Assembly: GCF_016433145.1 (NCBI RefSeq)
Contig: NC_058130.1
Coordinates: forward strand, 732,123,332 to 732,187,331
Length of the DNA stretch: 64,000 bases
Source of the DNA: Gracilinanus agilis
Taxonomy: Eukaryota
Direction of reading: 5' to 3'
Below, one piece after another: positions 1 to 64,000 of this stretch; position 1 is the stretch's first letter; every line of letters starts with the position of its first letter. The notes under the pieces were generated by a model, which ran no database searches, was not told the origin of the DNA, and was given only the letters and a program-made list of their open reading frames with translations. The translations under genes were made by a program, and so were the position numbers.

Positions 1-476
1 AGGGTGGACAGGGATGGGGGCAGGGGGTGGGGGGGGGCGGGGGGAGGGCTTGCTGTAGTCTGCTCTGAGAGGATCCGGCTGAGACTGGAGAATAAATTTT
101 TAGCCCATGGGCAGAGAAAGGGCTCAGATATCTCCCCATTTTTCTCCATCTCTGGAGAGACCCTTGAAACTGGGCATGAAGCCATGGGGTCAATCAACCA
201 CTGTTTGGGGGTCTCCTCCTCTCAAGGAGCCTACTTTATTCCTCCCTTATCCCTTGTTCTCTATATCCCTGTCTCTTTTCCTCTTTCCTCTTCTCTGTCT
301 CCTGTTTTTTTTTTTGTTTTTTTTTTCCATTCCCCACTCCCTGTATATCTCCCTGTCCAGGGTCTCTTTTCATTTCTTCCTTTTAAATCTCACTGTTCTT
401 CTATAACGGAGTCTCCTTTTCTACCTAACTTCATCAGTCTCTTCCCCTCCTTTCCTGACTCAGACCCTCACCTCTA

Positions 477-832
477 GGGTCTCTCTCTCTCCCCACCCCA
501 CCCCATCTTCCCTCTCTCTCTCTCTCTCTCTCCTCCTCCCTCTCACTCTCTCTTCCCCTCTCCCTCTCTTCCTCCCCCCTCTCATCTTCCCTTTCCCCTT
601 TCTCATCCTCTCTCTCTTCCCCTCTCATCTTCCCTCTCCCTCTCTCCCCCCTCTCCTCCTCCCTCTCTCTTTCATCCTCTCTCCTCCTTCTCATCTTCCC
701 TCTCTCTCTCCCATCTTTTATTCTCCCTCTCCCTCTCTCCTCCCTCTCTCTCCCCACCTCTTTCTCATCCTTCCTCTCCCTCTCTCTGTTACCCTCTCTC
801 TCCCCCCCCCCCCCACACACACACCTGGGATC
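477..832 (+). repeat. Homopyrimidine (CT/CCT/CTC-rich) low-complexity tract in a CRLF1 intron
   Basis: About 350 bp almost exclusively C/T on the + strand with scattered A, ending in C-run and (CA)n. Confidence 0.9.
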
Positions 833-1503
833 AGCTCAATGGGGTCTTCTGCTCTTTCTTTGTGGAAAATGAAAGAAAGAAATCCCTTCAGCTTTTCTCA
901 AGCCCTAATGAACAAGGGAGTGAGTGAGGGGGAGACAGGCTGCTCATTCATTCACTCACTGCCCCCCCCAACACAGACATCCCCCCGGGGCTTGATGTGC
1001 ACACAGGAGCCTAGGCAAATGTGGACCTGCGTGTCCATGGATACATAAGCAGAGCAATCCGCATCTCTACGCCTGGACACGTGGCCATATGTGCGTGGGC
1101 ATGGAAGGTCACAAACACATGTGGGTACCTGGGCACGCTGGCACGCCTCTCACCCAGAGATGGGCAAAGCCCTGGCTCGGAGCTCACCTGTGGCACCCTC
1201 TCTGACCTTTTCCTCTCTCTCTTTCCCTAGTCTTACCCTGCTCTGTCTCTCCCACCTCCTGGGATTAGGCCCAAAGCTTGGAGACTAGCTCCCAGACAGT
1301 GACACCCGGGGCCCAGGCGGTCCCTTAGCCCAGAACCCACAAGAGTTCTCGATCCAGAGCCCAGGAGAGGCCACGGTTAAACCTAGAACAGCCTAAAAGC
1401 TGGCAGAGCCCCGAGCTCATGGTTCAGACCCAAGGCACTCCCCAGGCTGCCGCCTGTCTCTCCTGGCAGCGCCAGGTCTCCATGGCTTCTCTCCATTCTC
1501 CAG

Positions 1504-1688
1504 AGCGGCAGGGCTCTAGTGGCGCCTGTGAGCCTCGGGGAGGGGAGCCCAGCTCCATGCCAGTGAGACGGGAGCTAAAGCAGTTCCTGGGCTGGCTGAA
1601 GAAGCATTCCTACTGCCCCAACCTCAGCTTCCGCCTTTATGACCAGTGGCGAGCCTGGATGCAGAAATCCCACAAGACCCGCAACCAG
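1504..1688 (+). CDS. CRLF1: CRLF1 (cytokine receptor-like factor 1) internal coding exon
   Basis: cag|AG CGG...AAC CAG|gtaggt; encodes (E)[61 protein letters not shown], matching the known CRLF1 C-terminal region. Confidence 0.95.
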
Positions 1689-2100
1689 GTAGGTATGGCC
1701 CAGAGCTGGAGCCTTCCCTAGAGGGTGCCCCGTGCCCTGCCCACTGAGCAGCCTGGCCCGCTGCCTCTTCCCTAAATGAAGGAAGCCTAGAGAAGCGATC
1801 TTAGATCCTCCATCATCGCAGAGCTGGGAAGGGATCCTCTAGGCCAACCCCTTCATTTCAGAGATGGGAAATCCCCAGCCCAGAGTCACCCGGCAAAGCC
1901 ATGGCAGAACTAGGACAAGTGTCTTGAACTCCCAGCCATGAGCCCTGAGAATTGGGGCCTTGGAGGCCTTATGTTGGGGCCCCTGTTTCTGAGCCAGGGG
2001 CCAGCCCTGACCCCTCCTGCCTTAAGGCGATAATTTAGGGGACCCTGGGTGGCTGGGAGCAGACGCCCTCAAACATCACTCATGTTCTTTCTAAGCACAG

Positions 2101-2143
2101 GACGAGGGGCTCCTGTCCTCGGGCAGACGGAGCACGGCGAGAG
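2101..2143 (+). CDS. CRLF1: CRLF1 penultimate exon (43 bp), DEGLLSSGRRSTAR(G)
   Basis: cacag|GACGAGGGG...GCGAGAG|gtaatc; matches human DEGILPSGRRGTARG; a second AG 5 nt upstream at 2094-2095. Confidence 0.9.
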
Positions 2144-2336
2144 GTAATCAGGACTCTGGATGGGTGAGGGGGCCACAGGGAGAGAGTGGGACCCACGCAT
2201 TTCCCCAAAACGCAGCCTTCCAAGCCAACTGTGCCTGTTCCATCCAAGCCCTGGTGTGACTAAAACTCTAGTCCTAGCCCCTGGTGCCCACCTTCGTCTG
2301 TGCTCAGCCACAGCTCCTCTCCTTTTCTGCCTGTAG

Positions 2337-2353
2337 GTCCTGCCCGGAGATAA
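2337..2353 (+). CDS. CRLF1: CRLF1 last coding exon, (G)PARR-stop
   Basis: polypyrimidine tract ctcctctccttttctgcctgtag|GT CCT GCC CGG AGA TAA; human ends GPAR*. Confidence 0.88.
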
Positions 2354-2737
2354 ACTGTAGCAGTCCCAGATCCTGGGCCAGGAGGGTGTCTGCCCCCCCC
2401 AAAGCCACCTCCCAAAGAGTCTATGAAACACAGAGGGAGGACCAATCTGGGGCTCCCACCCCGAGTCCTCCCAAGAACTGGATCTGTGGATTCATCCAGG
2501 ACACAAGATGCACCTCCTCCCCATCTTGTCTGAGCCCCTTCCTAACATGGGCAGCCCAGGCTTTGGTGGAGCCACCGGGCGTCTCGGCCGTCTGGCAAGG
2601 AGCCGTCCTGAAGAGCAGGCCAGTGAGGGAACGGAACACGGCAGGGCTGAGAGGGGGTGGGCCAGATGGAGCCCCTGCTTCTCGTGGGACCCGCACCTTC
2701 CTGCTTCTGCCCAGCACCCTGGCAAAAGAGTCTTATA

Positions 2738-2743
2738 AATAAA
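2738..2743 (+). terminator. CRLF1: Polyadenylation signal of CRLF1
   Basis: AATAAA about 385 nt after the stop, followed by a T-rich stretch. Confidence 0.7.
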
Positions 2744-3287
2744 TGACTTATTTTTGGTGAAGCCGTCGGAGTGGCAAGTGGGGGGGGGGTGCCTCTGAGC
2801 CAGGGCCACTCTGAAAGGGGCTCCCTAAAAGCTAAAATCTCTGGGTGGCATCTCTGCTCCCAGCAGCTCCCTGAAAGGCTCCTTCTTTCCTTCTTCCATT
2901 CTCACAAGGTTAGGGAAGGACTGAGCCAGGTACAGACCATGGAGGCCGCAGAGGGCCAGGCCGTGAAGCTCCGTGGTGGGCCTCTCCCTGCCCCTGCCCG
3001 GCCCTCGGCCTTCCCTGCAGAGATCTACTAGGGCTCTCCCTACCCCCTCTCAGGTCTGGCCTTCCTCGCTGTGGAGTGAGGTGCCTCCCTGGGCCTGCAA
3101 CCCCAATCCTGGGTGAGCTCGGGCAAGGCGGCACCGCCCTGAGACCCACAATCCCCCAAGAGACGAAGGGCCCACAGAGAGGAGCCCAGCTCTGGGTCTC
3201 GGTTCTGAGCCTCGGCTCCCTCGCAACAGAGTCGATGTGTGAACCACGGCGCAGGGAAGAGGAGAGAGAAGAGGGGAGACAGAGCGC

Positions 3288-3293
3288 TTTATT
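3288..3293 (-). terminator. REX1BD: Polyadenylation signal of REX1BD
   Basis: tttatt on + (AATAAA on -) about 230 nt downstream of the REX1BD stop. Confidence 0.7.
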
Positions 3294-3525
3294 GTGGCAC
3301 ACGCGGGGACGCTGCCCAAAGGGTCACAAAGGGATGGTGGCCTCCCCCCGCAGGGTGCGGTCCGGGGGCTCCCCCGGGGGAGGATGGCATCCGGAGGGGG
3401 TGAGGGCCCTGCACAGGCCTCCCATCCCCCAGCCCGGAGCCCAGTGACCCCAGAGGAGGCTGAGGGGCGGTGGGCGGGCGGGCGCCTCTCCTCCTAGCGT
3501 TTCCCATCTCCCTCGGGGCCAAACA

Positions 3526-3598
3526 TCACTCAGCCTCTTCCGAATCATACTTCAGGTCCTGGACAATCTCACTGATTACCTCCATGGTTTTAATTATC
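3526..3598 (-). CDS. REX1BD: REX1BD exon 5 (last), IIKTMEVISEIVQDLKYDSEEAE*
   Basis: ctcttgtag|G ATA ATT AAA ACC ATG...GAG TGA; matches human [23 protein letters not shown]; phase consistent. Confidence 0.92.
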
Positions 3599-4019
3599 CT
3601 ACAAGAGCGGATGGAAACTATAAATAAGATCCAGATGGATCGAATTATCCCGACCGTGCAGCTCCAGCAGGCCTGTTTACGAAAGGCTCGGCCCAGAGAA
3701 GGCGACGGAGCCCTCTGCAGGGTGGTAGCTCACCAGGCCCGCCCGCCCACGCCCCGGCCCACTGGGTCTCCCTGCCGGCTCCGAGGGGCCCGCAGGGGAG
3801 GGGACGGGGGCGAGAGGGTGTGGCCCAAAGGGGACCCCGGCTGGCCCACCAAGTCAGTGGCACGTGAGATGTGAGGAGGGAGGCGGAGAAGAGGAAGAGA
3901 CCCAGAGGAGGCGCAGGGGGAGCCGGGCCCGGGGAGAGGAAAGGGCCTCCGAGGGGAGCCCCGAGGAAGAGCGCGTACGTCGGGGAGTCTGCGTGTGCTG
4001 GGGGAGAGGCTGCGGACGT

Positions 4020-4250
4020 GGGAACGTGGAAGCGTGTGTAACTGTGACTGTCCTAGTATGAGAGCACGTGGGCACACATGTCTGTGTGTGCCCGTGTATG
4101 TGTGTGTGTGTGTGTGTAAGGGAGGCCAGGAGGGGGTGTGCCCGTGTGGGCACGCATGTCTGTGGGCATGTGCAAGTGTGTAAGGGAGGACATGAGGGGG
4201 TGTGCCCGTGTGCTCACGCGTGTCTGTGGGCATGTGCCCGTGTGCATTAG
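4020..4250. repeat. Degenerate TG-rich tandem repeat (about 60-63 bp unit) with (TG)n in REX1BD intron 4
   Basis: gtgtaagggagg..agggggtgtgcccgtgtg..cacgc.tgtctgtgggcatgtgc repeated; alternating purine-pyrimidine. Confidence 0.75.
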
Positions 4251-4344
4251 GGAAGAGGCAGAGGCTAGGAAGGAGGGGTGAATGCTGGGGGCCTCTCCCA
4301 GGACCCCACCCCACCCCCCACCCTCCAGAGCAGGTGAGCCCCAC

Positions 4345-4433
4345 CTCTGGCGCAGCTCCTGAACCTCCTCCCTGGGGGCCACGGCCCCGGGCTCCTCTTG
4401 GGCCTTCTGCCGGGCCAGCTGTAGAGCGGCTGT
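4345..4433 (-). CDS. REX1BD: REX1BD exon 4, TAALQLARQKAQEEPGAVAPREEVQELRQ(R)
   Basis: ccccag|ACA GCC...CAG AG|gtgggg; 89 bp, phase 0 to 2, joins flanking exons in frame. Confidence 0.85.
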
Positions 4434-4660
4434 CTGGGGGGAGAGGAGAGCGGCTCCCTGAGTGTGGGCCCGAGGCCACTCCCCCCGGGCACACCCCCAG
4501 CCGCCTGCCTGGCCCCTCGCCCACCGGAGTCTGGGGAGAGTGGAGGCCCAGGACAGTGAAACACTGGAGGAGGGAGGGCTAGGCGGAGGCCAGGGACGAA
4601 GGTAGGAGGGCTGACTGGGGCTGAGGACGCAGGCCAAGGGGGCAGGAGGCAGGGGCTGAC

Positions 4661-4865
4661 CAGCTCCAGTCGCTGCTGCTCCTGGTCTTGCAGGCGGGCC
4701 ACGTGCTGGGCAAGGTCCGGCCGCCCGTGGCTGTCCCGGAGCAGCTCCTGGATGGCCAGCACTTCTCGGGAGATGCTGGCAAAGGCCTCGGTCACCTCGT
4801 GCACCAGCTGCCGGTAGCGGGGGAAGTCATAGTGCGGCCCGCTGCTCAAGTAGGCCCGGTGACCC
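4661..4865 (-). CDS. REX1BD: REX1BD exon 3 (REX1-B domain core), GHRAYLSSGPHYDFPRYRQLVHEVTEAFASISREVL...RLEL
   Basis: ttgcag|G GGT CAC...GAG CTG|gtcagc; 205 bp; similar to human [36 protein letters not shown]. Confidence 0.92.
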
Positions 4866-5041
4866 CTGCAAGGAAGGCAAGTGGCTTAGGCAGAGTCGGA
4901 GAAGGCCGGCGGAGCCCCCTCACAGGAGAGAGGAACAAGGGGGCCCCAGGAAGTCCCAGAACTCGTCCGGGGTCCCAGGCAATGCCGGCAGAAGGCACCA
5001 TGGCTTCTGGCCCTCCCCAAGGACCCCCGACCCCCACTGAC

Positions 5042-5124
5042 TGGTCCAGGAGTCCGAAGGCCTCGGAGCGCTCAGCCTGAAGGTCTTGAAGTTGCAAAAG
5101 CAGGTCTCGGACTTGGGCTTGGCT
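5042..5124 (-). CDS. REX1BD: REX1BD exon 2, SQAQVRDLLLQLQDLQAERSEAFGLLD(Q)
   Basis: ccccacag|AGC CAA...GAC CA|gtcagt; 83 bp; similar to human [24 protein letters not shown]. Confidence 0.88.
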
Positions 5125-5569
5125 CTGTGGGGATACAGAGGAGGGAGAAATGGGAGGGCTCTGATCGGCACCCGTGGGCCCATTTCACAGAGGCCTCGGA
5201 AAGGCTCTGCCCAGCCCCCCAGCCTTCTTTGAAGGTCCCAAGAACAAGGGCCTAGAAAGGAGGGATTCAGCCTCGGTCCCTTCCTTCCCCAGCGCTGCGC
5301 CAGGTCCCTCTACGGGTCCCCAAGCCGGCAGAGCTCCAGCCTGGACCAGAGGGGCCAAGCGTGGCGGAGGAGAGGCGTAGACAGGGATGGGGGTGGGGCG
5401 GGGCCTGGGGATGTCACTGCAATCTGGCCGGCCGGGAGCAGGGGCATCTGGGAAAGGAGTCCCGACCCCGCAGTAGCTTGGCCCCTGGAAGTCATCTAAT
5501 CCAACCTTCTCATTTGAGGGAGAAGACAGGAAAAGGAGCAAAAGGAAAACCCGGGGCTTTGCAAGGAGC

Positions 5570-5930
5570 GGCCAGTGGGGGCGCCAGAGGGAAGAGACGC
5601 GCAGGGTCGCTCAGGCAGGGGAGCAAGAGCTCAGGCATTGGCCACTAGGGGGCGCCAGAGGGAAGGGACGTGCAGGGTCTCTAGGGCAGAGGGAATGGCC
5701 AGAGGGAATGGCCAGAGGGAAATGTCCCCCTCACCCCACGCAGGGACTGTCAAACAGGGGAATTGCCAGAAAGAAGGGGTAGGAGATAGAACTTGGCATA
5801 GACCACTAGGGGGTACCAAAGGGAAGCCCCACCACCACCTCTATCCCACGCAGGGACTCTCAGACAGGGGAATGCCAGAGGGAAGGGGTGGGAAGCGGAG
5901 CTAGGACAGCGGCCACTGGGGGGCGCCAAA
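5570..5930 (+). promoter_or_regulatory. Cluster of four co-oriented CTCF-like motifs in a degenerate repeat, REX1BD intron 1
   Basis: TGGCCACTAGGGGGCGCCA (5639-5657), CGGCCACTGGGGGGCGCCA (5910-5928), AGACCACTAGGGGGTACCA (5800-5818), GGCCAGTGGGGGCGCCA (5570-5586, one base short). Confidence 0.65.
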
Positions 5931-6049
5931 GGGAAGGAACGAGTAGGCGGGGCTCTGAAAGCACGCCGGTTGTGGGGGGCGGGGGAGGAAGCAATGGCCA
6001 CTGTGAGGCGCACTCTGGTAGGGGAGCTTGGAAGAAGCCCAGGCCATCC

Positions 6050-6420
6050 ATCGCCTCCCACCCCGCACCCCGTCTCCCGGCTATCTGTGTTCCTCTCCAC
6101 ACACACGCCCTTCTCCAGCGGCGGATCTCCCCACCCCCAGCCCGAGCCCTACCCGTAACCCTCCCCTCTCTTCCCCTATGGCCTCGGCAGGCTCACCCCG
6201 GCCCGGGCCGGCTCCTCGGGCCCTGGGCTGCCCGCCCCTCCGCCGGGGGCCGCAGGAGCCTCCACCTCGGCACTAGCTCCCGGCATGGCAGGCCCCATAG
6301 AGGCCGCAGCCCGGCGGGGCCGGCCGGCCCCAGAGGGGCGCAGACTCCGCCTGCGCCCCCTGCAGGGCGGGAGGACTCAGGACAGGCCGGGGCCACCGGC
6401 GGTCATCCAGACTCCCTCAT
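6050..6420 (-). promoter_or_regulatory. REX1BD: CpG island / promoter of REX1BD
   Basis: Very GC- and CpG-rich, GC boxes (gggcggg) around exon 1. Confidence 0.75.
6197..6298 (-). CDS. REX1BD: REX1BD exon 1, MGPAMPGASAEVEAPAAPGGGAGSPGPEEPARAG
   Basis: ATG at 6298 (second in-frame ATG at 6286 in gccATG context); ends GCC GGG|gtgagc; EEPA motif as in human; total CDS 552 nt. Confidence 0.8.
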
Positions 6421-6689
6421 CCCTGCCCAGGACCCTTCTCTGTCCACACAAACCACGCTGTTCCAGAGCTGACTCTCCCATGAACAATACTAAGTATTTT
6501 TCCATTTCCATAGCGCTTCAAGGTGTGCGCGAAGCACTTTAAATATACTGCGTAGTTGGAGGTGCTGGTGGTATGATTATCCCCACTTACAGATTTGAAA
6601 CAGGTTGGGAGAGATTCAGTGATTTGCCTACCACCGCTGCACTGCCTGTAAGCATCAGAGGGAGAATTTGAACTTGGGTCTTAAGACTT

Positions 6690-6915
6690 GGGGCAGCTAG
6701 GTGGTGCAGTAGAGTGCTGATTCAGACCCAGCCTCAGACATTTCCTAGCTGTGTGACCCTGGGTAAGTCACTTAACTCTACTGGTCTGGATTTCCTCATC
6801 AGTAAAATGAGCTGGAGAAGGAAATGGCAAACCACTCCTGTATCTTTACCAAGAAAGCCCCAAAAGGGGTCAAGAGGAGTCAAATATGGACACAGATGTG
6901 ACTGAACAACTTCAA
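6690..6915 (+). mobile_element. Marsupial CORE-SINE (MAR1-like) with RTE-type tail
   Basis: gggcagctaggtggtgcagt..gctgtgtgaccctgggtaagtcac..gagaaggaaatggcaaaccactcc..aagaaagcccc; similar copies near 11760-11980 and 28930-29180. Confidence 0.7.
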
Positions 6916-7731
6916 ACTTCAAGTCCAACGTTCTTAAGGCCATCTCTGAAAATATTCTAATGCTACATGGGCTTTTCTTTGTATCCCCAGATTCTATCAT
7001 TGCCTGGCACATAAGAGCTTGTATACTCAATCAATTTATTATTAGGATATTCATCAGTGAATAAAAGAGCAAGGAGGCAACAACGTGCCAGCTGTTAGAA
7101 TTATATCCTTTGAACAACCCTGTGAGAGAGGTAGAATTATGATCCCCATGACAGATGGGACACTGAGGCAGTTAAGTGTCCCAAGGGCACACAGTAAATG
7201 TTGGAGGCTGGAGATTCCCCCCTTGCCAATCAATGAATCAATATCTATTAAGCACCTACTATGTGCCAGGCACTGTGCTGAGTGCAATCCACAGAATCAT
7301 CTAGCTGCCTGCAGTGAGAGTAAATCTGGGATTTGAACTCAGTTCCTTTGATTTCCTAATCCAGCACATTTCACACTCCAGTCCCAACACACACACACCA
7401 CAAAATGGTGCTTTTCCTGACTTTAAAAAACATGGAATTTTGCCCCTTTCTTTTCAGATGAGTAAACTGAGTGGTTTGCCAGCTCCTAGGACAATGATGA
7501 TTGGCAAACTGAAAAAAAGAAAATGACAAATGCTAGAGGGCCTGGGGACAAACAGGTGATTTCACTGTTGGTGGAGCAACAGGTCCAGCCATCCTGAAAA
7601 GCAATTTCAAACAATGCTCAAGAAGTTATTAAACCAAACTGATCTTATTAATTAATTAAACCATATTAAACCTTTTGAGCAAGTGATACTAGGCCTAAGC
7701 CTCAAAGAGATCAAAGGAAGAGGATCTATCC

Positions 7732-7924
7732 CAGTGGTTCCCAAACTTTTTTGGCCTTCCTCCCCCTTTCCAGAAAAAATATTACTTAGCCCCCTGGAAA
7801 TTAATTTTTTTTAAATTTTAATAGCAATTAATAGGAAAGATAAATGCACCTGTAGCTATCACTGCTCTCTTGGATCGCTGCAGCACCCACCAGGGGGCAA
7901 TAGCGCCCACTTTGGGAATCACTG
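7732..7924 (+). mobile_element. hAT/Charlie-type MITE, family A copy 1
   Basis: TIRs CAGTGGTTCCCAAA / TTTGGGAATCACTG; degenerate 8-bp TSD atctatcc/ctctatac. Confidence 0.8.
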
Positions 7925-7929
7925 CTCTA

Positions 7930-8290
7930 TACAAACAAAAATATTGAAAGCAGCTCTTTTTGTGATGGCAAAAAGCTGGAATCCAAAGAAGTGCCCATCA
8001 GCTGTGAATGGCTTGAACACATCATGGTCTATGACCAACAGAATTTTGCAAAAAACCATGAAGAGGTCAATTTCAGAGAAACTCAGAAAATCTTGTATGC
8101 ACTGATGTGAAGTGAGCAGAACCAGAAAATATACAATAATGTAGACAATATTACACATATTTACAATAAAATCCTGAGAGTTCTGATCAATGAAATGACT
8201 AAACACAATTCCAAAAGACTTGCTTTGAAATCTGCTGCTCCCCTTCCAGCCAAGAGCTGAATGATTCAGAGTACAGACATTCTTTTTGGA
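7930..8290 (+). mobile_element. Old L1 3' fragment
   Basis: gcagctctttttgtgatggcaaaaagctggaatccaaagaagtgcccatca..., similar to L1 3' pieces at 42180-42500. Confidence 0.7.
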
Positions 8291-9497
8291 TGTGACCAAT
8301 ACTGCAATTTTGCTAGACAGTTATATTACAGGGAGTTTGAGTTTTGTTTTCCCAATGAGGAGGTGAATGGAAAGGAAAGAGGTAGTTGATTTGTTTTAAA
8401 AAAATCAATTAATTTTTAAAAATTAAGAACAATTTAAAATGCTTTGACAATTGGCTGATTGCCCAAGTTCAGTCATCTCTTCAGGGTCAGAGATGTTTCC
8501 CCTGACTCCAGCCCAGAGTTCTTTCCATCGTACCTGACTGGGTTGAGGTATTATGTCCCAGTTCTCACCTTGAGACAGCTGAAGTAGGTAGGGCTCTGAA
8601 CTTGGAACTGAGAAATGTGGAGTTCTTTTCCCCTTCTTTTACCCTGAACTCAGTGTATGACCTTGAGTAAGTCACTTTCCCCATCTACAAAATCTATAAT
8701 CTTCTACTCTACTCTTGTCTAGGTTGGTTGTCTAGGCCCTATCAAATATTAAGCCATACATAAAATTAATCTTTACAAACCTGTTTCCTCATCTGTATAC
8801 ATGCCAATACTCAGACTTGTTTTCCTTAGCATGAAGAAAATACTGAAAGTTTAGTGACTTGTTCAGGGTCACACAGCTATTCTGTCAAGAGGTAGAATTT
8901 GAATCTAGTTTTTCCTGACTTCAAACCCAACACCTTATCTGCTAGGCCAGTGGTGTCAAATTTGAACAGAAAGGAGGGCCACAAAAGTGTGGAAGGGTCA
9001 TGTGTTGACTTAGGAAAACCACATGTGTACATTACCTTCTGTTGCATTTTTACTTTTAAAAAATTTTGTCCCAATTATATTTTAATGCAACTTCATTCTG
9101 CCCTGGGGAAGCAGCACTGAGCTACCCACTGAACATCATATACTAGATCATGCTGCCCCTTCTCTCTGTGAGGGGTAATGGTGACACTACCAGCTTCACA
9201 GGTCCATCCTGAGCAAAAAGCTCTTAGAAGAGATCTTTGCACCAAAATGCCCAGAGAGGGCACGTATCTATTACTTTCCAAGTTTAAGTCAGAGAGCAAG
9301 AGCTAGAAATGACCTCCAAGGTCAAGTACATCCCCTTCATTTCATAGATGAGGGAAGTACCAAGAATCCAGATCCATGCCCCAACCCATCATTATGCCTA
9401 CTGCATTCCATAGGAACTTACAGAAAGCAGGTGTGGCATTCAACACGGGACAGTTTAACCCTGCTGCTCTTGGCACTGAGAACCTGGAAGATTCATA

Positions 9498-9671
9498 AAG
9501 TGATTCCCAAAGTGGGCACCACCACTCCCCTGGTGGGTGCTGCAGAGATGGGGGCCCCCCCGGTGATGGCCACAGGTGCATTTGGGGGCAATGATAGTAT
9601 GTGACAGGGGGCACTAAGTAATATTTTTTCTAGAAAGGGGGTGGTAGGCCAAAAAAGTTTGGGAACCACTG
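9498..9671 (-). mobile_element. hAT/Charlie-type MITE, family A copy 2 (inverted)
   Basis: (a)agtgattcccaaagtggg ... aagtttgggaaccactg; internal sequence is the reverse complement of 7732-7924. Confidence 0.75.
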
Positions 9672-10924
9672 ATAGAGGATTTAACCAGATGGAGTCACCT
9701 CCTGTGACCTCTATCCAGTGTCCCAGAAAAACCTTCAAGCGTGGAAGCACTCCAGGAGAACCTAAGACTCTCTCAGCTGGAAGAGTCCAAATTGGCATTT
9801 ACGTAACAACCAGAGTTGTCCCCAAAGTAGAACAGATCTCAGGAGACAGCTTCTGTCATTGGAGTCTTCAAAAAAGGACCAAAGGTCACTTACTACTTCC
9901 ACATTAACACTGTAGGATTCTCACTCAGGTATTAAAGGACCCGTGTATCCTCTGACAAATTTTCCAAACAAGCACCTGTGTACTTCTACATGCTGGAAAC
10001 TGTGTCAAGTCTAGCTCGTTATACCTGATGAAAGATTTGTTTAAACTTTTTCAAACTCAACAGGTTTGGGGAGATCAGAACATGTTGGGCCCATTGTGGT
10101 GACTGGAAGAGGGCCAATGAAGACGGGTCATTTAAACCAAACCCACCCACAGGAGGAATCCTCTTACAATATCCCCAGCATGTTACCTACCAATCTCTTT
10201 GCTCTAAGATGTCAAGGTAGGAACTCATATTACTGCTAAAGAGGTAAGGAGGAATGCTTAGCCCTGGCTCTCAGCCACAACTCCAATGAATTCCACATCA
10301 CATATGGGGAAGGCACCTACTTTTTTTTAAAAACCTTTACCTTCACTCTTAAAATCAGTATTATGTAAGAGTGATAAGGCCTGGGCAACTGGGGTGACTT
10401 GTCCTGACTCACACAGCTAGAGTGTCTGAGGCCAGACTTGAAATAACCTCCCATCTCCCAGACCTAGTTTTCAATCCAGGCACCTAGCTGCTACCCCCAT
10501 GGGCTCCTATTTTTAAGAGCCCAAACCCATATTACAGCAGAAGAAATGATTTGGCAAAAGTGAGTGGAAAAAGTCAAAGGGGGCAAAACTAAATAAAATC
10601 ATTAACTTACATATTACCAACCACTTTTCTTCACAAGCTGCATTCTCATTTTATAGACAAAGTGACTGCTCCAGGTCAAACTGAGTAAATCAAGAGACAA
10701 AGCTAGAAGAGAACTTCCTAAGGACACAGGTTGCACTTCCAGCCATTCAACAGAAGGCTGGGGTGGACAGCTGACATACAATAGTGGCCTTTTTCCCAGT
10801 CACCCCCTCCCCTCAGCACCTTTCCACTCTTTTCCTCCCAGAGGCTCTATCCATCAAAAGCTCCTACAAGTACAGAATGAGTTGCACAGACACAAGAGCT
10901 CCTGCTTCTCAACTAAAAGGGGAT

Positions 10925-10930
10925 TTTATT
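10925..10930 (-). terminator. UBA52: Polyadenylation signal of UBA52
   Basis: tttatt on + (AATAAA on -) about 110 nt after the stop. Confidence 0.75.
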
Positions 10931-11038
10931 GATATCACAGCCCCATTAAACCCAGTTACAAGGCCTTGTTACAACAGAGTACTAAATGTCACTTCAGTCA
11001 CGGGAGCCAAACAAAAACTGGGTCCCGAGGCTGCCTCT

Positions 11039-11161
<123 letters not shown>

Positions 11162-11256
11162 TCACTCCATATGGATATGCAGGACAAGCCCAATGGAGAA
11201 ATTCAACAATTCAGACTCTGTACCCCTACCCACCCCCTGCCAAGTCCCGGGCATAC

Positions 11257-11359
11257 TTGCGGCAGATCATCTTGTCACAGTTGTACTTCTGGGCCAGCTG
11301 GCGAAGGGAAGGCTCAATGATGCCCCCTCGAAGACGCAGCACCAAGTGCAAAGTGGACT
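11257..11359 (-). CDS. UBA52: UBA52 exon 4, [13 protein letters not shown]|[22 protein letters not shown]
   Basis: ttctcag|AGTCC...CGC AA|gtatgc; 103 bp; ubiquitin C-terminal LRLRGG fused to RPL40. Confidence 0.98.
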
Positions 11360-12658
11360 CTGAGAACAAATCAAAGCACCTGTAAGTACCAATGATGTAC
11401 ATGGCACTAGGGATGGGGTACAGAGAGTGAGAAACATAATAACCATGACCTAAATGAGGAGACAAGTCTAAGAGGATCTAGATTACTGAGCACAGAGACA
11501 GCTAGTGGCCCAATGGAGAGAGCCCTGGGCCTGGAGTTAGTAAGATCCAAGTCTCATACCTGTACCAGTTTTATGATACCAGGGAAGCAAGAAGTCAGTA
11601 CACCTATCTGTCTTAACAGTAAAAGAGGAACAGCAACAGTACCTACCCTGAGGGTGGTATTAAGCACTAAAGACACTCCAAGACTCCTAAGGAGAAACAT
11701 AACTGTCCTCTGGAGATACAACATGCCAGTGAGCACAATGAGTAGCTAAAAGAACAGAATGTAGGGCTTGGGAGTCAGGCAGATGAGAGTTCAAATCCAG
11801 TCTTAAGACATTAACTCTAGGTGACCCTGGCAAGTCACTTAACCCTGTCTGCCTCAGTTTCCACACCTATGAAATGAGCTGGAGAAGGAAAGGGCAAACC
11901 TTTCCAGGATATGCCAAGAATATCCCAAATGGGTTCATAAAGAGTTGGACAAACTGAAACATTCAAACAACAAAATAACACAGTGCCTGATATAGTATGC
12001 ACCTTCCTTATATATGAGAAAAGGGATATAAAAAAATCCACAGTACATTTGAGAGGAATCTCTCCTGCTAAAGATAATAAAAATATTGTATCTTTTCAAG
12101 ACGATTTCAAATTAAATTCATGTGATTATAGACCACTAATACTATAGGTAACACAATAAAAAAAACAAAACAACATTGTCCCATTCCTGAAAATATAATC
12201 TAGTTAAGAATTGAATAAAGATTTCTAGAAAATCTATTATATTCTTTGGCAATATCATAAGCTTGTTCCCCCAAACTATTAAAAACTTATTTTATATAGC
12301 TCCAAGTGGGCTTTCCTCACAACACTCTGAGAAGTAGGGAAGTACTAAAATTGAGATCCTATTTGGGGTCATTACAGATGAGGAAAGTGAGGCAAACAAT
12401 GTTAAGTAGCTAATGTTGGAGGCCAGATTTGAACCCAGGGAAGAGTCTTCTTGACTCCAGACCTGGTACTCCATCCACGGTGCCATTTAGATGCCCCTAT
12501 TAAGTATTAGTGGTCCTATTTTGCAGATAAGGAAACTATAGAGCTCAGAGAAGTGACTTGCCTAGGAACACACAAGTATTTAACAGATGCTTAATGATGC
12601 TTCTGACTCCAGCATCCTTTCTTTTCTATGGCTATGTTACCGGATTTCCCTATCACTA

Positions 12659-13234
<576 letters not shown>

Positions 13235-14399
13235 TCATCCAATCATTTATTTTCTACCTTAGTCTTTCAGTCTTCTCCCGAGTTCCAATTGGTGAAATCT
13301 CTCACAAGGGACCTTCTCCTTACTTTGGCCTAAACCAGCTTGGCTACCTTTTGTTTCCCCTGAAATTCCTGGACAAGATTCTCATCTATATCCAGCTCCA
13401 ACAAGTTTCTCCGACCCCACATACCAGACAGTATGACCTGTCCTTTAGTACCAGTCCAACTCACCCAAGTTCCAGCTTCTTTTCAGAAATTTGCCTAAAT
13501 TTCTCCCAAAACTTGTCCCTGACTAGCTTCTGTTTCTAAGCAGTTTAGAGTTGTCTTTAAAGTTCTGCAGCAAAAAATTTTTTTAATCTATTTTACATTT
13601 TTTTTTTGCTGGGAAAGGGCTATCAGTGAAACTAAATTTGGAGTCAGATCACTTGAATTCATATCTACCTATATTTCTAGTAAATTATTTAACCCCTCTG
13701 AGCCTTGACTTCCTCAGCTCTCTAAGTGTGTGAATGGGGAAGAACAAACTAGATGATTTCTAAGGTTCAACTCTGAAATCTAAAATTCTAAGCTCCTTTT
13801 ATTTCTCTCTTGTTCTAGTTTCACCCTCCCCCAATGCAGCACTTTTTTTCTGCGTTTTATGTCAGTTCTGGTCTTCCCCAGTCAGCACTTGTCCCCCAAG
13901 GGGATACAGGGCACATGCTCAGAATACCCATGGTTTCAGTGCCTGAGGTCCTTTCCAATCCTGTCCCCAGCATGTCTTGACCAAAGGTCCACACTGCTAG
14001 AAGGAACAATCCCTCATTTTAAAGAGGGGGGGACACACTGCGGGGATCCAGAGGTTTTTCTGACCCTTTCCCCTATGCAGCCAGAACCCAGCCTCTCCAT
14101 CCTGCATTCTAGAAGAGGGACCAGAAAGGATCTGGTGATTTCACCAATGACTCATCCGTGTATCTTGGCAGCGGTAGCAAGCACACCCGAGAACAGAGCG
14201 ATGGCACAGCCAGTGAACCTCATGCTGGATGGGACCTCATTTGTCCTTCCAACTAATTGCTTATCGATCTCAGTGAGCTGTCCCGAAGTGGAATGGGCTG
14301 CCTCGGCAGGAACTGATCTCCTCGTCCCTGGAGGGCTCCAGGAGGTCACAGGTCCTCTGGTGAGGAGGCGGTTCCATGGAAAGACGGGGTCCGAGAGAA

Positions 14400-14900
14400 A
14401 GCCCAGGCCCAAGCTAGCGCGGTCCCGCTCGCTCCCTGCCCCCAGGCCTAGACGGGCCCTCGCCCCGCAAGCCTCGGCCTCCCCACCTGGGCCCTGCCTC
14501 TGCGGTTTCTCGGACACGGCCCAACTTCCCCGCGTCGCTACCCTCCCTTGGGCCCAGTTCCCAGCCCCGGCCCTGTGTCTCCCGCCCCACAGTCGGCCCC
14601 TACCCCGGTTAGCAACACGCACCCGCTCGGCCGCCTCGCTGGAGAGAAAGAGGCCACCGGAAGCGGAAACCGCCGCTTCGCTGCCTTTCCGCGCCTGCGC
14701 GCCCAAGCCCCACCCCGCTGCAGGGATCCTCACGTCACAATCCCGCCAGGCCCCGCCCCCCTCGGCCTCATTTCCGCTCCCGTCGCGGCCATCTTGGAGG
14801 CGGGCGCGTGACGCCAGCCCACGTCCTGGCAGAAGACTTCCTTCTTATCCAGCCGCAGAACGAGGTCATGTCATGAGGCTACCAAAGCCGCGTGAGATCA
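14400..14900 (-). promoter_or_regulatory. UBA52: CpG-island promoter of UBA52 with tandem ETS/GABP sites, YY1 site and GC boxes
   Basis: CCGGAAGCGGAAAC 14657-14670; GCGGCCATCTTG near 14785-14796; ccccgcccc. Confidence 0.8.
14623..14652 (-). promoter_or_regulatory. UBA52: UBA52 non-coding exon 1 with 5'TOP / TCT-type start
   Basis: Minus strand cctctttctctccAGCGAGGCGGCCGAGCGG|gtgcgt; pyrimidine start typical of ribosomal-protein genes; resembles the human UBA52 5'UTR. Confidence 0.85.
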
Positions 14901-15440
14901 TAGGATCTTAGATTTTAAAGCTAGAGAGTACCTTTCAGGTCTCTAGACCCAAGCTCCTCATTTTACAGATGGGAAAACTGAGACCCAAACAATAAGTTAC
15001 TTTTGTCCCAGACTCGGATTAAATTCAAACCCAATACCAGCTCTCTGTCTATTTCATTACACTCTCTCTAATAAGGGTCATTTACTCAAACTCGGTCCCT
15101 CATTTTACAAATAAGGAAATTGAGGCCCAGAGAAGTGACTTGACGAAGGCCATATTTGTAAATGGCAGAACAAGGATTCAAAGCCAGATCTTCTGCATGC
15201 AAATCTAAGCCTGTTCCAAAGCATGCTTCCAATTCAAAAGTCTATTTCTCTTTTTATTTTTTAGTTTTATTTTTTAAACCTTTATCTTCCATCTTAGAAT
15301 TAATACTATGTACTGATTCCAAGGCAGAAGAGGAGTAAAGGCTAGACAATGGAAGTGACTTGCCCAGGGTCACACAGCTAAGAAGTGTCTGAGGTCAGAT
15401 TTAAATCCAGGATCTCAACATCTCCAAATCTTACTTTCTA

Positions 15441-15635
15441 TTTTTTCTTTTTCTTTTTTTAAACCCTTAACTTCTGTGTATTGGCTCTTAGGTGGAAGAG
15501 TGGTAAGGGTGGGCAATGGGGGTCAAGTGACTTGCCCAGGGTCACACAGCTGGGAAGTGTCTGAGGCCGAATTTGAACCTAGGACCTCCCATCTCTAGGC
15601 TTGACTCTCAATCCACTGAGCCACCCAGCTGCCCC
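15441..15635 (-). mobile_element. SINE1_Mdo-type SINE
   Basis: Reverse complement of ggggcagctgggtggctcagtggattgagagtcaagcctagagatgggagg...aatacacagaagttaagggtttaaaa. Confidence 0.85.
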
Positions 15636-16559
15636 TCTGGTCTCAATAGGTCCTTACTGATCAATTGAACAAACATTTATTTATTATACTACTGCTATAT
15701 ACTGGGTTACCATGAATTTAAGAATTCAAAAACAAAAGTGAATCTTGTTCTTGCCCTCCAATAGCTAAGAATCTAGTTAAGGGTAGAGAGCATAAATATA
15801 CAAGACTAGAAGAAAAATGGTCAATCCCATCGGCTCTTCAAGGCCCCTCTTCGGTATTTTCTTTTGAATTCAGGTCTTCCTGACTCCAGACCTAGTATTT
15901 TATGCACTGGACCACCTAGCTATCACCTTTGTAGGGGTAGCTGAGACAACTACTAAATTTTCAGTATTTGCAGCTGAGAAATTCTAAAAGCCTACCAATC
16001 AGGGTTTGATTTTTTTGTTTTCTGGACTTAAGAAAGTGATGGAAAAAAAGAATATAGTCTCTTTTTGTAGGGTTAGTCGTTAAACAATTACCAGCATATT
16101 CCAGAGGAGAAGGCACTAGCAGGTGAGGAGAATCAGGAAAGGCTCCATGTAGAAGGTAACATTCAAGCTAAGCCTTTTCTTTTTTTATCCTTACCTTCTA
16201 TCTTAGAAGCAAAACTGTGTATTGGTTCCCAGGCAGAAGAGAGATAAGAGCTAGGCAGTGGGGGTTAAGGGACTTGCTCAGAGTCACACAGTTAGGAAGT
16301 GTCTGAGGTCAAATCTGAACCCAGGCCCAAGCCCTCTTATCTCTAGGCCTGGCTTTCAACCACTGAGCCACTTAGCAGCTCCCTCATGCTTAGCCTTGAG
16401 AGAAGCCAGGGGTGGCAGTGTATTCCAGGCAGGGGTACTAGGAATGGACTGCTCTCCAATTAGTCACTGAGTCAATAAGTCATAAGTGCTTGCTAAAAGC
16501 AACACTGTGCTAAGCCCTAAGGGGAGAAGGGGATGATATGAAGAAAAACAAAAAATATA

Positions 16560-17700
16560 TTTTTTAACTTTAAATTTAATTTTATTATTTTTAGGAAGTT
16601 ATTTTTAGGAATAACAAGTTTTCACTTAAGTTTTCCAAAGTCATATGATCCAAATTGTCTTCTTCCCTTTTCCCTCCCCCTTCCCAGAGATGGCAAGCAA
16701 TTCAATCTGGGTTATACATGTATTTTTGTGCAATACATATTTCCATATTATTCAAAATAAAAAATTTTTAAATAGGTCCTCCAGAGGCAACTAGGTAGCT
16801 CAGTGGATCAAGCTAAAGATGAGAGGTCTTGGATTCAAATCTTATCTCAGACACTTCCTAGTGGCGTGGCCCTTGGCAAGTCAATACTCAGTATTAATTC
16901 TACTATGGAAGGAAAGAGTTTTTTTAAAAAAATGGGTCTCATGGAGTTCACAATTTAACATATAAATATTTATACACAAACAAGTCATTTCAACAAATCT
17001 TAAGTTCTTACTTTGTACCAGACATTGTGCTGTACAAGATCGATAGGGACCTCTGGAGAAAGAACTGTTGGAGTCAGAATGTAGATCAAAGCATACTATT
17101 TTCACTTTAACTTACTTGTGCTTTTAATTTGGGGCTTGGGATTTATATGAGTAACCTCTTACAACAATGGCCAATATGGAAGTATGTTATGGCATGATAA
17201 TACATGTATAAACCAAATCAAATTGTTTGCCATTTCCAGGAGCAAGGAGGGAAGGGAAGGAGGAAGACAATTTGGACCATATAATTTCAGAAAATTTATG
17301 TTGAAAAATTGTTACTGCATGTAACTTGGAAAATAAAATATATATTAAAAATTAACTTTAATTTAAAAGATATATAGTGTAAATGGAAAATGTTTTGTAT
17401 AAAAAATATTAAATTCAATTTTATTTAGGGTTACTTCTTTTTTCCAACTCTCTCCCCCCCAAACCCCAATTGAGAAAGCATGAAAAACAAAGTTCCAATT
17501 ATAAACATGGATATTCAGACAAAACAAATTCCCGCCTTAGCCACATCCAAAAAAGTCCCAATCTTCATTGAGTCTCTCACCACTTTTTTAGGTGAGTATC
17601 CTGTTTTATCATGCATTCTCTGTAGCAGTTAAGAGTTCCTACGTCTTTCAAAATTTCTCATCTTTATAATATTCTTATTGTGTAAATTTTTTCTAATGGA
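16560..17700. mobile_element. Cluster of L1 3'UTR fragments with an embedded SINE (about 16787-16925)
   Basis: Typical marsupial L1 3' motifs (ggaaggaagacaatttggaccatataatttcagaaaa; gttactgcatgtaacttggaaaataaaa) in both orientations. Confidence 0.65.
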
Positions 17701-19383
17701 AAATAATCTTAGAAAGACAGGAAAGAGGGAAAGGCTTGCATCCTACAGAAGGTGAGGTTTCAGGTAAGAGCCTCTTTATGAAAACAGCAAGGTGGCTAAT
17801 GGAAGCTACCTAACAGAATTGATACACAGGAATCAATAGGTTACATGGCAAGATGCCTATCCTGGTTAAGTCCTAAGTTCTAGGTAGATGACTGAAAGGG
17901 TTGTGAAACATTGTCTCAGGCCAACTAGAAATACAGGGCTAACGTCTTCACTCACCCACTAATCAGGAGAGGTCAGTCCGAGTGCTAAACCTGCTCAGTG
18001 CCACTGAAAGTCCAGGTCTAAGGGTTACAATTCCAAGGGGAAGAGGGCAGCCACAAGGCAGTTGGCAAGGTGCCCTTGATGAAGACGGGCTACCTAGGTG
18101 GTGGCCGAAAGAGGGGTGAAGCATGTTCTACCCACCTCTTGGCTCTCTCTGGCCAAGGGTAAGGGGGGAAGGAAAGGTGAAGCAGCCACATTGACCCTGT
18201 CCTTATAGAGAAGTATTCTGATATCACTTCCTACCCCAGGCATGAATTGCTACTTCTCTTTGCCATTGACTCACTGAACATCCTTAGTATGACTGTTTAT
18301 CCACCTATAAAATGGAATTAGGATTGGGTGGCCCCCTGAGACCCCTTCCAGCTCTCAAATTCTAGATTATGGCCCTCCTTAGCCTTTTAATGATTCTCCC
18401 CTCCCCAAAGTCATGTTCCCAAAGCTCTGATCAGAACATAAATACCAGAAGTTTGGGCAGGGTAGGTGGGTGGGTGGGTGGGGGCAGTGGATCCAAACTG
18501 CTCACCAGCATTCAATGCCTTCTTTGCCCCTTCTTCCTGGACTCCCAGAGCTCCCCCTCCAAGGTTCACTTTGAGTTGCACTTTGTCTAAGACACTGTCC
18601 CCATCCCCACAGTTGTTAGTTCCAGGATTCCATACATCTTGTGTGTAGATCGTGTATTGATTACTTATGCATGTTCTATGTCCTCCCTTCCTTCCTCAGT
18701 ATGAGCTGAGGTTAGGAACTGACTCGAGTCAGGGGATAGAGATGGTAGTATCTGATGCCCGGGGGACAGGGAAGACATAGGATCGAGTCCTGTCTCACAC
18801 AGACATGTCCTGGCTGTGTGACTCTGAGCAAGTCACACTCTTGGTGTCCCCAGGCAACTCTTTGAGGCTATAAATTGCAAAAAAGGTGAAGAGCTGCTTC
18901 AGTAGAGGATGTTTCCTCACCCAAAAGTTCCCTGAACCAGTGAAATCCAGGTTGAGTTCTGTTTCTTATATACCTAGTGCAATAGATATTTCTTGTTCAT
19001 TAATCATCCAACCTCTCCCAACTGTTCAGACTAATCTCCTACACAGTCCAGTAAAAGACCCATCCCAGGGGTTACTAACCTCTTAACCCCAGTTTGGCAT
19101 CTGATGCCAAATGGACCACCTGGACAAAACAGAAGACCCCCTTCCACTTACCAACTCTTAAGGCTTTCAAAGCTCCACGTCCAGCCTTCTTTCCAGCTGC
19201 TGCTAGTAACAATCCCCACCACTCTTTTGGAAGCCCCAAAGCCATAGTTCTCTCTGTCCCCAGCCTGGGACCTACCCCTTCACCTGTTTCCCAACACCCA
19301 ATTGCTCCACTTTTCCCAGGCCCATGTTGTAGGAAGAAAGGCAGGATACAAGGTTCAGCCTGACCCTCGTAGCAACAGAGAAT

Positions 19384-19448
19384 TTTATTTATTTCCCCCA
19401 CAGTATGTGTAAACTTAGGGTACAAAAATAGTCAATTAAACTTTTATT
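19384..19448 (-). terminator. KXD1: Candidate polyadenylation signals of KXD1
   Basis: tttatt at 19384-19393 (overlapping pair) and 19443-19448, about 1 kb after the stop. Confidence 0.55.
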
Positions 19449-20413
19449 TCCAAAGATGTCCCTACCCACTGGGCTGAGGGCCCTGAGGGAGGGGGAGGAG
19501 GAGGAGGAGGAGGAGGCAGTGGCTTGGTAGTTCTTTCTCCTCTCTCCACAGAAAAATAAATGGTGGCTGGTCTCTGCTCAAGCACTATCCATGAGAGTAA
19601 ACAACTTCCTTTGAACTTCCATCTCAAAAACTTTCCTCGTTTCAAACAAGCCCTAAAGGTACCAACAGAAGAAAATACTTGGTGCCTAATATGTGTAAGC
19701 ATGAGCATGAATACATGTATATGTATGTGTGTATATGTGCCCAAGTACATGTTTTGTTTCTGTGTTTATGTGTATGTGTGCATTTGTGTGTGTGTCTTGT
19801 CTGTCTGTCTGTACCAGGAAGGAGAAGGGTTAGCATAAGCATGAGTTGAAGCCACAATCAGTGGCTTCCGAGTCGGGCCCTGGCTCTGGATTTCCTAACA
19901 GGAACAACTTCACTGAATTATGGACAACCGGCCTCTGAGCCACATTGCCCAGTCAAGTCTATGAGCTTTCTTGTTAACACAGGGCTCAGAACAAACCTGT
20001 GGGATGCCAAGACCCCTAGAAGTAGGTCTGGAAGAGCCCAAGCTTGGCTTCATATGTGCAGAAACACTAGGAACTGGGGTTGGGGGACAGAGAAGAAAGG
20101 AACTTGGGGAGCAAGATACCAGCAGAAAAGCATTAGCAAAAAAAAGCTGGGGAAACCCACTGTGTGACCATCCCCCCAACGAGGCTGGCCTAACCCCCAA
20201 CCTCTGACTTCAGGCCCAGGGGCATGGCTCCATGGCCCGCAAAGGCCAGAGAAGAATCCTTTCTGGAGTTGTCCCCCACCAGGTGTGTTGTTCTAAGCTG
20301 TGGGAGGACCAGCCAGGACCACCTTTCCAGGATGCTGGAAGATGGGAAGGCCCTCCTGTTTGTACCCTATGACGCATTGACTCCTTGGGACTTGGGGTAG
20401 AGGGCAGCTCCTC

Positions 20414-20667
20414 CTACTCCTGGGCCCTCTCACCACCATCCTCATCATCCTCATCACCTGTCAGACTCTCCCCATTCACAGCTGGGGAGTCCAGCCGACC
20501 TTGGGATAAATCTTCAAAATCTGGGCTCAGGACTGGAGAGATAATATCTGGGCTTGTGTCACACGACCCCGTACTCTGCTCTGAGGTAGCAATGGTGGTA
20601 GCTGAGCTGGCTGGGATGGGGTCCACATCATCATCTTCCTCTTCCAGGATGGGAGACTCATGGATAT
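20414..20667 (-). CDS. KXD1: KXD1 last coding exon, (H)[39 protein letters not shown]...RAQE*
   Basis: gacag|AT ATC CAT...GAG TAG; [18 protein letters not shown] identical to human KXD1. Confidence 0.95.
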
Positions 20668-21183
20668 CTGTCGAGGGGAAGAGTCATCAGTGTCAATTGA
20701 GTCACACGGGACTAGTAATCCATTCCTCCTGAGAAATCTAGAAAGAGGAGGAAGGGGTCCTGGGACACAACCAAAGGTGAAGAAGATGGAGGCTCCCCTC
20801 AAGGATGCCTCCTAATTCTTGCCCAGTCAGGAGGAGGAAGATCCCTGAGAAGGGTCCCAGGAGGTCAGCATATCTACACCCATAGACCCAGCTCCCCACC
20901 AATTTGGATCTTACTCTAGGACCACATAGACAATCTATTTAGGTTTAGGAATCAAAGAAAACTGGTCTACAATGAGGAATGTATATACCCTGGAGGGTCT
21001 GAGGAAGAAAGTCACACAGTTCTACTATTGGAAATGACCTTTGAGATCCTCTCTCCCCATCATTTTATAGATGAGGGAATTAAGACTGAAGGAGCAAAAG
21101 GACTTGCCCAAGGTTACACAGTAAACTATAAGGATGCCTGGAATATAAAATGCCAGAACTAGTAGAGCTCATGGTCTATAAAC

Positions 21184-21853
21184 TATAAAAATGGAATTAA
21201 CTCTCCCCTGCCCATTTTTAGATTTAATCACTAGAAGCTTATACATCCCACTTATCCTTAAGTGGGGGAGGTCTGTGACCCACATGTGTAATAGTGGGTG
21301 ATGAATCAGACTTGATTGACAACCCCCCCGACAACCCCCCCCAAGTCTTAAGCAAAGCTATAGCTGTAATTGGTCCACGTAAAGTGGAAGGAGGGCACAA
21401 GAAGTGACAAAAGGAATGGTCTTTAAAAGTGGCAAGAACTTCCTGTGACCAGCTCTTTTGCCTTCAAACTTGGCCCTGGAGGAGCTTCAGCTGGGGACCT
21501 TGGATTGCTCTTCGATTTTTCCCTTAGAACTACCACATGGGTGAGTGAAAAAGGTTGACTCCCTTTCCTGGTTTTTTTGAGAGGTACTAGCCTCCGAAGA
21601 GGCCCCTCATGTTGGAGGAAGCCTCTGCTAAAATCCTTGTTTAATTGACCCCCTAGGCCCTCCAGGGCTGGAGCAAATAGTCTTAGCTCCTTAAGCTAGA
21701 TTTCTTACTCTGCCCTCTTTCTCATTTCTCTACTTTCACTCTTTCCCTCTATTTTATGAATAAATTGCTAAAAAGTCATTCTGACTTGAGTAATAATTAC
21801 AGCAATCACATTTCTCATAAATTTAATCCAACTTTTAATTTTTAACCCTTGCA
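21184..21853 (+). mobile_element. Solo LTR (ERV1-like) in KXD1 intron 4, antisense to KXD1
   Basis: t(a)taaaaatgg...cccttgCA with perfect 4-bp TSD AAAC; homologous to 57812-58626; internal donor TGG|GTGAGT at 21541. Confidence 0.75.
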
Positions 21854-21882
21854 AAACCATAGGACTGCAGATCGGAGAGGAA

Positions 21883-22185
21883 ATTTAGAACAATTTAGAA
21901 AATTTAGAACAGAGTTCTGAGGGTCTTAGAACATGGTGTCAGAGCTGTAAAGGCTCTTAGAACCCAGGATGTCAGAGCTAGAGGGCCTTTAGAACACAGA
22001 ATATCAGGGCTAGAGGGGCCTTAGAACAGAGGATGTCAGAGCTGGGAGGACCCTTTGAACATAGAATATCAGAGCTGGGAGGGCCCTTAGAACATTGTCA
22101 GGACTGTGAAGGCCCTTAGAATCCAGAATGTCAGAGCTGGTAAGACCCTTAGAACAGAGAAGGTCAGAGCTAAGGGACTAGAACC
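21883..22185 (+). repeat. About 33-bp tandem array A (ttagaacNNaggatgtcagagctgggagggccc), about 9 units
   Basis: Recurring ttagaac...tgtcagagct...ggcc units directly visible. Confidence 0.9.
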
Positions 22186-22241
22186 CAGATCATAAATGGT
22201 TATAAATAAATCATAACTGATCAAGCCTTAGAGACACTTAC

Positions 22242-22288
22242 GACTAAAAGCATCTGGGTACTGCTTTGACAGCTTGGCTTTCAGAGTC
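22242..22288 (-). CDS. KXD1: KXD1 coding exon 3 (47 bp), TLKAKLSKQYPDAFS
   Basis: cttatag|G ACT CTG...AGT C|gtaagt; human TLKGKLARQHPEAFS. Confidence 0.93.
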
Positions 22289-22492
22289 CTATAAGAAAAA
22301 GGAGGGGAAAAAAAAAGCACAATTTAAATTCTTTACCACAGGTACTCTAGCATCCCCTGTGAGAACAGCCTTGGTCACCTCTCACCTGCCCTGCTTATAA
22401 TTTTATAGGCCCTTCCTGCTTTTGCTAGCCCCCCAGGGCCAGAGTCCCCCATCACTTCAAGACGGGCAGGAAAGGCAGAGCTGGCCACCAAC

Positions 22493-22645
22493 CTGAGCCT
22501 GCGGAAGATGCTGTCCAGGTCCTTCTTCATCTCCATCAATGTCCTGGTATGGTGTGTGAAACGCTCACTCATCTGCTGCATGCGGACGTTGGACAGGTTG
22601 TTAAAGTTCAAGAGCATTTCATTGGTTTTCTCAAATCGGTCCAGC
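22493..22645 (-). CDS. KXD1: KXD1 coding exon 2 (153 bp), [18 protein letters not shown]...[11 protein letters not shown] (KxDL motif)
   Basis: ttcag|G CTG GAC...CTC AG|gttggt; KxDL motif present. Confidence 0.96.
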
Positions 22646-24084
22646 CTGAATTTGGGGAGACCAGAAAGAAGAAGGGAACCAGATTAGTAGGCCCTGGGTA
22701 TATCTGAGAAGTCTCCTGGATCCTCACATAGGAGTCAAGGTTGAAGGGATACAGGGCTTGGAACTACAAAGTCCCCATCCAAACTTGCCTTGGATATTTA
22801 CCCCCTTTGTACCCCAGGGCAAGTCCCTTAACCTTGATGAACTTCAGTTTACTCATCTATAAAATAGGGAACTACTTGTAGTACCCATATCAGAGGATTG
22901 ATGTATTAATGTATTAAGCAAGATAAGCAAAAATTGTAAAGCACTACATAATCTTGGATATTACTGTTGTTACTATTATGAATTAGGATTAGGGGTGTTA
23001 TTATTGTTATACACACAGAGGAAATAACTTCTCTGCTGGTTGCTCCAGGTAGTATAATTTTTGTTATTCTCCATTTTACAGATCAGAAAGATAAAGAAAG
23101 AGAAGGATGCCTGTTTTCCTGGCATGGCTGTGCTACCACCAGATAGGGGCAGCTAGCAGTTAGCAAAGTGGTTAGAGCACTTGGCTTGGAGTCAGAAAAA
23201 TCTGACTTCAAATTCCAAATCCAGCCTCAAACACTTAATACCTATGTAACCCTGGATACCTCACTTAATTCTCACTGCCTAGCCCTTCCTGCTCTTCTGC
23301 CTTGGAACCAATATGCAGTATTGATTCTAAGAAGGAAGGTAAGGGTTTAGAAAAAATACTTGTGTGACCCTAAGCAAGCCACTTGGCCTCTGACTATCTC
23401 AGGTTCCGCAATTGTAGAATGGGAATAAAATAGCACTTATCTCCCAAGGCTGTGAGGTTTAAGTGAAATAATATTTGTAGAAAGTACCAACCTTTAGGCA
23501 GCTGGGTAGACAGAGAGCCAGGCCTGGAGTCAGGAGAATCTAGGATCAAAACTGGTCTCAGACACTTCCTAGCTATGTGACCCTGGGCAAGTCAGTTAAC
23601 TCCAATTGCCCAGTCCTTGCCCTTCTGTCTTAGAATTATTACTAAGCCATAAGACAAAAAGTAAGGATTTAAAAAATAAACTAAAAATTTAATATGTAAA
23701 TAAATAAATATATAATAAAAAATGAAATTTTAAAATAAAAATAAAATATTCACTAGACCCTAATCTTCTCTTTCCTCCTTTCTCAGTCAAATTCAATGAA
23801 AAAGTAGGCACTTACTGGTCTCTACTTTCTCTCCCCTCAATCACTCCTTCCCCCTCTCTACAACCCAGCCTCTAACCTCACCACTCAATTGCAAATGATC
23901 TCTACAGAGTTAACAATGAAAAACAAGTGGCCAAATAGAATGGCCTTCTCTCTACTTTCATCCCTCCAGAACTCCCAGCAGGATCTGACACTGTTGACCA
24001 TCCACTCTTCCTGGGTTTTTGTGATGCTACTCTCTCCCACATCCTCTTCCTACTGTCATTGCTCAGTACCATCCTGACAAACAG

Positions 24085-24290
24085 TTCCAGGCCTCCTTTC
24101 TTTTCTCTCTATTTGACCTCACAAAAGCAAATGTGAAAGGCTAACAGGCCCAAAATGAACTCCAAGAACTCCAAGAGAGGATCAAAAAACAAATAAAAAG
24201 AGACTTAGAAGAAAAATAAGAAAATGATAGAAGAAAGTCAAAAACTCACCAAAGAAAACAGATCTCTAAAAAAAGGGAATGAAAAACTTT
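24085..24290 (+). mobile_element. Probable degraded L1 ORF1 (coiled-coil) fragment
   Basis: A-rich gaactccaagagaggatcaaaaaacaaataaaagagac...aaactcaccaaagaaaacagatctctaaaa resembling L1 ORF1. Confidence 0.45.
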
Positions 24291-26581
24291 TATACTTGAC
24301 CTCATCAGCTCCCAAGGACGATGTGTTCAATGAATGTTTCCCAAATCTACCCATTCTGCCTTAGATTCACTCCTACACTCCAACTGGCTACTGGGCACTT
24401 CCAATTAGATATCCTGTTGGTATCACAAATACAAATTATCCAAAACAGAATCTTTACTTCTCCTCCAACAACCCTTCTTCTAAAGTACACCATTCACTAT
24501 TGTCAACAGCATTTCCAATCTTCCAATCTCATGGTCACCTTTGACTCTTCCATTCTCACCCAAAATAATACACTCAGCTACTAAAACTTGTCATTTCTAC
24601 CTTGACATCATATCTCAAATAAACGCCCTTCCCTCCACTTACATGGCTACCAACCTAGTTTAGGCCCTCACCAACTCTTACCTCACCTACTTCAATACCA
24701 TGTTCTCCCTATCTCTAGTCCATGGGTTCTTAACTTTCTCTTGCATTTCAGACCTCTCTGGTAATCCAGTGATCCCTTTTCAGAATATCATAATTGAAAG
24801 GATTGCAAAATTTCAGTTAGAGCTTAGTGAAAATCAAGATGTAATTTTTTTTCCTATTTAAGATTCATGGAGCTATTGAAATGTAACTATAATAATGCAG
24901 AAAATTTTTTATTTGACTTTACGTATTTGTAATGAGTTTTGTTTTTCTTGTTTTTTCAATTCGGAGGGAGTGATGAGAGGGAAAAGATATGAAGTGGAAA
25001 ATAAAATCATCCTGGGAGGCAGCTGGGTGGCTCAGTAGATTGAGAACCAGGCCCAGAGATGTGAGGTCCTGGATTCAAATCTGGCCTCAGACACTTCCTA
25101 GCTGTGTGACCCTGGGCAAGTCATTTGACCCCCATTTCCTAGCTCTTACCGCTCTTCTGCCCTGGAACCAATATGCAGTATTGATTCTAAGATGGAACGT
25201 AAGGGTTTAAAAAAGATAAAATAAAATCATCCTGAATGTTAAAAAATCTATCCAATCTATTTACTATTAAATTCAGATTAATAAACCCTGATCTAGCCTC
25301 TCCCCAACCCAATTTATTCTCTTAAGAATAGATCTTGATGACACTTGTACAACCCAATGGAGTTGTTTGTCCGCTCTGGGAGAGGGGCAGGAAAAGAAAA
25401 TGAATCATGGAAATATGGAAAATATTTTAAAATAAAGTGAAAAAAATAAGTCTTGACCTAATAACACATATAATCCAGATCAAAATGCTTACCATCTCCT
25501 GGATGGGGGAGGGAAGGGTGGGAGGGAGACAATTTGGATCTTATTAATTCAGAAAACATACATGGAAAATTGTTATTACATGTAATTGGGAAAATGTCTT
25601 TTAAAAATTTTCAAAAGAACTGATTTGGGGTGGCTAGGTAGACTCAGTTGATTGAGAGCTGGGCCTAGTAAGGGGAGGTCCTGGGTTCAAATCTTATATC
25701 AGACACTTCCTGTGTGGCATTGGACCCCATTGCCTATAGTCCTTACTGCTCTTCTGCCTTGGAACCAAAATAGAGCATTGATTCTAAGATAGAAGATAAG
25801 GGTTTGTTTTTTTTAAAATAGATCCTACCACGTCAATCCCCTACTCAACAAATTCAAGAAGCTCCTGTGTCTGACTTTTGAGACTCCACTTGGCATTTTC
25901 TTGGCAAAGTAATGGAGTGGTTTGCCATTTCCTTCTCATTTTAAAGATGAAGAAATAGAGGCAAACAGGGTAAAGTGACTTGCCCAAGTCACACAGCTAA
26001 TAAGTGTCTGAGATAGGATCTGAACCACAGAGCCACCTAGCTGCCCCCTCCACCCATTCCTTCTAAAGAAGGCCCTTCCTGGTCTGTGGTGGATGCTTGC
26101 TCTTTCCCCTCCAAGGTAATCTTGTATCTTGCTTCATGTGGATGTTTTTTATATACCAATATATGTGTGTGTTATCTTCCCCATTAGCAGGAACGCTCTT
26201 TGAGGGCAAGAACAGTTTCTTTTTTTCTTTGTATCCTCTATGCCTAGCACATGGACTGGCACATAGCAGGTAGGGGACAGGAAATGGAGGAAATAAGCTT
26301 TATATAGCTTCTATTACATGCCAACACTGTGCTAAGTGCTTTTTATAAATATGATCTCATTTGATCCTTACAACAACCCTGCTAGGTAGGTGAAGTTATT
26401 CTCATTTTGCTGTTAAGGAAACTGAGGTGAACAGAGGGTTAAGTGATTTGTTCAGAGTCATACAGCTAGGAAGTGCTTGAGGCTGGAATTGAATTCAGGT
26501 CTTTAGGTGCCTAATAAGTGCTTACTGAGGGATAGATGAATGCATAGAAGGATGAATGGATGGATGGATGTCTTGACTCAC

Positions 26582-26682
26582 ATGTTCTTCTGAGCCTGAA
26601 TGATGGCATTTACATCCTCTGAATTCACCATGCTGAGGATCCGATTGCAGAACACATCTGAGGCAGAACTGGGGGATTCCAT
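26582..26682 (-). CDS. KXD1: KXD1 first coding exon, [33 protein letters not shown](M)
   Basis: Exon 26582-26712 (ctgtag| acceptor, GAG-rich UTR); ATG at 26682; AAC AT|gtgagt; human [34 protein letters not shown]; total CDS 555 nt. Confidence 0.96.
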
Positions 26683-27129
26683 CTCCTCCTCCTCCACCTC
26701 CTCCTCTGCAGCCTACAGACCAGTCAAAGCCAGAGGTTACAAGACTGGCCAAGCAGGCATGTGTACTTGCTCCTTCCTGGTACTCTCACTTTCTCCTGAT
26801 ACCCTTTCTCAACCTGGAAGAATCTAGCCTAGACTTTTGTTTTATTAGCAAACTGTATCCCTCAGACTCTGGGACTTCCCAATAGACTGTGGTCCTGATA
26901 GGACCATCAGATGGTCTTCACTGGAGTTTTTAACCCTGCTAACAGGCAGGCTGCCATGACAGGACTTTGAGCAAGGTCTTGACAGAGAAATCCCTCAGAG
27001 TGCCTGGAAACCCCAGTACTGTCCTAGAAAGACTTGCTCAGGAATTAGTTTTCTTCTGTGTAAAATGAGAGGGGGAAGGAAATTTGCACTCAAGATAAAA
27101 GAAACTCTTAATTCATGGCATGCTATATC

Positions 27130-27590
27130 TATCCCAAGGACCCTGTTGCCTCTAACATTTTCTAGTCTAGGGGCCATTTCAGTTCCAACCTTCTATGTCC
27201 TAAGGGCTCTCCTAACTATGATAATCTGTGTTTTAAGTGCCCAGCCAGCTCTGACATCCTGGGTTCTAAGTGTCCGGCTAGCTCTGACATCCTGGGTTCT
27301 AAGGGTCCTCCCAGCCCTGACATCCTGGGTTCTAAGAGTCCTCCCAACTCTGACATCCTGGGTTCTAAGGGTCCTCCCAGCTCTGACATTCTCTGTTCTA
27401 AGGACCCTCCCAGCTCTGACAGTTTTTGTTCTAAAGGGCCCTCCCAGTCCCGACATCTTCTATTCTAAAGTCCCTTCCACTCTGCCATTTTAGGTGCTGA
27501 GGTCCCGACCAGTTCAACCATTCTGTGTTCCAAGGACCCTTTTGACCTGACATTCTATAAATGTTCTAAAGTCCTAAGGGCCCTCCCGGC
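27130..27590 (-). repeat. 33-bp tandem array B, inverted relative to array A, about 13 units
   Basis: ccagctctgacatcctgggttctaagggtcctc units; the ORF track shows the 11-aa repeat RAGRTLRTQDV. Confidence 0.92.
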
Positions 27591-27879
27591 CGTCCCAGAA
27601 GTTTAGGCTCGGAAGTCCCTTCCCCGCTGAGATCCCATGCTCTCTGTTCTGAGACAGTCCGAACCCGCAGTCCAAGCCCACATTCTAGAACTCTGACTCT
27701 TTCCAGGATTTCTGGGGTCCTCAGCGGACCATGCACTTCCCTTTGCCCAGGGCCGTGCTATCATAAGCCGTGCTGGCTCGAAAAGGAGAGGGGCTGGGGG
27801 GAACCGAGGCCAGATATGAGGGAGCAGAAGTGCCCAGCTGGACGCCCCCACCCCCACTCCCTGTTGGGGCCGAGGGAGG

Positions 27880-28160
27880 CGGCGAACAGTGACCCCTCCC
27901 AAACTGGCTCCTGGTCTCCCCCACTCTGTCTCCCACTCCGCGCCGCCCACCACCCCCAGACTCAGCTGCAAAGGCGGCGGCAGTGACAGAGGTGGCAGCA
28001 GCAGCACCTGCACATCTGGAAACTCGCACTTCCGGGATGGCGCTCACGCGCAGCGGCCTCTGCGCTACGCCGGCTGACGTCACAACCAGAGAGATGGGCT
28101 GGGCGGAGCCGCGGAGCAAAGGGGGTAGAGGAGGACTTAGGGGAGGAGACAACTGGAGGC
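27880..28160 (-). promoter_or_regulatory. KXD1: CpG-island promoter / non-coding exon 1 of KXD1
   Basis: CpG-rich; ETS CACTTCCGG 28027-28035; palindromic CRE TGACGTCA 28075-28082; GC box gggcgg; exon 1 donor not pinned down (candidate CAG|gtgctg after 28008). Confidence 0.7.
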
Positions 28161-29589
28161 GGGACCAGGAAAGGGGTTGGTCGGGAGGAGTCAGGGGAGG
28201 GGCTAGAGATATACTTGGGGCGGTTCTTGGGGGAGGAGCCAGGGCAGAAGGAGGCCAAAGAGTGGAGAAATGAAGGCAATAGGATGCTTTCTTCTTAAGA
28301 AACCTTTAGCCAGTTCCTCCCCAGAACAGTTAGTGGCCCCTAGATGGCACAGTGGAGATTGCTGGGCCTGGGAGTCAAGGAGATCTGAGTTCAAGTGGAG
28401 CCTTAAAGCCCTTTTTTATTAAGTTTTTAAAGCTTTTTTTTTAAAGCCCTTACTTTTCTGTCCTAGTAATATCTCTGTCCTAATAAAACTCTAAAACTGG
28501 TAGTAATACCAGCTTTGTCCTAGTAACAAATAAGTAAATAAGGGCTAGACAAATAGAATTAAGTGACTTGCCCATGGTCACACAGTTAGCAAGTATCAAA
28601 GTTCGAATTTGAACCCAGGTCCCTCAACTCCAGACCTGGAACGATATCTACTGTGCTACCTAGCTGCCCCTTTTGACTCTTACTAGCGGTGTCACTTTGG
28701 GCAAATCAAGCAAAAGTGTAGCACCAATCACCCGGGGTTATTGTGAGGATTAAATGAGAAAATGTTTATAAAACTCAGTGTATGTTCACATAGAACACTT
28801 AATATTATATTATTTATCTGTCAGATGAGAATATTGGACTAGGTTTCATCAGTCTTTAATTTTTTTGTGTGTGTCATGAATCCCTTTGTCAATCAATAAA
28901 CATTTATTAAGCACCTAGTAAGTGCCAGGAAGGGCAGCTAGGTGGGATAGCACAGTAGATAGAGTGCTGGGCCAGCAGTCAGGAAGACTCATCTTCCTGA
29001 ATTCAAATCTGGCCTCAGACATGTACTAGCTGTGTGACCTTGGGCAAGTCACTTCACCCTGTTTGGCTCAGTTTCCTCACCTATAAAATGAATCAGAGAA
29101 GGAAATGGCCAACCACTCCAGTTTCTTTGCAAAGAAAACCCCACTAAGAATCATTAAAAGTCAGAAACGGTTGAACAACAACATGTGCCAGGCACTGTGC
29201 TAAATACAAGATATACAAAAAGAAGCAAAAGATCATCCCTGACTTCAAGTAGCTTATAGTCTAATTGGAGAGAGAACATGCAAAAAAAATGCATAAGAAG
29301 CAAATGATATGCAAGATAATAAGAAATAATTAGCAAAGGGAAGCTAGAATTGGCATAGAATTAAGAGAGCTTGGGAAAGGCTTCCTGTAGAAGACAGGAT
29401 TTTCAATGGGACTTAAGGAAAGTCATAGAAGCTAGGAAGGAGAGAAGATGAGAGCACATTCCAGGCATGGAAGAAAATGCCTGGAGCCTAGAGACAAAAT
29501 ATCTTGTTCATGGAACAGCCAGGAGGCACAGAATCAAAGGGTTATTGAGGTAAAGCCCAAGGAGACTACAAAGAGAGTAGCCAGATGAA

Positions 29590-30440
29590 ACTCCTTTTCA
29601 GAATGTTTTTAAATACATGAAATATGATGGTGATGGAATTTTGTGCTATAAGAAATGATGAACAGAATGATTTCAGAAAGAGCTGGAAAGACTTACATGA
29701 ACTGCTGCAGTGAAATAAGCAGAACCAGGAGAACATTGTACACAGTAACTGAAATATTGGAATGATCAACTGGGAAAGACTTAGCTACTTTCAGCAATAA
29801 AAGATTCAGGACAATTCTGAGGGACTTATGACAAAGAATGTTATCCACCTCCAGAGAAAGAACCACTGGAATCAGAATGCAGGTCAAAATATATAATTTT
29901 TTACCTTATTTATGGTTTTTTGTGTGTGTAATTTGTGGGGTGTTTTTTTTTTGGTGTTTTAGTTTTATATGAGTATTCCCTTACAAAAATTAACAATAAG
30001 AGGAGAGAAGGGAGGGAGGGATATTTATATATGTATATGTATAATTTCAGAAAACTTATGTGAAAATTTGTTATTACATGTAATTGGCAAAATAAAATAT
30101 TTTTATAATAAAATGAACAATATAGAAATATGTTTTGCATGATAATGCATATGTAATCCAGATAAAATTGCTTACCAGCTCCAGGAAGGGGAGGGAGACA
30201 ATTGGATCATATATCTTCAGAAAATGTATGTGGAAAATTGTTGTTACATGTAATTGGTAAAATAAAATATCTTTACCAAAAAAATAAATACATGAAATAA
30301 AAATATATAGACTTACAAAGGAAAGCAATTATATTGAAATATAGTTATAAAAATGTTCAAAGCAAAAAAAAAATTACTGATTCCAAGTTAAGAATCCCTA
30401 GGCTATTATATGTAATTAGGAAAATAAAATATCTTTGAAT
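29590..30440 (+). mobile_element. L1 3' end fragments
   Basis: agaaagagctggaaagacttacatgaactg..aagcagaaccaggagaacattgtacac.. plus repeated 3' tails. Confidence 0.75.
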
Positions 30441-30567
30441 AAAACATGGAAAAAAAAAGAATCCTTTGTCTAAAAGGTCTCTAAACTCCCTTCCAGCACT
30501 GACATTCTCTGTTCCAAGTCCCCCTCTTAGCTTTGACATTCCATGTTATTTAAAAAAAAAGGGGTGG

Positions 30568-30752
30568 GGGGGCAGCTGGGTAGCTCAGTGGATTGAGAGT
30601 CAGGCCTAGAGACAGGAGGTCCTGGGTTCAAATCTGGTCTCAGACACTTCCCAGCTGTGTGACCCTGGGCAAGTCACTTGACCCCCATTGCCCACCCTTA
30701 CCACTCTTCCACCTAGGAGCCAATACACAGAAGTTAAAGGTTTAAAAAAAAA
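30568..30752 (+). mobile_element. SINE1_Mdo-type SINE, tail-to-tail with an older inverted SINE (about 30755-30945)
   Basis: Canonical head ggggcagctgggtagctcagtggattgagagtcaggcc and A tail abutting the T tail of the minus copy. Confidence 0.85.
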
Positions 30753-33182
30753 ATTTTTTTTAACCCTTACCTTTTGTCTTAGAACCAATCGGTTCTAAGA
30801 CAGAAGAGCAGTAAGGGATAGACAATGAAGGTTAAGTAACTTGTCCGGGGTCACACAGCTAAGAAGTGTCTGAATTAAGATTTGAACTCAGGACCTCCCA
30901 TCTCTGCCTGGTTCTCAATCTACTTAGCCACCTAAGTGCTTCCATTCCATGTTCTAAGGAGGAAGAGAATACGTATTTATCAATCATTGAGTATATGCCA
31001 AACACTGTGTGCTAAGTGTTATATAAATATTATCTCATTTGATCCTCACAACAACCCTGGGAGGTAGGTACTATTATTATCTCCATTTTACAGTTGAGGA
31101 AACTGAGGTTAAATGGCTTGCCCAGAGTCACACACAGCCAGAAAGGGTGTGACTAGATTTGAACTCAGCACTCTCTCAACTGTGCTACCTAGTTGCTCCA
31201 AGGAACCCTACCAACTCAGCCATTCTGTCTTCTATCTTCTAAGGTCTTTCTTGGCCTCTGATATTCTGTGCTCTGACATTAATGATCCCCTATTCTCTCC
31301 AGGTCTTCAGGACATCTCTCTCCCAGTTATTCTTCTATTTCTCTGACTGATCCTTCTTTGTCTCCATTGCTGGGTCCTCCTCCAAATCAAGTCTTCCAGG
31401 TGTCTAGTAGAAGGATCTGTCCTAGGATCTCTTCTCTTCTTGATCTGTATTGATTTACAGGCTGAGTTTCAGATGTCTACTGGATATCCCACGGGAGAAG
31501 TCCAAAAGGCAATTGGAGATGTGAGACTGGAGGGCCAGAGAGGTAGATAATATGATCAGCATCAGCATCAAGAGGATAAATAAATCCACAGGAGCTGATG
31601 AGATCACCAAGTGAAATATTGTTTCCATATTGTTTCCTCCATTAGATTATGAGCTCCTGGAGAGCAGGGACTGTCTTTTGCTACTTTTTGTATCCAAAGA
31701 GTTTAACACAGTGCCTGGCACATAGTAGGTGCTTGATAAATGTTTATCATGATCAACTATGAATGAACTAGCTATTCTCAACAATACAATGATCCAAGAC
31801 AATTCCAAAGGATTCACGATGAAAAATGCTATCCACTTCCAGAGAAAGAACTGGTGGAATTTGAATGCAGATCAAAATCTATTTTTAAAACTTCTGTCTT
31901 AGAATTAATACTGTGTATTGTACCAAGGCAGAAGAGCAGTAAGAGCTTGGCAATGGAGTTAAGTGACTTGCCCAGGGTCACACAGCTAGGAAGTACCTCA
32001 GGTTATATTTGAATTCAGGACCTCCTATCTCTAGGTCTCCAGGTCTGGCTCTCAGGTGGCACTGAGCTTTCTAGCAGCCCCAACAAGTCTATTATTTTTC
32101 ATTTTATTTTCTAAGTAATTTTTTTTTACTTTATATGAATCTTCTTCTGCAATATGACCAATAAGGAAATGAAAAACAAATGCACACATAGATGGATATA
32201 TAAAAATATCTATATTTCACTGGACAACCAGATGCCAAATACTCCTCTTGATGTTTTAAACTCACAAAATCCAAGGTGCATTTCCTTCACTGATCACTTT
32301 GCTCTCCTAAGAGTAAGGGAGCAAAAAGAAGATTGAAAGGGCAGCTAGGTGGCTCAATGGATATAGAAGGTCCTGGGTTCAATTTTAGCCTCAGGCATTT
32401 CCTGGATAGATAACCCAGGGCAAGTCACTTAACCTCAACTACCTAGCCCTAACTGCTCTTCCTTCTTAAAGTCAATATTTAATACCCTAAAGTAAGACAA
32501 GGGTTTAAAAAGAAGGCTGAAGCTGACAAGCCTTTTTGTTTGTTGTTTACATTTTTTATAAATTCTATTCTCAACTACAAGTAAACAAAAAATGTTAACA
32601 TTCAGATTTAAAAAAATTTTTGAGTTCCACATTCTTTCCCTTCCTGCTCTTCCCCCTCCTTTAGAAGGCAAGCAGTTTGATATAGATTACACATGTGTAT
32701 TCACACAAACATTTCCACATTATCCATGTTACAAAGGAAAATACAGACAAAAAAAAGAATAATAGAAAGTTTAAAAAGTATACTTCAGTCTGACAGGCTT
32801 TTTGAATAACACTGTAACCAACCAAAGAGTCTCTTGTTCATCAAATGGTTGGCTGACCAGAACCAGTTATGGTCTGTCCCTTCAAGGTGGTTCCCTTACT
32901 AATCATCACAGTTTTCTGAGACAGCTCCCATATGTGGAGATACCATCTTGAGACACCATGGCATGGATACCCAGGCACGTACCAAGTTTCCGTTATACCT
33001 AAGTTTCCGTTATACCTAAGTTTCCATTTCGTCACTCTACTCAATTCCCATGACCTACTCCTCTGCCCCTCCCCCCCAGCTCTGGTAACCACAGAGATGG
33101 TCCTATCTTGATATTTGTCATCACTCACAAGTATTCTGTTTCCATGTACAAGAACTCTGAAATTCCTTTATCTGATCATAAT

Positions 33183-33373
33183 TTTTATTTTTTTCTTAAA
33201 CCCTTAACTTCTGTGTGTTGGCTCCTAGGTAGAAGAGTGGTAAGGGTTAGTCAATGGGGGTCAAGTGACTTGCCCAGGGTCACACAGCTGGAAAGTGTCT
33301 GAGGTCAGATTTGAGCCTAGGACCTCCCATCTCTAGGCCTGACTCTCAATTCACTGAGCTACCCAGTTGCTCC
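33183..33373 (-). mobile_element. SINE1_Mdo-type SINE with TSD
   Basis: TSD ctgatcataatttt on both sides. Confidence 0.85.
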
Positions 33374-33504
33374 TGATCATAATTTTTAAAATCATTCCAT
33401 CTCTCCTTGTGCCTTAGACACTCCAACCCTATCATTCTCACTATGATCTCTAATTTCTCCAACCCCAGCACTTTTCCAGAACATCATCTCTACTGTCTGA
33501 CTAT

Positions 33505-33847
33505 TGTATAATTGGAATTTGGGAGATGACATTTACAAGTATATATATATTTCCTATGGACACATGGGAACTATCAAACTACATTTCCCGTGGTCCAACG
33601 GGTTTCCGGTTCTTTGGGCGTGGGGACGCCTGCTTCACCACACAGAGGACAGTTTAAATGGGAGGAGAATCCGAAAGGAAGCTCTCTCTTAGCTAGGAGG
33701 CACGCGATAGGAAAGGTAAAAGATAGCGGAGGCAGTTTGAATTACTTACAGGCGTGTGCTCTAATGATTTTATCCCTATCAACATGGCTTTAATTAAAAT
33801 ACTAATTTATATATTTATATCAGTCTTTATCATTTTTAATCATAACA
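33505..33847 (+). mobile_element. Short solo LTR (343 bp) with promoter-type motifs
   Basis: TG...CA ends with perfect 4-bp TSD CTAT; retains CpGs; ACTACATTTCCCG at 33578-33590. Confidence 0.7.
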
Positions 33848-36800
33848 CTATATATACTCTTTTTTCTTTCCCAATCTCAACCCTTTGGTGAATCTGTTCA
33901 CATCTGCTCCTCTTGAATTTCTTGCTCCCTGGGCTTGTCATCATTTACACTTTGTCCAGTCCCAATCCTGGATTGCTTCTGTCGTCTATCTATTCTTCTC
34001 ACTAACTGTCTCTTGCTCCTACTTCTGTCTCACCAACTGTTTCTCTTGCTCCTACTTAGGTTCATGCCACTGAAATAACTTGAAGGAAGTCACAAGATCA
34101 TGCTTTCTGGACCTATCACCCATTAATGTTATCTTATCTCTACTGGACCTGCAGTGAAACAGACAATCCTCCTACACTTCATTCATTGATTTTCTATTTC
34201 CATCTACCACAATTATTATTCCATAACTTTTCTTCTTTCTTTAAGTCTCTGACATTACCCTATTCTGTCCCTATCTCGGTTAAATAAAGACCTGGCTTCA
34301 TACTTCAATGAAAAATTGGAGATTTGGGAGCATGAGCTCCTTCTTTTCCCTTTTTTTATTGCATCCCTCAGACATCGTCCTCTTAATTCCAGCCTTTGAT
34401 GAAGGCCCTTCTCTGTCCCAAGGTCAACTCTGTTATTCTTCTTCCATCATTTCCTATCTTCTCCAGAAGATTGCTTTGTCATCATCTTTCTCTAATCTTT
34501 AGCCTCTCTCTATTCACCAGTTCCTTTCTTCCTCCCTACAAATAAGCCCGTCTCTACAATCCTTAAAAAACCCTCACTAGACAATAACTATCCCAACAAA
34601 CCCACTAACTATCATCCAATATCTCTGGTCCCTTTCTCAATCAAAATCCTTTTAAAGGAGGGAATCTTTTGGACAATTCAGAGCTGAGATGAATATGAAA
34701 TTCAAATACGTTAGTTTCATGAAATGTTGCATATTTTGGTGCTTTAAATGTAGGTTAAGTATTTTTTCCTTCCTTCCTTCCTTCCTTCCTTCCTTCCTTG
34801 CTTTCTTGCTTTCTTGCTTTCTTTCTCTTTTTTCTAAGACCTAGTACTGTATTGATTCTAAGGCTGAAGAGTGGTAAGGACCAGGCAATGGGGGTTAAGT
34901 GATTTGTTCAAGGTCTCACAACTAGGAAGTGTCTGAAGCCAGATTTGATCCTAGGACCTCCTGTTTCTAGGCCTGGCTGTCAATCCACTGAACCACCCAG
35001 CTGCCCTTAACTATTTTTTCTTTAAAAAAAAAAAAAAGTTGTGTTGTGTTTTTTTCAATTACATGTAGAAACAAATTTTGACAATTGTTTTCTGACATTT
35101 TAGGACTCACATTTTCTTCTTCCCTGAATGTCCCATTTTCCCTAACGTGGTAAATAGTTTGATACAGGTTACCCTAGTGCTTTTCCATATTGTTTGTGCC
35201 ATGACAGAAGACACATATCACATATACAATAAAAAACTCAGGAAGGAAATAAAGTAGAACATGATCAGGGTAAGTTATTTGTTGATAGAACATGTATTAC
35301 CTTTATCAAATTGTTTATCATCTCAGGGACAGGGAAGGGAGACAAGAGAGGGAGAGAATTTGGAACTCATTATTTTAGAAAACAAATGTTAAAAATAATT
35401 TTTATACATAATTGAGGGAAAATATTAAATAAGTATAAATAAGTTATCGGAAAACAGAGTGAATGAACTCTCCTACCAGGAATCGCTGATTTCATCCGAG
35501 AGAAAATTTCCTCAAAATCTCTAGGGAAGCAAGCTGGAAACCAGGTGTATGTTGTGTTGGTAGCTCCTTTCGATTTTTACTGCTTTAAAAAAGAATTGAT
35601 ACTAACACAAAAGGTAAGGGTTAAAAAAAAAGATGAAGGTAGAAGAATGTCTATCCTCTCTGGAGCTCTCGCATGAACTCTGCCCCTCTTGCAAGTACTC
35701 AGGGTTGACATCTTCCTTTCCAACAAAAAGCAGTGTTATATAAAATTTCCAGATCTGAACCCAGGTTATATAAGCATCAAGGTCTCAAGAGAGCTTAATA
35801 GTAGTTATGTAATTACTTCAAGTTTAAGTTTTAGTCAGTGCAGGCTTGTGGGTCTTTTGTGTTTTTAGAATTTCTTCTTCTGGGGAAGAAACAAATAGAT
35901 ATCCTACACTTGAATTCCTTTCTATTCCCCTTTTTGGGAAAACCATAAACATGTGTCAAAATTAATCTTTAGGTGATTCTCCTTAAGCTGTGGGGTGAAG
36001 GGAAAGGAGGGGTGCATAATATACCAGAGAGTGTGAGAAAAAAAAAATCCCCACCTCTCTATAGTGGCTAGGTTCGTTTAGGCACTATGCCAAGAAGTTT
36101 TACAGATATTATCTGTATTTGATCCTCAGAACAACCCTGTGAGGTGGGTTTTAGTTATCTCCATTTTATAATTGGAGAAATTAAGACAGAGGTGCAGTGA
36201 CTTGCCCAGGGTCACCCACCTAGGAAGTGTCTGAGAGTAGATTTGAACTCAGATCTTTTTTTTTTTAATTTAAATTTAAATTTCAAAAATTTTTTATTTA
36301 TTTATTTTATTTATATTAATTAATTTAGAATAGTTTTCCATGTTTACATGATTTGTGTTTTTTCCTTCCCCTTCTCCCTCCTCTCAGAGCGGACGAGCAA
36401 TTCCACTGGGTTTTACATGTATTGTTGTTCAAAATCTATTTCCATATTATTAATATTTGCAATAGAGTGATCGTTTAAAGTCAACATCCCCAATCATATC
36501 CCCATCAAACCATGTGATCAATCATATGTTTTTTTTTCTGTGTTTCTACTCCCACAGTTCTTTCTCTGAATGTGGATAGCATTCTTTCTCATGAGTCCCT
36601 CAGAATTGTCCTGGATCATTGCATTGCTGCTAGTAGAGAAGTACATTACATTTGATTGTGTCATAATGTATCTGTGTGTGATGTTCTCCTGGTTTTGCTC
36701 CTTTTGCTTTGTATGAATTTCTGGAGGTCTTTCCAATTCACATGGAATTCCTCCATGAACTCAGATTTTCTGACTATAGAACCATCCACTGGACCACTCT

Positions 36801-48213: not shown

Positions 48214-51200
48214 GAAATGAGAGGAAGGGAAAGTAGTTCCACCCCAGAACTAGGGATGACAACTTATTTTAGGGTAGCTTAGCTTTCCCTCCTCATTATA
48301 ATCTTATTACACAAAAGACAATCAAGGACAGTAAATAAACACATTTATCAAAGCAAATAGTAAAACATTAATGGGGATGCCATATAGATTAGTTTAAGCA
48401 ACAGAATCCACAAGACAAAAAGGAATTCTCTGACCTAGGAATGAGATGATATAGCCTATCAACTAGGGGAAAAAATAATTTCATTCTACTAGTCTACTCA
48501 GTCTCTGTGGATACAGACTCTGAGAGTGAAAAGATCTGGTGGGTTCCCAACTAGACAGTTACCAAGTATTTTAAAACATCTACTACTATGTGCCAAACAC
48601 TGCAAAACAGTGGGGATACAAAGATAGACAAATATCAATTCCAGTTCTCAAGGAGTTCGTAGTATAGCAGAGGAGGCAACATGCAGACAATTTTATTCAA
48701 ATAGGATTTCTATATCTCTCTAACCATCATTTAAATTAAGGATAATCTCAGAGGAAAGGCACTAACATTTAGGAGCCCAAGACTTCCCACAAAGCTGGGA
48801 TTTTGGTTGAGACCTGAAGGAAACCAGGGAAGTCAGGAGATAAGTAGGGAGGGAATTCCAATCCTGAAGGACAAACAGGCAAAATGCTTGAATTCAGAGA
48901 TGGAGCATCTTGTCAAAGAGTCATTGAGGGGGTCAGTATACCATCTCCTCCTTCCATACACCTCCAGTTTTAATATCCAGAGTTCACGCTTTGCCTCTTT
49001 TTCCCCATCTCCTTCCTTTCTTATCTTTGCTTCTTTCCCAGAAGCCCATCATCCAGCAAGAAGTTGTTACTCTTCACAGCATCACAGAGATTCGGGGGAG
49101 GCTTCTAGTCCAACCTCAGAGGCTGAAGTTATACTTATATTTGAATACCCAAACTTGTCCATACAAGTCAAATAAATTCAGCCAAGGGAGTAAAGGTTGG
49201 ATTGAAATACTTCCCATGAAGATGAGCTGCTTCTGCTGAGAAATACTCTTTGGTCCCTTAAAAACATTAACCAAAACATTAACAATCAGAGGTGGCTGAT
49301 CCTTGTGATGAGGGGCTGTATCAAAGATGAGTCAAGGGGCCAGTGAAGTGGCTCATTGGATTGAGAGCCAGGCCTAAAGATGGGAGGTCCTAGGTTCAAA
49401 TGTGCCCTCAGACAGTTCTTAGCTTTGTGACTTTGGGCAAGTCATTTAACCTTCATTGCCCAGCCCTTTTGCCTTGTAACCAATATACAGACTTGACCCT
49501 AAGTTGGAAGGTAAGGGTTTTAAAAAATGAAAAACAAGTACATGGTAAGGAGAGGACTGTGCTTGCCTGGACAAGCCTGAGATGGGACCTTAAAAACCTG
49601 ATTGCTATTTCTGTTCTGAATTTTTTCCTGTAACATAGAGGACTGAATAGCTATCCTGAAAGATGGAAAGATGTTTCCACCATCAGTCATTTTCTCATGA
49701 GAATTCTATTTTCATTGAATCAGGTGATGGTTGCCCATTGAGTATATTCCATATATCTCCTAGGAGGAGAAGATAAGATAAGAAGATAAGGAAAATGAGA
49801 CATCTTGCTCAGGAACACAAGTTGATGCTCAGATAATACAGACTATGTAGATCTATATATGGTACAGGGAAATGATGTCTCGGGTGAAAGTCTCTCCTAC
49901 TTATCATCTTGATGTGGCTTAAACATTGTCAAAGGGAGTTCCACCAGATTATTAATCTCCCAGGGAAACAAATTCCTATTGCTCAACCCCCTCCCCACTT
50001 TCTAGCCTTACATTTGGTACTAGATGGTACTTGCAACTTTCTTCAGATTTAGACTACTTCTTAGACTACAGCTTAGACTACTTCAAATTCTACCAGGGAG
50101 GTTAACATCAAATACAAATTAGGAGGAGCAGCTAGGTGGTCAGCAGATAGAGAATCAGGCCTAGAGAAGGCAGAAATGACCTTAGATACTTCCTAGGTGT
50201 GTGAGCCTGGGCAAGTCACTTCCCCCATTGCCTTACTGCTCTTCTTCCTTGGAACCAATACATAGTATTGATTCTAAGGTGGAAGTGAAGAGTTAAAAAA
50301 CAAAAACAAATCAGGGTTAACATCTGTTAATATAGGTTACATAACACTAAACACTGACAAAGAAATGAACAGAAGTCAAAGGGAGGAAAGGGCAATCTCT
50401 ATGAGTAAATGTTGAATAGACATAGCCAGCTGCCAGGAAACAGGGCTTTCCTGAATTAACTCCTTCCACTCACAGGGTAGTGGAAAAATGTTAAATTTGT
50501 AGAATTTCTTTTATGTACATAGTCACCCAAACCAGTCAGACTACTCATGGGAATAAAATGATGTTATTATTTTAATATTAACTTTATCATATTGCTATAT
50601 TAATGTTTATTTAATGTGTTACAGTGATCATTAATGTTTATTTAAATTAAATATTTATTTTAATGAGACACAAATTCTAGAAGAGTGTTGCAAGAAGGAG
50701 CAGATGCCTTCTGGGCTCCCACTGATTCAATTATCATCTCTATGCTGATAATTGTCAGATTTACTTAACCAGCTTAACGTCTCCATTAACTTCCAGTCTT
50801 GCAGTCTCCAACTGCCTATTAGATATCTTGAATTGAATGTCCCATAGATATCTTAAATTCAACATGTCCAAAACTGAAATAATTTTCTTTCTCTTCAAAC
50901 CCTCCCCTCTTCCTAACTTTTATATTCCCTACTATTTTTACATTATATTTCTTCTTTCCTATAAATTTTCTCAAAGGCATTGCCATCCTTCCATTCACAC
51001 AGGCTCATAATCTAAATAGTATCCTGGATGTCTTCTTATTTTTCTTAACCCTTATCTTCAGCCTTATCAATACTGTTTATTGATTCCAAGGCAGAAGAAG
51101 ATCAGTAAGGGCTAGGCAATATGGGTTAAGTGACTTGCCCAGGGTCACACAGCTAAGAAGTGTCAGAAGTCAGAGTTGAACCCAGGACCTCATATCTCTA

Positions 51201-51420
51201 ACCTGGCTCTCAATTCACTGAGCCACTTAACTGGTCCCCAGTCTAGAAATCTTACTCTCTCACCTCCTCCCAGAAGGATTTAATAGGTATGATGGGTTAC
51301 TGTTTTGTATTTTAAAGTATTTGTTAATGTGCTTATAGTATGTCTTTTGTGTTTTAAACATTTTTTATGGAGACAGAAGTAAATGCTTTATGGAGAAAGA
51401 AGTAAATGTGTACCATGTAC

Positions 51421-51844
51421 TGTGAGAAGGGAATTGGTTTTTTTATTTAATCAATTAGGGTTTTGGACTTCACCTTAATTTGTTTTAAATTTGAGTCAAT
51501 CAGCAACCACAAAATTGATCCCACAGGCACTGCCTCCCTGGGTGGTTCCAGGCTAATTGAGGAGCTCTGATTGGTTCCTGGGGGGGGTGTGATGTAGGAG
51601 AGCTGGTGGTATAGTGAGAAGTTATAAGATGAGACCCAGCAGGAAGCTGGTGGGGTTTGTTGTTTTCTGAGACTGAAATTCAGAGACAGACACTGAGTTG
51701 TCAGGCTCTGCATTATTTGGCTAGGAAATTCTTCACCTCCTTTCTATATTTCTCTCTTATTTTCTTTTTCTTACTAATAAATCTAGCTATTAACAGTCTT
51801 GTGACTTAAGGGTTAATTGGCGACCACCCATTCTAACCATTACA
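51421..51844 (+). mobile_element. 5' LTR of an ERV1-like provirus
   Basis: TGTGAG...TTACA, AATAAA near the end, followed by a PBS. Confidence 0.75.
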
Positions 51845-51848
51845 ATTT

Positions 51849-51866
51849 TGGTGACCATAAAGGGAT
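51849..51866 (+). other. Primer-binding site, probably tRNA-Arg
   Basis: TGGTGACCATAAAGGGAT versus the Arg PBS TGGCGACCACGAAGGGA as recalled; the differences are CpG transitions. Confidence 0.6.
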
Positions 51867-52379
51867 AACGAGTACTCTCATTTTCTTCAGTACTTTTTTT
51901 CTCCCTAGGTTATTCTTGAGTAGACTTGTTAGTAGCTAAATTCTAGAGTTAGGAGTTCTTACTCCTCTTTAAGTTGGTAGAGCAGTTTGGGATAGACAGG
52001 GGTGCAGATTAGCCTCACAGCTACAGCTGTTGGTCTAGTGCTGTGGAGCAGTTTGGAAGCCCCTTTTGCTTCTAAGGATAAACTGCACTGCTGTTGCCTC
52101 CCAACTACTGCTAATTCCCTGAGAGTTCTGCACAGACAGTAAGATAATGTCTTCTCCCTTTAACTGAGAACAGCTGAGTGCTTGCTACAGCCTGGTAAGT
52201 CAGGTGGGTTTTTTTTTAGCAACAATCAGCTCCCTCAGGGCTTCACCTGGGGGAGGATGCTTTCACTTCCCTGACTCCCTGACTTGGGGAAAGCTACCCT
52301 GCCCCCACAAGCTACTATCTCACAGCCCAGAACTCCACTCCTAAGAGTTTACTTTTTCTTTAAGGTTTTTCTTGAGCCC

Positions 52380-54523
52380 CCATGTGCCTAAAGCATTGGA
52401 TTAAGTGTGGAGGTGGAACACTGGGGAGAGGAGTTAGGGAGAGCATCAGTAAAGATAAATACAACTGCTCCCTTAACCCTGAGAGGCTTTCAGAGCCTAT
52501 AAGGGAAAAATCCCAACAGCCCACAACCTGTGCTTTACACCCAAAACCTGTGACCATCTTAGCTAAACTCGGGCTATATACTCTGAAGGCTTAACCTACC
52601 TACCTAAATAGGTGGCTGAGTATGCTGCTGAAAAGCATGGCCCACACTGAAAGAGAAGTTTTCTGCCTATCTCAAATAGTTCCTGTTCCAGGAGAGCATT
52701 AATGAGCTTGCACAGCTCACAATTTTAGATTGTCTGCATTTATTGTCATTTCTGGGTGTAATTGAACTGATAGGATACCTTCAGATTTACTAAATAGTTT
52801 ACCCATTCCTCTCTAAGAAAAAAACAATGGAAAGATAGCTTGATTGATCTCAAGACTTGGATAGAATACCTTGAAAAATGCATTTCTCATCCTGCTCAAA
52901 CCGTCTGTTGTTCTGCTCAGACCATCTCTCAGTCTATCCAAACTATCTCTCAATCTATCTAATATACCTTTCACTCTACCCAAATCATCTCTCCCACCAC
53001 CCAACCCATCTTTCCCCCTGTCCCTACTACTCCTTCTGGTCCCTTCACCTACTCCATTGAAGGCCATGAAAAGAAAGATGAAGATAATAGTGACTTAGTT
53101 GAGGCATTAAGGAAGGAAAAAAAATTTTAACTGAAAAAAATTGAAAAAGAAAAAGCAAATCAAGTTGTGGCATAGCCCCTTTGCAGGAATCCATAAAGCA
53201 ACCACTAATGTGTTACTTTTGTGGGAAAAGGGGTCACATAATGATGAACTTTAGGAAGTGGAATCAGGTATTTAGAACTATAAGCTTTAGAAATAATAAA
53301 ACAACAATAGAAACTCATATAGAAATAAGAGTTAAAATGAGGCAAATCAAGACACACACCAAAACACCGAAAATGAGGTTTGCCCACATTATACTCAGGA
53401 CAGAAATCCCCCTCAGTGTGGGGAACCCAGGAGAAATAGTTAGGGATCTTTTTGATGGTGTAAGGGTGGGGAAAGGGTTCTGGAATCAGAAAGTGAAAAC
53501 TTTGATTTCCCAGACCCTGATGTTTTAACACCAATTATCCCAGTTCATTCTCCCCACCAAAGTAATGAACCTCATGTAACGCTAAAAGTTGGAAACGTAT
53601 TATGATTGCCTCTTAGACACTGGAGCTTCCAGATCAATTTTGATGAGTAAATGTGATTCTGAATGCAATTCTATTGGCTCTTTAAATATAGTAGGTATAT
53701 CAGGAGTACCTCTAAAGGTCCGAAAGCTTTTCCCTTGAATGGTGTCTTTGGGACCCCTATCAGTAGAACATTCTTTCCTTTTAATGCCTGGTTCCCCTAA
53801 AATTTATTAGGGAGAAATCTTTTATGCAAAGATTAGAACCAAAATAACATGCTCTCAACATGGCTCTATAACACTAAAATTTCCAGAGGAATCCTTAAAA
53901 TTGCTCCCTGTACTTTTTTTAGATAGACAGGAAGTGAAAGAACCCCCCATCTTTGACATCCCAGCTGATATACCTGAGTCTCTCTGGGCCACATCTTCCA
54001 ATGTAGACCTACTCAAATCAGCTGTTACTGTTCAAATTAAGGCAAAAGGTGGCCCACCTCCTTCCATTTCTCATTATCCCCTATCAAAAGAGGCAATTGA
54101 GGGAATTACCCCACTGACAGATTCATTGATTAAGCAAGGAATAATAATTCCATGCAAATCTACATATAATACACCTATTCTCCCCATAAAAAAGCCAGAA
54201 GTAGGCCCAGATGGAAAATATATCTATCAATTCATACAAGTTTTAAGAGCTATAAATAATCATGTCATAGAAAGGCACCCAGTGGTTCCAAACCCAGCCA
54301 CAATTATCCCCTCTATTCCCAGCACAGCCACATATTTTACTGTTGTGGATCTGTGCTCAGCATTCTTCTCAATCCCTATTCATGAAAATTCCAGGAATAT
54401 AGTTGCCTTCACCTGGAAAGGTTCCCTATAGTAGTTCTGGTCCCAGTTACCACAGGGCTTTGTGGGTAGTCCTACATAATTCTCACAAATTTTAAAATAG
54501 GATTTAGAAAAATAATTTTTTAA
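52380..54523 (+). pseudogene. Decayed ERV gag-pro-pol: CCHC knuckle, aspartic protease, N-terminal reverse transcriptase
   Basis: CYFCGKRGH near 53210; DCLLDTGASRSIL near 53604-53642; NLLGRNL near 53801; RT motifs YNTPILPIKKP, LRAIN, YFTVVDLCSAFFSIP, AFTWKG, LPQGF..SP; stops and frameshifts; ends before the YxDD motif. Confidence 0.9.
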
Positions 54524-55168
54524 GGGACTTCCAGTTAAGATGGCGGCAGAGTAAGGAGCAACTGCTCGATCTCTCCTAACCGAAGCATACAGGACTCCTC
54601 TAGGGGACATAAAAACGAATCCAGACGAACGAAGGGACCCCACAACTGGGCGCAGCATTGAAGGTACTTGGAATCGGGGCATTTCCACGCTATAAAGGGG
54701 TGAAACAGCTCTCACTAAAACGCAAGAGGAAGAAGCCCCTCCCCCACCCCCCACACCACGCACAGCGCCAAGGCCAACGCACAAGAGTGAAAGCAGGATT
54801 GGGGCACCCAGTAAATCACTGGCAGCTCCAGGGCTTGTACCTGAGAGCTGCAAGATTTAGGACGCCAAGTGGCTAAAGAATGCGCACAGACTTTCCCAAT
54901 CATCTGCGCGGGTGAAGGCAGAGCCCTAGACGTGGACAAAGATCTCGAGAGCAGGCTTGGACCTCGAGTGGGGACCCTGTGCAGATGGGAGCGTGGCTGT
55001 AGAAGCAGCCCCTGAGACTGCTGAAGGAGCCTCGGGCAGAGGGGCAGACCAGGGACGACCAGGAGGCTTGACCCTGAGGACAAGGAGACCTGAACCCTCC
55101 TCGGGAGCCTAGAAAGAGCAGACAGACCCTGAGTGTGAAGACAAAGCTGAGAAGGGGCGGGGCTAACA

Positions 55169-56188
55169 ATGGCAAGTCGAGAACCCCAGAAGAAAAAGAT
55201 TATCAAGAAAAACTCTGGAACACTCAACAACTTTTACACAGAGAAAATCCAGACAACAGAGGAGGACAAACAAGTATCCAAACCTTCCCAAAACAATGAA
55301 AACTGGTCACAAGCTATGGAAGAGTTCAAAAATGAGATGTTGAGGAAGATGGAAGAGATCTGGCAAGAAAATAACAGTTTAAAAGGCAGAAATTTGCAAC
55401 TGGAAAGAGAGGCTCAGAAATCAAATGAACTGATAAGCAAATTGAACACCAGAAATGACCAGATTGAAAAGGAAAACCAAAAGATCATAGCCGAAAACCA
55501 AAAGATTATAGCCGAAAACCAGTCCCTTAAGGCTAGAATTGAGCAATTAGAAGCCAATGATCTCTCAAGACAACAAGAACAAATAAAACAAAGTCAAAAG
55601 ACTGATAAAATAGAAGGAAACATGAAATATCTCAATGAAAAAGTGACAGACCAAGAAAATAGGTCTAGAAGAGACAATTTGAGAATTATTGGTCTTCCAG
55701 AAAAAGGAGAAGTTAATAGAAACTTGGACTCCGTACTTAAAGAAATTATTCAGCAAAATTGTCCTGAAGTTCTACAACAAGAGGGCAATATAGACATTGA
55801 AAGGATCCATAGATCACCCTCTACACTGGACCCAGAAAAGTTAACACCCAGGAATATAATAGCCAAATTCAAGAGCTATCAAGTAAAAGAAAAAATCTCA
55901 CAAGAAGCCAGAAAGAGACAATTCAAATATCAAGGAGCACCAATCAGGATCACACAGGATTTGGCAGCTTCCACGCTAAAAGACCACAAGGCTTGGAATA
56001 CATTATTCAGAAAGGCAAGAGAGGTGGGCCTTCAGCCACGGATCAACTACCCATCGAAACTGATTATATACTTCCAGGAGAAAGTATGGGCATTTAACAA
56101 AATTGAAGATTTCCAAATTTTTGCACAAAAGAGACCAGGACTAAATGGAAAGTTTGATATCCAACCACAAAAATCAAGAGAAACATGA
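55169..56188 (+). CDS. L1 ORF1p (339 aa, open): coiled coil, RRM and CTD
   Basis: ENRSRRDNLRIIGLPE, IERIHR, PRNIIAKF, IRITQDLA, YPSKL motifs. Confidence 0.93.
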   Translation: MASREPQKKKIIKKNSGTLNNFYTEKIQTTEEDKQVSKPSQNNENWSQAMEEFKNEMLRKMEEIWQENNSLKGRNLQLEREAQKSNELISKLNTRNDQIEKENQKIIAENQKIIAENQSLKARIEQLEANDLSRQQEQIKQSQKTDKIEGNMKYLNEKVTDQENRSRRDNLRIIGLPEKGEVNRNLDSVLKEIIQQNCPEVLQQEGNIDIERIHRSPSTLDPEKLTPRNIIAKFKSYQVKEKISQEARKRQFKYQGAPIRITQDLAASTLKDHKAWNTLFRKAREVGLQPRINYPSKLIIYFQEKVWAFNKIEDFQIFAQKRPGLNGKFDIQPQKSRET

Positions 56189-56884
56189 AAAGGGAAATAA
56201 GAAACAGAGGGAAAAGAAAGAAAACTCATAATTTTTTAAATTTGACTCTTTAAAGGCTTAAATAAGATCTAATTATCTGTATTCCCTTGTTGAGAAATGC
56301 TATGTATAATTCTCTGTAGTGAACTCTATTTACTATTATAATATTCACTATTATAGCAACCAGAAGAATAATTCATAGGGAGAGGACAGGATACTAAATG
56401 GTCTAAGATGACATGGGGGGGTGGGAAATACATGGGGGGAATAGTAGGGGACACCAAGAGAAATCTTAGTAAATAAGAAAAATAGGATATTCTATTACAC
56501 ACAAAGTGGGCATGGGAAGGGGAGGGGATAAATACTATTATAAGAAGGAGAGGAAGAGAGCATTAAGAGGTAATATTTAAACCCGGAGAGGGAAGAGTAG
56601 CTATATTATCCATTGGGATAAAAAACTCTATCTAACCCTACTGAGAAAGTCAGAAGGGATAAACCAAAGGGAGCAGGGGAGTGGGGAGGTCAAAAAAGGG
56701 AGGTGAGAAGAAGCGGGAGGGAATTCATTAGGCCTTTAAAAACAAAAAGAGGGGAATAACAAGGGAGGGGGCAGAAAGGGAAGTCAATCAAAGGAGGGGA
56801 TAAGGGATACTGGCTCAAAGCAAACCACTGGTTTAAAAGAAAATAGTGTAAGAATAAGGGGTGGGTCTAGGGGAGGATACAAAA

Positions 56885-57342
56885 ATGGCAGTGAATGCAC
56901 AACTGATAATTATAACTCTGAATGTGAATGGGATGAACTCGCTCATAAAACGGAAGCAAATAGCAGAATGGATCAGAAACCAAAATCCTACCATATGTTG
57001 TCTACAAGAAACACATATGAGGCGGGTAGACATACACAAGTTTAAGGTTAAGAGCTTGAGAAAAATCTTTTGGGCATCAAATGAGAAAAAGAAGGCAGGA
57101 GTGGCTATTATGATTTCTGACAAAGTGGCTATTATGATTTCTGACAAAGCCAAAGTAAAAATAGATGTGATTAAAAAAGACAGGGAAGGTCATTACATCC
57201 TGATTAAAGGCAGTATAAACAATGAGGAAATAACACTGCTCAATATGTATGCACCAAGTGGCATAGCACCCAAATTCATAAAGGAGAAACTGGCAGAGCT
57301 CAAGAAGGAAATAGATAGAAAAACCATACTAGTGGGAGATCT
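56885..57342 (+). pseudogene. L1 ORF2 N-terminus (APE endonuclease), truncated
   Basis: TLNVNG, ICCLQETH, AGVAI, NMYAP, ILVGDL motifs; 24-bp in-frame tandem duplication at 57101-57148. Confidence 0.92.
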
Positions 57343-57811
57343 ATGTGTCAGATACTGTGCTAGCTGATGGGAATACAAATACAAAAAAAAATATGAAATA
57401 GTCCTTGCCTTCAAGAAACTTTTATCAGATGACAGAAGAAATAATAGCATCATGTGTTCACAGCTACTGGCAACCAGCAATTTCACTTCTTTCCAAAAGG
57501 CACCAGAGAGAGAAAGACATTTCATCTGCTTGTAGAGTCTGTATAGACACCTGGTCCTACCTCAGCAGTTAATAAGCAAATCCAATTTCTAAATCCAAAG
57601 CCTTTTCCACAACACTGCCTAGGAGTAATAGGGAACCCATGGAGTTGAACTGGAGGATGGAGAATCTAGAGGAAAATATTATAACAAGAAGATTAAAAAA
57701 AAGAGTTTATAAAGGTGCTTGGGGAATAGCTAGGTGGCTCAGTGGATAGCATGCTAGGCTTGGAGTTAGGAGGTCCTAGGTTCAAATCTGGCCTCAGACA
57801 CTTCCTACCAT

Positions 57812-58626
57812 TGTGAAGATGGGATTGACTTTCCCCTTGCCTACTTTTCAATTTAATCAACCAAAAGTGAGGATATTCCTACTCAACATTATGTAGGGGA
57901 GGTTCAGAAACCACTTACTAAAGTGAGATACACCTCTAGAAGGGACTGACTGCTCCCTGGGCAGTGTTAAGCAAATTTAAAGATTGCAATTGGTTTCCAT
58001 AAAGTAGAGGAAGGGACAGGAAATGATTTTAAAAAAGGACTATAAAAGATGATGAACTTCCTGTCCAAGGGGGGCTTCAGCCTGAATCTTGGGCTCTGAG
58101 GAGCTTGGACTGGAACTGGGGCTTGGAGCTACAACTTGGGTCTTTGTCCTTAATTTTTGGGTTGGAGGATCATCTTAGGGACTTTGCCTTTGGACTTTGG
58201 TCTTTGGCTTCATTTAGACCTGTGTCTTTGGCATTTGAACTGCTTCTGGTAAGATTGTTCTTGGATCTTCTCCCTTTGGACTTCAGATTGGGTGAGTGGA
58301 AAAAAAGCTGACTCTCCTTTCCTGGCGTCCGGAGAATTTAGTTCCTGAGAGGCCTCCCCTTCTTGGAGGAGGTGTTGAACCCTTGCTTATTTCAACACTA
58401 AGACCTCTATCTGAGGGGTTAACCCCTGTGTGGGTTGAGCTGGAGTCCAGAGCAACATTTAGGGTGATTTAGACTTCTTACTCTACCCTCTCTTTATATT
58501 TCTCTACTTTTCCTCTTTTTGCAAATAAAGCTGCTAAAAAGTTATTTTGATTTGAAATGTATTAATTTTTAAAATTGGTGACTATATTTTCTTATATTTA
58601 GTCTAACCACAAATTTAATCCCTATA
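57812..58626 (+). mobile_element. Solo LTR inserted into a SINE (halves about 57722-57811 and 58627-58730)
   Basis: TGTGAAGATGGG start; TSD ccat/ctat; TATAAAAG 58041-58048; donor TGG|GTGAGT at 58292; AATAAA near the end; homologous to 21184-21853. Confidence 0.8.
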
Positions 58627-59428
58627 CTATATGATCCTGGGTAAGTCACTTAGCCCTTATTGGTCTTCTTCTGCCTTGGAACCAATGCTTAGGATTGATT
58701 TTAAGATAGTAGGTAAGGATTTAAAAGATAAATAAAGGTGCTTGGGAGTCTTGAATTCCAAGCTAAGGACTTTGGATTTGATACTTCAGAGCAAACCAAG
58801 AATCACTCAGTTATCCTAGCCCTCCACATGGATGGATACTAGGCAAGGGAAAGATGCAAAATCAGATGGTGCTCAGAAAACCAAGGTTGCAGATTCACCA
58901 TTTGGAGAAGAAGCTATGGCTCCAAGATTCCCAGACCCTCCCCCTAATGCTTCACTTGGAAATTCTGGAGAGATGTGAAAGAGGGAAAAAGATAATTCAA
59001 GTTCATTTAAATTATTTCCTAATCCCACTCCATCTTGCCCCTGTGGAAAATTAAGATATGATCTCCAGATAATTTTAATCCATGACACACCATTTGTAAT
59101 GGGAAGAAGATTAGATGTATTAGATGTACAGAAGTTTGTCATTCAGTTCTTTCAGTCATGCCCAAATTTTTGTGACTTCATTTGTTTTTTGGGGGGCTAC
59201 GATATTAAAGTGATTTGTCATTTCCTTCTCTAGCTCAACTAGAAACTGAGGCTAAAAGGATTAAGTGACTCTCCCAGGGTCAGACAGCTAGTAAGTGACT
59301 GAGACCTGATTTCATATCAAGGAGATGAGTCTTCCTGACTTCAGCCCCTGTACCCTATCCACTACATCACCTAACTAACCCCAAGATTTAGGAAGACCAT
59401 CCCCACTCAGGCTCAAAGTAAGGTCTAT

Positions 59429-60212
59429 TGTTAGTCCTCAGGGAGGAACTCCCATGTGATAAGGTCAAACCTGGGGTTTTCACCTTTAAGCTAAATATAC
59501 TGGGGTTCATTAAATCTTTCTAGGCTAAAAGTTTGGGGGCTTCTAGATTCTACATCGACACCTAATATTTATATAGCTTGCTATGTGCCATTGTCGACAT
59601 GGAATCTAGAGTTCCCAAACTTGTAGCTTAGTGAGGTATGATGAACCCCAAGTTTAGAAATAGTTTGTAGGTTGGAGACCCCCAAAGCTTGTGCTTGTTC
59701 CCTGTTCCCCGGGAGAATCCACCCTGAAAGGAATCTCAGGCTAGCAGTTGCAGACTGAATAATGGACCCCAGGGTAAATGCTAAATACCCTTTTGTCCTA
59801 GGTACTCTTCCCCATTGTATCAAAGACCCTTCCCAGGAAGACTACCTGGGCAGGGACCATTCCTTTAGTATCCTTTGTGTAAGCAGTCCCTTTCCCCTAC
59901 ACCCTAGCCTCTAGCTATGATCCCTTTCTCTAGCTTGATTGTATCCTGTCAGTTTAATGTCAATCATCTCTCCCAGCCCCTGGATATTCCCAAAGGGTAT
60001 ATAAGTTCCCCAATTTCCTTTGTCCCTAGGAGTGGTCATCTAGTGCGGTGTCACTCCCAGGGGGATCAGGGAGCAGAGCGAAGCAGTGTTTCTTTAGACT
60101 CTGCACAAGGCGCAGCTCTGCATAAGAGGCCAAGTAGCCTTCATCCCCCTTTCCCTTGATTAAAGAGTGGTTTTATGACTATTTAATAGTCCCGTGTTTT
60201 TCTAAGTTAACA
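59429..60212 (+). mobile_element. Solo LTR (784 bp), different family
   Basis: TGTTA...TAACA termini; TSD ctat/ccat; TATATAAG near 59998; ATTAAA 60159-60164. Confidence 0.7.
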
Positions 60213-60688
60213 CCATGTTATTTGATCCTCACACCAACCCTGAGAGGTAGGTGCTATCTTATTCTCATTTTACAGAGGAGGAAATTGAAGCACACAGAGG
60301 TTAAGTGACTTGCTCAAGGCCACACACTACTGTCTGAGACTGGTCTTCCAGGCTCCAGGTACAGTGCTCTATTCATTAAATCACCTAGCAGCAACCTTTT
60401 CCTTTACTCAGAGAGCCATCCCTGGTAACAAACAATTCAGAAAGAAAGAGACTTGGGCAACTCTAAGACTATAAATTACAGAATAATTGCTAACCAGAGA
60501 GCATTCCTTCTCATGTAAGATAATGCAAGTAATGAAATTAAAGTTCTTGATTAAATAAATAAAAATCATTACTGTTATCTTATTCATTTTTTCAATGCGG
60601 TTCAGATAGAAACCATTCATTCAGAACTAAGTCACCATCTTGGCTTTTTGATGTTTTTACCAGAAGGCTGATCAAAATCTTGATCTCA

Positions 60689-60886
60689 CCTTGGGGGCAG
60701 CTGGGTAGCTCAGTGGATTGAGAGTCAGGCCTAGGGATGGGAGGTCCTAGGTTCAAATCAGGGCTCAGACACTTCCCAGCTGTGTGACCCTGGGCAAGTC
60801 ACTTGACCCCCATTGCCCACCCTTACCACTCTTCCACCTAGAAGCCAATACACAGAAGTTAAGGGTTTAAAAAAAATAATTAAAAA
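60689..60886 (+). mobile_element. SINE1_Mdo-type SINE with TSD
   Basis: 15-bp TSD aaaatcttgatctca. Confidence 0.88.
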
Positions 60887-62029
60887 AAAATCTTGATCTC
60901 AGAGACAAGTGGAGGAAACATATTTCCTTTCTCTCGGTCAAGAAAGGGTTTGGGGATAGGGAAAGAACGGAACTATGGGAAAATATTCAAAATAAAAATA
61001 TAATTAAAAAAGAAAGGAATTTTGTATGTCCTTGTTAGCTGGGTTTTGCTTGAAATTCTCTTTATTTCAAAGGAAGATGGGGTCGATGGGGAGGAGTAGT
61101 TTCAGCATATTGGGAAATGAATCTGTTATTTTTTTAAAAGGCATAAATAAGCATTTTTTATTGGAGGAAAAAGAAAAACAAAGAGATAGTCCTTGCCCTC
61201 CAGGAGTATAAACACAGATAACTTCATTACATAAGTACCTTGTGACCTTGATCAATTCACTTCATTCCTCTAGGGCTGTAAAAGGAGGAGATTGGATTAG
61301 ATGGGTTCTAAAGTCCTTTCTGCCTCCAAATATATAATCTCAACTATATGGGGAGTGGAGGGAGAGGAGGAGAGGAGGGCTGGTGGCCCCAGCAGGTTAA
61401 GATATTTCCATTTTATTTAATTCTTGAGTGTGTTGAGAGTAATCTGCCCATTTCAATTAAAACAAAAATGATCAAAATAGATTTCATATATGAAGATTTA
61501 ATGCATATGTGCATACATTTCATATATGTATCACATATTTGTTCATATGTACAATATATATCATATACCATTAAATTGTGTATATGAAATGAAATTATAT
61601 TCATTTCATATATATAATTTCATTTCATATGCCATATATATATATATGATTTCATGCTGTATGTCCCTATAAGCTGAGTTTTGCAAATGGGGAAATAAAG
61701 CACATAGAAGGTATCAGAATTGGGCACAATTTTGCCTCCCAGGACCCAGAAATCACTGATACGAACTACTGTTCGCCCTTCTGTCAGTTCAGGAGGCTCA
61801 CAACGGGCCAGGAATGTGCTGGTAAATGTTTAACACCTGGTTCTGCAGGAGGGAGGAAGACAAATTGCAGTGGGACACTCTTAAGGTTAATCTTGGATAT
61901 TAACGTGCTTTCCATCACTTTCTAGACTAGTCATTAATATAAATGAAGCCCAAATTCGTAGCTGTGGTCCACTTCGGAGATGTGCATGTTCTCGGGAGCC
62001 AGTTCAATGGAACCGACTCAAGCCTAGAC

Positions 62030-62700
62030 TTGGATGGGGTCCTGGCCTTGCCCGCGGGGCCCTGGCCTCGGACGTGACCTCCGCACGCGCAAATTGAGCC
62101 TCGGTCCCTTTAAGAGCTTCCAAAACCTTGGAAACCAAAGCAGAAGGGAGGCGGGGCCTTCCGCCTAGAACGATAGATGCACCAGCCAATAAGAGATACC
62201 TTCCTGATCGACACAACCAATGACAGGCTGGAAGGGCGGGCCTAGAGCAGCTGATACCCGAGGCCCGGCGGCAGCTGCTGCTGCTGGGGGTGGGGGGGCG
62301 CAGGACCCCGGGGGTCCCGAGCTGGTGCCACGTGTCCCCGGGGGAGCCGGGCAGAGACCTCGGTAACTCCCGGGGACCTAAGATGGCTGGGGAGGCTGGA
62401 GCAGAAGAGGCTATTCGAGCCTGGAGCGGGTTGGGGGTTGGAAACGCGGCCTGGGAGCCCGGGTGGGGGCGGGGGACCCCGGGGAGCCCTTGGCCCCGCC
62501 GTTGGGGCCCCTCCTTGGCCACGCTGGGGCGGGGGGTGTGCAGTCTAGATTTGTCCCAGAGACCCAGGCGTCCCGGTCCTGCCCGTCCAGTTCCGGGTGG
62601 GAGGTTGGGGGGCGTCCTACGTGCCCCTCCTGTGGGCGTGGGTGTGGGTAGACCCCTCACTGTGGTCTGGATCGTAGATTTAGAGTTCAGGGATCCCGCA
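62030..62700 (+). promoter_or_regulatory. FKBP8: CpG-island promoter and probable non-coding exon 1 of the next gene (FKBP8 by synteny)
   Basis: CpG-rich; two CCAAT boxes (about 62185, 62216), GC box gggcggg about 62234, E-box CACGTG about 62329, candidate donor TCG|gtaact at 62363; gene name inferred only from conserved order CRLF1-REX1BD-UBA52-KXD1-FKBP8. Confidence 0.5.
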
Positions 62701-64000
62701 GGTCATTTCGTCCAACGCCTAGACCCAGCCCTCTTTTACAGAGGAGGAGACCGAGGCCCAGAGTGGGGACGTGATTTGTCCAAGGTCATCTGTGGATTGC
62801 TTGTCTATGGCAAAGCTGGTATTGGACCCTGAGTCTTCTGACTCTTGACCCTCGCTAATTAGAGGTTCTCTGATCAATGATACCTTCCCTTCCCTCTTCC
62901 AGTCCACCCCCACCCCATAGAGCAAGGGTTTGACCTCAGATCTCCAAATTGAAGTGAAGGATTAATCGCATTCTTGGTGTCCTCCATCTCACCCACCCAC
63001 CTCTGTACTTGCTGGAATCCCCCTGACCCCCTCCCCACAGCACAGATGCTGGCAGAGGTCATTTAATCAGGTAAATGTTTCATCTGGCAGAACATATCCC
63101 AAAGGCCACAACCTTCCCCTACCCCTATCCCATCCCAGACCCCAAGCAGCCTTTCTTTCCCCTCCACTCCAATGAGGATAGGGGCCAGAGAAGGTGGTGA
63201 TCAGTCTTGAGCTAGTAGGTTGGCTAAATGGAAAGAGCCCTGGAGGTTCAAACATATGAAGAATTGTGATCTATTTCCAGCTCAGCCCCCATCTGTCTAT
63301 CTCTGTGGCTTTGGACAGATTTCTCTCCCTCTTTCTACCCCACTTTTTAAAAAATCTGCAAAATGGCAGGGATTGATTTGATAGTTACCAAGGGGTAGAA
63401 CTGAACCTTTAGGGGCCATTTGACCCAGGGCCTTCTTTTGTTTTTTTAAACCCTTGCGTCCTATCTTAGAGTATACTAAGTATCAGGTCCAAGGTGGAAG
63501 AGTAGTAAAGGCTTTTAAGTGCCTTGCTCAGGGTCACACAGCCAGGAAATACTTTGAGATTAGATTTGAACCCAGGACTTTCTGTCTCCAAGATTGACTA
63601 TCCACTGAGCTAGCTGCCCTAGTCCCTTCATTTTTACAGGTGAGAAAACTGAGACCTGGGGAGAGTAAGACTTGCCCAGGGTTAGGTGATAGAACTGGAA
63701 TTCCTATCCAGCTCTTCAGAGACCAAATACAGTGTATCCTTTACTTCTAAGATATTGATACTGTGTTCTAAAGCCCCTTCTCTCATAAATGTAAATGTGT
63801 GAAGGAAATTAGGGAATCTTGATCACAAGGTCAAAATCTAAGCTCTGGCATACCCTGGAATGGGCAGGAAAGCCAACAATTAAGGGGGGGGGGGGTACAA
63901 TGAGGCTGAGTGAATGTCCCCTGAGTGGCCCTCTGGAAGGAGGAAGGATCTACAGTTGGCCCAAGGGCATGAAGTATGAAAAGGACTGGGAAAAAGTTAG

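What the first reader, a model, noticed from the sequence alone, without database searches (positions are those of the whole stretch)
21883..27590. Two inverted 33-bp tandem arrays bracket KXD1 exons 2-4: candidate RNA clamp for circularisation or exon skipping
Array A (21883-22185) starts about 55 nt after the donor of the 47-bp exon. Array B (27130-27590) lies about 420-880 nt upstream of the acceptor of the ATG exon. They share a unit in opposite orientation; for example 21956-21980 is the exact 25-nt reverse complement of 27279-27303. In the minus-strand pre-mRNA they could form a long multi-register duplex looping out exactly the exons at 26582-26712, 22493-22645 and 22242-22288. That geometry is established to promote back-splicing and ADAR editing when made by inverted Alus. 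Predicted products are a 331-nt circRNA containing the start codon, or a non-coding exon1-to-last-exon mRNA. The unit resembles the MIR-type segment agagctggaagggaccttag seen elsewhere in the window (about 1820, 14910, 62690), so it may be a SINE-derived minisatellite. Function is inference.
Basis: partly seen in the sequence, partly recalled or inferred. Interest (0 to 1): 0.7.

Follow-up and report, generated by a model that had tools for sequence, protein, structure and literature searches.

The report
Inverted intronic minisatellites around KXD1 exons
Two real 33-bp tandem-repeat arrays, probably grown from the tail of an old retroposon, sit in opposite orientation in two KXD1 introns and could pair in the pre-mRNA, but that is the known recipe for circular RNAs and no RNA data could be read, so any product is still only predicted.

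Summary
Array A (about 21912-22190) and array B (about 27121-27520) are tandem arrays of one 33-bp unit in opposite orientation. They lie in the last intron and in the inferred first intron of a minus-strand KxDL-motif gene (KXD1). They bracket exons of 131, 153 and 47 nt, 331 nt in all.

They are the only similarity between those two introns, and the only reverse-complementary match in the gene that spans exons. Predicted pairing is strong: cofold gain -182 kcal/mol against -34 +/- 6 for shuffles, and 210 A-B pairs in the global fold of the 7.4-kb pre-mRNA.

The unit aligns to the terminal part of MIR3-type retroposon relics in the window. A SINE/LINE-tail origin is plausible but not proven.

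No RNA evidence was obtained.

Given two arrays in this gene, an inverted, exon-bracketing arrangement has about a 30% chance. The most likely reading is neutral repeats that give a standard inverted-repeat substrate for low-level back-splicing.

An earlier, unchecked note of this scan (s1-153905) reports a similar retroposon-terminus minisatellite elsewhere in this genome.

The parts
21912..22190 (-). Array A: about 8 units of the 33-bp repeat (some units are 29-32 nt). It lies in the last KXD1 intron and begins about 50 nt downstream of the exon-4 donor in the transcript. On the minus (transcribed) strand the units read in the same sense as array B reads on the plus strand.
   Evidence: (unit profile E 3e-9 to 0.03)
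21882..21911 (-). A short 9-10-bp micro-repeat (three copies of a TTCTAAAT-like motif) that ends array A on its low-coordinate side. It may be the retroposon 3' terminal microsatellite (inference).
27121..27520 (+). Array B: about 10-12 units of the same 33-bp repeat. The core at 27245-27447 is homogeneous and the edges are degenerate. It lies in the inferred intron 1, about 410-810 nt upstream of the exon-2 acceptor in the transcript.
26582..26712 (-). KXD1 exon 2 (131 nt), which holds the start codon. The ATG begins at 26682. The borders are AG and GT.
22493..22645 (-). KXD1 exon 3 (153 nt), the core of the KxDL domain.
   Evidence: PF10241, E 2.2e-15
22242..22288 (-). KXD1 exon 4 (47 nt). 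Its donor is the predicted back-splice donor.
20417..20667 (-). Coding part of the last KXD1 exon. The acceptor AG is at 20668-20669.
27976..28110 (-). Inferred promoter and non-coding exon 1. The region is CpG-rich and carries CRE-like and ETS-like motifs. The exact exon borders are unknown.
   Evidence: inference only
30478..30545 (+). A third, two-unit copy of the same repeat. It lies upstream of the inferred KXD1 promoter, so presumably outside the pre-mRNA.
   Evidence: (E 0.004 and 0.7)

Best explanation
Arrays A and B are ordinary non-coding minisatellites. Their 33-bp unit most likely derives from the 3' terminal segment of a MIR3/L3-type (CR1-clade) retroposon. They expanded in place in two different KXD1 introns and happen to lie in opposite orientation.

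Shown by computation: because they lie on either side of exons 2-4 and have no competing partners, the minus-strand pre-mRNA can form an imperfect, multi-register duplex of about 210-250 bp.

Inferred: by the established inverted-repeat mechanism of back-splicing, this would bring the exon-4 donor (22242) close to the exon-2 acceptor (26712). It would then allow some production of a 331-nt circle of exons 2-4 and/or the reciprocal exon 1-to-last-exon transcript. I expect this to be low-level splicing noise rather than a selected regulatory device.
For: The arrays and their units are real.

Similarity between the two introns is confined to the arrays, so there was no larger inverted duplication.

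Pairing is strong. Cofolding gains -182 kcal/mol with 251 intermolecular pairs, against -34 +/- 6 for 30 dinucleotide shuffles. The global minimum-energy fold of the 7.4-kb pre-mRNA keeps 210 A-B pairs in 28 helices, the longest 23 bp.

The pair is the only exon-spanning complementary match. All others lie inside intron 2 and gain only -45 to -50 kcal/mol.

All exons have canonical splice sites.

The unit aligns to the terminal part of the MIR3-type relics of the window, and two of the weak hits of the unit profile fall on that same part of those relics.

From papers:
- MIR3/THER-2 is the most abundant SINE in the two marsupial genomes tabulated, at about 0.7 million copies (Table 1). The same paper states that marsupial SINE tails originate from LINE2, LINE3 and RTE elements (PMC3403934).
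- CR1-clade elements are often severely 5'-truncated and end in a conserved hairpin plus an octamer microsatellite (PMC4316615).
- Inverted repeats of 30-40 nt suffice for circularisation in minigenes (PMC4201285).
- Most circRNAs are read as TE-provoked splicing noise (PMC8516420).
Against: No transcript data were seen, so even low-level back-splicing is unshown.

KXD1 is short (about 7.4 kb) with short flanking introns (about 1.3 and 1.6 kb). Opossum circRNAs come mostly from long, GC-poor, many-exon genes with long flanking introns (PMC8516420).

Array B is transcribed about 5 kb before array A, so intron 1 may often be spliced out before the partner exists (inference).

The retroposon-tail origin rests on a short alignment, with 17 of 20 identical in the core and 21 of 33 over the unit, and on non-significant profile scores (E about 3-4). 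No Repbase or Dfam consensus was available.

Both arrays and the 30.5-kb mini-array share the variant ...CTGACAT..., which the window's single MIR3-type relics lack. The true source may therefore be a specific subfamily or a pre-existing array.
Confidence: 0.6

Rival explanations
1. The inverted arrays are an effective RNA clamp that produces a substantial circKXD1(exons 2-4) and/or an ATG-less exon 1-to-last-exon mRNA. This would lower KXD1 protein output and attract ADAR editing.
For: The same structural evidence as above. The duplex is about four times stronger than any other complementary pair in the gene. It starts within about 50 nt of the back-splice donor. Short repeats are sufficient in minigenes (PMC4201285).
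Against: KXD1 is absent from the stored 338 of 1,535 opossum circRNAs, though that part is truncated and so inconclusive. No paper links KXD1 to a circRNA of its own. The gene has the wrong profile for a circRNA parental gene. Repeats alone do not guarantee circles, since repeats and exons must collaborate (PMC4201285 abstract).
Confidence: 0.12
2. The duplex never forms in vivo and there is no RNA consequence. Intron 1 is removed co-transcriptionally, or helicases and hnRNPs keep the arrays apart. The arrays are then inert intronic repeats.
For: Array B and the exon-2 acceptor are made about 4.5-5 kb before array A (coordinates). The flanking introns are short and have consensus donors, such as the GTAAGT after exon 4. 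The helices are short, the longest 23 bp, and interrupted.
Against: Thermodynamic prediction strongly favours the pairing. Published minigene work shows that much shorter repeats act.
Confidence: 0.23
3. The arrays act at the DNA level. Array B lies 400-900 bp downstream of the promoter and could be a tandem platform for a DNA-binding protein (an intronic enhancer or silencer). Array A would then be incidental.
For: The position of array B next to the CpG-rich promoter region. The core of B is homogeneous, with 87% matches.
Against: No motif or conservation evidence was obtained. Homogeneity is equally explained by recent slippage. The same unit occurs at two other places with no promoter nearby.
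Confidence: 0.05

Closest known systems
Inverted-repeat (reverse-complementary match) driven exon circularisation, as with inverted Alu pairs in primates or SINE1 dimers in opossum (PMC4201285; PMC8516420)
   Same: Complementary sequences sit in the two introns that flank the candidate circle, close to canonical splice sites. No stronger within-intron competitor exists. The predicted stem is of Alu-like length, about 250 nt.
   Different: The arms are tandem minisatellite arrays, not single SINE copies, so many pairing registers are possible. Arm identity is lower, about 75%. The host gene is short with short flanking introns. No back-splice product has been observed.
Minisatellites grown from retroposon 3' termini (the CR1/L3-type hairpin-plus-octamer end; PMC4316615), including the scan's own unchecked note s1-153905
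   Same: The unit has the length and position of the terminal segment of the MIR3-type relics. It ends in an ATTCT(N)TG-like octamer. No retroposon body is attached, which fits severe 5' truncation.
   Different: Homology to the retroposon tail is short and statistically weak here. The arrays share a variant that the window's single-copy relics lack.

Membership tests
Inverted-repeat-flanked circRNA locus | Reverse-complementary sequences in the introns upstream and downstream of the circularised exons | tested here: met
Inverted-repeat-flanked circRNA locus | Cross-exon pairing is not out-competed by within-intron pairing | tested here: met
   All other complementary matches lie inside intron 2 and are about four times weaker. 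The global fold keeps 210 A-B pairs.
Inverted-repeat-flanked circRNA locus | Canonical acceptor and donor at the predicted back-splice sites | tested here: met
   AG before 26712 and GT after 22242, read on the minus strand
Inverted-repeat-flanked circRNA locus | A back-splice junction observed in RNA, enriched by RNase R | not testable with these tools
The stored circRNA table is truncated.
Inverted-repeat-flanked circRNA locus | Upstream arm lies inside the transcript (array B is intronic) | tested here: inconclusive
   Exon 2 has an acceptor and no upstream ATG, and a CpG-rich promoter-like region lies beyond array B. No transcript defines exon 1.
MIR3/L3-tail-derived minisatellite | Head-to-tail units of constant period | tested here: met
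MIR3/L3-tail-derived minisatellite | Unit homologous to the 3' terminal segment of the retroposon | tested here: inconclusive
   The unit aligns to the terminal part of four MIR3-type relics of the window. Profile hits there are weak, at E 3.5-3.8. No reference consensus was available.
KXD1 (KxDL-motif protein gene) | KxDL domain | tested here: met
   The exon 3 peptide matches PF10241 at E 2.2e-15, 57 bits against a cut-off of 27.2.

The most novel reading that the evidence does not exclude
The inverted minisatellite pair is a selected, marsupial-specific switch. Its multi-register duplex diverts a regulated share of KXD1 pre-mRNA into a 331-nt ATG-containing circle. Read exon by exon, that circle has an open frame of about 148 codons: the first 100 KXD1 residues including the KxDL core, then about 48 out-of-frame residues. 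Array copy number would tune the share.
Probability: 0.04. Interest if true: 0.6.

Novelty: new member of a known kind. Interest (0 to 1): 0.3.

Why it matters
If the circle exists, it would be a clean natural case in which tandem-repeat arrays, rather than single SINE copies, supply the complementary arms for back-splicing. Repeat-number polymorphism could then change the ratio of circular to linear RNA of a housekeeping gene for lysosome and BORC-related trafficking.

As it stands, the locus is a well-defined and easily testable prediction, not a discovery. The mechanism is textbook, and the arrangement is not improbable by chance.

Tried and rejected
1. RNA evidence. The look-up of sequencing runs listed 22 probable RNA runs holding 5-9% of the sampled words, which is consistent with exons only, plus one DNA holder. 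No junction, editing or depth data exist.

2. Published opossum circRNAs (PMC8516420, supplementary file 12). The stored text holds only 338 of 1,535 circRNAs. KXD1 is not among them, which is inconclusive.

3. Literature. No circRNA from KXD1 turned up. The search for minisatellite-armed back-splicing returned a single paper, which I did not open. No paper text holds the tail 13-mer.

4. Rfam on both flanking introns gave no family.

5. An inverted segmental duplication is rejected, because similarity stops at the array edges.

6. A single ancestral array split by an inversion is rejected, because exons 2-4 keep the gene's orientation.

7. Growth of array B from the SINE immediately upstream is rejected. 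That relic (about 27040-27100) is of the type with a 'ggagaaggaaatggcaaacc'-like continuation, as at 6791-6825 and 44887-44921. It is not the MIR3-type tail.

8. Recombination between the arrays is judged unlikely, because exact matches are at most 26 bp.

9. A genome-wide census of the unit is not possible, since no collection here holds this genome. A metagenome scan was not used, because hits would mostly be host or human contamination.

Frames were read exon by exon.
Full report
**What is there**

Tandem Repeats Finder finds two period-33 arrays. One is at 21937-22171 (7.3 copies, 74% matches). The other is at 27150-27491 (10.4 copies), with a homogeneous core at 27245-27447 (6.1 copies, 87% matches). 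A 33-nt autocorrelation places the periodic stretches at about 21912-22190 and 27121-27520.

Cutting both arrays into units in a common orientation gives one family. Examples are window:27363-27395:+ and window:22060-22092:-. A profile built from the units, run over the window, scores significantly in only three places:
- array A, with 8 units on the minus strand;
- array B, with 8-9 units on the plus strand;
- weakly, a two-unit copy at 30478-30545.

A degenerate 21-mer of the unit matches 9 times against 0.02 expected.

The arrays are in opposite orientation. Inverted pairs reach 81 nt at 88%.

**The gene**

On the minus strand the exons 26582-26712, 22493-22645, 22242-22288 and the last exon from 20667 read in one continuous frame. 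Each has AG/GT borders. Exon 3 matches Pfam KxDL (PF10241, E 2.2e-15), so the gene is KXD1.

Exons 2-4 sum to 331 nt, as claimed. Array A lies in the last intron, about 50 nt after the exon-4 donor.

Array B lies between the exon-2 acceptor and a CpG-rich region at about 27800-28200 that carries CRE- and ETS-like motifs. That region is most likely the promoter and the non-coding exon 1. The placement of array B in intron 1 is therefore inferred, not shown.

**Pairing potential**

Similarity between the last intron and intron 1 is confined to the arrays, 21864-22202 against 27136-27643, with a best alignment of 277 nt at 75%. There was no larger inverted duplication.

Cofolding the two arrays as minus-strand RNA gains -182 kcal/mol over the separate folds, with 251 intermolecular pairs. 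Thirty dinucleotide shuffles of array A gain -34 +/- 6.

It keeps 210 A-B pairs in 28 helices, the longest 23 bp.

A reverse-strand self-comparison of the gene shows that A-B is the only complementary match that spans exons. The five others all lie inside intron 2 and gain only -45 to -50 kcal/mol. By the usual criteria the locus is a good substrate for inverted-repeat-mediated back-splicing. Inverted repeats of 30-40 nt suffice in minigenes (PMC4201285).

**Origin of the unit**

Diverged MIR3-type relics are there nonetheless, and also at 18296-18375.

In a multiple alignment the array unit falls on the terminal part of those relics. Against the copy at 18296-18375, 17 of 20 core positions and 21 of 33 overall are identical (my count). 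Two of the weak hits of the unit profile fall at that same place in the relics, but at E 3.5-3.8 they are not significant on their own.

MIR3/THER-2 is the most abundant SINE in the two marsupial genomes tabulated, at about 0.7 million copies. The same paper states that marsupial SINE tails originate from LINE2, LINE3 and RTE elements (PMC3403934). CR1-clade elements are often severely 5'-truncated and end in a conserved hairpin plus an octamer microsatellite (PMC4316615).

Several features fit that picture:
- the units end in ATTCTCTG/ATTCTATG-like octamers;
- array A ends in a short TTCTAAAT-like micro-repeat (21882-21911);
- no retroposon body is attached to either array.

That the MIR3 tail specifically is of L3/CR1 type is from my own knowledge. 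It was not tested against a reference consensus.

The SINE relic just upstream of array B is of another type and is not the source. An earlier unchecked note of this scan (s1-153905) describes a 1.6-kb minisatellite built from the same kind of terminus elsewhere in the genome.

One puzzle remains. All three local copies share a ...CTGACAT... variant that the single-copy relics lack. This points to a specific subfamily or a common array-bearing source.

**Chance**

Take two arrays placed at random in the four introns (1263, 3936, 204 and 1574 nt). The chance that they land in different introns is about 0.60. The chance of opposite orientation is 0.5. An inverted, exon-bracketing pair is therefore expected about 30% of the time (my arithmetic from the exon coordinates).

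The arrangement by itself gives no sign of selection. Another first-reader note in this genome reports inverted SINE dimers bracketing exons of SEC31B (s1-192300). That fits the view that such geometry is common in this TE-rich genome.

**RNA evidence**

None could be obtained. The run search listed 22 probable RNA data sets holding 5-9% of the sampled words, roughly the exonic share of the stretch, plus one DNA holder at 82%.

Those places were sent to no search tool afterwards. In my scripts they were replaced by N.

The opossum circRNA annotation of Gruhl et al. is stored only up to circRNA 338 of 1,535. KXD1 is not named in that part, which is inconclusive. No paper in the library reports a circRNA from KXD1. 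Rfam finds nothing in either flanking intron.

**Arguments against an efficient clamp**

- Opossum circRNAs come mainly from long, GC-poor, many-exon genes with long flanking introns (PMC8516420). KXD1 is about 7.4 kb, with flanking introns of 1.3 and 1.6 kb.
- Array B and the exon-2 acceptor are transcribed about 4.5-5 kb before array A, so intron 1 may often be gone before its partner exists (inference).
- The helices are short and interrupted.
- Gruhl et al. conclude that most circRNAs are TE-provoked mis-splicing.

**Predicted product, read exon by exon**

From the ATG at 26682, the frame runs 100 codons to the end of exon 4. After the back-splice it would continue in another frame through all of exon 2 without a stop, and end four codons into exon 3. 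That is about 148 codons. This is hypothetical.

**Verdict**

The functional half is untested.

The most likely reading (0.6) is two neutral retroposon-tail minisatellites that incidentally create a standard inverted-repeat substrate, giving low-level back-splicing or skipping at most. An efficient clamp has about 0.12, no RNA consequence about 0.23, and a DNA-level role about 0.05.

It is a new member of a known kind, with an unusual kind of arm (tandem arrays). It is of modest interest until junction reads are counted.

Noticed in passing
window 30478-30545: A third, two-unit copy of the same 33-bp repeat in plus orientation. It sits directly before an A-rich run and a tRNA-derived SINE that starts at about 30573. 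All three local copies of the repeat lie within 9 kb, and none is found elsewhere in the 64 kb.
   Followed up: partly
window 21882-21911: A 9-10-bp micro-repeat (TTCTAAAT-like, three copies) ends array A. It resembles the octamer microsatellite that ends CR1-clade retroposons.
   Followed up: no
window 26530-26570: A GGAT/GATGAATG-type microsatellite lies only about 12-50 nt inside intron 2, next to the exon-2 donor.
   Followed up: no
window 28040-28105: A promoter-like stretch upstream of KXD1 with a TGACGTCA (CRE-like) motif and a CCGGAAGTG (ETS-like) motif in a CpG-rich region. CpG observed/expected is 0.75 at 28000-28199.
   Followed up: no
window 23211-23600, 25068-25138, 25968-26026, 26429-26499: Several CORE-SINE fragments in both orientations inside KXD1 intron 2 form within-intron complementary pairs of 44-71 nt at 75-87%.
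   Followed up: partly
window 42858-43093: A run of 236 N, either an assembly gap or masked. It was left untouched.
   Followed up: no
Its message says the filter also trips by chance and is no evidence of anything. They lie in intron 2 outside both arrays, were sent to no search tool afterwards, and were replaced by N in scripts.
   Followed up: no
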